DNA of 64,000 bases from Squalus acanthias (taxonomy: Eukaryota). The stretch spans positions 13,392,001 through 13,456,000 of the forward strand of contig CM059432.1 in NCBI GenBank assembly GCA_030390025.1. The letters run 5' to 3'. The notes beneath the pieces were generated by a model. That model did no database searches. It was not told the DNA's origin and saw only the letters and a list, made by a program, of their open reading frames with translations. Made by a program: the position numbers and the translations under genes. Below are positions 1 to 64,000 of the stretch, one piece after another; within the stretch, counting starts at the first letter, position 1; each line of letters opens with the position of its first letter.

Positions 1-2178
1 AATAGAGAAATGGCAGAGACTCTAAACAATTATTTTGGATTGGTCTTCACGGTAGAAGACACTAAAAACATTTTAATAACAATAGATAATCAAGGGGCTA
101 TAGGGAGGGAGGAACTTAAAACAATCTCTATCACTACAGAAAAAGTACTAGGCAAACTAATGGGGCTAAAGGCCAACAAGTCCCCTGGACCCGATGGCCT
201 GCATCCTAGGGTCTTAAAAGAAGTGGCTGCAGAGATAGTGGATGCATTGGTTGTAATCTACCAAAATTCCCTAGATTCTGGAGAGGATTGGAAAACCGCA
301 AATATAATGCCACTATTCAAGAAAGGAGGGAGACAGAAAGCAGGAAACTATAGGCCAGTTAGCCTAACATCTGTCATTGGGAAAATGCTGGAATCCATTA
401 TTAAGGAGGTAATAGCAGGACATTTAGAAAATCATAAGACAATCAAGCAGAGTCAACATGGTTTTATGAAAGGGAAATCGTGTTTGACAAATTTGCTAGA
501 GTTCTTTGAGGATGTAACAAACAGGGTGGATTAAGGGGAACCAGTAGATGTAGTGTATTTGGATAAGGTGCCACATAAAAAGTTACTGCACAAGATAAGA
601 GCGCACGGGGTTGGGGGTAATATATTGGCATGGATACGGGATTGGCTAACTAACAGAAAACAGAGAGTCGGGATAAATGGGTCATTTTCCGGTTGGCAAT
701 CAGTAACTAGTGGGGTGCCACAGGGATCAGTGCTGGGGCCTCAACTATTTACAATCTATATTAATGACTTGGATGAAACATAGAAACATAGAATCTAGGA
801 GCAGGAGTAGGCCATTCGGCCCGTCGAGCCTGCTCCACCATTCAGTACGATCATGGCTGATCATCCAAATCCAGTACCCTGTCCCTGCTTTAATCCCCAC
901 AGTACACATATCCCACCCTACCCCCATAACCCCACGTATTTAATTCCCCCTAACATATCCCATCCTATCCCCATAACCCCACATATTTAATCCCCCCCTA
1001 ACACTAAGGGTCAATTTATCATAGCCAAATCAACCTAACCCGCACATTTTTGGACTGTGGGAGGAAACCGGAGCACCCGGAGGAAACCCACGCAGACACG
1101 GGGAGAATGTGCAAACTCCACACAGACAGTCACCCGAGGTCAGATTCGAACCCGGGTCCCTGGCGCTGTGAGGCACCAGTGCTAACCACTATGCCACCGT
1201 GTTGCCCGAGGGACCGAGTGTACTGTAGCCAAATTTGCTGATGATACAAAGATAGGTGGGTTAGCAAGTTGTGAGGAGGACACAAAGAGTCTGCAAAGGG
1301 ATATAGATAGGTTAAGTGAGTGGGCAAAAATTTGGCAGATGGAGTATAATGTGGGAAAATGTGAGGTTATCCACTTTGGAAGGAAGAATGAAAAAGCAAA
1401 TTATTATTTAAATGGAGTGAGACTACAAAATGCTGCGGTACAAAGGGACCTGTAGGTCCTAGTACATGAAACACAAAAAGTTAGCATGCAGGTACAGCAA
1501 GTAATTAGGAAGGCTAGTGGAATGTTGGCCAATTGCAAGGGGTACGGAGTATACAAGTAGGGAAGTTTTGATGCAACTTTACAGGGCGCTGGTGAGACCG
1601 CACCTGGAGTACTGCGTACAGTTTTGGTCTCCATATTTAAGGAGGGATATACTTGCATTGGAGGCAGTGCAGAGAAGGTTCACTAGGTTGATTCCTGGAA
1701 TGAAGGGGTTGACGTATGACGAAAGGATGAGCAGGTTGGGCCTATACTCATTGGAGTTTAGAAGAATGAGAGGTGATCTTATTGAAACATATAAGATTCT
1801 GAGGGGGATTGACAGGGTAGATGCTGAGAGGATGTTTCCCCTAGTGGGGGTATCTAGAACTAGGGGGCATAGTTTCAGAATAAGGGGTCGCCCGTTTAAG
1901 ACGGAGATGAGGAGGAATTTCTTCTCTCAGAGGGTCGTGAATCTTTGGAATTCTCTACCCCAGAGAGCTGTGGAGGCGGAGTCATTGAATATATTCAAGG
2001 CGGAGATTGACAGACATTTGAACTACAAGGGAGTCAAGGGGTATGGGGAGAGAGCGGGAAAGTGGTGTTGAGGCCAAGATTGGATCAGCCAGGATCTCAT
2101 TGAATGGCGGAGCAGGCTCGAGGGGCCGATTGGCCTACTCCTGCTGCTGATGTTCTTATGTTTTTATATTCTTATGTT
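1..2178 (+). mobile_element. CR1-clade LINE, 3' part of ORF2 (RT) plus 3' UTR; degenerate and interrupted by a SINE
   Basis: ORF pieces contain [43 protein letters not shown] and LWNSLP. It ends in the CR1 stem-loop tail with (TTCTTATG)-like repeats. Stops and frameshifts are present. Confidence 0.9.
777..1207 (-). mobile_element. tRNA-derived V-SINE (HE1-like) with CR1-type tail
   Basis: The minus strand begins GGGCAACACGGTGGCATAGTGGTTAGCAC (A box) and has GGTTCGAATC (B box). The V-core is GTGTGGAGTTTGCACATTCTCCCCGTGTCTGCGTGGGTTTCCTCCGG, followed by a (TTTCTATG)n tail. It interrupts the CR1 at DLDE|GTEC. Confidence 0.85.
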
Positions 2179-2620
2179 CTTGTGGTGGAGGAAAGAAAAA
2201 AGACAAATCGAGATAACTCATAGTTGGAATGGTGACAAGATAATTCAAAGCTACTTGACACCTCATGCATAACTAATTATATCAGGCACATTAGGCACAC
2301 TGTAAAGTATTGCCACTTAGCACCTTGTTTTCCCAGCCAAATCCATTCCCAGAGGTTACATAACTACGTAACACTTCAAGAGACGAGCATTTTGAAACAC
2401 TGCATTAATTGTACTGTACATTACATTTATAACAAGTGGTTCCATATAAAAGCAGTTCTGTGGGGTTCCTTGTGCTCCTAGAATGTGCATCCTTTACATT
2501 GCAGGTTGGATTCCAGGATACCTGCAGCAGTAGAAAAAACAACTGCAACAGCCATTATCGTGACCTTCATTTCTCGATACAGGACCAGACTTTCCCGGCT
2601 GACAGGAGAGGATCCATTAA

Positions 2621-3070
2621 AAGAGAAAAAAGAAAGACTTGCATTTAGATAGCACTTTTCACGAACACTGGACATCCCAAAGCGCTTTACAGACAATGAA
2701 GTACTTTTTGAAGTGCAGTCACTGTTGTAATGTAGGAAACGCAGCAGCTAATTTGCGCACAGCAAGCTCCCACAAACAGCAATGTGATAATGACCAGATC
2801 ATCTGTTTTAGTGATGTTGATTGAGGGATAAATATTGGTTAGGTCACCAGGGATAACTCCCCCTGCTCTTCGACATAGTGCCATGGGATCTTTTACAACC
2901 ACCTGAGAGAGCAGGCGGGGCCTCAGTTTAACGTCTGACAGCACGTCCAACAGTGCAGCACTCCCTCAGCACTGCACTGGAGTGTCAGCCTAGATTTTTG
3001 TGCTCAAGTCCCTGGAGTGGGACTGCGAACCCACAACCTCCTGTCCCAGAGGCGAGGGTGCTACCCACAT
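2621..3070 (-). mobile_element. Deu-domain SINE (SacSINE1/AmnSINE1-like)
   Basis: The minus strand has a tRNA-like head, then GGAGTGCTGCACTG...GTAAAAGATCCCATGGCAC...TATTTATCCCTCAA (Deu core, recalled), and an L2-like tail ending (TTTC)n. Paralogues lie at 26551-27016 and 54879-55180. Confidence 0.75.
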
Positions 3071-3299
3071 TATTGACAGCTGTAATTCTGGCCATCTCAG
3101 TAAATGTGCTACATAGATCCACGCACATCCTACAGGTCACTTGTTCTACCTGGAGCCTGGGCTTTGAGCTTGTTTCTCGAATGGTAGCTCAACGTGCATC
3201 CGAAAAACTGGATGGCCCAAGTAATTTCCTGTCATCCGAGTCTGGGTTTTTGCATTAGTGCTCTCTCAAGTTCAAAAGTGGTCAGATCTGCTGCAGCAT

Positions 3300-4182
3300 G
3301 CCACTTACCTTCGGGCTTAGAGGGTTAAAGTATGAGGGCAGGTTGCATGAACCTGGCTTGTATTCCCTTGAGTATAGGAGATTGAGGGGTGATCTGATCT
3401 CGGTGTTTAAAATGTTACAAGGGTTTGATAGGACAGATAGAGAGAAACTATTTGCTCTGGTGGGGGGGATCAAGAACAAGGGGACATGATCTTAAAATGA
3501 GAGCTCGGCCACTCAGGAGCAAAAACAGGAAACACTTTTTCATGCAAAGGGTGGTAGAAATTTAGGACACTCTCCCCTAAAAGGCTGTGGATACTAAGTC
3601 AATTCAGTTTTCAAGACTGAGATAAATATATTTTTACAGGAAACTTTCGTTTATCCGGCATCGACGGGACCGGCGTGGTGCCGGTTTATCGAAAGTACTG
3701 GATAACGGAGAGTTATATCTACCGAGGCTATTTTTAACAAAGAGACTCCAGGCAGCGCGGGAGAATCAACTCCTGCTACTGCAGTGTTTCGGACTTCCGA
3801 CAGCGCCAGGAGGCCGAGTAGTGGCACTTTTGAAGAGTACCCCTACTGACTAAATCGGCGTTCGCGGACTCGGACTCGGACTCGGGATCGGCAACATTGC
3901 CGGTTATTTGAGAGGAGTTTTCGGAGCACTCGGCGTTCGCGGAGACTCGGCTGCGACTCGGCAACATTGCCGGTTATGTGAGAGGAGTTTTCGGAGGATG
4001 ATTTTTGCCGGTTAAGCGAGAATTCCGGATATTTGGGTGCCGGATAAACGAAAGTTTCCTGTATTAGGTAAGCGATATGGAGCAAAGGCAGATCAACAAA
4101 GTTGAGGCGCAGATCAGTCATGATCTAACTGAATGGTGGGACAGGCTCGGGGGGCTGAATGGCCTACTCTTGTTCCTAATGT
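3300..4182 (+). mobile_element. Degenerate CR1 3' fragment, host of a Tc1/mariner MITE
   Basis: Contains GLYSLEYRRLRGDLI and the CR1 3' stem-loop (GGGGCTGAATGGCCTACTC). Confidence 0.8.
3637..4061. mobile_element. Tc1/mariner (pogo/Tigger-type) MITE
   Basis: Perfect 24-bp TIRs (CAGGAAACTTTCGTTTATCCGGCA and TGCCGGATAAACGAAAGTTTCCTG) are flanked by TA on both sides. There is an internal ~70-bp tandem duplication. Confidence 0.9.
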
Positions 4183-5256
4183 ACCCACCAGTCACTCAGC
4201 TACTTCTGCTACTTCGCCCAAATCGTTTTTGCGCAATATAGGAGAGCAAGAGCTCAGTCTGCTTGTGGCCACGAGAAATGGCAGTTGTGGGTGGGTGGCC
4301 TACACCACCGGGCAGAATGGTTTATGTTATTGTAGCAGTTTTACTGCCTCTGACACAGCGGAGAAACAAAAAGCCGCTCTCTAGGTAGTTTTTTTATCAC
4401 CGCTGGAGGCAGCAGTGCCATCTCATTTATCAGAAGAAATTGCAACACGGAAACAGATCGTTTGGCCCAACCAGTCTGTGTTGTTTCTCCTTCAAGCAAG
4501 TATTCATCCTAATCTCATTTGCCTGTCCTGTTACCAAATCCGTTTCCCCGCCCTATCCTTTATCCACTTATCTAACCAATTGTTAAATGTTGGGCATGGT
4601 CTTGCTTCAAGCACTACCCATTCCACAAACGCACAACCCTCTGTTAAAAAGGTTTCTCGTGCATCCCTGATTATAATCGCTCAACCATTGGTGGCTGTGC
4701 CTCCTGTTGCCTCGGGCCCTAAGCTCTGGAATTCCCTGCCAAAACCTCTGCGCCTCTCTACCTCTCTTTCCTCCTTTAAGACGCTCCTTAAAACCTACCT
4801 CTTTGACCAAGCTTTTGGTCACCTGCCCTAATTTCTCCTTATATGGCTCAGTGTCAAATGCTTTTGTCTTATAATATTCCTGTGAAGCACTTTGGGATGT
4901 TTTACTACATTAAAGGCGCTATATAAATACAAGTTGTTGTTGTTGTTGTTGTTGTTGTTACCCACCAAGCCATCAGAAGTATCCTCCCCGTTAGAATGTT
5001 CTTATATTTAACAATTTCTTTCCTACATTTCCTTGCTGGTTTGCCACTACACACATTTTTCTGGGTCAATGAGGTAGGTTTTAAGGAGCATCTTAAAGGA
5101 GGAGAGAGAGGTAGCGAGGCGGAGAGGTTTAGTGAAGGAATTCCAGAGCTTAGGGCCGAGGAAGCTGAAGGCACATAGAAACATAGAAGATAGGAGCAGG
5201 AGTAGGCCATTCGGTCCCTCGAGCTATTTAATGAGATCATGGCTGATCATCCAAAT

Positions 5257-6153
5257 TCAGTACCCTGTCCCTGCTTTCTCCCCATATCCCTTGATCCCTT
5301 TAGCCTTAAGAAATATATCTAACTCCTTCTTGAATATATTTAATGATTTGGCCTCAACTGCCTTCTGTGGTAGAGAATTCCACAGGTTCACCACTCTCTG
5401 GGTGAAGAAATTCCTCCTCCTCTCAGTCCTAAATGGCTTACCCCTTATCCTTAGACTGTGACCCCTGGTTCTGGACTCCCCCGCCATCAGGAACATCCTT
5501 CCTGCATCTAGTCTGTCTAGTCCTGTTAGAATTTTATAAGTTTCAATGAGATCCCCTCTCATTCTTCTAAACTCTAGCGAATATAAGCCTAATCGACCCA
5601 ATCTCTCTTCATACGTCATTCCTGCCATCCCAGGTATCAGTCTGGTGAATCTTCGCTGCACTCCCTCCATGGCAAGAACATCCTTCCTCAGATAAGGCGA
5701 CCAAAACTGCACACAATACTCAAGGTGTGGTCTCACCAAGGCCCTGTACAACTGCAGCAAGACATCCTTGCTCCTGTACTCGGATCCTCTCGCTATGAAG
5801 GCCAACATACCATTTGCCTTCTTAACCGCCTGCTGCACCTGCATGCTTATCTTCAGCGACTGGTGCACAAGGACACTCAGGTCTTGTTGCACTTTCCCTT
5901 TTCCCAATCTATTGCTGTTCAGATAATAATCTGTCTTCCTGTTTTTGCCACCAAAGTGGATAATCTCGCATTTATCCACATTATACTGCATCTGCCATGC
6001 ATCTGCCCAATCACCCAACCTGTCAAAATCATACTGGAGTTTCTCTGCATCCTCCTCACAGTTTACATCTATTTGCGCAGCTAATTCATCCACCTTATTA
6101 CGAATGCTCCTCGCATTAAGACACAAAGCCTTCAGGCTTGTTTTTTTTAACAC
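5257..6153 (-). pseudogene. CR1 ORF2 in-frame deletion product (first ~30 aa of endonuclease fused to the RT C-terminal region)
   Basis: LKALCLNARSIRNKVDELAAQIDVN joins directly to CEEDAEKLQ...WQMQYNVDKC. The EN core and the FADD motif are missing. Confidence 0.85.
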
Positions 6154-6312
6154 TCTTAGTCCTTTTAGAATTATTATTTACTGTAGCCCTGTTTGATTTA
6201 CACTCTTGATTTCTCTGCCTTCCACTTTTGCTTTTCTCCTTCCTATCTTTTTTTTCTATCCTTGCTTCCCTTTCCTCTGTCTCCCTGCACAAGTTCCCAA
6301 CCCGCTGCCATT

Positions 6313-7263
6313 TTAGTTTAAACCCTCCCCAACAGAACTAGCAAACACTCCCCCTAGGACATCAGTCCCGGTCCTGCCCAGGTGCAAACCGTCCAGTTTG
6401 TATTGGTCCCAACTCCCCCAGAACCGGTTCCAATGTCCCAGGAATTTGAATGCCTCCCCCTTGCACCATTCCTCTAGCCACGTATTCATCTGAAATATCC
6501 TTCTATTTCTACTCTGACTAGCACGTGGCACTGGTAGCAATCCTGAGATTACTACCTTTGAGGTCCTATTTTTTAATTTACCTCCTAACTCCCTAGATTC
6601 AGCTTTTAGGACCTCATCCCGTTTTTTACCTACATCGTTGGTACCTATATGCACCACGACAACTGGCTGTTCACCCTCCCCCTCCAGAATGCCCTGCAGC
6701 CGCCCCGAGACATCCTTGACCCTTGCACCAGGGAGGCAACATACCATCCTGGAGTCTCGTTTGCGGCCGCAGAAACGCCTATCTATTCCCCTTACAATAG
6801 AATCCCCTATCACTATAGCTCTCCCGCTCTTTTTCCTCCCGTCCTGTGCAGCAGAACCACCCATGGTGCCAGGAAGTTGGCTGCTGCTGCCTTCCCCCGA
6901 TAAGCCATCTCTCCCAACAATATCCAGAGCGGTATATCTGTTTGAGAGGAGGATGGCCACAGGGGACCCCTGCACTCCCTGCCTGCGCCTACTACTCTGC
7001 CTGGCGGTCACCCATTCCCTTCCTGCCTGTGCAGCCTTTACCTGCGGTGTGACCAACTCATCAAACGTGCTATCCACGACGTCCTCAGCATCGCGAATGC
7101 TCCAGTATGTATGCATTCGCAGCTCCAGCGCCGCAATGCGGTCTGCCAGTAGCTGCAGCTGGATACACTTCCCGCACACATGGTCGTCAGGGACACAGGA
7201 AGTGTCCCTGATTTCCCACATAGTGCAGGAGGAGCATGTCACGGGGCCGAGCTGTGCTGCCAT
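6313..7263 (-). CDS. CR1 ORF1p (zinc finger, coiled coil and SGNH esterase-like domain), open 316 aa
   Basis: CSSC...CGKC, a leucine-rich heptads segment, and the GDSIVR, HIGTND and DGLH esterase blocks. Confidence 0.85.
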   Translation of the reverse strand: MAAQLGPVTCSSCTMWEIRDTSCVPDDHVCGKCIQLQLLADRIAALELRMHTYWSIRDAEDVVDSTFDELVTPQVKAAQAGREWVTARQSSRRRQGVQGSPVAILLSNRYTALDIVGRDGLSGEGSSSQLPGTMGGSAAQDGRKKSGRAIVIGDSIVRGIDRRFCGRKRDSRMVCCLPGARVKDVSGRLQGILEGEGEQPVVVVHIGTNDVGKKRDEVLKAESRELGGKLKNRTSKVVISGLLPVPRASQSRNRRIFQMNTWLEEWCKGEAFKFLGHWNRFWGSWDQYKLDGLHLGRTGTDVLGGVFASSVGEGLN

Positions 7264-7415
7264 GACTTACCCTTTAATTAATTTAAATTAAATTAAATCA
7301 AACCAATACCACTAATTACACTACAATTTAATGCTATACTCAAGGGCCCTTGTTTACTAGCACTCCCCGCTACACAACAGAGACGTTAGAAACTATAACC
7401 ACAAAAATTAAGACC

Positions 7416-7663
7416 TCACAGAATCACAGAATCCCCACAGTGCAGATAGAGGCCATTTCGGCCCATCGAGCCTGCACCGACACATATCCCATCCTATCCC
7501 CGTAACCCCATGTATTTAATCCCCCTAACACTAAGGGTCAATTTATCATAGCCAAATCAACCTAATCCACACATCTTTGGACTGTAGGAGGAAACCGGAT
7601 CACCCGAAGGAAACCCACGCTGACACGGGGAGAATGTGCAAACTCCACACAGACAGTCACCCG
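7416..7663 (-). mobile_element. 5'-truncated HE1-like V-SINE inside the CR1 5' UTR
   Basis: V-core plus (GATTCTGT)n tail; matches 22888-23191. Confidence 0.8.
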
Positions 7664-8427
7664 GTGCCTACTAAACTTTATAAAATTTAACCTTAACTGT
7701 CAAACTATAGAGAAGTATAAGTACTCACCCAATCAGCACGGACGCCAATGGTGGAGTGATTAAAATCGGGAATGCTCAAGAGGCCAGAATTAGAGCAATG
7801 TTCCCTCTTTTTTTTTGGTGCACAGTCCTTTTAAGTGGCTGCGTGGCCGATTAAAATTTTCTCGCCTGCACGATTTCTCCCATGTAAAAGCCTTATGCGG
7901 CTCGGTGTCAAATTTTTTGTCTTATAATACTCCTGTGCAGGCGCCTTGGGATGTTTTACTACGTTAAAGGTGCTATATAAATACAAGTTGTTGTTGTTGT
8001 TGTGCTCTCTGTCTTAAATGTCTGACAATTAACTTTATAATCTATGTCCCCCTCATTCTAGACACCACTGCAAACAGTTTGTTTATATCTGCTCTGTCCC
8101 ACCCCTTTCATAACTTTAAACACTTCGATCAAATCACCCTGTCATCTCCTCTGCCCAACAAAAAAAGAGCCTCAGTTTTTCTGGTCTTTCTTTTCTTTCT
8201 GGATGGGTTGCTGTTTGTGGAGGATCGAGCTCAGGAGACCAGCATTGTCCAGTTGCCTGCCAGTAATCACCAATACAGTAGGGGAGGGAGGTTGGCATCA
8301 AAGCTGAACTTGTCCTTTCCCTCACCCGATGTGCACGCATCACCTGCAAATTTTCAGTCAGGGTGACTTTTCTTCCTACTGGCCTTCATATGATTTATAG
8401 TTTCCCTCCAGTATCCCATTCTCTATA

Positions 8428-9020
8428 GTCTTCTTCTTCTTAGGCAGTCCCTCGGAACCGAGGATGACTTGCTTTCACACTAAAAATGAGTTCTCAGGTG
8501 ACTGATGAGTCCAATGTGGGACCTACAGTCTCTGTCACAGGTGGGGCAGACGGTGGTTGAAGGGGCGGGTGGGTGGGGTGCTTGGGTTGACGTGCGCTCC
8601 TTCCGCAGCCTGCGCTTGGCTTCCGCTTGCTCCCGGCGAAGAGACTCGAGGTGTTTGGCGCCTTCCCGGATGCTTCTTCTCCACTTTGTGTGGTCTTGGG
8701 CCAGGGATTCCCAGGTGTCGGTGGGGATGTTGCACTTTTTCAAGGAGGCTTTGAGGGTATCCTTGAAGAGTTCCCTCTGCCCACTTGGGGCTCTCTTGCC
8801 GTGTCGGAGCTCCGAGTAGAGCGCTTGTTTTAGGAGTCTTGTATCAGGCATGCAGACGATGTGGCCCGTCCATCGGAGCTGATCGAGCGTGGTCAAAGCT
8901 TCGATGCTGGGGATGTTGGCCTGATGTCAGTGAGAACACTGACGTTGGTGCGCCTATCCTGCCAATGGATTTGCAGGATCTTGCAGAGGCAGCGTTGGTG
9001 GTACCTCTCCAGTGCTACAC
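8428..9020 (-). mobile_element. RTE-clade LINE 3' fragment
   Basis: Reads QLRWTGHIVCMPDTRLLKQALYSEL...KDTLKASLKKC...CPTCDRDCRSHIGLISHLRTH, with a (GAA)n tail. Confidence 0.8.
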
Positions 9021-9242
9021 TTGAGAGAGAGAGAAAACAACATTAAATTCCAACACCAGCAAATCACACTGTTAGCCAAATAAGTCAGACAGAACAGTGG
9101 GCAGGCCAAGGGATTTCTTTTGGACAAAATCCAGTAAGTACATCAGGTGTCAGTCTGACAACCACAACAACCTGTATTACTGTAGTGCTCCTCATGTGCA
9201 GGAAAACATCTCAGAGCATTTTATATTAAAGAAAAAAAATAA

Positions 9243-9745
9243 AGGAGTTCAGCGAAGATTCACAAGGCTGATACCTGGGATGGCAGGAATGACATATGAG
9301 GAGAGATTGGGTCGATTGGGCTTATACTCGCTGGAGTATAGAAGAATGAGAGGGGATCTCATTGAAACTTATAAAATTCTGACAGGACAGGATAAACTAG
9401 ATGCAGGAAGAATGTTCCCGATGGACGGAGAGTCCAGAACCAGGGGTCATAATCTACGGATAACGGGTAAACCATTTAGGACAGAAATGAGGAAGAATTT
9501 CTTCACCCAGAGAGTGGTGAACCTGTGGAATTCTCTACCACAGAAGGTAGTTGAGGCGAAGTCATTAAATATATTCAAGGATGAGTTAGATATATTTCTT
9601 AAAGCTAAAGGTATCAAGGGATATAGGGAGAAGGCAGGTACAGGGTACTGAGTTTGGATGATCAGCCATGATCTCATCGAATGGTGGAGCAGGCTCGAGG
9701 GGCCGAATGGCCTACTCCTGCTCCTATCTTCTATGTTTCTATATG
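9243..9745 (+). mobile_element. CR1 3' fragment
   Basis: GVQRRFTRLIPG...LWNSLPQ...GTGY* plus tail. Same family as 5175-7735. Confidence 0.9.
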
Positions 9746-9898
9746 TAACCAGAGACAGGGATGTGAGGCATAGTTTTTTTTTGCTCGCTGTATACCTGTG
9801 CAACCAACCGCCATCCCATGAATCGCACATGATGTTCTAACACTTGCCAAGGCTCTTTACTAGTAGCCATATGTGATCATGTTTATGCTTTCACTGCT

Positions 9899-9918
9899 GG
9901 ACCACTAGATGGGGGCAT
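9899..9918 (+). promoter_or_regulatory. Candidate CTCF-binding motif
   Basis: GGACCACTAGATGGGGGCA resembles the CTCF core CCACYAGRKGGCRS and lies outside recognised repeats. This is a motif match only. Confidence 0.35.
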
Positions 9919-10484
9919 ATCACCATGAGGAAGAAACTTGCAATGTATGTTAAGTTGAAGATGGAACTGCTTATAACAGCATATGAATTAGGAGCAGGAG
10001 TAGGCCATATGGTCCGTCGAGCCTGCTCCGCCATCATGGCTGAACTTCTACCTCAACTCCACTTTCCCGCCCAATCACGAGATCCCTTGATTCCCTTAGT
10101 GTCCAAAAATCTATTGATCTCAGTCTTGTGTATACTCAACGACTGAGCCTCCACAGCCCTCTGGGGTAGAAAATTCCAAAGATTCACAACCCTTGGAGAG
10201 GAATTTTCCAGATTTTTTTTCTCCAAATTGGCCTGGGTTTTTACCTGGTTTTTCGCTTTTCCCGGGAGATCACATGGTTTTTGTGCGCGACAGAGACTGA
10301 ATATATCATGATACACAAGTTATCGCAATTGGGTGGGACAGGCTGAATGGGCCAGAGGTTCTTTTACTGTCCGTCATAGTTCGTATGCTCAAATTTCTGA
10401 ACAATCGCCTGCCTCTGCCACTGCCTCAGCCCATCATGCCTTTGTTACCTACAGATGTCACAGCGGCCACAGACATGAGTCATA

Positions 10485-11378
10485 GAGGGAAAAATTCAGT
10501 TGCTTTGCACCTCCCGTTAGTGCCCTAAGAGGGTGCTAATGGGGCGCAAAGCAACTAGCACCCGGGCATGGCAATGTTTGCGCCGCTCGCAAAATTGACC
10601 AGACATTTTGCGGCAGCGCTAAACACTACAGCCATGATCTCCTGCGCCCACAGATCGTGACATCAATCGAGCGTGCAACGCCCCGGTAGCGCCCCGGACC
10701 GGATATTGAGTGGTGCCCCCTGCTTTACCGCCTGCCGCTAGCAATGACAGGTTGAGGGGAGCGTTTTGCAGTCGGGAAGGGACTGGGGGAGTGCTATTTA
10801 AAGGCGACCGCTTCCTGCCTTTTTTTATCGGCAACATTTTTGCACCACGCATTCTGAAAGAGAGAGAGAGAAACTTCTGGAGAGATTCAACACTGTGTGA
10901 AGGAGTTTTGGGTACTGAGCAGCACTTTGCAGGTTCATTTTGATTTGACCTTCCTTGCATTGATTTAAAAGAGACTATGGGGGCTGCACTCTGAGCTCTT
11001 TCCCTGGGCCTCTCCATTGTTCTTTCCAGCAGATTTGATGTACAGGTCTCTCCAGGCCGAGATTCAAGGCTGCAATGAGTAGGGTGTGGATGGAGAGCAA
11101 GGTCAACCCTCCCCTTTAAGAATTGGCCGGCGCCAGTGTGCCTGTGTTCCATTGCTGACTGACATCACCTGAGCTTCACCAGCGCTCTGAGTTAGCGCCT
11201 CGCTCCTCAGCATTAGCGCCTTAAGAGAGGTGTGTAGTGCCTGATTTAGCGCTCCAATCACCTCCAGGGGTGATAGTAGCCTAGTTTGCAGTCGGAGGCG
11301 ATAATTAGCGCCAGGCGCTAAACTTTGCGCCTGGCCGATAATTGCGCCCCAAACGGGGCGATACCGAATTTCTCCCCC
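10485..11378. mobile_element. Non-autonomous DNA transposon, PIF/Harbinger-like (family B)
   Basis: Ends are GAGGGAAAAATTCAGT and ACCGAATTTCTCCCCC, with ATA on both flanks. A second, left-truncated copy lies at 25092-25658. Confidence 0.7.
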
Positions 11379-12446
11379 ATAGAGTCATAACGGCACAGAA
11401 GGATTTCCATTCGGCCCATCGAGTCCGTGACTCCAGGATGGTATGTTGCCTCCCTGGTGCCAGGGTCAAGGATGTCACTGAGCGGCTGCAGGACACTCTG
11501 AGGGGGGAGGGTGAACAGCCAGAGGTCATTGTCCATATTGCTACCAATGACATAGGCAGAAAGAGGAATGAGGTCCTGCAGGCAGAGTTTAGGGAGCTAG
11601 GAGAGATTTTAAAAAGCAGGACCTCAAAGGTAGTAATCTCCGGATTACTCCCGGTGCCACGTGCTAGTGAGTACAGGAATAGGAGGATAGAACAGATGAA
11701 TGTGTGGCTGGAGAGATGGTGCAGGAGGGAGGGCTTTAGATTCCTGAGGCATTGGGACCATTTCTGGGGAAGGTGGGACCTGTACAAGCCGGACGGGTTA
11801 CACCTTAACAGAGCTGGGGCCAATATTCTCGCAGTGAGGTTTGCTAGTGCTGTTGGGGAGGCTTTAAACTAGCTTGGCAGGGGGGTGGGCACCTGCATAT
11901 AGAAGTAGAAAAGAGGAATAAAGTGCATACAAGAGTGAGTGCGTTGGATAGTACTAGAGAAGAAAGTAGTACTAGAGGCGGTAGTAATACCATATTAGAT
12001 AGGAGCAGTCTAAGAAAGACTACGAAAAATTCAAAAATGGGTTTAGAATGCATGTACGTAAACGCACAAAGTGTGGTGAATAAGGTTGGTGAGCTACAAG
12101 CACAATTAGCAGTGTGGCAATATGATGTTGTGGCCATAACGGAAACGTGGCTTAAAAACGGTGAGGACTGGGCACTTAATATTCAAGGGTACAAGGTGTT
12201 CAGAAAAGATAAGGAAGGAAAAAAGGGAGGTGGGGTGGCAGTGCTGGTTAAGGAAGACATTGTAGTGTTGGAAAGGAAGGATGTTCTTGAGGGGACAAGG
12301 ACAGAATCCATTTGGTTAGAGTTGAGGAGCAAAAAGGGTATGATCACGCTATTAGGTGTATTCTATCGGCCTTCAAATAGTGAGAGGGAGGTAGAGGAGC
12401 AAATCTGCAGGGAAATTGCAGAGATATGCAAGAGCTATAGAGTGGT

Positions 12447-14335
12447 TGAAGCGATTTTTACTAGTCCTAGCCCCTTTACGGCTACCCCGGATCAGGCGTA
12501 TTTCTCAAGGCATTCACTTTCAACTAAAGTTTGAGGTAGCCAAATCCTAAAGACGCTTAATTGGGTCTAAAGGTCCAGGCTATATCTCCCTAAAGGAAAG
12601 GAACAACCCGAGAATGTTACCGTCCTCCAGATAACGCTTTTAATAAGTTTAGCTAGACTGTAACTTTTCGGATATTATGAGGGTCCGGAAAACTCCCCAG
12701 AATTCTGTAACTCTCCACCAAAGAGTGTACAGAGATTGAGTTCGCAAATTTTTGATACAGAAGCCTTATGTGAGACAATTCTAAAAATATATAGATTTAT
12801 TAAAGAACCGACATGCAATTTACAGTTGGTGAATCAATTGCAACATTAATTGTTCTAAAAAGAGAAAAAATGCTATCTTATTATTAACAGAGAATCTTAG
12901 TTTTAAATCTTAACTTTTCTACAGTATTACAGTTCTTAAAGTGTTCTACAGGATATCCACCAATATCAAATACCTTTGATCCCTGAGGTACAAAGAGTTG
13001 GAGACTACAGAGCCACCTCTGAAGCCGAGAATCACTTTGCCTGATTAAAGCGAGTCTGTTATCCCATTTGAGAGTTCAATATTTATACCCTTTTCCAGTG
13101 GTATTTCCTTTAAGGTTTTCTGCTGATGCAAGCTAATTATCTCTAGTCATCTTTCTGCCAACCTCTGCAACTCTTACTGCCACCTCAGCCAGACTCGTGT
13201 CTCATCTCTAGATGTTCTAAGTTTACCATATAAAAATGGTGTGACAGCAGGTGTTCCTTACATTGTCAACATTATGAGAGCAGATGTTCCTTATCTTATG
13301 TGCTTCTTTATGAAGTGTAAATTAGAACACCTTATCCAGGGTGAACCATTGTTTCGTTCCCAAAAGTTCAGCCTGTTGGAGCCCTTCACCTTCTGTTTCA
13401 ATAAGGTTATTTATTCAGTGTGAACAACTATCTTATCTCAATATCCAGAATGCTTTCATAGCTATTTCATAGTTAGGTTTCTAAATTTCCAAACCCAGTT
13501 TGTCATGTTTTAATAAGGCCAGAATTCTTTCATAAGATAGTGGCCCAGAAATTCGCCTCTCCGGCTTGCCGCGGGGGTAAGGATCGCGCGCGCACTTACC
13601 TACCGCGCCTGCCGTTGTGTTTTGGGCCCACGGGAACTTCAGCTCCTGGTCCTGCTCCAAGAGCCGGCGCGCAGTGCTTGCGTGTCCCAGGGGCGTAGTT
13701 AGTGCGATGCGTCCCCTGGGATCACGTGGGCCTTGGAGAGCCAATGGCAGCAGACCATCTTTCATTCATAGATTTGACAGGAAGAGCTGTCAAATCTGTG
13801 AATTGAAATCGGCCCCAAAAGAACAGCTAAAATAAATTAAAAAATTTAAAAACCATCACATTTATAAAATAACTATAGTTAAATAAATTAACCACTTTAA
13901 ACAAAAATTTAAATTTTTGAAAAAATTAAAATACTTTTTAAAAGTGATAAAAATAAACTTACCTTTCTTTAAAGTATCTAAAAAAGATAAACCTGTTGAA
14001 AAAAAAATTAAATTATACTTAATTAACCACTTACCTTGTTGAAAACGGCTCCTGCGCCTCCTTTTTATAAGCGTAGGTTCTTCACTACTTACCCTCCCGT
14101 AGAAACCTGAAAAAAAATCTAAGTTCGCTGCGTGCGCGCAGCCTCTACCGCGCACGCGGTTCGCCCCCTTCACCAGACCGAAAGTTCCGGTTTCCCGCGC
14201 ATGCGCAGTGCATGCAGGAAACCGGCACTTCGGGATGCATTACGGGTGAGTACGCACTGTGTACTCACCCGGGAAGGGCCAAATTTTTGGCCCAGTGTAT
14301 TTTTCTGAATAGGTTATATGGCTTATTCCTTCACA
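12447..14335 (-). repeat. 3' LTR of the provirus (1134 bp after removing the MITE and its TSD)
   Basis: Colinear with 18668-19801. Termini are TGAAG...CCTTCACA. On the minus strand, TATAAATA lies at 13080-13087 and AATAAA at 12796-12801. Confidence 0.93.
13542..14293. mobile_element. PIF/Harbinger-like MITE (family A) inserted in the 3' LTR
   Basis: TIRs are GGCCCAGAAATT and AATTTTTGGCCC, with AGT on both flanks. It is absent from the 5' LTR. Paralogues lie at 27673-28438 and 44943-45681. Confidence 0.85.
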
Positions 14336-14346
14336 CACCCCTCTTG
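14336..14346 (-). promoter_or_regulatory. 3' polypurine tract
   Basis: The minus strand reads CAAGAGGGGTG immediately before the LTR start TGTGAAGG. Confidence 0.7.
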
Positions 14347-14620
14347 ACCAAAAAATGAGCTCGAGCATCAGGGCAGAGTTTGGTCAATGTTATAAATAAG
14401 GTTGCAATAGTACATTAATTTCACAAGATTCACAAGAGCCCACTCATGTGCTACATGAAAATTCCTTTAAGTCATCCCAGGACAATATTTTGCCTTATTT
14501 GAAATTGAACACAAATTAAAAGATTGATAGGTACATTGTCATGCAATTAGCGAAACAACATGTAATTAGAATGTCCATTTGACAGATGTACATTCCGTAG
14601 AGGTGAGTTATTTATATGAG

Positions 14621-14968
14621 TCAAGGAGACGTCATTTGGAGCTGGCTAAAGCTTGACACGCTGTTCCATTGATCCAGCGTGAGGACAGATTCTTGTTTTC
14701 GTAAAGGCTTTGCCAGAAGTTCATTTGACTCCTTCTCCATCCGCAGTGTTTTCCTCCTTCGTTGAAGTAACTTGTTGGTCTTTACTTGTTTTGGTTGTGG
14801 CTTTTTGCGAATCCAATTCCTGAGGCGTTGCCAAGCATCGTGTGGAGGAGTCGACGACACTGTCTGGCTGACCGTGGTCAGTAGTTCGATCGCATCCAAT
14901 TCCTGTGTCGTGCTCCAAGCTGGGTCTTGAAAGACAGTGTACGACTGCACCTTGTATTGTTCCTCCAT
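14621..14968 (-). pseudogene. Truncated env-position ORF (115 aa) overlapping the pol end
   Basis: The ATG lies within the pol QNG codons just after TVSIDNLK, the register I recall for prototype foamy virus env. No transmembrane segment appears before the stop. Confidence 0.55.
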
Positions 14969-16251
14969 TTTGGTATCCCACAGGACATCTTTTGAGATTG
15001 TCTATGGAGACAGTTTTAAGAATATGCTTGCCATTCGGCTGATTAATATGTATTTTAACAGTTCTTTCGTTAATAACGGAACATATTTGAACAGGTTTTT
15101 TCCACTTAGGTCTTAAACCAGGTTTTTGCTCGAACTTCTTTTCCTGTACCCATTCTCCTGCTAGGGGTTGCCATGCTTTGTTTGTCAATTTTTTCTGCCT
15201 ATTTGTCTCCCTTATCCTCTGATCAATTTGATGTATCTCCTCTGTTACTTCTTTTTTTAAATCTAACTGTCGCTGTCGGGTCAAGGAATCAGAGAGTGTA
15301 GAGGCAATAAAAGAACTATGGGTAAGTGATGTATGCATCTCAACCCCATACATTAGATAATATGGAGTTTTAGAGGACACTGTCCCTGATGCAGATGCGG
15401 GCACATTATTAAGTGCTAGCTGCACCTCCGGAATGACGGTGGTCCACTTATTTCCCCTGATTCTCAACAGTTTGACCAATAGCTTTTTTACTTCCTGGTT
15501 TTTACGTTCCACCAGCCCCGCTGATTGCGGATGACGTGACGTGCTGTGCTCTAACCCAATCCCCCTTTGTTCGCAGTAGTCTTTGAAGACCTTGGAGACA
15601 AAGGCTCCGCCTTTAACAGAGTGTAAGATCTTGGGTGCACCAGCTACAGTAATTATGTCAGTAATAGCATTGGCGAGTGCGTTTTCCAAAACAATTTTTG
15701 TGGGGACCAGCCAGCAGAAGGAAGTGCATCCATCTACACAAACAAGAACGTGTCTGTATCCCAAAGACGGGGGAAGTGGTCCAATGAAGTCAATAAAGAA
15801 TTTTCCCATTGGTTCATCAGCTTTCACAAGAGCCAATGGTGGTGGCTTAATTAGTGATGACTTATTGGTTAAATTGCATGGCTCACAATTTGCCATGTAT
15901 GTTTTACAGGCCTTAAGCATGCCTGGCCACCAATATAAGGGAATCAATTTGCAGAATGTTGTCCTGGCACCACAATGTGCTTGACCTATGCCCTCGTGAG
16001 CTTCTTTTACAAGCTGTTCTCGTTTGTGTCTCGGGGGCACTTCTCGGTTTCTCCTGGGCAACTTAACTAGCACAATACCAGTAGGGGTTTCCGAGTAAAA
16101 GTATTTTGATGGATATCCTGGTGGATTCTCTTTTGTTGGGTCTAGTAGCTGAATCAGTTCCTCATCCTGATTAGCTGCCCGTTCTGCCCTAGTGACAACA
16201 TTAATATTGGCAGGCCCCTCTCGAGGGGGTGTCATGCAGACCGAACGTTTC
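14721..16251 (-). pseudogene. pol: Foamy-like integrase (NED, HHCC, catalytic core, SH3-like CTD); second catalytic Asp changed to Val
   Basis: Motifs are GYPSKYFY...VPP...AH, H..H/CEPC, KFFIDFIGPLPPSLGY, PKILHSVKG, HPQSAGLVERKN, and GEWVQE...LRPKWKKP...TVSIDNLK. Confidence 0.9.
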
Positions 16252-16255
16252 GCTT

Positions 16256-17891
16256 CTCCCTGGACTCAGCAAAGATCCCGGCAGACTGGAAAACTGCTAA
16301 TGTAACACCCTTATTTAAAAAGGGCAGTAGACAGAAGGCTGGAAACTATAGACCGGTTAGCCTAACATCTGTGGTAGGTAAAATTTTGGAGTCCATTATT
16401 CAGGAGACAGTAATGGGACATTTGGATAATCATAATTTAATAGGACAAAGTCAGCATGGTTTTATGAAGGGGAAGTCATGTTTGACAAATTTGCTGGAGT
16501 TCTTTGAGGAAGTAACATACAGGGTGGATAAAGGGGAACCAGTGGATGTGGTGTATTTAGACTTCCAAAAGGCATTTGACAAGGTGCCACACAAAAGATT
16601 ATTGCTTAAGATAAAAAATCACGGGATTGGGGGTAATATTCTGGCATGGATAGAGGATTGGCTATCTAACAGAAGGCAGAGAGTTGGGATAAATGGTTCA
16701 TTCTCAGACTGGCAATCAGTAACTAGTGGTGTTCCGCAGGGGTCAGTGCTGGGTCCCCAACTCTTTACAATCTATATTAATGATTTGGAGGAGGGGACCG
16801 AGTGTAACATATCAAAGTTTGCAGATGATACTAAGATGGGAGGGAAAGTAATGAGTGAGGAGGACATAAAAAACCTGCAAGGGGACATAGACAGGCTAAG
16901 TAAGTGGGCAGAGATTTGGCAGATGGAATACAATACTGGAAAGTGTGAGGTTATGCACTTTGGCAGGAAAAATAGTAGAGCAAGTTATTATCTTAATGGC
17001 AAGAAACTGGAAAGTACTGAAGTACAACGGGATCTGGGGGTCCTGGTGCACGAAACTCAAAAGGTTAGTATGCAGGTGCAGCAAGTGATTAAGAAGGCCA
17101 ATGGAATGTTGGCTTTCATTGCTAGGGGGATAGAATATAAAAATAGGAAGGTATTGCTGCAGTTGTACAAGGTATTGGTGAGACCGCACCTGGAATACTG
17201 CATACAGTTTTGGTGTCCATACTTAAGAAAAGACATACTTGCTCTTGAGTCAGTACAAAGAAGGTTCACTCGGTTAATCCCAGGGATGAGGGGATGGACA
17301 TATGAGGAGAGGTTGGGTAGATTGGGACTCTACTCATTGGAGTTCAGAAGAATGAGAGGCGATCTTATTGAAACATATAAGATTGTGAAGGGGTTGGATT
17401 GGGTGGATGCGGGGAGGATGTTCCCGATGATGGGTGAAACTAGAATTAGGGGGCATAGTCTTAGAATAAGGGGCTGCTCTTTCAAAACTGAGATGAGAAG
17501 GAACTACTTCACTCAGAGGGTGGTAGGTCCATGGAATATGCTGCCCCAAAAAGCTGTAGAAGCTACATCATTACATAAATTTAAAACAGAAATAGACAGT
17601 TTCCTAGAAGTAAAGGGAATTAAAGGTTACGGGGAGCGGGCAGGAATTTGGACATGAGTCTAGGTTCGGATCGGTCATGGCCCTGTGGGTAGCGTAGCGG
17701 GCCCAGGGGCCGTGTAGCCTGATCCTGCTCCTATTTTGTGTGTCCAATTCTGTTAGGTTCAGGAGATGGTTCTGTGATAGTAGATTGGCGGTTAGGATCA
17801 GATCAGCCATGATCTTATTGAATGGCGGAGCAGGCTCGAGGGGCCAATTGGCCTACTCCTGCTCCTATTTCTTATGTTCTTATGTTCTTAT
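16256..17891 (+). mobile_element. 5'-truncated CR1 inserted into proviral pol, with an open 428-aa RT frame
   Basis: GCTT flanks both ends (16252-16255 and 17892-17895). It has QGSVLGP and FADD motifs and a (TTCTTATG)n tail. Confidence 0.92.
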
Positions 17892-18403
17892 GCTTGTTCG
17901 TCTGCAAGACTGTTTCCTTTTGACTGTACTGTCCCAGTGGTATGCCCGTTTGCATGAATCACCTGACAATTCTGTTTCTCCATCCTCGAACGGAGAATGT
18001 ATTCCCATAATGACTTATGTTTTATGGGTTTACCCTTATGATTGGTAAAGTTTGTTTGTTCCCAGAAAACTAGATCTTGGTTATATCCTCTTTTACAATA
18101 GTCACTATCCATACAGATTAATGTGCGTTTAATAGGGTCTGCCTTTTCTAAAGCATACCGTAGTACTGCGGCTTCAGCATATTGCGCTGTCTTATGGCCA
18201 AGGGGTATGAACAGTAATTCTTCTGGATAAAAAGAATAAGAATCTCGAAAAGTCCCAACTACTATCCCCATCCCAGCTGAGGATTGTTGGGATGTCCCTA
18301 TTTTAATCGTCATTGACGATCCATCACAGTAAATGACTTGATGGTAGCAATCGTTTGAATTTCCTAATAAAAAGACTTGGCCAATTCCAACAGGGTTTGT
18401 CAT
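17892..18403 (-). pseudogene. pol: Retroviral RNase H domain of pol
   Basis: YCDGS, AQYAEAA, CMDSDY, NHKGKPIKHKSLW (basic C-helix loop), HANGH and GNSLADEQA. The D-E-D-D set is intact. Confidence 0.9.
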
Positions 18404-18647
18404 TTCGTCAGGGCCTAACCTCGGTTAGGATTTAATATGAACTTTATAAGAAATTTCTAGACCTCAATGGTATATTGAGGGAGTTCTCATTTAAATTCTA
18501 CAAGGCCTGATCAGGGACTTGTCATGTCTAGAGACTTAAATCTGGGTCTTAGTACCACTGTCAGTAAAACACTCCTTCTATACTTAACAATCTACGAGAT
18601 GGATATAGATATAAATATAAGTATAGGGTTCTGTATCAACTCATTAA

Positions 18648-18665
18648 CACACATGTTGGGCGCCA
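18648..18665 (-). promoter_or_regulatory. Primer binding site, tRNA-Lys(1,2)-type
   Basis: The minus strand reads TGGCGCCCAACATGTGTG two nt after the LTR end. The first 11 nt match TGGCGCCCAACGTGGGGC. Confidence 0.85.
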
Positions 18666-18667
18666 AC

Positions 18668-19801
18668 TGAAGGGATAATTACTAGTCCTAGCCCCTTTAC
18701 GGCTACCCCAGATCAGGCGTATTTCTCAAGACGTTCACTTTCAACTAAAGTGTGAGGTAGCCGAATCCTAAAGACGCGTAATTGGGTCTTAAGGTCCAGA
18801 CTATCTCTCCTTAAAGGAAAGGAACAACCCGAGAATGTTACCGTCCTCCAGATAGCGCTTTTAATAAGTTTAGCTAGACTGTAACTTTCCGGATATTATG
18901 AGGGTCCGGAAAACTCCCCAGAATTCTGTAACTCTCCACCAAAGAGTGTACAGAGATTGAGTTCGCAAATTTTTGATACAGAAGCCTTATGTGAGACAAT
19001 TCTAAAAATATATAGATTTATTAAAGAACTGACATGCAATTTACAGTTGGTGAATCAATCACAACATTAATCGTTCTAAAAAGAGAAAAAATGCTATCCT
19101 ATTATTAACAGAGAATCTTAGTTTTAAATCTTAACTTTTCTACAGTATTACAGTTCTTAAAGTGTTCTACAGGATATCCACCAATATCAAATACCTTTGA
19201 TCCCTGAGGTACGAAGAGTTGGAGACTACAGAGCCACCTCTGAAGCCGAGAATCACTTTGCCCGATTAAAGCGAGTCTGTTATCCCATTTGAGAGTTCAA
19301 TATTTATACCCTTTTCCAGTGGTATTTCCTTTAAGGTTTTCTGCCGATGCAAGCTAATTATCTCTAGTCATCTTTCTGCCAACCTCTGCAACTCTTACTG
19401 CCACCTCAGCCAGACTCGTGTCTCATCTCTAGATGTTCTAAGTTTACCATATAAAAATGGTGTGACAGCAGGTGTTCCTTACATTGTCAACATTATGAGA
19501 GCAGATGTTCCTTATCTTATGTGCTTCTTTACGAAGTGTAAATTAGAACACCTTATCCAGGGTGAACTATTGTTTAGTTCCCAAAAGTTCAGCCTGTCGG
19601 AGCCCTTCACCATCTGTTTCAATAAGGTTATTTATTCAGGGTCAACAACTATCTTATCTCAATAGCCAGAATGCGTTCATAGCTATTTCATAGTTAGGTT
19701 TCTAAATTCCCAAACCCAGTTTGTCATGTTTTAATAAGGCCAGAATTCTTTCATAAGATAATGTATTTTTCTGAATAGGTTATATGGCTTATTCCTTCAC
19801 A
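18668..19801 (-). repeat. 5' LTR of the provirus (1134 bp)
   Basis: Adjacent to the PBS. On the minus strand, TATAAATA is at 19301-19308, a candidate donor AAG|GTATTT at ~19194, and AATAAA at 19017-19022. Confidence 0.93.
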
Positions 19802-20499
19802 TGGTGATATTGGGGGACTTTAATTACCCAAATATTGATTGGGATAATGCTGGGGCAAAGGGAAAGGAAAGGGAGGAATTTCTGAAATGTGTTCAGGAGA
19901 ATTTCCTTGACCAATATGTTCTTGGCCCAACTAGGAAGGAGGCATTGCTGAATCTGGTGCTGGGGAATGAGGTGGGCCAGGTCGACCAAGTGTCTGTGGG
20001 AGAACACTTGGGTATGAGTGATCATCGTAGCATAAGATTTAGATTAGCAATGGAGAGGAGCAAGGAACAATCTAGAGTGGAACTTCTAAACTGGAATAGG
20101 GCTAACTTCAATGGGATGCAAAAGGATCTAGCCAGGGTAAAATGGAACCAAAGACTGACAGGAAAAACTGTAACGGAACAATGGGTGATCTTTAAGGAGG
20201 AGATGTTCCAAGTACAGGCTAGGTACATTCCAACAAGAGGGAAGGGTAAGGGAACCAAAGCAAAGGCTCCTTGGATGACGAGGGAGATAGAGAAGATGAT
20301 GAAACAAAAAAGGAGGGTGTATGATGCATGTCAGGTGAATGCTTCAAGGGAGAACCAGACCAAATACAATAAGTTGAGAGAGGAAGTGAAGATGAAAATA
20401 AGATTGGCAAAGAGAGAATATGAGAGTAGAATGGCGGTTAACATAAAAGGGAACCCAAAAATCTTCTACCGGCATGTAAACAGTAAGCGGGTCGTAAGA

Positions 20500-21001
20500 A
20501 CATAAGAACATAAGAACATAAGAAATAGGAGCAGGAGTAGGCCAATCGGCCCCTCGAGCCTGCTCCGCCATTCAATAAGATCATGGCTGATCTGATCCTA
20601 ACCGCCAATCTACTATCTATCACAGAACCATCTCCTGCATCTAACAGAATTGCACACACGAAATAGGAGCAGAATCAGGCTACACAGTCCCTGGGCCCGC
20701 TCCACTACCCACAGGGCCATGACCGATCCGAACCTAGACTCATGTCCAAATTCCTGCCCGCTCCCCGTAACCCTTAATGCCCTTTACTTCTAGGAAACTG
20801 TCTATTTCTGTTTTAAATTTAATTAATGTTGTAGCTTCTACAGCTTTTTGTGGCAGCATATTCCATGGACCTACCACCCTCTGAGTGAAGTAGTTCCTCC
20901 TCATCTCAGTTTTGAAAGAGCAGCCCCTTATTCTAAGACTATGTCCCCTAGTTCTCGTCTCACCCGTCATCGGGAACATCCTCCCCGCATCCACCCGATC
21001 C
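20500..21001 (-). mobile_element. CR1 3' fragment, same subfamily as 16256-17891, inverted within the host CR1
   Basis: AAGA flanks both ends (20496-20499 and 21002-21005). It shares the C-terminus ...GERAGIWT and the extended 3' UTR. Confidence 0.88.
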
Positions 21002-21630
21002 AAGAGGCGGGGTGGGGCCTATTAGAGACAAAAAAGGTGATATATGCTTAGGGGTGCAGGACAAAGCTAGAATACTCAATGAGTACTTTGTATCAGTGTT
21101 TACTAAGGAGGTGGATGCTAACAAAATATCGGTAGAAGTGGAAAAGGTAGAAGCAATGGAAGGGGTGACAATTGATAGACAGGATGTACTAGAAAGGTTG
21201 GATATGCTTAGAGTGGATAAGTTGCTTGGTCCAGATGGCTTGCATCCCAGGTTGCTAAGGGAACTGGGGGAGGAGATAGAGGAAGGGCTTGCCATAATTT
21301 TCCAATTTTCCCTAGATGCGGGGGAGGTGCCTAAGGATTGGAAAGTGGCAAATGTGGCACCATTGTTGAAGAAAGGGTGTAAGGACAATCCTAGTAACTA
21401 CAGTTTAACATCAGTGGTGGGTAAAGTTTTAGAAACAATAATCAAGGAAAAAATTAATGGGCATTTGGAGAGGTTTAAGCTTATTAAGGAGAGCCAACAT
21501 GGATTTGTAAAAGGCAGATCGTGTTTGACTTATCTAATTGAATTTTTTGATGAAGTAACAGGGAGGGTTGATGAAGGGAATGCAATGGATGTTGTCTACA
21601 TGGATTTTTGGAAGGCGTTTGACAAAGTAC

Positions 21631-23415
21631 TGAAGGGATAATTACAAGTCCTAGCCCTTTCGGACTACCCCAGATCAGGCGTATTCCCCAGACGTTTATC
21701 TTCAACTAATGTTTGCGGTAGCCGGATCCTATAAGACACTTAATTGGGTCTAAAGGTCAGACTACCTCTCCCTAAAGGAAAGAAATGGTCTAAAGATGTT
21801 ACCGTCCTCCAGAAAGTACTTTTAATAAGTTTAACTAGACTGTAACCTTCCGGATATTATAAGGATACGAATACCCCCCAGAATTCTGCAACTCCTTTGA
21901 GTGTACAGAATTTGAGTTCGCAAGATGATACAGTAATACTCTTTGAGACTATTCTAAAAATATATAGATTTATTACAGAACCGACATTCAGTTAACATTT
22001 ATTATGGCAATCGCAACTTTAATCGTTCAAAATACAAATAGCTTACATTATCTTATTCTCAGATCTTTACTCTCAAATCTTAACTTTGTTACATTTCCAC
22101 ACTTCTACTTATTTCTTAATCCAGAATATCCACCAAAATCAAATACCTTGATTTACCGAGACTCAGAATTGAAAATTTACAGAGAATATCTGTGAAGTTG
22201 AGAATCGCTTGCCTTCCCAGCGACTTCTGCTTTTCCATCTGAAAAGCTTATATTTTTATCTCTTTTTTGGGTGGTTTATCCTTTGAAGTTTTCATGCTGA
22301 TGTAAGTTTAATTGTATCAAGTCATTCTTTGCTGACTTTGTTCTATTCTTTACTGTCATTTCAGCTGTCAGCTTTTAGACTTGTGTCCTGTTTAGATGTT
22401 TCCAAAACCATCATAAACACAATGACAGCAATGGTTTCTGTTTGATGCAATTCTTAGGAAGTCTTTCTATTGAATTTCTAATATTACTTTAACTGGTCTT
22501 TACCAGACGTTGTGACTCCGTGGTATTCCAAGTTCAATACAAGAACAATGTAATTGCTTGGTGCATGCATTGATGTCATTTTCAAATTCTTTCTGTAGGT
22601 ATCACAGTTACAATATGTGAATTGAAAACACTTTAAATCAGTGTTTACTTGTTTTCTAGCTATCTCAATTGGTTGCATATTTTATCATGTTTCCTGTCTT
22701 TAAGTTTAACATAAAACTATTTTACGACAGGTATTTCTTACTTGATGTCATTTTTTCAAAGGCACTTGGTTTTTTTAATGTTCTGTGCATCTGTCCGACG
22801 TGTTAGATTATAACACTTTACTTGGGTCATTCCATTGTTTTGATTCCAATGTCCAGACGCTCTGGAAGCAAACCTTTGCTTTATCAACACGGTGGCATAG
22901 TGGTTAGCACTGTTGCCTCACAGCGCCAGGGAGCCGGGTTCGAATCCGGCCACGGGTGACTGTCTGTGTGGAGTTTGCACATTCTCCCTGTGTCTGCGTG
23001 GGTTTCCTCCGGGTGCTCCGGTTTCCTCCCATAGTCCAAAGATGTGCGGGTTAGGTTGATTTGGCTATGATAAATTGACCCTTAGTGTTAGGGGGATTAA
23101 ATACGCGGGGATAGGGTGGGATATGTGTCGGTGCAGGCTTGATGGGCCGAAACGGCCTCTATCTGCACTGTGGGGATTCTGTGATTCTGTGATCAATAGG
23201 GTTTGTTTCTTGGTCAATAACCCATTCCCATATCAAAGCTTGTGGTGTTTTACAACTTGTGAATAGCTGATCTTTATCTCAGAAGCCTGTATTGTGCCTA
23301 CAGCCTGTGTCACTGAGGCTTTCAGACTTTTAACCCCAGTGTGTCATTTATTAATAATTTCAGAAATCTGTTCTTAGTTTCGTGTATTTTTCTGAATCCT
23401 GGCTATTCCTTCACA
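21631..23415 (-). mobile_element. Solo LTR of a related foamy-like ERV lineage, containing a SINE
   Basis: Starts TGAAGGGATAATTAC and ends TATTCCTTCACA, like the proviral LTRs. Flanks are GTAC and GTAT. The U5/R part aligns, while U3 is longer and diverged. Confidence 0.88.
22888..23191 (+). mobile_element. HE1-like V-SINE inserted in the solo LTR
   Basis: A and B boxes, V-core and (GATTCTGT)n tail, with ATCAA on both flanks. Confidence 0.88.
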
Positions 23416-24269
23416 GTATCACATAGAAGGCTGGTTAACAAAATTGAGGCTCATGGTGGGTCAATGGCAGCTTGGATAAGGAATTGGCTTCAGGACAGAA
23501 AACAGCTAGTTGTGGTAAATGGCTGTTTTTCAGACTGGAGGATGGTAGACAGTGGTGTTCCCCAAGGGTCAGTGCTGGGGCCACTGCTTTTTTTGATATA
23601 TATATATATAAATGACCTGGATATTGGAATAAAGAGTAAAATTTCTAAATTTGCCGATGACACCAAACTTGGGGGTGTGGCAAACAGTGAGGATGATACC
23701 AATCGACTGCAACAGGACATAGAAAGGCTAGCAGAATGGGCAGACAAGTGGCAGATAGAATTTAATACAGAGAAGTGTGAGGTGATGCATTTTGGCAGAA
23801 GGAACAAAGAGAGGCAATATACACTTAATGGCACAGTTTTAAAGAGTGTGCAGGGACAGAGGGACCTGGGAGTTAACCTGCATAGGTCCCTGAAGGTGGC
23901 AGGACATATTGAGAGAGTGGTTAGCAAAGCATATGGGATCTTGGGCTTCATAAATGGAGGTGTTGAGTACAAAAGTAGAGAAGTTATGCTGAACCTTTAT
24001 AAAGTGCTGGTTAGGCCACAACTGGAGTATTGCGTCCCGTTCTGGTCACCACACTTTAGGAAGGATGTGAAGGCCCTTGAGAGGGAGCAGAGGAGATTTA
24101 CCAGAATGGTTCGGGGGATGGAGGATCTTAGCTACAAGGACAGGTTGGAGAAGCTGGATTTGTTTTCATTAGGAGGTTGAGGGGTGATTTGATAGAGGTG
24201 TACAAGATTATGACGGATTTGGATAGGCTAGACGGGGAAAGGCTGTTCGCACTAGTTGATGGTACAAGG

Positions 24270-25092
24270 ACTAGGTGGCTCTGCTGCACAGGCTGGGAGG
24301 AAAAAGTGTGGAAGAGCTATAGTGATAGGGGACTCAATTGTAAGGGGAATAGATAGGCGTTTCTGCGGCCGCAAACGAGACTCCAGGATGGTGTGTTGCC
24401 TCCCTGCTGCAAGGGTCAAGGACGTCTCGGAGCAGCTACAGAACATTTTGGAGGGGGAGGGCGAACAGCCAGTTGTCGTGGTGCACATAGGCATCAACGA
24501 TATAGGTAAAAAGCGGGATGAGGTCCTAAAAGCAGAATATAGGGAGTTAGGAGGTAAATTTAAAAATAGGACCTCAAAGGTAGTAATCTCAGGATTGCTA
24601 CCAGTGCCACGTGCTAGTCAGAGTAGAAATAGGAGGATATTTCAAATTAATACGTGGCTAGAGGAATGCTGCAAGGGGGAGGGATTCAAATTCCTTGGAC
24701 ATTGGAACCGGTTCTGGGGGAGGTGGGACCAGTACAAACGGGACGGTCTGCACCTGGGCAGGGCCGGGACCGATGTCCTTGGGGGAGTGTTTGCTAGTGC
24801 TGTTGGGGAGGCTTTAAACTAAAGTGGCAGGGGGTTGGGAACCTGAGCAGGGAAACAAGGATAAAAGCAAAAGACAGGAAGGAGAAAAACAAAAGTAGAA
24901 GGCAAAGACCTCAACGGTTTAAATCAAACATGGTCACAGTAAATAATAATTCATATAGGTCTGAGAGCGTTAAAAAAACAAGCCTGAAGGCTTTGTGTCT
25001 TAATGCAAGGAGCATTCGGAACAAGGTGGATGAATTAGCTGCGCAAATAGAGGTAAATGAATACGATTTGATTGGGATTACAGAAACATGGC
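24270..25092 (+). mobile_element. CR1 fragment (ORF1 esterase domain and ORF2 start), same family as 5175-7735
   Basis: GDSIVRG...DGLH...GEALN*, then LKALCLNARSIRNK...GITETW. It breaks off into the MITE. Confidence 0.85.
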
Positions 25093-25658
25093 TTCCTGCC
25101 TTTTTTTGTTGGTGACATTTTTGCACCACGCATTCTGAGAGAAAAAGAGAGAGACTTCTGGAGAGATTCAACGCTGTGTGAAGGAGTTTTGGGTACTGAG
25201 CAGCACTTTGCAGGTTCATTTTGATTTGCTCTTCCTTGCGTATATTTAGAAGAGACTGTGGGGGCTGCACTCTGAGCTCTTTCCCTGGTACTCTCCATTG
25301 TTCTTTCCAGCATATTTGATATACAGGTCTCTCCAGGCCAAGATTCAAGGCTGCAATGAGCAGGATGTGGATGGAGAGCAAGATCAACCCTTCCCTTTAA
25401 GAACTGGCCGGCATCATTGTGTCTCTGTTCCATTGCTGACTGGCATCACATGAGCTTCGCCAGCGCTCTGAGGTAGCGCCTCGCTCCTCGGCCTTTGCGC
25501 CTTAAGACAGGTGTAAAGCGCCTGATTTAGCACTCCAATCACCTCCAGGGCAATAAAAGCCAAGTTTGCAGTCGGAGGCGATAATTAGCGGCAGGCGTTA
25601 ATCTTTGCTCCCGGCCGATAATTGCGCCCCAAATGGGGCGATACTGAATTTTTCCCCC
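25092..25658. mobile_element. Left-truncated copy of Harbinger-like family B
   Basis: Colinear with 10810-11378, ending GAATTTTTCCCCC. Confidence 0.75.
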
Positions 25659-25840
25659 TCAATGTTTTCAAGGGGAGACTGGATAGGCACTTGAAGGAAA
25701 TAAACTTGCAGGGCTACGGGGATAGAGCGGGGGAATGGGACTGACTGGGTTGCTCTACAGAGAGCCGGCAAGGACTCGATGGGCCGAATGGCCTCCTTCT
25801 GTGCCGTATGACTCTATGACTATGACTCTATGACTCTATG
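25659..25840 (+). mobile_element. CR1 3' end with (GACTCTAT)n tail
   Basis: Reads ...LQGYGDRAGEWD*, then the stem-loop and octamer tail. Confidence 0.8.
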
Positions 25841-25961
25841 TCACCAACCTATTCCAGTGCCTCCCGTCGCCCCCACCATTCTCCACCCTCTGTAAACTTC
25901 AAGTCATCCAAAACTCTGCTGCGTGTATCCTATCCCACACCAAGTCCAGCTCACATATCAC

Positions 25962-26076
25962 CAAGGTTCCCGCTAATGTTTTTTTGGGTGCGGGCCCATT
26001 CAAATTTCCGCACACGCACAGTTTTTCCATTTAAAAGCCACTGAGCGGCCTGCGTGGGATCTTAACGGGAACATTG
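25962..26076. mobile_element. hAT-like MITE
   Basis: TIRs are CAAGGTTCCC and GGGAACATTG, with 8-bp flanks CATATCAC and CCTATCAC. Relatives lie at 30783-30952, 34504-34663 and 7796-7889. Confidence 0.7.
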
Positions 26077-26550
26077 CCTATCACCCCTGTCCTTGTTGAT
26101 CTGCATTGGCTCCTGGTCCCCCAACACCTCAAATTTAAAATTATTATCTAAGGTATTGAGGGATATGGAAAAAGGTAATTAAATGGAGTTGAGATGATAG
26201 AATAGAATCTAATATAATGGCAGAACAGGCTCGAGGGGTTGAATGGCCTACTCATGTTCCCACGTTCCTGTGTGGTGTTTAAATCCCTTCATGGCCATGT
26301 CTCTTACTATCTCGGTAACCCCAGCCCTCCCGAAATCACAGTTCCTATGACTCTAGCCTTTTGAGCACCCCTCCCTTCGTGGTGATGCCTTCACCCTTCC
26401 GCGTCCCGTGCCTCCAAATCGCCTCCTCCTTAAAACCTACCTATTTGACCAAGCTTTTAGTCATCCCTCCCAAGGTTTCCTTCTTTGGCTCAGCATCTAT
26501 TTTTGGCTAATTACACCTCTGTGAAGTGCCTTGGGACATTATTCTATGCT

Positions 26551-27016
26551 AAAGAAAGACTTGCATTTATGTAGCGCCTTTCACGACCACTGGACATCCC
26601 AAAGCACTTTACAGCCAATGAAGTACTTTTGGAGCGTAGTCACTCTTGTAATGTAGGCAACACGGTAGCCAATTTACGCACAGCAAGCTCCCACAAACAG
26701 CAATGTGAAAATGACCAGATAATCTGTTTTTGTTATGTTGATTGAGGGATAAATATTGGCCAGGACACCGGGGATAACTCCCACTGCTCTGCTTTGAAAT
26801 AGTGCCGCGGGATCTTTTACATCCACCTGAGAGAGCAGACAGGGCCTTGATTTAACGTCTCATCCGAAAGACGGCACGCTCCGACAGTGCAGCACTCCCT
26901 CAGTACTGCACTGGAGTGTCAGCCTAGATTTATGTGCTCAAGTCTCTGGAGTGGGACTTGAACCCACAACCTTCTGACTCAGAGGCGAGTGTGCCTACAC
27001 TGAGCCACAGCTGACA
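26551..27016 (-). mobile_element. Deu-domain SINE, near full length, inserted in an L2 tail
   Basis: Head GTGGCTCAGTG...GGTTCAAGTCCC, Deu core and (TTTC) end. Confidence 0.78.
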
Positions 27017-27672
27017 CACTAGATAAAGGCACTATATAAATGCAAGTTGTTGTTGTTGACACTGTTGTCATCGCTGCTGATATTGTTCCAGCAGAGTTTT
27101 AAAGCAAATTCTAATTTGAACTGTTAAAGTCCATAAAAAAAAGCATATAAAGCATTGGAAAGCATACAGAGAAGAGCAACTCAGGTGTAAAGAGGATAAG
27201 CAAGAAGGAAAAGATTAGGGAAATTTAAGCTCTACCATCTAGAAAGGAGATCAAGAAGGTGAGGCTCATTGCAGTATACAAAGTAATAAAAGGCATAGAT
27301 TGGGTAAACGCTATTGTTACTTCAAAATAAACCAGGTAAGCAGGACCGGAAGACACAAAGTTAAATTAGTAAAAAGTATATTTAGAATCAATATGAGGAA
27401 GGACATCTTTATTCAAATAGTGGTAAATGTTTGGAACTATCTGGCAGCTTCTGGCAGTGTTAGAGGCAGAACATCAGGAACATTTGAAAAGATGGTATGA
27501 TAGGCAACACAAACAGAAAATATTGGAAATATACACAATGTCAGTCAGTATCTGTGGAGAGAACAGACAAGCTCATGTTTCAGGCTGGGCGCTCCCTCTG
27601 GCCTATTGCCTTCTCTTGATCATTTTGTCCTTCACCTATCTTAATTTTCCCACCATGCCATCTAAATATAAT

Positions 27673-28438
27673 GGCCCAGAAATTCGGCTCCCTGGCTTCC
27701 CGCGGGTGCAAGGATCGCGCGCACACCTACCTACCGCGCCTGCCGTTGACCTCTGGGCCCACGGGGACTTCAGCTCCTGGGCCTCCTGCAGCTGCCGGCG
27801 CGCAGTGCTTGTGTATCCCAGGGGCGTAGTTAGTGCAATGCGTCCCCTGGGATCACGTGGGCCATGGAGAGCCAATGGCAGCAGACCATCTTTCATTCAT
27901 AGATTTGACAGGACCTGTCAAATCTATGAATTGAAATCGGCCCCAAAACAACACCTAAACTTCAAATAAATTTAAAAAAAAACACCATCACATTTTAAAA
28001 ATAACTATAAGTTAAATAAATTAACTACTTTAAACAAAAATTTAAATTTTTGAAAAAATTAAAATACTTTTTAACAGTGCTAAAAATAAACTTACCTTTC
28101 TTTAAAGTATCTAAAAAAGATAAACCTGTTGAAAATTTTTTTTTAATTGTAATTAATTAACCACTTACCTTGTTAAAAACGGGTCTTGCGCCTCCTTTTT
28201 AAAAGCGCAGCTTCTTCCATACTTACCTTCCCGGAGAAACCTGAAAAAAAACCTAAGTTCGCTGCGTGCGCGCAGCCTCTACCACGCACACGGTTCACCT
28301 CTCAACCGCTCCCTTCACGAGACCGGAAGTTCCGGTTTCCCGCGCATGCGCAGTGCATGCAGGAAACCAGCACTTCAGGAGGCCTTACGGGTGAGTACAC
28401 AGCGCGTACTCACCCGGCAAGTGCTGAATTTTTGGCCC
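27673..28438. mobile_element. PIF/Harbinger-like MITE (family A)
   Basis: Same TIRs and body as 13542-14293, with AAT and ATT flanks. Confidence 0.85.
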
Positions 28439-29979
28439 ATTGTCAGCATGGCAAACTATTCCAAAAAACTGATCATTCATTATCACTCTTTGAGTAAATA
28501 AGTTCTTTTTGATTTCTTTTTTAAATTAACCTTTCACTAATTTTCATTTAAGATTTCTGTTCCTACTTTGTCTGGTTTACTTGGATGTAATAATCTTGGT
28601 TTAGCCTATCCATATCATTAAAGGAAGATCTCTGCTGGAACGGCCATGTGTGTGTCAAGAAGGGTCAAGCTCAGCTGTGATGCCTCCCAGATTGAAAGCC
28701 TGCCTTTAATCAGCATCTGGTCTCATGCACGAAGAATACCAGAGGGTGGCCAACATTCGTGCAATGATACCGCAGCATGAATCAACCTCTTCAGGAAGGA
28801 GGGGAGACACTGGAAGGGGAAAAGATAGTTGAGTTCTGTTGCATTGGAATGCCATGATCAATATGCAGGTACTAGCAGGGTGGTGATGACAAGGCCTGAG
28901 CGCTCTTGAAGACCAAATTGGTCAGTGCCAAGAATGGTATTGAGCCATGACAAACAGGACAGTCCCAGTTTCTGTTTCCACTCTACGCTGAGTTAGCTGA
29001 TCTTAGCACGGGCAGATTTAGGGCACTAGAATTAGGCCTGGTCGAGGGAGGAGAACACTTATCCAGGACTTCCGTCACTGATTGCTATTCAGATGAGGAA
29101 AGGATCATGGCTTGGCTGCGATGCCCCAGGGGCCTCCTGGCCCACAGGGTCAAGGTTTCCACAGGAAGAATTGCCACTTGGGAAAGATATCTGAGCATCT
29201 GTGGAACCACAACTGCAAGAAGAATTTAAAATGACAACACTAAGGAAGAAAAAAACAGATAATACTCAAAATATTATCTGAAAAAAGCAAAGTAGGTTAA
29301 TGTTTTGGTATAACCTTTCAGGAGTAGAAGGGAGTAAATGGAAAGAAAAACAGAAACAGAAGCCACCTGCTGACAGTACCGTTCCACTTGTCATGTCGGT
29401 GAGGACAAGGTCAAGTTGGTTATGTTGTCATCCAAGATTGAAGAGCCTGCCAATATTCACTATCCAAACTCACACATAAAGAATGGGTACTTTGGAAAGG
29501 TACAGGTCCAATAACATTTTAATTTAAAACACATGAAATATCTCATCTCAGCAGAGATTCTAAACATGTTTTAAATTATAATGTTATGGGGGAGGAGAGG
29601 TGTTTCATTTGATAGTGCAGTACTTCTCCCAGAGTACTGGTAAAAAGATAAAAGGTTTTATCAAAATATTAACCTATCTTTCAGATCTGTGGTGGACCTT
29701 GACTATTTATTATCTGTGTTTTTCTCCTACAGTATTTAAATTCTTGTCACAGAAACCCTTGGAAATTTGATAAGTTCCTGATGATCCTTATGGAGCAATG
29801 AAATAATAATTCATTCTGTTCTGTAGACTGTATGTAAGTAAGTATTACCACTCGACTTTCACATTTGCATACAGTAAATAACCATTGACACAGCCTAGTG
29901 TAGAGGATAATGGGTACTTGTAAGTGAACTACAGCATTCCTGGCTTTTAAGGGCTCAGTACCATATCACATGGTACACT

Positions 29980-31130
29980 TACTATTCCAACGCACTCCTG
30001 GCTGGCCTCCCACGTTCTACCCTACGTAAACTTGAGGTCATCCAAAACTCGGCACCAAGTCCCGTTCACCCATCACCCCGTGCTCGCTGACCTACATTGG
30101 CTCCCAGTTAAGCAACGCCTCGATTTCAAAATTCTCATCTTTGTTTTCAAATCCCTCCATGGCCTCGCCCCCTTCCTATCTCTGTAATCTCCTCCAGCCC
30201 CACAACCCCCCGAGATATCTGCGCTCCTCTAATTCTGCCCTCTTGAGCATCCCTGATTATAATCGCTCAACCATTGGTGGCCGCGCCTTCTGTTGCCGAG
30301 GCCCTAAGCTCTGGAATTCCCTGCCTAAACCTCTCTGCCTCTCTACCTCTCTTTCTTCCTTTAAGACGCTCCTTAAACCCTACCTCTTTGACCATTTGGT
30401 AACCAGCCCTGATTGTTCCTTATATGGCTCGGTGTCAAATGTTTTTGTCTTATAATACTCTTGTGAAGTGCCTTGGGACATTTTACTACGTTAAAGGCGC
30501 TATATAAATACAAGTTGTTGTTGTTGTTGTTGTTACCCACCAAGCCATCAGAAGAATGTTCTTATATTTAACAAGTTTTTTCCTACATTTCCTTGTTGGT
30601 TTGCCAGTACACACATTTTTCTGGGTCAAAAAGGTAGGTTTTAAGGAGCGTCTTAAAGGAGGAAAGAGAGGCGGAGAGGTTTAGGAAGGGAATTCCAGAG
30701 CTTAGGGCCGAGGCAGCTGAAGGCACGGACGCCAATGGTGGAGCGATTAAATTCAGGGATGCTCAAGAGGCCAGAATTAGAGCAATGTTCCCTCCTTTTT
30801 TTTTTGGTGCACGGTCCCTTTAAGTGGCTGTGTGGCCGATTCAAATTTTCGCGCATGCACGATTTCTCCCATGTAAAATCCGGTGAGCAGCCTGCGCGGG
30901 ACCTCCAGACCGTTGCGTGGCCACCTGGCCTCACAGCTTAGCGGGAACGTTGGCGAACAGATATCTCGGGCGGGGGCTGGGGGGGGGGGTTCTGGGGCTG
31001 TAGGAGATGATAGAGATAGGGAGGGGCGAGGCCATGGAGGGATTTGAAAACAATGATGAGAATTTTAAAATCAAGGCATTGCTTAACCGGGAGCCAATGT
31101 TGGTCAGTGAGCACAGGGGTGATAATGTAA
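29980..31130. mobile_element. Tail-to-tail L2 fragments (+ strand 29980-30533; - strand 30620-31130) with an hAT-like MITE at 30783-30952
   Basis: L2 C-terminus (HITPVL..LHWLPV, GGRAF, LWNSLP) and a (TTG)n tail. Confidence 0.8.
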
Positions 31131-31387
31131 TAGCCTGTAATTCTGAGAGCTACTGCCATATTTCTTAAGGAGAAACAATGCTAAATCAAAAAAGGGCCAC
31201 TGGGAATTTCAGAGTATATGCATTTGAATCACATATCTTCCCAAAGCTTCTTAGCTGCCATTGGAGTTATTCACGGCCATTCTTAAAGCAGTCGTATACA
31301 TTTTCCAACTCATGTCTTTGCTTAAATCCTGGATTTCCAATAGGCCCAGGAATTCCTACTAATCTTTAAGTACGGTTATGTTCACCA

Positions 31388-32963
31388 AGGCGGCAAATTT
31401 AATTGCGCTGAGGAGGCGGGTTTGGAGGCGGGTCCGCTGTCAAAATCGCAAAGATTGACAGCGGGTAGGAAACCCGTCGTCAACCCGCCTCCACGCGAGT
31501 CTCCCAGGTGTCGGATCTATCAGCGCAGAACTGACCCGACACCAAGCAGCGGGGGAGACAATTCACCCACTTAAATGGCTTGTTAAGAGCCAATTTAAGA
31601 GGATTTTGAGGCTTATTTGTAATTTTACCTTCTCCACCACTGGTTACCTGCTGTTCGGGGAACACGCCAGCTCAACCTGGCGTGTTGTGAGTCTGCTCTG
31701 ATGTTTGTGAAAAGCTGACAGCTGCAGAAGTGGTGTCAAGGATGCTATGTTACAGATGGTCAGTATCAGAGCACAGGAAATGTTGGTGACTGCATTTTTA
31801 ATACATATAGAGATTTCTTTAGCTTACAAGTTTTCAGATCCGACTGTATGTCCAGTGCCACCTCATTGGGAGATCCTCTCTCACCAGTGACAGATCGCTT
31901 CTGTCATCGCACCAGCAGCTGCCATCTATTCCAGCAACATTGGAGCCAATGAAACAATCAGACCGTGGTCCTCCGAATCCTTCCACGATCAGCCCCAACA
32001 CCAACATCACCAACCTCATCACCAACCTTCTCCGCCATCACCTGATGCTGCACAGGACACAGGCATCAGCCCCTGACAAAATTACTGCTTGGGAGGCCAG
32101 TGTTGGCATTACCATGGCCAGATTTTCTTCACTTGACGCTGTAAGCCCTGGCTGCCACATGATGCGCCAGGTTGACACCATCCCACACCAGTACCATGGA
32201 GCATCCCTTTAACGTCCAAGCCATTCCATGCTCACTCATCACTATAGCTGGGGGGGCGCGGTCGGGGGGGAAGTTATTACTGAATAATCACTGAAACTCA
32301 GTAAGACACTTCTCAAGGTGCGCTCAGATCTGTCCAATAAGGGGCACTTTTTGAAAAAGAGATTTCACTGTATGACAACACATTACCAGAAACTTCACAT
32401 GGACATTGGCTAAACCTCTCAAGTGCCTACCCTTGTGTGTTGTTAGTTGGTATGCTTGCAGTAGGATGCGGGTGAGTGTGAGGGGTGGCTAGTGAGATGG
32501 GGAAGTGATAAAGTAGATAGAGAGGGTTGGGTGGAGGTGCAAGGTAAGTTGGTGTTCTGGGGAGGTCTCTTCCGCCCTTGGAAGGGAAGAGAACCTCCCT
32601 GCATGCTGTGACTCCCTCCATAAACATATGGAGGGAGTCATTGGAGAGCCTGGGTACAAACGTTCACCTTTGTGCAGTGATTGTCAGTGTTTGCAGCACC
32701 TCAATGCTGTCAAACACTGACAGAACAACTGTCAAACTCTATGTGGACGTGGTCCCTTTAAGGAAACCGGCCGATGACGCGTTATCAAATGACGTCATCA
32801 GACCCGCTTCCTGTTAATTGGCCGGAAAGCCCGCAGGGCGGACTTAACAAGGTCAATCAGGAGAAAATCACGTCTGCAGAGCGGACACAGCTGGGAGCGG
32901 GACTGGAACCCGGAAACCAGCTCTCCCGCCCCCATCCCGCCTCCTCAGTTAAATTTGCAGCCC
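31388..32963. mobile_element. Deleted Harbinger-type transposon with a Myb/SANT-like ORF remnant
   Basis: The ends GGCGGCAAATTTAA..CTGAGGAGGCGGG and CCCGCCTCCTCAGTTAAATTTGCAGCCC are inverted repeats. The minus strand at ~32575-32660 reads VPRLSNDSLHMFMEGVTACREVLFPS. Confidence 0.6.
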
Positions 32964-33416
32964 ATATTTCGAAATCCTGGATTGTAGTTCATTTACAGCC
33001 TTGCAAAACACTCCCACATAACTATTGTCCTTACGGAAGACACTCCCTTATATTGCACACTGCTTTGCCAATAATCTAGTGTTGGGCCAGACAGTCTAGG
33101 TTTTATTGGGCACCAAAGGTCTAGTTTCTGAAACACGTTTAGTTTATTCCCACGTACCTCCGTGTTTTATGATGAGTTTTTAAGTTTTCCAATGAATTTT
33201 CGCATTAATACAGAAAATATCAGAATTCAAGTCCCGATCCCACTTCTCTAACCTATCCACTGTCGACGGTAAACCAAGGTCCATTCAGGTGGATGTAAAA
33301 GACCCCAAAGAGCAGGTGTCCTGGCTAACATTTTGAGTAGATTTGAGGATTACTTCATGGGTCTGTTCCTGGCCTTGTGCGTGCCGGGTGTCCCTCAAGA
33401 GGGATAATGCAGTGGG

Positions 33417-34278
33417 TTTTTTTTTATTCGTTCATGGGATATGGGCATCGGTGGCAAAGCCAGCATTTATTGCCCATCTCTAATTGCCCTTGAGAAACTG
33501 GTGGTGAGCTGCCTTCTTGAACCGTTGCAGTCTATGAGGTGAAGGTACTCCCACAGTGCTGTTAGGGAGTGAGTTCCAGGAAGTTGACCCAGCAACGATG
33601 AAGGAACAGCGATATATTTCCAAGTCAAGATGGTGTGTAACTTGGAGGGGAACTTGCAGGTCATGGTGTTCCCTTGCGTCTGCTGCCCTTGTCCTTCTAG
33701 GTGGTAGAGGTCGCGGATTTGGGAGGTGCTGCCGAAGAAGCCTTGGCAAGTTGCTGCAGTGCATCTTGTAGATGGTACACACTGCAGCCACAGTGCGCCA
33801 GTGGTGGAGGGAGTGAATGTTTAAGGTGGTGGATGGGGTGCCAATCAAGCAGGCTGCTTTGTCCTGGATGGTGTTGAGCTTCTTGAGTGTTGTTGGAGCT
33901 GCACTCATCCAAGCACTCATCACACTCCTGACTTGTGCCTTGTAGATGGTGGAAAGGCTTTGGAGAGTCAGGAGGTGAGACACTTGCCGCAGAATACCCA
34001 GCCTCTGATCTGCTCTTGTTGCTGGTCCAGTTAAATTTCTGGTCAATGGTGACGCCCAGGATGTTGATGGTGGGGGATTCGGTGATGGTAGTGCCGTTGA
34101 ATGTCAAGGGGAGGTGGTTAAACTCTTGCTTGTTGGAGATAGTCATTGCCTGGCACTTGTGTGACGCCAATGTTACTTGCCACTTATCAGCCCAAGCCTG
34201 ACTGTCGTCCAGGTCTTGCTGCATGCGGGCATGGACTGCTTCATAATCTGAGGAGCTGCGAATGGAACTGAACACTGT
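33417..34278 (-). mobile_element. Non-LTR retrotransposon 3' fragment (CR1/L2 superclade, distinct family, poly-A tail)
   Basis: QQDLD..AWADKWQV...ILGVTIDQK, IYKAQVRS and WNSLP; frameshifted. Confidence 0.75.
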
Positions 34279-34503
34279 TACATGTGAGGCCTTCCATGAC
34301 TGCAGTGCACCACAGGGCATTAACTGTATCAATGATGAGGAAACACGATTAAGGTTTATTTTATTTGAACATTTCTTAGATTGATTGGACCATCTGTTGT
34401 ACCAGTGCTGCCTTCCTCTCGAAGGCAGCACTTGTAGTGCTGTCTTTGTCATCGTGGCACTGGTGTCCAGTCACCCTATAGCTCGTAATAAAAATAGCCC
34501 TAC

Positions 34504-34663
34504 TAATGTTCCCTCTAAATTTTTGGGGGGTGCCGCATGGCCCCTTTAACGGGCTGCGCAGCCCATTCAAAATTCTGCGCATGTGCGTTTTTTTCCATTT
34601 AAAAGCCAGTGAGTTGGCTGCGAGGGAGCTCCAGAGCGGCCGCGCAGCTTAAAGGGAACGTTG
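34504..34663. mobile_element. hAT-like MITE
   Basis: Ends are TAATGTTCCC and GGGAACGTTG, with flanks AGCCCTAC and GTCCCTAC. Confidence 0.6.
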
Positions 34664-35536
34664 GTCCCTACCCGGTCTAGCGTTGCCAACTCTGGTTGAG
34701 TGTATTTCTGGAGGCTTCATCACATGACCTCCTGCCGTGAACCACTCCCGCCCCCACACTCCCACCATTGGTTCACCCTCCAGGCACACTGCCTGCCCAC
34801 GCCAATCGGAATGCTACCCAAGGAGATTAATCTTGACTGTTAGTCAAAACAGCCTTGCTTCCCCATCTCCAATATTTTTTATGAGCAATAAAAGTAAACT
34901 TTTGAAGAAAATTATTAAAACACAATTTTGTTTAATGCCCCGATGATTTTTCTCTTGGGCTGCTTGCAGCAGTGCCTTGAAGATTAATCTTCAATTCCTG
35001 AAGTAAATGTTGCCAACCTCACGAGACACTTTCCAAATGATCTGTAAATTATCTCTTAACATACTAAGTATCGCTAATTTGGAGTCAGCTTTGCTTATTT
35101 TTGGAGTAAAAATGTGAGGTGATTGGATGTGATTTCATTTTTAAAATAAGCACAGCTCTATATGTATTGAAATGGGATTTTGATTTATCTCTTTTCACTA
35201 ATTCATATCCAAATAGAGGAGGTGGCCTTTTCTACTCTTATTGGTCGAGGAGGCCTCAGGTGCCATCAATCAAAATCGAAATGAATAAAAGTTATCCCTT
35301 TTTTAAAAAAACAATAAACACCAAATTATAAATAAAAACAGAGGAAACTTATCAAATTAAATCAGAATATATATTATGTTGTGTGTTGTTGACCACACAG
35401 GCCAGTGCTCTGCGGCACGCAGGCCTTTTCTTCCGGGCAATGGGCGCTGCCCGGGCCAGTTCCGGCGGAGACGCACACAATCGCGTCGAGAGCGAGGGTT
35501 CGGGGAGCGCTTTAAATGTAGGACCAGGAGGGCAAG

Positions 35537-35543
35537 ATGGCGG
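35537..35543 (+). CDS. PPP4R1: PPP4R1 coding exon 1 (MA)
   Basis: ATGGCGG|GTAGGC; phase-1 join to exon 2 gives MADLSL. Confidence 0.8.
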
Positions 35544-35825
35544 GTAGGCGAGCGCTGGCTCCGAATTATTTATTTATTTTAACCGCAGTAATCATTTCCA
35601 CAAACGCGCTCGTTTTAGTTTATTTTTAAAATCTCAACAACTTTATCTGTAAAGGTCTTTTTAAAAAAAAAAATTTGAAAAGTTAAAAGTTTTTTAAAAA
35701 AAAAAGTTGGTTGTGTCAACACCCTGAAATTTTCAGGAGTTTGGGGGTTTTTTAATTTAAATTTCGATTTTTTTTTTAATGGATTTTTTTTTCTTCTCGT
35801 TTTTTTTGTGTTGTTGTCGTTGCAG

Positions 35826-35870
35826 ATTTGTCGCTGGTACAGGAGGAGCTGCAGGAGGATCTGGACGGAT
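35826..35870 (+). CDS. PPP4R1: PPP4R1 exon 2 (DLSLVQEELQEDLDG)
   Basis: Acceptor tgcag|, donor |gtgagt. Matches the recalled PPP4R1 N-terminus MADLSLLQEDLQEDADGF. Confidence 0.88.
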
Positions 35871-38800
35871 GTGAGTGGGGTCTGGGGTCGGGGCCCGGGC
35901 CAGTGTTTCTCCCCTCTCTTCACCTCCCCTCACCTCACTCGGGCTTGTAACCCCCTTTTTTTTTAAAGAAGTTTATGGCGCAGCCCCGGATGGGTCGAGG
36001 CGCTGGACCGTGCCGAAGCCCAGGAATCGAATCCATAGACCGGGCGCCCGCGGTGATGGGGCTTCGACCTCTCGGCCTCAGACAGACAGACAGACAGAGA
36101 GAGAGAGAGAGAGAAAGGGAGGGGGTGTGGGAACATGTTCGCCTTCTTAAAATCTTTCGATTTTTTTTTTGAGTTGACAGGAGGAAGGGGAGTCAGACTG
36201 GAGGGTTGGAGCGGAAATGAAGAAGCCGGGAAATTGGTTGGGGGGAAATATTTAAAAAAAAAAGACTTTTTTTTTCCCCAATAAGGAGGTTGGTGTTTTT
36301 TTTGGGGGGGAGGGTGCGGTAGTTTCTTAAAAGTAGAGGGAAACGTTTTATTTAAGGGGAGATGGGGATATCAGCGGCATTTTGCGCTCCGAGATAGTGA
36401 GGATCCTCTTTAATGTTTCACGAAATTCCGTGCTGTCAGTTTGTCTTGACAAAGCGCCAGTCTAAAATGTTTGGAGGGAGTATTCACGTTTCACCGGCTT
36501 TGTACAGCAGTAAGTTGAAGTTGAGTGATGTGTAATGAAAACATCAAATGTAGTTGCCAAACGAATGCAGTCCAGTTGATTTTTTTTTCTCTTTTTTTCT
36601 GAAGGTGCTTATTCCATGCTGGGTTATGATTTTGTGCATAAGGGCGCCCTCCAGTACCTAGTCCAAGTGGCCATTTTTCATGTGTGACTTGGATGGTGAG
36701 TGGCAGCAGGCTGTTCAACTGCATCACAGCTGAGTCTGATCCTAACCTCATCTGATGTCCAAATGTTAGTAGTTTCCAGTAGGGGTTTTTGATAACAAGA
36801 ATAGGCATCCTGTCAGAATTGGTTTTTCCTTCTCTGGCCCAGGAGGGACCAATTGTAGCAACTCTACTGCTGCTGGCCTGACTTGTTAACATAATAAAGA
36901 CCTGGGATTGTTGTGGTCTGTATGATTGGGATTTTAACAGGCTTTACAGAAACAATGCAGGGAAGAAAAAAAAGCAATTGTGAGAGCACCACCAATTCTT
37001 TTTGTGAATTGTCTTTGGCTTATTCTGTTAAGTGTAGACTGTCAAAAATGCTTTTTTTGACAGTTGTGACAGCAGAGTTTGTGGCCCTCTTGAAACTGCA
37101 AAAATTATTTTGATTGTGGGATATTTTAAAATGAATATTGAATATTGTCCTGTTTAAATTGAGAAATGGTACAGTTGGACATGAACTCTGAAGCATAAGG
37201 TGTACGACTTGCATGCATTAGCCACTTGCTTCTGTATTCCTTTCCGATTCTACGTTTTTAAGCGGTTGACATCCAGTTTTGACTGTCCTTTAGACTTTTT
37301 GTTCCTTCGGCACAATGTCTAAATTAGTATGGTGTGTATATATACTTGTAGGTGTTAAATTTTATGTGCACTTGTTGTAGATATTTTTTCCAAAGTATAC
37401 GTATTGTATTGCTTTGGTGTTGTGATCTCTGCATCTGTAGCGGCTGATGCAATATGTACACAAGCTTTGCCCGCATGCGTACACAATGACAGTCCAGTTG
37501 ATTTTTTTCAACTAGACAGGGAATAGCTTTTAATTGGAACATAGGAATTGCTGGACTAAAAAAAAAGACGAAGGTCCATCTAGTTCGCCTTCTACCAACC
37601 TGGTAGTCACATGAAAGATGGTGGTATGAATTTGTTTTTTATTTAATTTACAGTGACATTATTTGTAACACGTAGCCTCAGCCTGTCAGTTATATCGATC
37701 ATGTTTTAAGTACCCTTTTAATAACTTGCTGAATTTTTTTAAATGTAGGACATTAGAACTTGAGGTTCCACGTAATGAATCACCATTGTGCTATCGCACG
37801 GAGCAGTACATTACAGATTTGCATCTGATTTCCCTACGTGCTGATTTCCTGGTCTAGACTAGGCTGCTTGAGGGAGGCATGGAGTGTAAATTGAGGTGCT
37901 TCCCCAGAGGGATGAAAAACTAGAGGGTATAGTTAACTTGGTTTTCAAGTGGTATTGGCAGAAGCTTAAAGTAAACCTGTTGGTTCTTGTTTGTGAAATT
38001 TGGGTGAGGGAGAAGCGGACAGATAACCGAATTTCTAAGAAAAAGGTGTTTTTGTATCCATTTTAATTTGAAATATTTTCAAAAATAATAAACATACTTT
38101 CAAGATTATTGTCTTTAGTGGATATTGCCTATAACGTGGTATTCAACAGTGTAATTGTTAGGGAAGTCTTAACCCTTTAGGTGGGTGAGGAAAAGAAGGG
38201 AAGAAATCGGCTCTCATTTTATGGCGTATGTCTTGCAAAACCACTTCAGGAAGTGGTTCTGTAATCCTACCCGTAACTCTTGGTGTTGTAGCAACTGCCC
38301 CCTATGTGTTCCAGAGTGGTTTCTACATCTCCAGACCCACATGAAAGCAAGCTTTTGCATGAGCACTTGTTTGAAAGTCACTATTTGCAGCTTTTGGTAG
38401 ATTGCCAGGGAGGGTAATGTACAAGTCAGCAAGAGCAAAAGCATGTATGGCTATCTCTGACAGCAAATGCTTTACCTTGTCAGATGTGTAGACTAACACC
38501 ATCTCTCTCGGTTGTGCACTTTCTCCATCTATGAGTGCCATCTTGTTTATTGCTGACTGCAAAGTAGTAAAGTAAATGGGTGGTTTCATAGAGTGACATG
38601 GACAGCTTGGATTTCAGCATACGGAGGTCTTTCATCGCAAGCACCAATACTTGGGTTTCCTATTACCAATTCAAACATCCTTGCTATGGGAGCTATTTGT
38701 ATCAGTTCAAGTTGAGGTATATAAATAATAACTGAGATGCCAGCAGTGCAGACTGTACACTTTTTTTTTGAATCATTGGTGTGAGGAGAAGAAATAATCC

Positions 38801-39529
38801 TCAACATTCAATAGTGTTTCCAAATCACCTGTAGTATAATTGGAAATTGCCTTTCCAAGCCACATAAGGCCCTAGTGAAGTAACTTGAAATATTTGGGGC
38901 TGATTTAGTTAGTAACTCCTATAGTAAATGACATGTTAGCAAAACTATTTTTTAAGAAATCCTTTTGGATTTTTGCCAGAAAGTTGAAAAGAGGCCCATG
39001 GTTAATGCTTTGGATTATATAGGCTTCCTACATTCATTTTTGGCAGGGTTGTATTTGCAGGTTCTGCCAGGGACAGGTTTCAAGTAATGAAAGATAATTG
39101 AAATAGTTGTGACACCCAGTGTGTGGATTTCTGTAGTCTGGTTTTCATTTCTCACTTGGATGCGTCCGTCTTATTCATCTACGTTAATGTCTGTTCTGGT
39201 GCAGAGGCCCAGTCTGATGCGAGAGGACTATGAAAACTAAAGGGGAGAAAAGAAACTGCCAGAAGAGATGACATAAAGCTGAAAAAGTATAACGGGGGAG
39301 ACCAGTGAATCTTCAGAAGAAAGGCACTGGAAATAGAAGTTTGCAATATAACAAAGATTGAAATTAATCTTTGTACCTAAATCTCAGGACTTTTATTTAA
39401 GGGAAAGATAACTAGGAGTAGGAGTTATATGCAAGTGTTTTCCTCTTGATTGAGATTAAAGTGAAACAGAACAAGGAAGGAGGCTTCTGCTAAATGTCAG
39501 GTGGTTAATACAATAGAGATTCAAGCAGC

Positions 39530-42500
39530 ATAAGAACATAAGAAATAGGAGCAGGAGTAGGCTATTTGCCCCTTCGAGCCTGCTCCACCATTCAATAAGA
39601 TCATGGCTGATCTTCTACCTCAACTCCACTTTCCTGCACTATCCCCATATCCCTTGAATACAGCAAGTGCAGAGGGGAACAGACAAAAGAAATGAGGGGC
39701 AAAGAGAGTGTATGAGAAAAGATTAATGGTAACAAAAGGGAACACTAAGGTCGTCTCTAAACATAGAGTAAAAGGGTAGACAATGGAAGGGTGGAGCTGA
39801 TTCGGGACCAAAAAGGAAATCGTCTTGTAGATGTAGAGGGCATAGCTGAGGTACTAAATGAGTACTTTGCATCTGTCTTCACAAAAGAAGATGCTGCCAA
39901 TGTCACATTAAAGGAGGAGGGGTAGAGAAATTGGATAGGATAAAATAGATAAAGAGGAGGTACTCAAAGGTTGGCAGTGTTCAAAGTAGAAAAGTCATCC
40001 CGTCTGGATGGGATGTATCCTGGATTTCTGAGGGAAGTAGGGGTGGAAATAGCAGACGCTCTGGCTATAATCTTTCAATCCTCCTTGGATATGGGAGTGG
40101 TGCCAGAGGACTGGAGGGTTGCAAGTGTTACACCCCTGTTCAAAAAAGGAGCGAGGGGATAAACCGGGTAACTACAGGCCAGTCAGCCCACGCCTACATT
40201 GCTGGAGAAAGTTCTAGAGACAATAATCTGGGAAAAAATTAATTTTCACTTGGAAAAACATGGATTAATAATGACAACCAGCATGGATTTGTTAAAGACA
40301 AATTGTATCTGACAAACTTGAATTCTTTGAAATAGCAGAGTGTTGATGATAAATAGTGCAGTTGATGTTGTGTACATGAATTTTCAAAAGGCATTTGATA
40401 AAGTGCCATAAAATAGACTTGTAGAAAAATTGAAGCCTTTGCAAGAGGCAGTGGCAACATGGATATGAAATAGCGCACATTGGTGTCCCCAAGGGGTTGC
40501 TGTTAGGATTAGTGCTCTTTTTGATATTTTTATTACTGACTTGAACTTGGGTATAGGAGGCATAATTTTAAAGTTTGTAGATGACATAAAACTTGAGAAT
40601 AGTAGCAGACTTCAGGACAACAGACAGACTGGTGAAATGGGCAGACACATGGTAGGTGAAATTTAATGCAGAGAATGCGAAATGATGCATTTTGGAACAG
40701 AATAAGGAGAGGCAATATGAAATAAATGGTACAATTTTGAAGGGGGTGCAGGGACAGAGACACCCGGGGGTTCACATACATATGTCTTCAGCTTTTCACT
40801 ATAGTTATAAATGACTTGGATGAAGGAATAGAGAGCTGTATATCTTAAGTTTGCTGACACCATGTTAGGTTAGTAAATAGTGCTGATAGGAACAGAAAGC
40901 TGCAAAGGGACATTGATGGATTAAGTGAGTGGGTAAAACTGTGGCAGATAGAGTCGAATATGGTTAAGTGAGAGCTCATCCACTTTGGATCCAAGGAAGA
41001 CAGATCAGTATTATCTAGGAATTGTGGATGAGCAGAGGGATTTAGGGCTCCCAAGTGCAGGAATCACTAAAAGCTTGTGGACTGCTACAATTCCGATGGA
41101 GTGGAGGGTGGCCAATGTAACCCCTCTTTTTAAAAAAGGAGGGAGGGAGAAAGCAGGGAATTATAGACCGGTCAGCCTGACATTGGTCGTGGGTAAAATG
41201 ATGGAAGCAATTATTAAAGATGTCATAACAGACCATTTGGAAAGTGGCGACATGATAGGTCCAAGTCAGCATGGATTTGTGAAAGGGAAATCATGCTTGA
41301 CAAATCTTCTGGAATTTTTTGAGGATGTTTCCAATAGGGTGGACAGGGGGGAACCAGTAGATGTGGTGTATTTGGACTTTCAGAAGGCCTTCGACAAGGT
41401 CCCACACAAGAGATTGGTGAGCAAAGTTAAAGCACATGGGATTGGGGGTAATGTGTTGACGTGGATTGAGAACTGGTTGGCACACAGGAAACAAAGAGTA
41501 GGAGTAAATGGGTACTTTTCAGAATGGCAGGCAGTGACCAGCGGGGTACCGCAGGGTTCGGTGCTGGGACCCCAGCTGTTTACATTATATATTAATGTTT
41601 TGGACGAAGGGATTAAATGTAATATCTCCAAATTTGCGGATGACACTAAATTGGGAGGCAGTGTGAACAATGAGGAGGATGCTAGGAGGCTACAGAGTGA
41701 CTTGGACAAGTTGGGTGAATGGGCAAATGTATGGCAGATGAAGTACAATGTGGATAAATGTGAGGTTATCCACTTTGGTGGTAAAAATAGAGAGGCGGAC
41801 TATTACCTGAATGGTGGCAGATTAGGGAAAGGGGACGTGCAACGAGACCTGGGCGTCATGGTACATCAGTCACTGAAGGTGGGAATGCAAGTGCAGCAGG
41901 CAGTCAAGAAAGCAAACGGAATGATGGCCTTCATAGCAAGGGGATTTGAGTACAGGAGTAGGGAGGTGATGCTACAGTTGTACAGGGCCTTGGTGAGGCC
42001 ACACCTGGAGTATTGTGCGCAGTTTTGGTCTCCTAACTTAAGGAAGGACATTCTTGCTATTGAGGGAGTGCAGCGAAGGTTCACTAGATTGATTCCTGGG
42101 ATGGCCGGACTGACATATCAAGAAAGATTGGGTCAACTGAACTTGTATCCTCTGGAGTTCAGAAGAATGAGGGGGGATCTTATAGAGACATTTAAAATCC
42201 TGACTGGTTTAGACAAATTAGATGCGGGCAGAATGTTCCCAATGGTAGGGAAAACTAGAACCAGGGGTCACAGTCTAAGGATTAAGGGGAAGCCATTTAG
42301 GACTGAGCTGAGGGGGAACTTCTTCACCCAGAGAGTGGTGAATCTATGGAATTCTCTTCCACAGAAGGTTGTTGAGGCCAGTTCGCTAAATATATTCAAA
42401 AGGGAGTTAGATATAACACTCACAACTAAGGGGATCAAGGGGTATGGTGAGAAAGCAGGAATGGGGTACTGAGGTAGCATGTTCAGCCATGAACGCATTG

Positions 42501-44400
42501 AATGGCGGTGCAGGCTCGAAGGACCGAATGGTCTACTCCTGTACCTATTTTCTATGTTTCTATGTTTCTAAACCATTTATAAGGCTAATGGAATGTTGGC
42601 CTTTATCTGAAGGAGGCTGGAATACAAAGGGATGGAAGCTGCTTTTCAGCTGTACAGCACTCTGGTTAGACCCCATCTGGGGTACTGTGTTCAGTTCTGG
42701 GCATAGCACCTCAGAAAGGAGATAGTGCCCTTGGAGGGGGTGCAGCGCAGATTCACCAGAATGATACTGGAGCTAAAAGGGTTAAGTTGAGGACAGGTTG
42801 CATAGACTAGGCTTGTATTCCCTTGAGTATAGAAGATTAAGGGGTGATCTAATTGAGGTGTTTGAGATAATTAAAGGATTAGATGGGGAGAAACTATTTC
42901 CTCTGGTGGGAGAGTCTAGGACAAGGGAGCGTAACCTTAAAATTAGAGCTAGGCTGTTCAGGGGTGATGTTAGAGAACTGTTATTAGTTATGATCTGGAA
43001 TGCAATGCCTGAAAGGGTGGTGGAATTAGATTCAATAGTAACTTTCAAAAGGGAATTGGATGTATACTTGAAAAGGAAAGTTTTGCAGGGCTATGGGGAA
43101 AGAGCAGGAGAGAGACTAGTTGGATAGGTCTTTCAAGGAGCAGGTGCAATGGGCTGAATGGCCTCCTGTGCTGTATGGCAAAGTGTCCCATGTAGCATTG
43201 CTTAAATACTAATTCTTTTATTCAGTAACACCATGAAAGTTACATTTCCTTTTAAATAATCCAAAATGTTAACTCTTCCTCTTGTGTACTTTCAACATAA
43301 TATGATAGTTTGTGTTCTTTTAGGAAAGCATCTACCCTTGGCTTGTTGGCTTAGCTGTGCAGCTGGTAAAAAGCCTGCTGTTTTGCATAAGTCTCAAGTC
43401 AGTCTGACGCTTGCTTTTTTGCAAGCTTCATTCTTCAGTTGGACCACCAGTTGGATTAAGTATTCTTTCTCTGAAGGACAGAGATAACAATATGTAGATC
43501 TAACTAGTAAGAGAAACAATATAGAGAAGGAAAGATCAAATTGAGTAAAAAAAAAAATTAAAATAGGCTGCTTGGCACTCAGGCCTTTGTGATTTTTGTA
43601 ATTGTGACTGAGCTGTGCGTACCAGAAAGGTCTTCTGTTCAGTCTTTGGCCTAGGCTGAGTTTGGTCATTTCAGCTGGGACTGCAGTTCGCCACAGTGCC
43701 CCTGAATTAAGGAGGAAGAAATTAAGCCAGGTTTCCTACTCCTGATTGCTACCCAGCAACCCCTGTTGCAAGTGCATGGGTGAAGACAGGATTAATGATT
43801 TGGACTTGAATGTAGGAAGTATGATTAAAAAGTTTGCAGATGATACAAAAATTGGCCGTGTGGTTGATAATGAAGAGAAAGCTGCAGACTGCAGGAAGAT
43901 ATCAATGGACTGGTCAGGTGGGCAGAACAGTGGCAAATGGAATTCAATCTGGAGAAGTGCGAGGTAATGCATTTGGGGAAGGCTAACAAGGCAAGGGAAT
44001 ATACTATAAATGGTAGGACACTGAGAAGTGCAGAAGATCAGAGGGACCTTTTGAGTGCATGTCCACAGATACCTGAAGGTAGCAGGACAGATAGATAAGG
44101 TGGTTAAGAAGGCATATGGGACACTTGCCTTTATTAGCCGAGGCGCAGAATATAAGAGCAGGGCGGTTATGCTTGAACTGTAAAACACTAGTTAGGCCAC
44201 AGCTAGAATACTGCGTGCAGTTCTGGTCACCACATTACAGGAAAGATGTGATTGCACTAGAGGGGATGCAGTGGAGATTTACGAGGATGTTGCCTGAGCT
44301 GGGGAATTTTAGCTATGAGGAAAGATTGGATAGGCTGGGGTTTTCTTTGGAACAAAGGAGGCTGAGGGGAGACCTAATTGAGGTGTATAAAATTACGAGG
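39530..44400. mobile_element. Cluster of nested, mostly degenerate CR1 fragments in PPP4R1 intron 2
   Basis: Repeated RT motifs (PDG.YP, QHGF, FADD, RPQLEYC) with many frameshifts. Confidence 0.8.
41075..42570 (+). mobile_element. Young 5'-truncated CR1 with an open RT frame, nested in an older CR1
   Basis: The frame is uninterrupted from WRVANVTP through FADD to GMGY*, followed by a (TTTCTATG)n tail. Confidence 0.9.
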
Positions 44401-44660
44401 AGCTGGTCAAGCAAGGGGAGGTTAGAAAATGCACTGCTTGGGGTAAAACTGCATTTGTAACAAACTTCAAGCTGCAAAGAAAAGATGAGAGAGCTCGCTT
44501 TGTTAACTGAACATCTTTCGGTGGTCATTGTGGAAGGTTTTTGCTATTAAATTTTACTTTTAGACTACTTGTTCTAGGTTTATTGAATGCATTCAAGATA
44601 GTTTTCTAAAGCAGCATGTCTCAAAGCCAAGAAGCGCACGAGTGGTATTTAATTTAAATA

Positions 44661-44863
44661 AAAGCAAAATACTGCGGATGCTGGAAATCTGAAAAAAACC
44701 CAGAAAATGCTGGAAATACTCAGCAGGTCAGGCAGCATCTGTAGAGAGAGAAACAAAGTTAATGTTTCAGGTCGATGACGAAGCGTCATCAACCTGAAAC
44801 GTTAACTCTGTTTCTCTCTTTACAGATGCTGCCTGACCTGCTGAATATTTCCAGCATTTTCTG
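44661..44863. repeat. Hairpin repeat, Penelope-like terminal remnant
   Basis: Inverted arms of 80 bp (44701-44780 and 44784-44863) with a 3-nt loop. Confidence 0.7.
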
Positions 44864-44942
44864 ATTATTTAATTTAGCTGAGTAAAGAATCAGAAATACT
44901 GATCTGGTAATAAGCAAGAATCTTGGGATTAGTGACTACAAT

Positions 44943-45681
44943 GGCCCAGAAATTGATCTCGCTCTGTTCCCGCGGGGGTAAGGAGCAGACGCGATCTCTC
45001 ACTCCGCGTTGGCTTTTTCAGATCCAGCTCGCACGAACTTGATGTTCCGGACATCAGCTGGGCAGTGCTTGCGTATCCCACCGGCGTAGTGAATTTGTGC
45101 GAGCTGTGGGATCACGTGACTCAGTTAGAGCCAATGGCAACACACCATCTTCCATTCATAAGTTTCACATACGTGCTGTGAAAGCTATGAATCTTACACC
45201 CCCCCAAAATAACAGCTAAACCTCAATTAAATTTAAAAAAAACCATCACATTAATAAAATAAGTATAGTTAAATAAATTAACCATTTTAAATAAAAAATT
45301 AAATTTTTGAAAAAATTTAAAATCTTTTAAAAAGTTATAAAAATAAACTTACCTGTCTTTAAAGTCTCTAAAAAAGATATACCTGTTAAAAAAAATTCAA
45401 AAAAATACTTAATTCACTACTTACCTTGTTAAAAGTGGGTCTTACTCCTTTTTCCATTTCTAAAATCTTCAGTACTTACCTGCGCGTCCAAAGCACTAAG
45501 TGCACAGCGTGCGCGCAGCCTGTAGCGCGCACGCGATGCACCGAGGAACCGCCCCCTTTTCCAAAGACCAAGTGCCGGTTTTCAGCGCATGCGCAGGGCA
45601 TGCAGAAAACCGGCAATTGGAGAGAGAATACGCGAGAGTACGCAGTGCGTACTCTCGTGCAGCGGGATGAATTTTTGGCCC
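44943..45681. mobile_element. PIF/Harbinger-like MITE (family A, diverged subfamily)
   Basis: TIRs are GGCCCAGAAATT and AATTTTTGGCCC, with AAT on both flanks. Confidence 0.85.
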
Positions 45682-48530
45682 AATGTGTTTGAATTATTGG
45701 GCTAGTAAATCAAGAAAGAATGGTACATGAGAAGATGGCCTTTTATAAACATTGTGTGACAGTAGAGGACAATTTTACTCTGGTCTTCATGGTGGAAAAG
45801 GAGGCTAGAGTTTTTGCAAGATTAGAGAAGGGAAGATGCCTATATTCATTAGTATAAGAACATTGTACGGAATAAACTAGGGGAATTGAAAGAAATAGGC
45901 GAGAAAATTGAAAATCTTTAGTTCTTTGGCTCGGTGTCAATTTTTGTCTGATTATGCTCCTGTGAAGCGCCTTACGACGTTTTCCTACGTTAAAAGGTGC
46001 TAAATAAATGCTAGTTGTTGCATCATCCCAACTGCGCTGGATAATATTGGGGGATTGTAAATGCTACACTATTGCAAAACGGGAGCAAAGGACAATTCAA
46101 GTAACTACAGGCCAATGAATTACACATCAGTAGTGTTAAAATTACTAGAATCCATAATCTGGGATATAGTTGGCATGATTTTGTGAAAGATAGGTCACAT
46201 TTGTCTAAGCTATTGAAGTCCTTTGGGGAATTTAAATGACAGTGATTCCCCCCCATTTCTGATGTGTGCTTCTGACAGGTGAGGCCCCTCTCCAGAAGCT
46301 TGAAATTACAAAATTAGCCCTTAAATCTGTTAGTTCCAGGGTTAATCATGAACTATCTAAGATAATTTGAACAATTTCAAGGTGTTGTAAATTCAGACTC
46401 AAACAATTTCAATGCTGTAGATTTTGGTACAACACCAAAATGTGAAGATAGAAATAGGGCTGCATTTGTCGTTCATGTTTCCTGCTCATTTCAAAGTGTT
46501 GCTTTTAAGATTGCAGCCTTGGGTGCCCTTTTATAATTTTTCTTCCTCCCTCCCTGAAGGCTCTACACATTCCATGGCTGAGGTCAGATTGGAAGTCTGC
46601 TTCCAGGCTTCCTCCTGTGCTGTGTTCTCTCTGGTCATGGGCATTTACCAAGTGCCTGAGCTAAGAGAGGGAGCACCAGTTGAATTCTGTTCTGTATCCA
46701 GCTGGTACTGATTATAGTCCCTCGAAGATCAATATTGAGGCTGGTCACCAGCGCTTGTTGCTGAGTGGAGTTTGTCACAGATGCACACGTAAACTGTCAA
46801 CAGAGCAGCTCCCTGGTTAAAGATTGTGGGTATGGAATAATTAGAACTATATGTCCGAAAGTGTTTTCAGATATTCTACAAATATGTACTTTATAGATGA
46901 ACATTTGTGACGAGTGATCTTTGTTATTGCTCGGATCTGCCTAGAAGCTGGTATTTTTTGCTGCCAGTGGGACTTTTTATGCCAAATTGTTGTAGTCGGA
47001 GAGCTATCTGTGGTAAGTGTAGAAATTTGTTAGGTTTGTCATGGGATGTTGTATTGTATTGGTGTATTTATATTGTGTACTCTACCCTGGGCCTCCAACA
47101 CTTTTTTCCACCAATTTTCTTCCACTCCCCAGGTCACCTAAAACTCTTGGGACCAAATTTCCGACCACTTGCTCTGGTGGCAGAGTGGGTCGTAAGTCTA
47201 TGATCCCCAAAGATGCAGACCCTGTCTTTAAATTGTGAGGACAGAGTTATTGGCATAGCCGGGGTGGCCAGCACTTGCAAGAGTGCTTCAGTCACATCTG
47301 CCATTTAAAGCTGGAGCAAAGCTTGCTCTGCCTGAGGTGGCCTGAGGCCCTTTCTGAGCCCAAGGCAAAAGGGAGTTTAGAAATTCTTCAGCTGCTAAAG
47401 GAACCAGTTCCTTGAGTAGCATAGATAATTGATGCCTTCTGAGAATCGATTATCTTTGAGAGACTATTAGTGGCTTTCCTTGTGCCTCATCGGTACTCTC
47501 GTCAGCTCGCTGGGCGTAATGAACGGGATTCCTGTTGTAGCCTGACTACTCCCCAGACGTGTCCTTTAATGTTGGGCGAGTGGGTTGGAAGATTCGCTCA
47601 GGCCCCCCACCCCACTGGAATTTCTTGTAAGGGTGAAAATGAGGCAGAATCCTGGTGGAACCAACTTCCGCCTATTTCCAGTCCCTCGACCGGAGAGCCA
47701 CTTCACTTGCATCTTGGCCCAGACTGGAATTTCACGCCCCTTGACTCCATCAGACATTGGGAGTCTTTTTGAAGACCCATTCAATTGTCATTATTCACGT
47801 GACCTTTATGATTAATGCTGGCAAGCTATTTAACTGAGGGAATCTTGCCCGGCATCTGTGCACTTCCAGCTGGTGGTATGGGATAGGAACCTTGGCTGAT
47901 TTTTATTCTTCTTAAGCCAGGGCACTTGGGTCAATTTAGCATCCCTACTGCAAGACCAGCTGAGAGCTAACTTTTCCCAGACCAAGGAGCTGACCGAGGA
48001 GGGGCGCTCCCTTTTAAATCAGCTAATTCTGATACTTGCAAAACTACAATAAAATCTTAGTGTTTCTGTCAGGGAAACTTGATGGAAGTGACACTACTGT
48101 GTTCAAGTGACGTCCTTTCGTTGTCACTTTCCACCTTAAAAAAAAAAAGTCACTGAGACTAGTAAATCAAACAAAATAGCAATGTGGCTCCACATTACTG
48201 TGTGAGCTATGCTTTTGCAGTGGAATGTTTGGAAGAAAGTCTTATTAATATAATTTTGCAGTTGGCTTAATGAAGTCTAGTACATCAAAGATGTATTTCA
48301 ACTAGCTCAACTACAATGTTTATCAAAGCAGTGTTGTCCCGGAAGCAAATACTATTTTACACCCTAGTGCCTTTAGCTCCTGTATCTGCTCTGAACAGGC
48401 AGGTGATTTGTGACTTTATAGTACAGTACATCGATTTTCCTATTATGTCAGCACTGTGTATAAGGAGTCGTTCAGATTTATAGTTCAAATAGGTTGCAAT
48501 TACAAATAACATTTCTGATGTCTCTGCCAG

Positions 48531-48666
48531 TTGGTGTGGATGACTACAGCTCAGAGTCTGATGTCCTTATTATACCTTCAGCCTTGGATTTTGTCTCTCA
48601 AGACGAGATGCTAACACCGTTGGGCCGACTGGATAAGTACATTGCTAGTGAGAACACGTTTAACAG
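48531..48666 (+). CDS. PPP4R1: PPP4R1 exon 3 (FGVDDYSSESDVLIIPSALDFVSQDEMLTPLGRLDKYIASENTFNR)
   Basis: Acceptor gccag|, donor |gtatga. Near-identical to vertebrate PP4R1, with consistent phases. Confidence 0.95.
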
Positions 48667-49109
48667 GTATGATGTGGCGAAGTACACTTATGCAGATAAT
48701 CCCTGTGAAATAAATATTTATCTCTTCTATTTTAAACTACTAAAATTAAAGTTTGTTTCAATGGTAAGCATATTTCATACCAAAATTTCTGATGTACATT
48801 AGATGAATATAGAATCAACTTATAAAATCAAACGGGACAATATTAGATTCATCCCACTTTTGTTCTATGAGGAAGTACAGCCACAATACATAATATTGCG
48901 AATTGATCAGTGCATGGTTAAGATAAAGCTTAATTATAAAGCACTTATTTGCATTTAAAACTTTAAAATACAGTATTTTCACAAGTAGCCTGTATATTAG
49001 ACTTGGTCTAGTACCATATGAATGTAATTTATAATATGCTCTTTGTTGCTAACTGGAAACATAACTAAAGTTTGCTGTTCCATGTTAAGATGTTTATCTT
49101 GTAGGTAAC

Positions 49110-49420
49110 TGTGGGGTGGTACTGAGTCATGTAAACCAGGCAGGTTCAAGTTTCATTTCTGGTCTGTGCTGCGCTAGCTGATCTTGGCTTACGCAGTGGT
49201 GGGGCACTGCAAATGGCCTTGTCTTGACATTAAGGGAAGAGCGATCGCCAAATCCTGACCCTGCTGAAAAGTGTAAATGTGCGGACATTGAGTAAAGACG
49301 GGCTCAGCCTCGATTATGATGCTTGCCTTGGTCGGGTAACCTAAAGCTCACTGTGGTGGCTGTCATTACCAATGGAGCCTTACTCCAACATTAATTACTG
49401 CAATTGGGAGGGGAACTGGG
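49110..49420 (+). mobile_element. Old tRNA-derived SINE (AmnSINE2-like by recall); representative copy
   Basis: The block GGTCTGTGCTG.GYTAGCTGATCT..GC recurs at ~28915-29220, 43600-43790 and 55610-55900, and on the minus strand at ~36625-36925 and 61870-62150. Confidence 0.5.
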
Positions 49421-52400
49421 AAAAGATAAAATTGATGGGAAAAGTTAATTGTGGCTCATTTCTGTATAATTTTATTTTGACTTAAATTTTCTAGCACTTT
49501 GTAATATGGCAAACAACAATTGTAAATGATTGACTTTTTTTCTTACATTTTTCTCCTCAAAGTGACTGTCACAACCCTTTTCTGACCGAGAGGTTAGATT
49601 GGAGACTAGCTCTTAAGCTTGTGTCTCAACCCTTTTCTGACCGAGGTTGGATTGGAGGCCAGCTCTTAAGCTTGTGCAAGTGCTGCTTTCTAAACGGCTC
49701 TGGGAGGGGTGTGAATACAGACAGCATTTATCTTCCTCTCTGTAAAGAAGCACGTGGCCTACACTCTGAATTGGTAACTTGCTATATGATGAATCTGTTA
49801 TTTGAGGCTGTATTCTTTCCACTCCACTCCAGATAATTTTGCAAGCCAATGCTTTATAATGGGTAGGAAGACCTAGCTGAATAAATAGAAGTTTACCGAG
49901 GCTGTACATTGGTAATATGAGAGTTTTAGCTAGCTGAATAGCAGTACCTCTAAGGATGTTGAACTAGCTGGAAGGGGGTGGGGTGGCAGAAGAGAAGAGA
50001 GAATGTATAAGCCTTGGCTCTTGCCAAACTACACCTGACTTCTCTGGGTTGGGTAAATAGGATGTGTCTCTGTGGGGAAGTGTGTGCATTTCACATCAGG
50101 AGAATAGGAACTCTACTTGCATGATCTCTTGGAAGGTTGGTTAGGAAACGCTTGAGCATAGTAATGGGTTTCTGCCTTTATTAGGTGCCCAGCTGACCCT
50201 GAGTGAAAATGTGGTGATCAAGGGTACAAACCCATGTTCTACTGCATTGTGGCATGTAATACTGGCGCCATAGTTGCTTGACTATGCAACTTTGTTTTTT
50301 TTTTAATAACTTCCTGAACATTTCTGAAATGAGATTTGAAATGTTCAGATGCACTTTTTTGTTATTTAAAAAAAGTAACTAAGTCTTGTGTAAGTGTGAC
50401 ATTGTGTTTGTGTCTCAGTCGCTGTGATAGAATAGTACAGAAACCAATGCAAAAGCTGGAAAGCGCTTTGTGCCAGCAGTCCTTTGTCCCGAGTTGTACA
50501 GAAACAATTTTGGGTGTGTCAGTTCCTGCTACTCTAGAATCTACCACGTTTACATTGAGAAGCAAATTTCTGAGACAAAAACAAATGTTCATTAACCCAT
50601 GTTTAAATGTCAGAACTGCAACTTTTAATTGTTCTGCCTGTGAACTTTCCGCAGTGTCGGAAGATCCAGACAGATCTGCAATGGGGTAAGCGCTTATTCT
50701 GTCCACGCCAAAAATGCAAGTGATATGTGGTGGTGTCCCGCACCTCTGCCCAGCAGCCAGTTGCTGGGAGAATACATTTTGAGGTGTTCCTTCATGCTAC
50801 CGAATTGCAATGCACCATCTGATTACAGAGTAGCAGTGCGGTCATATAATTGCAACAGAAGCAGCAAGTTTGGGTGCAGATTGCGTGATACTCTTTCCAA
50901 ATGTGGCTACATAATTTTTCCATGAAATAAATTCTGTGCTTGTGAAGTAGGAAATGACTGACTGTTTTATGTTCCTGGTTAGTTGAGTCAGCAATTGCCC
51001 AAATTGGCAGTGGTGTATATGGGTGTAGTGTCGAAGTGATGTTAAGTAAGATTACGGGTAGGGTGTAGTGACATGAAGTGTACTTTAAATTAAATAATTT
51101 GCAGACCTGAGTATGAAGTGGCTGAGAGGTTATTTTGTGATTTGGTTACATTAAGAAATGTAATAGAATTCTGTAAAGTAGGCTTTTATTTTAAGTACAA
51201 ATAAGGAAATAGGGCTATGTGCATTCTTTACATCTGCTTTTTCAATTGGATTTTAAGTGGTACAAAAATATTATGATGCTGAAGATGAGGTTTGGTTTTT
51301 GTGAAAGACTGCTTTAGTAAAAAGGTTTTGTTGATTTCTGTAAGGGAATTCCAGTTAATGGGGGTCTTCAACCATATTCAGTAGCAGTGTGAAGAATGAG
51401 TAGTATAGAAGAAAAAATAGCTTGGTATTGGTTTCTAATTTTTTTTGTGAACGTTTGATCAATATTCTCAAGGAATTAAAATGTCTGATGTTTGTCAATT
51501 CACAGCTAAAAGTGAAGTGTTGCTCACTAGCTTTAAATAAGGGACAGCTTTTCATACTCTATGGGTGCTGGGATCCCCTTTGGCTTCTGTTGACTGATAA
51601 ATGTATCCCCAGGACTAATAAGTGCAGACTAAACAAATGTAATCTTAAATTGACTAACGAGACAGTACAAAGTGAAATAAGTAAGAGTAGAAAATTCTCT
51701 ACAGGATCTTTTTAAAAAAAAAAAAAAATTAGAAAGCCGAAGAGTAAAGAAAGATGTAAAAAGAGAGCATAGCTGCACAAGTCAACCAGAACAGAATTTG
51801 AGCACATAATCCAGGCTGAAGCTCTAATGCAACATTGTTGGCTGTGTTGTCTTTTGATAAACCATTGCCTGTTCTGGTGGACAAAAAATATCCCATGAAC
51901 TACTTCAATGAAGAGCAGGGAATTCTGGTGTTCTGACCAACATTCTCAACGAACATGACCAAAAATGGCGCTTCATCTTATTGATGGTGGGCGCTGGCTG
52001 CCTTGTTTATGTCTTGACTATATGATTGGGGAGACTAAAGTGAAGGGTGAATGAACTCTCAAAGGATGGAGGAGGTGAGAGAGGATCACCTGCTCAGACA
52101 CTTTTTTTTAATCATCATTAGATAGTGGAACAGAGTAGTTAATTCTGGTTTGAAACTTTAAAAAAAACTGGATCAATACCTGTTGAGTGTTTGGAGGTAT
52201 TAATAGATCTGTTTAATTCACATGGATATTGAGCATCAAAATTAAAGGTCTTGAGTAGGGAAGATGGGGGTGGGGTGGGGGAGAGGGGAAAGAGTTCCCA
52301 GTTGAGATAGTCATGCATGGAAGAAGTGGGTTTGATGAGTTTAGTACACTTTTCTCATTCCAAGATTTGTTACACTATGTGGTTGTAGGCTTTCCAGTTG

Positions 52401-52899
52401 CAGTCCACTTTGCATGCAGCCATAAAACTACAGCACAGCAGAAATATTTTAATCTGTTCTGATTCCTTTACTTAAGTGTTGACACTTCACATCATCTTGC
52501 TTTGCTTAAATAAAGTAACTTCTAACTACTCTCGCATCTAACCTTGGAGCCTTTGTAGATTCTGACTGCCGTAGCATTTTCTGTTTTTTTTAAAACCATG
52601 TCTGTCCTTGAACATGGGTATTCCCTCATTTTTGTTCATTCTGACCCCAGGAAGTGTCATTTCACCAGACTATCCTGGCAAATTCCCCCTGTTGAGCTCG
52701 CATGAATCGCGTCATCTCAACCAGAATACACGATCAATGAAATGTCCAAACTAATCTAACGTGAAGCATGGCAATTCAGACACTGTCTGAATCTTAACTT
52801 GCCTCTTTCAGTTGTGAAAATTTAACTCCTTGAGCTCCATTTAATTTTAGTAACATTTTTAATATTTATTACACCAAGATCCCCCTGTAGCAGCATAGT

Positions 52900-54400
52900 C
52901 ATAAATCCCAAAATGTTAACAGTGGGCAAGGCCATGGTATGATTTATAAAAATCAAGATTTTAAATTTAAGTTGTTGGAGATTGGGATGCTAATGTAGGT
53001 CAGCGAGTACAGAATATGGGCAGCAGTTTTGGACAGGGTGGAAGATGGAAAGCCAGCAACAAGAACATTGGCGTAGTGAAGTCTGGAGCCAAAGAGATGT
53101 ATAAGCAATGTAGGGGGCAGAATCGGGCAATGTTGTGGAAGTAAGTAGAGTGAATATGGGGTCTGCAACTGACTCGGGGTCCAACCGAATGTGAAGGTTG
53201 CGAACAGTCTGGTTCAGTCTGAGATTATGGCCCGGTGAGGGGGATGAAATCCGTGGCAAGGCTGTAAAATTTGTGGCAGTCGCTGAACATGTGGTTTTGG
53301 TTGAACTGGAGCAAGTTGCAACTCATCCACAATATAGTGTCACCAAGGGTCATCGGTAGATGACACAGAAGGAGGCCAAGGATAGATCTTTGGGACACTC
53401 CAGAGATAATAGTGTGGCGGAGGGAAACAAAGCCATTCCTGTTGTTGCTCTGGCTGTTAAGATAACGAGTAATGAAACCATGCAAGGGCAATCTTAGAGC
53501 TAGTTGATGGAGGGGAGGCATTGGAGGAGATAGAGCATAATGAGAAAGTTTGGGGGGGGGGGGGGGGGGGGAATCCAGTAGTGAATCATGGGAGAAATGG
53601 GCAGAGAGCTGGGAGGTAGTGACGCATTCACGATAAAGAGGAGTGAGAGGTTGGTGAGGATGAAAAGGATCAAGGTGGGTTTTTTGAGACATGGGATGGT
53701 AATGGCAGTTTTGAGGGGAGACGGACTGTGCCTGGGGAAAGGGAGACTTGCACGCATGGTCTCAATCTTTGTAATGGTGGCATGGGAGGGTTTAAGGAAG
53801 CAGTTGGTCACAGAAAAAAGTTGTTAGCCTTGTGCTTTACTACCAGAAATATGTAGACGAAGCCTCCAAGAAGGTCAAGGACATCCTTGTACAGTTTGAC
53901 AGGGTCTTGCTGGTTGCTGATCCTCGTCGTTGTGAGGCTAAGAAATTTGGTGGACCTTGTGCCCATGCACCTTACCAGAAATCATAACATTAAATGTGAC
54001 CTATGTAACTGTCAAATAAATGACCCTGGAGTAGTCGGTGGTTTTGGCTGAGGTGGATCAAGTATGGTAATACTTGACATGGTCAAACCGGATCTGGAGT
54101 TTGCAGGCAAGGCACAGGTATGCTCGTGTTTACACACCCTCCGATTTGGGGGAGTGAAGATGGGGCTGTACTGGGGGAAATGATGGGTGTGAGGCAGTGA
54201 TAGATTTGCTGTGAACAAAGGGATTAAAGATAGAGGTGAGGGATGAGTCCACAACTGTAGAGTGTCCTGGAGAGTAGTGGGTCAACAGCGAGGGATGGAA
54301 GAGTGCAGTTTTAAGTTACTTGGCAAGTTTTTTGCATGGGTCAGTTATGAAAGAGAGATAGGGGGTTAGGGAATATGAGTAGTAAGAGAGACAAGGAAGT
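52900..54400 (-). mobile_element. Highly degenerate L2 fragment
   Basis: Remnants LKKPTL, SGVSQRSILG, LRLNQTVRNL and SRLHYAN. Confidence 0.65.
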
Positions 54401-54878
54401 GGTCTTTGTCTCTTGTGCATAACTGCAGGCTTTGTAAATCATATTGACTTGCTCTCATTTCAAGTGAATGGTATTGTGGGGCAGTAATTTAGGAATTTTA
54501 GTGGAGACGGCTTGCTATTACTTCACACAACCACGCACTGTTAATATTGACACACTCCTAGGAACCTGTATAACTTCTGAACGACCACGTCAGCACAGTT
54601 TTCCTTTGGGTTGCTATCTTTGCAGAAAAATATTTTATTAGTAATATGCAAAAGAAATAAAAGTGCCAGTAGGTTAACAATTGTAGGAGAAATATAGAAT
54701 CGACATCTTGATGATCATGGCATTAAGTATGCTCACCCGCAAAAATCTAATGATTTTGCAGACCCTCTAAGATGTACAAAGCCCGATTTGAAAACTTGTT
54801 TAAGGCATAGCGGCACATCTACAACTCCAATTAATAATTACAAAACATTGTATTATTCAGTGCATCTTACTGAATTAT

Positions 54879-55180
54879 AAGAAAGAAAGACTTGCATTAT
54901 ATAGTACCGTTCATGACCTCCGGATGTCACAAAGTGCTTTACAGACAATGAAGTACTTTGGAAGTGTAGTCACTGTTGTAGGAAATGTGGCAGCCAAATT
55001 GCACATAGCAAGGTCCCAAAAACAGCATTATGATAATGACAAGATAGTCTGTTTTAGTGATATTAGTTGATGGATAAATATTGTCTAGGGCACCGGGAAG
55101 AACTCCACTATTCTTTTCAAAGATCCATGGGATCTTTTACATCCACCTGATGGGGCAGGCGGGCCTTCGATTTAACGACT
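54879..55180 (-). mobile_element. 5'-truncated Deu-domain SINE
   Basis: Colinear with 26551-26860. Confidence 0.7.
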
Positions 55181-55191
55181 CCTCTGGAACA

Positions 55192-55276
55192 TGATCTGAA
55201 ATTGTTGAACTCCATGTTGAGGCCGGAAGGCTGTAAAGTGCCTAATAGAAAGATGAAGTGCTGTTCCTTGAGCTTG
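55192..55276 (-). mobile_element. Penelope-like element fragment (GIY-YIG endonuclease C-terminus)
   Basis: Translates to KLKEQHFIFLLGTLQPSGLNMEFNNFR, matching the recalled PLE terminal motif E..xI..L.TL.P.GLN. Confidence 0.65.
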
Positions 55277-58009
55277 TGTTAATGTCTTGTGTGGTTAGCT
55301 GAATCAACACTGTATTGTCCTTAAAGTTTCTGTAACAAATGTGTTTCTTGTTGCAAGTAAATTCCCCCAGTGAGTAGTGATTAAACAACTAGAGTTTTTA
55401 TTAAATGGAAATCCTATGTTAAAGATAGGCATTTGGGGCTCATTGCTGTCGTGAAGCAACAAGTGAGCATGTTGCTGATCTATAGCTTTCCTTATTCAAA
55501 CACTATCAGGTGCACTTTCCTGTACATATTTGAGAAGCTGTAACTCTAGTTTTGGGGAAGCACAGCATGCCTGACTTCAGTGACAGTTTGCTACTGTGTC
55601 TCCTAGGCCCCAGAGAGTAGCTAAGCACACATCAGGAAAGACCCAAGTCAAAACCTTGTCTGTGCCAAGCTAGCTGATCTCAGCCAGAACTCCGATGGGT
55701 GTACAGTTGGGTTCTTGCTTGCTATCCAGCGAGTCCTGTTGGAAGTGGGCATCTCATGAGCAGTATTAGGCTCAGCTGTAATGCCCAGTACAGTTTAGTT
55801 ACCTGTACTCTCTCTCATGGTCACTTGGGTGAGGTGACGAGAGTAAATGATGGCTGTGGAACTGTACCCCAGCAAGGAGTCAATAATACCTGAAGGAGAA
55901 AAATTGGCAGTGGGGGGAAAAAGTTAGAAGAAAATTTAGTTTTCCAGTGTTGACTGTTGAGCAGTCGTTCACTAAGCCACATGTCATCTTTTACATTTTG
56001 GTCATCTTTAATTCCAATCCCACTGTCCATCCCCTGGTGTGTCTGTGTCATGTAACTTCTCCCGCTACAAGGATGGTGCAGATCTGCATCTAGGCTTCTG
56101 CTAATGCCATTATATTACTGCCAGCAAGGAGGTATGTGAGGGCACTGGGTGACCTTCCCGAGTACAATTTTAAACCTCTGGATAGCACCCAAATGTTGAT
56201 CTAGATTTCCCTGCATTGATACAGCTGAGATAAGTACTCATTGTAGGGGTGGGAGGCTGTGATCCCTTTCCGACCACTCAATGGCACAGCATGTTGGCAT
56301 TCCAAGGCTGTGACTTATCTGAGAAAGTAATGTGTACTCTATGTACTTCACCTACCAGCACAATACATGTTGACGTTCTTTAATGTTGCCAGGATTCTAT
56401 GCAGAGTTGGAAGCGTTACCAGCAAAATATTTGTTTTACTCCAGTTTTCAAGGCAGCTGGATTAAATTTTCCATATTAATACAGTGCGTCACAATATTTT
56501 ATTATTTCTGCAACTAAACCACTGAATGCTGATCTGTTGTACAGATTATTTGGGTATTGCTTCCATTTGCTAAAAGGAGAAAATAAATATTGACGGCAAG
56601 TATAATGAGTTATGATAATCTGCAGAGGGGTAGGACATTTAGAATCATAGAGCAGAAGGTGGTCATTCAGCCCTTTGTGCCTGTACTGGCTCTTTGAAAG
56701 AGCTATCCCCTGCGCTTTCCCCATAGTAGTGCAAATTGTCCCCTTTTCAAATGTATATATTTCGTTCCCTTTTGAAAGTTACTGAGTTCAGTTTCGTTCC
56801 AGATCTTAGCAGTGCTGTTGGGAGGTACCAATTCAAACTCTTTGCTGCAGCAGCAATGGAAAATAATACCTTGGCGTGATATTGGAAGAGTCTGTTTTCT
56901 TCTCCCCCCCCCCCCCCCCCCTCCGCCAAGCCAGGAATTGGTGCTGGACACTGACTTTATTCCCCCACCGTGACCTTTTCTCTTCTCTCCTTTCTCTTCT
57001 CCCCTCCAGCACCCCTCAAAGTGACCATTCTTCCTTTGCCAGCAAAAATGGTGAGTTGGCACTCGGGCTGGTCAGCCACTGCCTACTGCTACCACCCTGG
57101 ATTAACCAACTCAGCACAGTGCAGGAAACAAACTTTGGTCTTTCCTAGCTTAATCCCACAGTGCAGTTAGCTACTGAGCTATTGGGGGAGCTTGGGTCAG
57201 TCTTGGAGACCTAACTTAAAGGGGAAGTCAAGATTTTACAAAAGGCAATAAGATTGTTGTGGAGAAGAATGAAATGTGTGTTATGTCCCCTTTACAGTGC
57301 AGCCACTGATGCCAGCTGTTTTGGTAACATTGCTGTAAAATAATTGAAGATGTGCTATTGCCTTCTGAGGGACTATGATCCATACCAAGCAGTGGTATTC
57401 ACCAGTGCCTCTGCCGGCCAATACAAATGCTATTGCCAGAGAGGGAGGTGGGGGGGGGGGAGGGAGGGGTACTTTTTTGGTGAGTGTGAGCTAAATGCTC
57501 AGCTTCCCATACAGGCAAGCAGTGTAGTTTCTTTTGGAGAAGTTGCAAAGCGCAGATTTTAAACCCAAGTGCTCAGTTTGTTTGTTGCTTCAGTACAATA
57601 TAAAAGGGCCTATTTTCGTACTCTGGTACCCTTTGTACAGTATAAAGAATGCATTAGTGTGGTGCTGATAGTTGGGAAGGGTATTATTCCTAGGCTTCTG
57701 CCAATGCTGCCATCTAACTAGTCAGCAGAAAGTATGAGCATATAACCTGGGGGTCAATCTCCGATTGGCTTCATTATTCTGTCCTTCTAAAGAGACGTCC
57801 CTCTACACCTCAAATCAGAGTTTGATGCAATTTTGTACCACTTATCTAATGTATGTTTTTCTGTGACACTGATTTTTGGCTAACAAAAACTAAATTTTTC
57901 CCTGGGGAGGGAAAGAGAAAATTATGCAGTGGTTGAAGTAACTTCTTCACAGCAGTTTGATGAAATGTTGACGCATTTTGAGTTTTAATTTTTTTTCCTT
58001 CTTTAACAG

Positions 58010-58116
58010 ACAAATGGTAGCACGAGGTTTGCTAGATACACTGCGGGCAGTCAGCGATGATGAAAAAGACTGCCTCGCAGTGCTCGAGAGAATAAGTAAA
58101 CTAGCGGAAGATCCAG
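58010..58116 (+). CDS. PPP4R1: PPP4R1 exon 4 (QMVARGLLDTLRAVSDDEKDCLAVLERISKLAEDP)
   Basis: Polypyrimidine tract with aacag|, donor |gtaac; start of the HEAT-repeat region. Confidence 0.95.
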
Positions 58117-58913
58117 GTAACAAAAAACACTTTCGCAGATCTATGCGTTTTGTATTTAGCCTATATGAGTAATCTGTAATTTAGTATGAAGTATTTGAAA
58201 ATCCAGGATTGGAAGGAGTTGATCCTAACCTGATCTGACTGTTTGTAACTTCTGATTTGCCCTAATTGGCTCCTGGGTATATTCTACATTATTTGCAACA
58301 TTTCTGACATTACATCTCACTCCTACTTCTGCTGTCTGAAGTCCCAGCCTTACCCCTTCCAATTTGTGCAGGAAAATCAGAATTGGAAAAATTGTTGTTG
58401 TCTTTGTAGATTTGCTGTCTACAATGGGGCTTTTTTTCCCCTCCTTCCTTGTGCCTCAAACCAGAGTTCTACTGGTTATATCAGTTTCTTTGTTTAAACT
58501 ACTTATCCCTGCATGCTCTTGGGTTGGCTACTGCAATGTTCTACAGTGGAAAAGAACAATATTGGACTACCTAAAGAACTTTTGAAGTGCCCTCACAGTG
58601 GCTTGAATAGAGGTGAATGAGCAAAAGACAAGCAACTGGGATGGTGAGGATTGTTTGCCCACATCCCAAGAACAAATGAGTGGAAAAAGTACACCTACAA
58701 GATGGTGTTAGACAAATTTATCTCAGTTGCTTTATTTCCCTTGCTTAATTTGCAGATCCCATAAAATTGGGAGAGGAGATTTAATTGCTTTTGCAGTTCA
58801 AACCTGTTGATTCTGATTTCACCGTTGCACTTTTGATCAAAAGGGCTTCCTGATAGTTTTACATCATAGGAGATAGCACTGTCTCTGGGAGAAATCATTG
58901 TAACATTTCAGAA

Positions 58914-59690
58914 GAACATAAGAAATAGGAACAGGAGTAGGCCATTTGGCCCTTCGCGCCTGCTTCGCCATTCAATAAGATCATGGCTGATCTTCTACCT
59001 CATCTCCCCTTCCCTGCATTCTCCCCATATCCCTTGATTCCCTTAATATTCAAAAATCTAATGATCTCTGTCTTGAATATACTCAACGACTGAGCCTCCA
59101 CAGCTCTATGGGGTCGAGAATTCCAAAGATTCACCACCCTCTGAGCGAAGAAATCTCTCCATCTCAGTCCTAAATGGCCGACCCCTTATTCTGAGACTGT
59201 GATCCCTGGTTCTAGACCCCCCAGCCAGGGGAAACATCCTCCCTGCATCTACCCTGTCAAGCCCTGTAAGAATTTTGTATGTTCCAATGAGATCACCTTT
59301 CATCTAAACTCGAGAATATAGGCCTAGTCTGCTCAACCTGTCCTCATAGGACAATTCCCCCATCCCAGGAACCAATCTGGTGAACCTTCGGCTGTAAAGG
59401 AGCAAAAGATTGCAATTTACTTTTTCATTCGATTATCTCATTGAGCAGAAATGTACAGTAGCTAACTATTGAGTTTGCTGTAGCCAATTCCATAAAAGAT
59501 GGTAGAACAATATATTATTTAAGAAGGAGATAGATAGATTTCTAGACACAAAAGGCATCAAGGGGTATGGGGAGAGAGCAGGAATATGGTATTGAAATAG
59601 TGGATCAGCCATGATCATATTGAATGGTGAAGCAGGCTCGAAGGGCCGAATGGCCTACTCCTGCTCCTATTTTTCTATGTTTCTAACACT
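58914..59690. mobile_element. CR1 3' fragments (minus strand 58914-59390; plus strand 59520-59686)
   Basis: GDLI.TYKIL...GRPFRTE and CR1 tails. Confidence 0.85.
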
Positions 59691-61346
59691 CACTTGTGAC
59701 GCTCCGGGAAGAAGCAGAGGGATAGATTGAATTCTACATTTTTATTCTTGAAGATCATGTGATGAGGTTTGGCCTCCAAATTGGTGAACAGTATCTCCGT
59801 GGAGAGCAAGTCTTCAAAATATTTTGGTTAATAATTTAGTAACTGCTTTATTGACTCTTGTTTTAACTTCAGTGTATCTTTAAGATCTTGAAATGGCAAA
59901 TGCATGAGGCGTTTGGGCTATAATGTAGTTGCCATCCTACGTTCTATTTTGCCTTAGAAGTGGCAAAAAGCATTAATAAAATTTGTCTAGAGATTAGTCT
60001 TTGGCGATCAAGTCTTGGACTGTGATAACTGGAGTTAAGGATGTTGAATGGAAAAGTTGTCTGTCCAATAAGACGTTTTTGACTATCCATTACAATGTGG
60101 GCCTATTCCATTTGAAGTGTGATCTAGAATGCTATAAAATTAGTGTCCAGCAACAAGTCATGAAGTGCCAGAGTTTCCTTTGGGTCTGTGTATTATGTAC
60201 TTACCACTGCTCCAAGTTGGTATTCACTTGTACTACATATAAATGTCACTTTACTGCATGTAATTGCTGATGGCTGATTCAATCCATTGTCATGATGGGA
60301 CTCTTTCCAGGTTACAAGTAGCCTGCGCGCAACAATTTTCTGTACGTCACACTGCAGGTTTTGTACCTTGTTTCAAGAGTTGGAAGTGGATTTGGATAGT
60401 CAAATAACAGAAGGATGTTGCCTGCGTTTGTGACTGTTGCTAGGTGTGCGAATTCATTTCTGGCCAAAGGGCTAGATCTCGGATGACTTTATCAGAGTGC
60501 CCATACACTCGTTTTTGTATGTAATTTTTAAAAAAAAATTGCCAACGAGTAAAGGTGAAACCCAGGAGAGAGTTGTGTTTTAAAAGCCACATAATGAGGG
60601 GACACTTTCCTCTTGCTAAAATAACTTAAAACAGCTTAGAAGTATTTAAGAGCAGGAGCTCCAAGAGACAATTGACTTATGTTAATGAGTAATTAATATG
60701 TTCAGCCTTGCCCTGCCTGTTAAATAAACAAACCTCATTTGGGTAGTGCAACTTGTGCTGTGATTGCCCCGTAAAGTAGAAATCTAATTGACAAGACTGG
60801 AAGTACATTGTGAAGATGCCAATTACATAAATGTTGTGAACTGTTGTAGATTTATTCAGTATACACAACCAGTTAAATCCTTTAATTTTAGAGTGAAATA
60901 TAATGAAATTTGTAACACAGCCAGAGTTGCTTGTCACTGTTTTGATGGTGTAGTCTCTGTGTAGACAGTCTGTGCAATTAATACCTTGAAGTTCTGAACT
61001 GGTCAGAATAGAGATTTCCGTTAACCGACAATCGAATGTAAATTCAAATGCCAAAAGCCCAAAGCTAATGCGCATGAGGACGTTGAGGAAAATAGCTTCC
61101 AACTTTTTGCCATTTTCTCAACTTAAGTGCATTTATGGAGCTGGTGATGCAATGTAGGCCATATGGAAATGACTAAGTGCAGTTAGTTGTCCTTTTTCTG
61201 GGCAGTGAAAAATCACCATTTCCTCCGCAGTATGCTATCCAAAATGATGGCAAATGGCCACCATGTAAACTACTCTCGGCAAAATAGGTTTTGGTAGTTT
61301 TTCCTGTTTATTGCTAGTTACATAAAGCAGGCCATTTTCTTCACAG

Positions 61347-61489
61347 AACCGACAGTCCGTGCAGAGTTGATGGAACAGGTGCCTCATATTGCCATATTCT
61401 GCCAAGAGAACAGGCCTTCTATTCCTTACGCTTTCTCCAAATACTTGTTGCCCTTTATGGTTAGATGCCTTGCAGACCCCAACAACCAG
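61347..61489 (+). CDS. PPP4R1: PPP4R1 exon 5 (EPTVRAELMEQVPHIAIFCQENRPSIPYAFSKYLLPFMVRCLADPNNQ); gene continues beyond the window
   Basis: Acceptor cacag|, donor |gtaagt; in frame with exon 4. Confidence 0.95.
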
Positions 61490-62439
61490 GTAAGTTTTCT
61501 TTTTCCTTTAAAGGAGTCTATCAATACTTTCGATTGGTTTTAGTTGAGCATATTTAATCTGATATTTTCCATTTGATTGTAAACCTAGGAAAATATATCT
61601 TATTTTGAAAACTTTTTGTCTACCTATAATTTAGGCTTATTCAGACTTGTCCTTTTCCTGGTCCTAATTATTTGTTTTACAAGTTTCTATAAAGCAATAT
61701 AACAAGCTGCTTGTTTTTGTTCTTTTATTTAAAAACACACAGCTAAGTTCCTCAATTAAACACAAGATGCATTTTCCCTTTGTCCTCCACCTCCACCTCC
61801 CCCGACCCAAACTGACTTGTGCTGAGACCCAGTTTGATGGCTGCCAGCAGCCATCCCATACCTTCCACCTCTGGCCAATTTTTTTCTAAAGTGAGTGTTA
61901 ATCTTGTTTCTGGAGGGCATCACAACCAAGCCTACTCCTGTTGCCAAAAGCATACTTTGTAGCAGGAGTCACTGACTATCTCTCTGGGGCAGGAATTTGG
62001 GGGATTTCACTGCCACCCCCCTTCCTTCCTTCCCTCCACTAGCACAGAACACTGAGGCCAGTTGCCACCCAAGCTAAGATTAGCTAACTCTGTACTGACT
62101 GAGGATTGAACCTGAGACTTTGTTTTCTATGGCTTAACCGCGACCACTTGTTGACTTCAGCCACTGGGGCCAGAGTTGTCAACCTGCAGCTCAGTGGTCA
62201 CATGCAGCTCCTGAGCCCTAGTAATCTGGCCCTCAAAGCATAGGAAACTCAGTCTTTCTTACATTTAGATTTCCTATTTGATGGTTTGCCCAGTTTGCAT
62301 TTGGTGAGCCTGGAGGTTTGGAAAGAGCTGTTCTTCGGATTTATCCAAGATACCACTGCTAACACAAAGATCTATTGGTTTTAGCAACTTGATATATATT
62401 TAAATTAATGGGAAAATTATTTAAACTCCCTGCTCCTGC

Positions 62440-63518
62440 ATCGTTGCCTCTGGTGTCCTCCAAGGATCTATCCTTGGCCCCCTCCTATTTCTCATTTACA
62501 TGCTGCCCCTTGGCGACATCATCCGAAAACACAGCGTCAGTTTCCACATGTACGCTGACGACACCCAGCTCTACCTCACCCCCACCTCCCTCGACCCCTC
62601 CGTGGTCTCTAAATTGTCAGACTGCTTGTCCGACATCCAGTTCTGGATGAGCAGAGATTTTCTCCAATTAAATATTGGGAAGACCGAAGCCATTGTTTTT
62701 CGTCTCTGCCACAAACTCCGTTCCCTGGCCACCAACTCCATCCCTCTCCCTAGCATCTGTCTGAGGCTGAATCAGACTGTTTGCAACCTTGGTGTCATAT
62801 TTGACCCTGAAATGAGATTCCGACCACACATCTGTGGCATAACTAAGACCACCTATTTCCACCTCTGTCTCCGCCCCGCCTCAGTTCATCTGTTGAAACC
62901 CTCATCCATGCCTTTGTTACCTCTAGACTTGACTATTCCAACGCACTCCTGGCTGGCCTCCCATATTCTACCCTAAGTAAACTTGAGGTCATCCAAAACT
63001 TGGCTGCCCATGTCCTAACTTGCACCAAGTCCCATTCACCTATCACCTCTGTGCTCGCTGACCTACATTGGCTCCCAGTTAAGCAACGCCTCGATTTTTA
63101 ACATTCTCATACTTGATTTCAAATCCCTCCATGGCCTTGCCCCTACCTATTTCTGTAATCTCCTCCAGCCCCACAAACCTCGCCCCCCCCCCCCCCCCCC
63201 CCCCCACCCCAGGAGATCGCTGCACTCCTCTAATTCTGCCCTCTTGAACATCGCTGATTATAATCGCTGAACCATTGGTGGCTGTGCCTTCAGCTGCCTA
63301 GGCCCCAAGCTCTGGAATTCCCTCCCTAAACCTCTCTGCCTCTACCTCTTTCCTCCTTTTTGGAATTCTCCTTAAAACCTACTTCTTTGACCAAGCTTTT
63401 GGTCATCTGCCCTAATTTCTCCTTGTGTGGCTCGATGTCAAAGATTTTTGTCTTGTAACACTCCTGTGAAGCGCCTTGGGATGTTTTACTACATTAAAGG
63501 CGCTATATAAATACAAGT
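62440..63518 (+). mobile_element. L2 LINE 3' fragment
   Basis: GVLQGSILGP-like block, HMYADDTQLY, FLQLNIGKTE, NLGVIFD, and the L2 tail AAAGGCGCTATATAAATACAAG. Confidence 0.88.
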
Positions 63519-63759
63519 TAAAATATCCTTCACTCAAGGCTATATGACCTCCTTGACCCCCTCCCCTGCCAAGGCTCTACGGTATGCACCTATGACTATT
63601 AGATAGAAACTTGGCCACCCCTAGATTAGGCCATTAGAGAGCTTCTGGATGGATTTTAAAACCAATTCAAATTGGAATCACAGGGAAGACTAAAATGTGA
63701 GCTGTCAAATCAAGAGCAGACTGCTTTGCTGGGGAGCTACTAAGCAATTTTCATTCAAT

Positions 63760-64000
63760 ATAGAATCATACAATGGTTACAGCACAGAAGGAGGTCATTC
63801 GGCCTGTCGAGCCTGTGCCGGCTCTTTGCAAGAGCACTTCAACTAGTCCCTCTCCCCTGCCCTTTCCCCGTAGCCCTGCAAATTTTTTTCCTTCAGGTAC
63901 TTATCCAATTCCCTTTTGAAAGCCACAATTGAATCTGCCTCCACCACCCTTTCAGGCAGTGCATTTCAGATCCTAACCAGTCGCTGCGTAAAGTTTTTCC
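63760..64000 (-). mobile_element. CR1 3' end, running off the window
   Basis: Reverse complement of the CR1 tail (GGCCGAATGACCTCCTTCTGTGCTG...ATGATTCTA). Confidence 0.75.

Follow-up and report, generated by a model that had tools for sequence, protein, structure and literature searches.

The window, a 64,000-nucleotide stretch of Squalus acanthias DNA, contains a provirus on the minus strand at positions 12447-19801, which we confirm to be real. Copies of TGGT at 12443-12446 and 19802-19805 form the 4-bp target site duplication (TSD) that a sequence-only reading of this DNA had proposed, and the duplication is independently supported because the insertion cleanly splits a CR1 endonuclease frame. 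That reading also described paired TG..CA LTRs of 1134 bp. Both outer ends hold, as does the length of the 5' LTR (18668-19801, minus strand), whose TATAAA and AATAAA are at LTR positions 494 and 780, respectively, but the 3' LTR (12447-14335, minus strand) spans 1889 bp, its 1134 bp being joined by a 755-bp MITE-like inverted-repeat element (13539-14293) with an apparent 3-bp duplication. This element, which also occurs at other places in the window and within further members of the family, entered the LTR after the provirus had integrated. Of 1134 aligned sites, 34 distinguish one LTR from the other (K2P 0.031), and this 3% divergence corresponds to an age of roughly 30-70 Myr.

The internal features lie on the minus strand except where stated. 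The primer-binding site (PBS) previously noted, TGGCGCCCAAC, is present at 18648-18665, beginning 2 nt past the LTR, and presumably pairs with tRNA-Lys1,2. It is followed by a 5' leader (18404-18647) and the first 19 codons of gag (18346-18403, ATG at 18403), which a deletion of ~3.3 kb has fused in frame to RNase H (17892-18345). The RNase H had been recognized earlier, and its best matches are foamy Pol proteins; the first 19 codons of the frame then assigned to it are, however, the gag start. A 5'-truncated, 1.6-kb fragment of a CR1-type LINE on the plus strand (16256-17891), flanked by a 4-bp duplication and private to this copy, separates RNase H from integrase. The CR1 of the window is of the chordate type, and the tails of its LINEs resemble those of sharks. 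The foamy-type integrase (14721-16255) has NED, H2C2, core and SH3 domains in an open frame, and all four motifs cited for it fall within the open frame at 14721-16265. Its reported N-terminal extension is borne out by an alignment with PFV integrase that runs from PFV residue 9, in which the second acidic residue of the catalytic triad is replaced. The first ~90 codons of env, encoding its leader peptide (14693-14968), overlap the 3' end of integrase in a different frame. The env remnant and 3' untranslated block (14346-14720) has been shaped by two shared deletions: about 27 nt survive past the pol stop, the SU/TM region contributes an island of 35 nt, and about 320 nt precede the polypurine tract (PPT). 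This purine tract, at 14345-14336 as expected, adjoins the 3' LTR; no central duplicate of it was found in the window's integrase, the one integrase scanned. The cis-elements described as complete (LTRs, PBS, PPT and TSD) are all found, but the provirus itself is incomplete: PR and RT are missing entirely, as are almost the whole of gag and the greater part of env. What remains is a dead relic, shortened by internal deletions, and nothing points to a function in the host.

The provirus belongs to a family of several hundred copies, from which it derives as a non-autonomous form with two deletions, later struck by CR1 and the MITE. The double deletion, the family and the lack of the foamy arrangement, in which pol has a frame and start codon to itself, had been overlooked in the sequence-only reading. 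At least 341 PBS-bearing copies occur in the 3.71-Gb genome and fall into three tiers: about 7 env-bearing copies, many env-less gag-pol copies, and non-autonomous derivatives like the window copy. All tiers keep 3' pol, and integrase lies beside deleted env in 20 of 20 PPT-anchored copies, although these samples are all biased by the family patterns and many copies were located via pol. Neither deletion of the window copy is private. Its gag-to-RNase H junction recurs at 57 places and its env-less junction at 248, compared with 80 for a second type of gag junction, 147 for the intact RT side and 14 for the env-side junction; reversed-pattern controls gave 0.

Copies that share internal deletions have distinct flanks and their own TSDs. 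Across the family, 16 of 24 solo LTRs have a TSD of exactly 4 bp, as do 13 of 16 copies with two LTRs, and lengths of 5 or 6 were never seen. The spacing from LTR to PBS is 2 nt in all 63 copies compared, 59 of which match over 14 nt only and two over 18 nt; the PPT/LTR border varies among the copies examined. Integrase sequences of deleted and gag-pol copies are interspersed in the tree, and one deletion junction is a hybrid of two others, both of which co-packaging predicts. When all copies are taken together, integrase variants shared among copies are more often synonymous than singletons (p = 0.0007). The short copies were very likely mobilized in trans by helper copies. Spread of the env-less copies was, with slightly less assurance, intracellular, although complementation with Env from other copies could also account for it.

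The retention of 3' pol in the short copies may be inertia as far as integrase is concerned. A second possibility is suggested by the foamy virus packaging element CAS II, which maps to 3' pol according to the portions of PMC3705302 used here. By analogy, we give an even chance that 3' pol was kept for a CAS II-like packaging role. The reading frame is also informative. Of nine deletions within the Gag-Pol frame that recur in several copies, seven preserve the frame (p = 0.008); the nine were chosen after inspection of the results, and some of their junctions coincide with short homologies. Counted from the gag ATG, the frame is also kept in all 19 short junction rows. The rule has an exception, since one lineage of five copies spread with its integrase out of frame (pN/pS 0.88, near-neutral). 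Selection for an RNA translated through to the end, which would escape nonsense-mediated decay, might explain the bias, a proposal that we put at somewhat below even.

Alternatively, a fused Gag-tip/RNase H/integrase protein may itself have been needed or favored in cis, with 3' pol kept for this product and not as packaging RNA. Such a protein would fit both sets of in-frame junctions, and variants shared among their integrases lean toward synonymous changes (24 replacement or stop against 17 synonymous when shared, 287 against 113 as singletons). Within the two main non-autonomous lineages, however, this lean falls short of significant purifying selection on integrase (p = 0.10), and recombination with helpers could produce it too. 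Several deletions reach into RNase H, the out-of-frame lineage spread regardless, and foamy integrase alone is not packaged, as stated in part of PMC3705302. We consider a cis-acting protein unlikely and prefer the packaging role.

The gag-pol junctions of 18 copies bear on how Pol was made. The two genes occupy one frame, which in 14 copies is split by a TGA 28 codons ahead of the protease Asp, and in the other four the junction codon is sense (TGG in three, one of them env-bearing, and TGC in one). The TGA occurs across env-bearing, intermediate and env-less lineages, and the length of gag from ATG to stop converges on 1578 nt (526 codons) in six copies summed. No copy with an intact protease start has a Met between the TGA and the Asp. 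A shared frame that TGA interrupts and that lacks a Met ahead of the protease points to Gag-Pol readthrough rather than a spliced pol mRNA, which is the source of foamy Pol in the account excerpted from PMC3705302. From this arrangement, Pol was probably made as a Gag-Pol fusion, and we lean, with more reserve, toward TGA readthrough as the route. Hairpins downstream of the gag stop do not reach significance (z -0.2 to -2.7).

If Pol was instead expressed in the foamy manner, independently of full-length Gag, then spliced RNA, an internal promoter or a non-AUG start would bypass the TGA, and the in-frame layout would be incidental or intermediate. All modern foamy viruses use such a mechanism in the sections of PMC3705302 cited, and a weak in-frame donor near the gag start and an acceptor just past the stop can be picked out by eye as unscored candidates. 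Tca2, as partly quoted from PMC2194720, has a gag-UGA-pol layout that need not use a local readthrough signal. Nevertheless, this is an improbable reading: besides the missing in-frame Met, the sequence ahead of the candidate acceptor is purine-rich, the protease motif is an orthoretrovirus-like DTG, and no GT-AG deletion junction leads to the protease start in any copy retrieved.

Slightly less probable still is that the infectious virus had an uninterrupted Gag-Pol frame and that the TGA arose early as a defect, copies with it being mobilized by helpers that had a sense codon there, in which case Pol would still be a fusion. The four copies with TGG or TGC are compatible with this scenario, as is the closest RT relative, which has a single Gag-Pol frame. 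Both env-less branches, however, carry the TGA, as do an intermediate copy and a copy with env, and the TGG copies are scattered over the tree. Retroviruses also tolerate an equal ratio of Gag to Gag-Pol poorly. The position of the TGA just ahead of the protease start is as in readthrough viruses and XtERV-S (PMC8278194, in part).

Several comparisons indicate that the family almost certainly belongs to the foamy (spumavirus) lineage, as had been proposed. Integrase, RNase H, RT, the central domain of Gag, protease and Env are all foamy-like. The window's integrase matches PFV with E = 2e-79 and Ty3 with 2e-14, and its RNase H matches foamy Pol with 3.5e-25 and the next non-foamy protein with 4e-4. 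The family Pol is 38-39% identical to simian foamy Pol over 92% of its length, compared with 25-29% for other full-length rows. In other copies, Gag_FV_central (E = 1e-14), Spuma_A9PTase and Foamy_virus_ENV exceed the Pfam cut-offs. Spuma_A9PTase scores 24.7-26.6 bits (cut-off 21) in three copies, alongside weak RVP scores. A foamy Env with a long leader peptide occurs exclusively in env-bearing copies, where the domain has 11 matches at six places, with three segments above cut-off. The Gag end is rich in Gly, Arg and Gln without clear GR boxes, and the gag regions of eight of eight copies contain no Cys-His box. The first 150 residues of Gag have no Pfam or Atlas match.

In an RT tree built without CoeEFV, named FLERV or named ERV-L rows, the family falls within a starred 11-row clade with the mammalian foamy viruses (support 96/85). 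Its sister (99/91) is a contig protein with Gag and Pol in a single 1687-aa frame. In the integrase tree, support for the foamy group is 89/92 only, and two long rows lie inside it. Neither tree, both lacking a named ERV-L reference, places the family with Gypsy or epsilon-like rows, a comparison that had been proposed as a check. A Gypsy, ERV-L/ERV-S-like or epsilon-like element would make the readthrough layout ordinary, since the class III XtERV-S and fish epsilon-related viruses also have gag and pol in one frame around a TGA (parts of PMC8278194 and PMC13517186), and no named ERV-L row was there to attract the family, but the foamy-specific Pfam domains, the Pol identities and both trees have already largely refuted this very remote alternative.

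Taken as a whole, the explanation that we favor, with reasonable though not strong confidence, combines env loss in a foamy lineage, an intracellular burst, trans-mobilized derivatives and Gag-Pol readthrough. A foamy-lineage retrovirus of LTR-gag-pol-env-LTR organization, without a clear accessory gene, would have entered the germ line of the host fish. Env would then have been lost in two steps, leaving a gag-pol retrotransposon that multiplied within cells. Template switching during this burst may have generated shorter RNAs that lacked gag, PR and RT and retained the cis needs (LTRs, PBS, leader with gag start, 3' pol and PPT), and helper copies would have packaged, reverse-transcribed and integrated them. 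The window copy would be one such integrant, and the CR1 and MITE insertions would have followed. In the longer copies, Gag stops at the TGA and protease continues the frame, and Pol would arise as a readthrough fusion as in gamma- and epsilonretroviruses.

Expression of this kind would set the family apart from every modern foamy virus. In textbooks, separate Pol expression marks off foamy viruses from all other retroviruses; a basal family with a gag-stop-pol arrangement is a concrete test object for its origin. Tentatively, an early-branching true foamy lineage with foamy Gag capsid, protease and Env, UGA-readthrough Gag-Pol and no Tas/Bet would imply that spliced, Gag-independent Pol is younger than capsid, envelope and the 3'-pol packaging signal. 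The order of traits might then be capsid, envelope and probably the packaging signal earlier, and spliced Pol and accessory genes later. As part of the same proposal, the env-less retrotransposon and its non-autonomous offspring would be nature's equivalent of foamy vectors, molded by deletions that preserve the frame and primed from a 14-nt PBS rarely overwritten by the tRNA copy. A foamy-type virus, normally Env-dependent and rarely endogenized, can lose env and reach hundreds of copies, and the deletion series is a natural map of the cis requirements of its RNA. In the literature searched, we met none of these proposals, and neither "foamy" nor "spuma" occurs in a 2026 readthrough review.

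The family shares with exogenous foamy viruses (PFV, SFV, FFV) the Pol identity given above, a four-domain integrase, the Gag central, A9-type protease and Env matches, the missing Cys-His box, a Lys-type PBS, the 4-bp TSD and an env start that overlaps the pol end. Its deleted copies also retain the regions to which CAS I and CAS II map (portions of PMC3705302). It differs in having gag and pol in one TGA-split frame without a pol start codon, a DTG protease, an unmatched Gag N-terminal domain, a PBS that pairs over 14 nt and endogenous env-less copies in the hundreds. Neither a central PPT nor a Tas/Bel2-like ORF was found; in four env-bearing copies, which are decayed, no frame of at least 50 codons is common to the about 550 nt between the env stop and the LTR.

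Wang, Chen and Cui (2023; J Virol 97:e0181622, PMC9972966) reportedly describe, by title, a cartilaginous-fish foamy ERV that roots the vertebrate ones, and compared by title alone, that basal position is where our family falls. The sole named elasmobranch foamy-like RT that we found, Scyliorhinus torazame GCB66461, is 41% identical (RT core 50%) and is not the sister of the family. The RT of Callorhinchus has 35% identity and is not a member of the 11-row clade. Endogenous foamy viruses of cartilaginous fish are already published (PMC10699275, in part; PMC5512871). ERV-Spuma.0-Sca (PMC10699275), CmiFLERV (PMC5512871) and the teleost FLERVs (PMC5210030) likewise have foamy-like Pol, and excerpts of these three texts contain no readthrough terms. 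Fish FLERVs also mostly have a Lys PBS, a 4-nt TSD, GGGTG at the PPT/LTR border and a Gln/Gly/Arg-rich Gag end without a Cys-His box (sections of PMC5210030). In the same partial accounts, teleost FLERVs, with which ERV-Spuma.0-Sca groups, have several accessory ORFs and gag and env without detectable foamy homology, whereas foamy Gag and Env are recognizable in our family.

CoeEFV and the amphibian EFVs (passages of PMC3386198, bioRxiv 2020.12.18.423569 and PMC12690878) are also non-mammalian, with conserved foamy Env and Gag domains and up to about 130 copies, but they have three main ORFs and one or two accessory ORFs. Those passages describe neither env-less or non-autonomous expansion nor gag-pol readthrough. 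An in-frame gag/pol stop is shared with XtERV-S, gamma- and epsilonretroviruses, SSSV and ZFERV, and is UGA in XtERV-S, SSSV and ZFERV (parts of PMC8278194 and PMC13517186). These viruses do not belong to the foamy clade, and their Env proteins are of other types. Env-less ERV megafamilies were reportedly treated by Magiorkinis et al. in 2012. As in IAP/IAP-delta and MusD/ETn, in which env loss was followed by expansion and then by shared internal deletions mobilized in trans, the present family lost env, expanded and gave rise to deleted copies that share their junctions. Those elements are orthoretrovirus- or ERV-L-derived, whereas in the derivative described here the gag start reads in frame into the retained 3' pol.

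The provirus in the window runs from 19801 to 12447 on the minus strand, with TGGT on both flanks. It splits a CR1 endonuclease frame, and because each half matches endonuclease families, the insertion is clean. The sequence-only reading described a two-LTR provirus. This description holds for the flanks and for the 1134-bp 5' LTR (18668-19801, minus strand), but the 3' LTR (12447-14335, minus strand) is lengthened by a 755-bp inverted-repeat element. The two LTRs differ at 34 of 1134 sites (K2P 0.031). In sense order, the interior comprises 2 nt, the PBS, a leader, a short frame whose 3' part is RNase H, a CR1, integrase, 385 nt and the PPT. Every integrase motif named in the earlier reading is found, and one residue of the catalytic triad is substituted. 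The interior is about 2.7 kb once the two later inserts are removed, equal to that of five other copies (2686-2748 nt). The "RNase H" frame actually opens with the gag ATG and fuses 19 gag codons to RNase H across a 3.3-kb deletion. The window copy is a non-autonomous derivative. Deletions private to this copy and arising after insertion are ruled out by 57 + 248 shared junctions. An origin of the gag-RNase H and env deletions by splicing can also be dismissed, since the joint ends are short homologies and not GT-AG.

The CR1 inside pol (16256-17891, opposite strand to the provirus) is 1.6 kb long and has a 4-bp duplication. It carries a 461-codon open RT frame, and an inverted copy of its 3' portion, 94% identical, lies 2.8 kb away at 20617-21003; on these grounds the CR1 subfamily is younger than the provirus. 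The element at 13539-14293 is about 750 bp long, ends in short inverted repeats and has an apparent 3-bp duplication of its target. Related copies occur near 27968-28443 and 45225-45686 and inside several other copies of the ERV family. We take it to be a PIF/Harbinger-like MITE. CR1-type LINE fragments on both strands dominate the window, which holds at least 60 direct-repeat families, and no tRNA genes were found in its 64 kb.

The foamy lineage proposed earlier is borne out, although the copy that was thought to have complete cis-elements is internally deleted. Its integrase matches PFV (prototype foamy virus) integrase with an E value of 2e-79, aligned from PFV residue 9, compared with 2e-14 for Ty3 and 4e-5 or weaker for lentiviral or HTLV cores. 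RNase H matches foamy Pol (E = 3.5e-25), and the first non-foamy chain follows at 4e-4. Used as a separate query, the window integrase had no homolog at E <= 1e-25 in a pool of 7530 word-sharing candidates (279-891 aa), which is a limit of that search, as foamy matches were found otherwise. A natural open Pol frame from a longer copy aligns over 92% of its length with six simian foamy Pols, at 38-39% identity. Its top two matches among 1.84 billion representatives are feline foamy Pol (39%) and P0026, a 1687-aa protein (37%). Gag_FV_central, Spuma_A9PTase and Foamy_virus_ENV all score above cut-off in longer copies, and the N-terminal part of Gag has no Atlas match.

A 34-row RT tree places the family as sister to P0026 (99/91), and both fall within a clade (96/85) that also holds mammalian foamy viruses together with RTs from Scyliorhinus torazame and a newt. 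The Callorhinchus RT falls outside this clade, as do three rows that are unnamed or mislabelled, with epsilon-like and Gypsy rows more distant. The 27-row integrase tree, from which one intended row was dropped because it did not align, is concordant (89/92, with two long rows). In neither tree, a kind of check that the sequence-only reading had proposed, does the family group with Gypsy or epsilon-like rows. Both trees are without CoeEFV, named teleost FLERVs and named ERV-L rows, which limits exact placement. The family is of the foamy lineage but is set apart from full membership of Spumaretrovirinae because, as tested, it lacks two defining features, the separate pol frame and the accessory genes. 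In the RT comparison, the homologous protein P0059 (Scyliorhinus torazame GCB66461.1) is a gene model in which a PRDM11 PR domain is fused to part of a foamy-like RT, and it is probably a mis-prediction across an intronic ERV.

The 3.71-Gb host genome, searched with the LTR as had been suggested and with further queries, holds hundreds of family copies that fall into three classes: env-bearing, env-less gag-pol and non-autonomous. A 433-bp LTR query gives 3116 candidates, of which the 40 scored are all at 93% or more, and all 150 scored integrase matches are 88% or more identical. Among fetched LTR loci other than the window's, two of 28 adjoin internal sequence. Pattern counts, which are floors (at most one mismatch allowed, reversed controls all 0), are 341 for the PBS, 248 for the env-less junction, 237 for the PPT, 80 for the second gag junction and 57 for the window-type gag junction. 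There are also 147 RT-side-intact matches, not all autonomous: of 12 drawn from a single variant class, most have deletions of other kinds. Env-bearing copies are few: a strict first look gave 11 Pfam matches at six places, and one more copy was found by pattern. In integrase DNA these copies share 88-95% identity with the one in the window. The 14 "env-side" pattern matches are not all env-bearing, as six of seven newly fetched have an intermediate env deletion. An env remnant of about 250-300 nt persists in six fetched copies and only a 35-nt island in the majority; env was thus lost stepwise.

A target duplication of exactly 4 bp flanks 16 of the 24 solo LTRs and 13 of the 16 two-LTR copies. 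Median LTR-LTR distances are 0.048 for the window type (n = 7), 0.035 for the second type (n = 18), 0.044 for copies with intermediate env (n = 5) and 0.027 for gag-pol copies (n = 3). With the rate used in PMC10699275, 0.5e-9 per site per year, the window copy's 0.031 gives an age of about 31 Myr; the rate implied in PMC4422223 gives 70 Myr. Public runs under six organism labels contain near-identical sequence. Four near-identical short copies on unplaced contigs (L034, L046, L047 and L079) all carry the hybrid junction described below, and their 3' LTRs are cut at one common place; they are probably segmental or satellite-linked duplicates and not separate insertions. Two pairs of family copies, L162/L163 (C1) and L175/L176 (C2), lie 7 and 16 kb apart, and one pair has an LTR piece joined into integrase. 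Tandem or nested insertion is possible for both.

The shared deletions tend to preserve the reading frame. No frame break is seen in any of the 19 short junction rows examined, which comprise two main types, one hybrid of both and one variant; further deletion lineages also exist. Nine junctions recur in at least two copies and lie within the Gag-Pol frame upstream of integrase; seven of them are in frame (p = 0.008 versus one in three). This count excludes single-copy junctions (two in frame, one out, one ambiguous and one removing the ATG). The two out-of-frame shared junctions both belong to one five-copy lineage, which still spread and retained integrase. No fetched lineage lacks the leader or integrase, and each retains some or all of the RNase H end; in the first 20 PPT-anchored copies integrase is kept beside a deleted env in all 20 (18 full deletions, two intermediate). 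The foamy RNA packaging regions CAS I and CAS II map to the leader and 3' pol regions retained here, according to PMC3705302.

Integrase DNA from short and long copies is intermixed in a star-like tree of 67 rows, as expected from co-packaging and recombination. Across all 67 copies, shared non-CpG integrase variants are less often replacements (replacement:synonymous 85:59) than singletons are (419:148, p = 0.0007), so helper lineages were under purifying selection; 19 of these copies were picked by protein similarity, a bias toward open frames. The two short lineages alone give 24:17 against 287:113, which is not significant (p = 0.10). We favor an RNA role of 3' pol, together with selection against early stops, as what may lie behind the retention and the in-frame bias. 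L109 and L115 form a two-copy lineage in which the Gag central domain is deleted in frame and a sense codon replaces the gag stop. Their joint is also present in three public runs.

In gag-pol copies, the Gag frame leads through a single codon position directly into protease in one frame. At this position 14 of 18 copies read TGA, three TGG and one TGC. The junction codon lies 28 codons upstream of the DTG aspartate, and no Met intervenes in any copy with an intact protease start. The stretch from the gag ATG through the junction codon converges on 1578 nt (six copies summed, each corrected for private indels). TGA occurs in an env-bearing copy, an intermediate copy and both env-less branches, and the TGG copies are scattered on the tree. 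Pol in this family was probably made by TGA readthrough. Decay of an Arg codon at CpG is rejected as the source of TGA, with no CGA or CAA among the 18 copies. Hairpins 3' of the stop are not significant (z-scores -0.2 to -2.7 in 18 copies, with two competing hairpins) and give support neither way. Shared gag variants, with no clear third-position excess, are uninformative. When four public contig sets are aligned to one gag-pol copy, no GT-AG joint leads into protease among the 15 listed of 46 joints, with 40 of 319 variant rows listed; these contigs speak neither for nor against splicing or expression. P0026, encoded on a 10,956-nt Logan contig, is a single 1687-aa frame that spans Gag, a DTG protease, RT, RNase H and integrase. 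This one contig gives a second hint that Gag and Pol were fused at the root of the foamy clade.

In 59 of 63 distinct copies fetched, the PBS has a common form that follows the full-length one for 14 nt and then diverges. An 18-nt form, presumably the complement of tRNA-Lys1,2, occurs in two of the 63, an env-bearing copy and a short one, each having lost the same 3 nt behind the PBS. Genome-wide, the 14-nt form is counted 341 times versus three for the 18-nt form, whose pattern is slightly stricter. These forms suggest that tRNA-Lys1,2 is the primer and that its copy only rarely replaces the PBS. At the LTR border, the final bases of the PPT occur in three variants, and in the commonest a TG dinucleotide separates the purine run from the start of the LTR. 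The U3 end might therefore be processed, unlike that of PFV.

The window copy is itself an ordinary dead relic, and its interest lies in what the family says on early foamy virus biology. Foamy-like ERVs of cartilaginous fish are already published (Wang, Chen and Cui 2023; PMC10699275; PMC5512871), and the catshark element of PMC10699275 groups with teleost FLERVs. Within the texts searched, no foamy-lineage ERV is described with gag-pol readthrough or as having expanded in an env-less, non-autonomous form; the 2023 paper, figures and supplements may hold either. PMC5210030 describes teleost FLERVs without detectable foamy Gag and Env, both of which are present in this family. Foamy viruses express Pol independently of Gag, using a spliced mRNA (PMC3705302), whereas gamma- and epsilon-retroviruses and XtERV-S have the same gag-pol layout as the family (PMC8278194), and SSSV and ZFERV are listed with UGA readthrough in PMC13517186. 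The family resembles foamy viruses in capsid, envelope, integrase and probably RNA packaging but, as tested, differs from them in being without a separate pol frame and accessory genes, and in its mode of spread it is like the env-less ERV megafamilies.

Follow-up and report, generated by a model that had tools for sequence, protein, structure and literature searches.

What kind of element leaves a provirus with both LTRs, a primer-binding site (PBS) and the 3′ part of pol, and almost nothing in between? A foamy-type provirus in Squalus acanthias raises this question, and a preliminary description of the locus had proposed a trans-mobilised defective genome rather than a random post-insertion deletion. 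The window referred to below is the whole stretch of DNA analysed, 64,000 nucleotides of contig CM059432.1 (assembly GCA_030390025.1, positions 13,392,001 to 13,456,000).

Anatomy and identity of the provirus

The provirus runs on the minus strand from 19801 to 12447 of the window between two TGGT duplications (Table 1), and it sits in the endonuclease region of an older CR1-type LINE (Exo_endo_phos_2 at 19762–20502). Its two LTRs agree at 1062 of 1096 aligned bases. The parts that the preliminary description listed as retained (both LTRs, PBS, leader, 3′ pol and polypurine tract (PPT)) are all present, together with the target duplication. Its spacings also held: the roughly 245 nt given between PBS and RNase H frame correspond to a 244-nt leader followed by an ATG at 18403, and the roughly 630 nt between the env-position ATG and the 3′ LTR measure 633 nt (14968 to 14335). 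It had also described gag, protease and reverse transcriptase (RT) as absent and the leader as fused directly to RNase H. Protease and RT are missing, but gag is not wholly absent: its first 19 codons lie between leader and RNase H, and they continue in frame into the RNase H start at 18346, outside the interval 18404–18667 in which the fusion had been placed. From the ATG at 18403, the open frame continues into RNase H and then into integrase.

Table 1. Features of the provirus in the window (positions in window coordinates)
Feature	Position	Strand	Remarks
Target-site duplication TGGT, 5′ side	19802..19805		Sequence at provirus edge
5′ LTR, 1134 bp, TG...CA	18668..19801	-	
PBS	18648..18665	-	First 11 nt fit the Lys-tRNA motif of foamy viruses (available text of PMC6669660)
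5′ leader, 244 nt	18404..18647	-	Retained in the deleted families
gag, first 19 codons, ATG at 18403	18347..18403	-	
Family A junction	18346	-	In-frame join without GT-AG; sides overlap by 1 nt; lacks about 3.36 kb of gag-PR-RT
RNase H domain, foamy type	17892..18346	-	Pfam and PDB matches
Later CR1 LINE insertion at RNase H/integrase boundary	16256..17891	+	RVT_1
Integrase and end of pol frame	14721..16255	-	Second acidic catalytic position non-acidic in window copy
env start, ATG at 14968, to first env deletion	14694..14968	-	
env island of 35 nt, flanked by env deletions of about 1.7 and 1.4 kb	14659..14693	-	
3′ PPT	14338..14345	-	
3′ LTR, split by a repeat of about 750 bp at about 13543–14295	12447..14335	-	
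Target-site duplication TGGT, 3′ side	12443..12446		Sequence at provirus edge

The CR1 at 16256–17891 and the repeat within the 3′ LTR are later insertions; at the site of the CR1, other copies read across without it. This CR1 encodes RT in an open frame of some 500 codons, and an inverted CR1 end at 20501–21003 matches it with 94.6% identity. The repeat has imperfect inverted ends and resembles a non-autonomous DNA transposon, with relatives at 27665–28443 and 45062–45690 of the window and inside several other proviral copies. A solo LTR of a related subtype (21631–23416, minus strand) lies within another CR1; it carries a repeat inserted at 22885–23192 and a 4-bp duplication with one mismatch, and it is 75% identical to the LTR of the window provirus and 83–85% identical to those of L086, L094 and L101. 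ARAGORN found no tRNA genes in the window.

The RNase H of the window copy matched Pfam RNase_H (E 1.1e-15), and its best PDB matches were foamy Pol (E 3.5e-25). Its integrase matched that of prototype foamy virus (PFV) at E 2.8e-78, as against 1.5e-14 for Ty3, and was 39–42% identical to seven foamy Pol proteins. Longer copies of the family, but not the window copy, contain an A9 protease and a foamy virus (FV) Gag (PF03539, PF20672) as well as FV Env (PF03408), and in two protease-bearing copies the FV Gag central domain lies 3′ of the gag ATG. Exact 4-bp target duplications, of the length made by foamy viruses, flank 29 of 40 copies. Judged by Pol, protease, Gag, Env, PBS and target duplication, the element is a foamy-like endogenous retrovirus (ERV).

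The longer copies also suggest how Pol was made. In 35 of 48, gag and pol share one frame with a stop between them, and no methionine common to the copies precedes protease in the 30 codons examined past the gag stop. This arrangement suggests that Pol was a read-through product of gag, and it would probably have been packaged as Gag-Pol. The separate Pol of mammalian-type foamy viruses (Spumaretrovirinae proper), made from a spliced RNA with its own start, thus does not appear to be a feature of this family. A single stop-free gag-pol frame, which two copies had indicated, was rejected given the stop in those 35 copies. In the other 13, the stop is replaced by a sense codon (for example in L094, L097, L101 and L172), and four of these 13 also lack about 1 kb of gag.

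Multi-copy short forms and their longer relatives

Using positions 18150–18665 of the window as a query against the 3.7-Gb genome, we obtained 681 candidates. All 40 that were scored read across the window junction with 93–100% identity, and the same junction is present in all 39 loci fetched; we call these copies family A. An exact 17-mer over the junction had 44 matches on more than 20 contigs (control, 0), and because it is intact in 27 of the 39 fetched copies, family A should number roughly 60 copies. The family is carried by contigs of four public runs with four organism codes. Both ends were visible in 23 copies: 16 of these have 4-bp target duplications that are exact and all different, five have one mismatch and two do not fit. 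LTR pairs are 94.8–97.5% identical in 15 of 16 copies.

For comparison, we used 49 loci matching the foamy protease family, of which 40 were fetched. The gag start of 37 of these corresponds to the window ATG at 18403. Both breakpoints could be placed in 32; the gap measured 3341–3366 nt in 14 of them, and the short junction occurred in none. Mapped against these longer copies, the two sides of junction A share a single base, and a splice donor is absent. Since the same junction recurs at loci that mostly have their own target duplications, the deleted genome itself was copied; and since these copies lack gag, protease and RT, their insertions must, judging from gene content and separate insertion sites, have used proteins from elsewhere. 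The short form is real and multi-copy, and was almost certainly mobilised in trans. On this point the preliminary description stands: the leader–RNase H junction is not unique to the window locus, and longer copies hold the missing genes.

A second set of copies, family B, represents an independent deletion: 38 gag codons are retained and pol sequence restarts 20 nt deeper in RNase H than in family A, again in frame, so that 57 nt of gag are retained in A and 115 nt in B. Family B accounts for 23 of 119 sampled loci and 14 of 31 gag-side matches on contigs C1 and C2; its junction has 46 exact matches, and 9 of 13 copies have exact target duplications. The junction B overlap is about 3 nt, with similar sequence on both sides. 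One of the exact matches, L067 (G000:C273, about 935040), carries family B junction sequence immediately after junction A and so resembles a recombinant of the two short genomes; it is a single case. Junction A itself occurs on two LTR and 3′-tail backgrounds (L031–L069): about 17 copies resemble env-bearing loci and the others gag-pol copies without env, a pattern that points to recombination with helpers of more than one type. At L102 and L117, two proviral copies in tandem apparently share one LTR.

The preliminary description had treated the env gap as part of the short form. The gap does recur, but it consists of two deletions around a 35-nt island, with overlaps of 2 and 4 nt relative to env-bearing copies, and it is not confined to short copies: all 35 family A and all 19 family B copies compared contain this tail without a break, as do 32 of 35 other copies. 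Exact matches numbered 178 for the env-deleted form (control, 1) against 14 for the env-present form. A stricter first look in the env family search gave at least 11 matches to env-bearing copies, which are 87.5–93.8% identical in the integrase region. The env deletion is older than the short forms and common to longer gag-pol copies. These longer copies share PBS, leader and env junction with the short forms (integrase about 94% identical, LTR median 83%), and they are the likely helpers. The likely order is from an env-bearing virus to an env-less gag-pol element to the short forms; integrase and LTR trees are mostly star-like and neither resolve nor prove it. According to the available text of PMC3185757, env-deficient PFV constructs can reintegrate within a cell. 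L110 and L163 have a different env deletion that keeps about 240–300 nt more, and hence env was lost or rearranged more than once. Mammalian-type foamy viruses possess an internal promoter and tas/bet accessory genes; in L135, about 0.5 kb separates the env match from the LTR.

How did the junctions arise? A one-off post-insertion deletion multiplied by segmental duplication would predict shared flanks, and these were seen in only two near-identical pairs, L054/L068 and L063/L065 (G000:C19), which probably are segmental duplicates and from each of which one locus was left out of allele counts. The 16 different exact duplications, the spread of exact matches over more than 20 contigs and a pairwise integrase identity of about 95% within family A refute this account. 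Junction A is also crossed by two contigs (records 30 and 31) from X9, a different public run. We regard a multiplied one-off deletion, and likewise an assembly error, as extremely improbable. Reverse transcription of a spliced viral RNA, the origin of the foamy ΔTas provirus, would fit the AG just ahead of the 3′ breakpoint of junction A and the pyrimidine-rich stretch ending in AG ahead of the env island. Yet no examined junction starts with GT or GC, no GT–AG pair bounds the missing segments, and the sides of the breakpoints share a few bases, namely 1 nt at A, about 3 nt at B, and 2 nt and 4 nt at the two env deletions; a splice origin was accordingly rejected as very improbable. Rather, deletion A would be a single event, a template switch that took place while an env-less genome was being reverse transcribed.

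Retention of the 3′ pol region

Our best explanation, which we consider probable, is that the locus belongs to a multi-copy non-autonomous foamy-type ERV lacking gag, protease, RT and env, that proteins of longer copies likely carried out packaging, copying and integration of its RNA, and that its 3′ pol was kept because it was needed in cis. The LTRs, PBS, leader and PPT would have served priming and strand transfer; the integrase-coding region would have been kept for a cis need, most likely as RNA, like the foamy CAS-II element; and one open frame from the gag start probably gave the short RNA further help. All examined copies are now decayed.

The distribution of deletions is consistent with such a need. 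Measured on one natural long copy as a ruler, 10 deletions occur in two or more copies among the 119 loci, all within ruler positions 320–4017. None of the 10 touches integrase (P about 0.01 for random placement), compared with 7 of 19 single-copy deletions (Fisher 0.03); these statistics are soft, as sampling was non-random (the junction served to select 39 loci, protease another 40, and short spacing 13 of the final 40) and several of the 10 deletions are stacked in the same copies and so are not all independent. About 1.75 kb of RNase H and integrase is kept. This is close to the CAS-II of PFV, a segment of about 1.8 kb in 3′ pol that contributes to packaging and Pol encapsidation and includes the central PPT, as given in the available text of PMC5035957. 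If Pol entered particles as Gag-Pol, the Pol-encapsidation reason for CAS-II may not apply here.

Catalysis seems not to be why integrase sequence was kept. A two-base variant, its bases perfectly linked, removes the second catalytic Asp (aligned to PFV) in 33 of 106 copies: 15 of 34 in family A, 9 of 21 in family B, 9 of 44 others and 0 of 7 env-bearing copies. Several carriers have exact target duplications. The variant had looked like a marker of one family A subfamily, a reading rejected on its occurrence in A, B and longer copies. Together with the sparing of integrase by multi-copy deletions, so widespread a variant argues for a role of 3′ pol in cis rather than in catalysis, and a cis need for the integrase region is likely. 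Two results count against an RNA element. Synonymous variation among the longer copies is not lower in integrase (8.5–10.8 per 100 codons) than in gag or RT (6.1–8.9), and of the purine runs at least 11 nt long in the retained 3′ region, three in number, none copies the 3′ PPT.

Two alternatives turn on translation of the retained region. In one, mobilisation was again in trans but 3′ pol was kept mainly so that the fused gag–RNase H–integrase frame could be translated in cis, for RNA stability, export, capsid hand-over or a non-catalytic protein role. Both large families are in frame (39 of 39 A copies, 21 of 23 B copies), as is a B variant 6 nt longer in four copies. Moreover, the five in-frame multi-copy deletions are the five most sampled (39, 23, 6, 6 and 5 copies, against 4, 3, 2, 2 and 2 for the five out of frame), an ordering expected by chance once in 252 cases, or once in 56 if the two selected families are set aside. 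A review further states, in its available text, that the fusion protein of mouse IAP 1Δ1 works in cis (PMC6466679). However, out-of-frame deletions still reached two to four loci, single-copy deletions are in frame in 6 of 10 scored, the similar sequence flanking junction B could itself favour that frame, and the catalytic substitution spread freely. Translation in cis, which we regard as possible but somewhat doubtful as the main reason, would also allow in-frame cuts into integrase, and no multi-copy deletion of this kind was seen; we therefore favour an RNA element helped by the frame over translation in cis alone. In the other alternative, functional integrase or RNase H came from the short genomes, which would have used it themselves or provided it to helpers. 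In its favour, the fusion keeps the frame, and family A copies mostly retain most catalytic positions (RNase H positions in 32–38 of 35–38 copies; first integrase Asp in 34 of 35 and Glu in 33 of 35), but recent origin alone explains such retention, the second Asp is replaced in 15 of 34 copies by the shared variant, and the fusion has no protease to release integrase. Private shared changes of family A, at only 18 sites, look neutral (12 N/6 S versus 356/129, p 0.59), with no sign of protein-level selection, whereas those of longer copies (40/25 versus 423/114, p 0.003) indicate it. Such a division of labour is improbable.

The favoured reading, a 3′ pol kept in cis chiefly as RNA, thus retains part of the earlier comparison with a foamy vector that kept its packaging parts: independent deletions do spare leader and integrase, but the read-through Pol, the rival of translation in cis and the presence of the env deletion in helpers all qualify the likeness.

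Related elements and implications

Genes were lost, LTRs, PBS and PPT kept, independent sites occupied and a partner found in the same genome, as expected of a non-autonomous LTR retroelement, which the short forms appear to be. Little or no pol is kept in ETn/MusD, VL30/MLV and MaLR/ERV-L, whereas RNase H and integrase sequence is kept in both large families here. Those elements are similar in being non-autonomous LTR elements moved by an autonomous partner, as described in the available text of PMC6466679. According to the same source, mouse IAP 1Δ1 is an ERV family without env in which an internal deletion recurs and places gag and pol in one frame; it is non-autonomous, requires Gag and Pol in trans and has been very successful. 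IAP, however, is class II (beta-like) and loses 1.9 kb. By contrast, the foamy-type element loses about 3.36 kb including nearly all of gag, and its two deletion families end within 20 nt of each other.

An endogenous foamy virus of cartilaginous fish was reportedly described by Wang, Chen and Cui in 2023. Fish, amphibian and chimaera foamy-like ERVs share the foamy-type protease, Gag, Pol and Env (PMC5512871, PMC5210030). In the available portions of these reports, no multi-copy deleted subfamily with a shared junction is described, nor is a multi-copy deleted foamy subfamily in the wider literature consulted (including also PMC6669660, PMC6955096, PMC4422223, PMC12642411, PMC10581153 and PMC12386078), which covers work on cartilaginous-fish foamy viruses incompletely, so that novelty is provisional. 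For two fish families, complementation in trans is mentioned as possible in the available text of PMC5512871; the copies described here go beyond that, as sequence evidence for trans complementation among endogenous foamy viruses. Deleted ERVs that ride on helpers are a familiar phenomenon in general, and in that respect the family is only moderately surprising.

Foamy viruses stand out in requiring a second cis-acting element in 3′ pol, which has until now been defined with laboratory vectors derived from mammalian viruses. Two large families here independently cut the genome to nearly the layout of a foamy vector. PFV transfer vectors (CAS-I/II/III) likewise keep LTRs, PBS, leader and gag start, about 1.8 kb of 3′ pol and PPT, a likeness of layout (available text of PMC5035957 and PMC3185757). 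In PFV, however, CAS-I extends about 200 nt into gag (same sources), whereas 57 or 115 nt sufficed here; PFV Pol comes from a separate spliced RNA, whereas this family seems to use read-through; and no perfect copy of a central PPT was seen here.

The hundreds of fossil copies amount to a natural deletion series in a distant foamy lineage, and the pieces that short copies always kept likely mark signals that the viral RNA needed. In a tentative, more specific reading, to which we give less than even credence, the repeated deletions would map the cis-acting RNA of an early-branching foamy lineage to the leader with under 60 nt of gag and to the integrase region; the frame would be a second filter, and the dead integrase allele would have spread through env-less classes by recombination in shared particles. 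The series offers a way to ask whether the 3′ pol element preceded separate Pol expression. If this reading is true, dependence of the RNA on 3′ pol would predate separate Pol expression as found in mammalian foamy viruses, because this lineage apparently relies on a read-through Gag-Pol.
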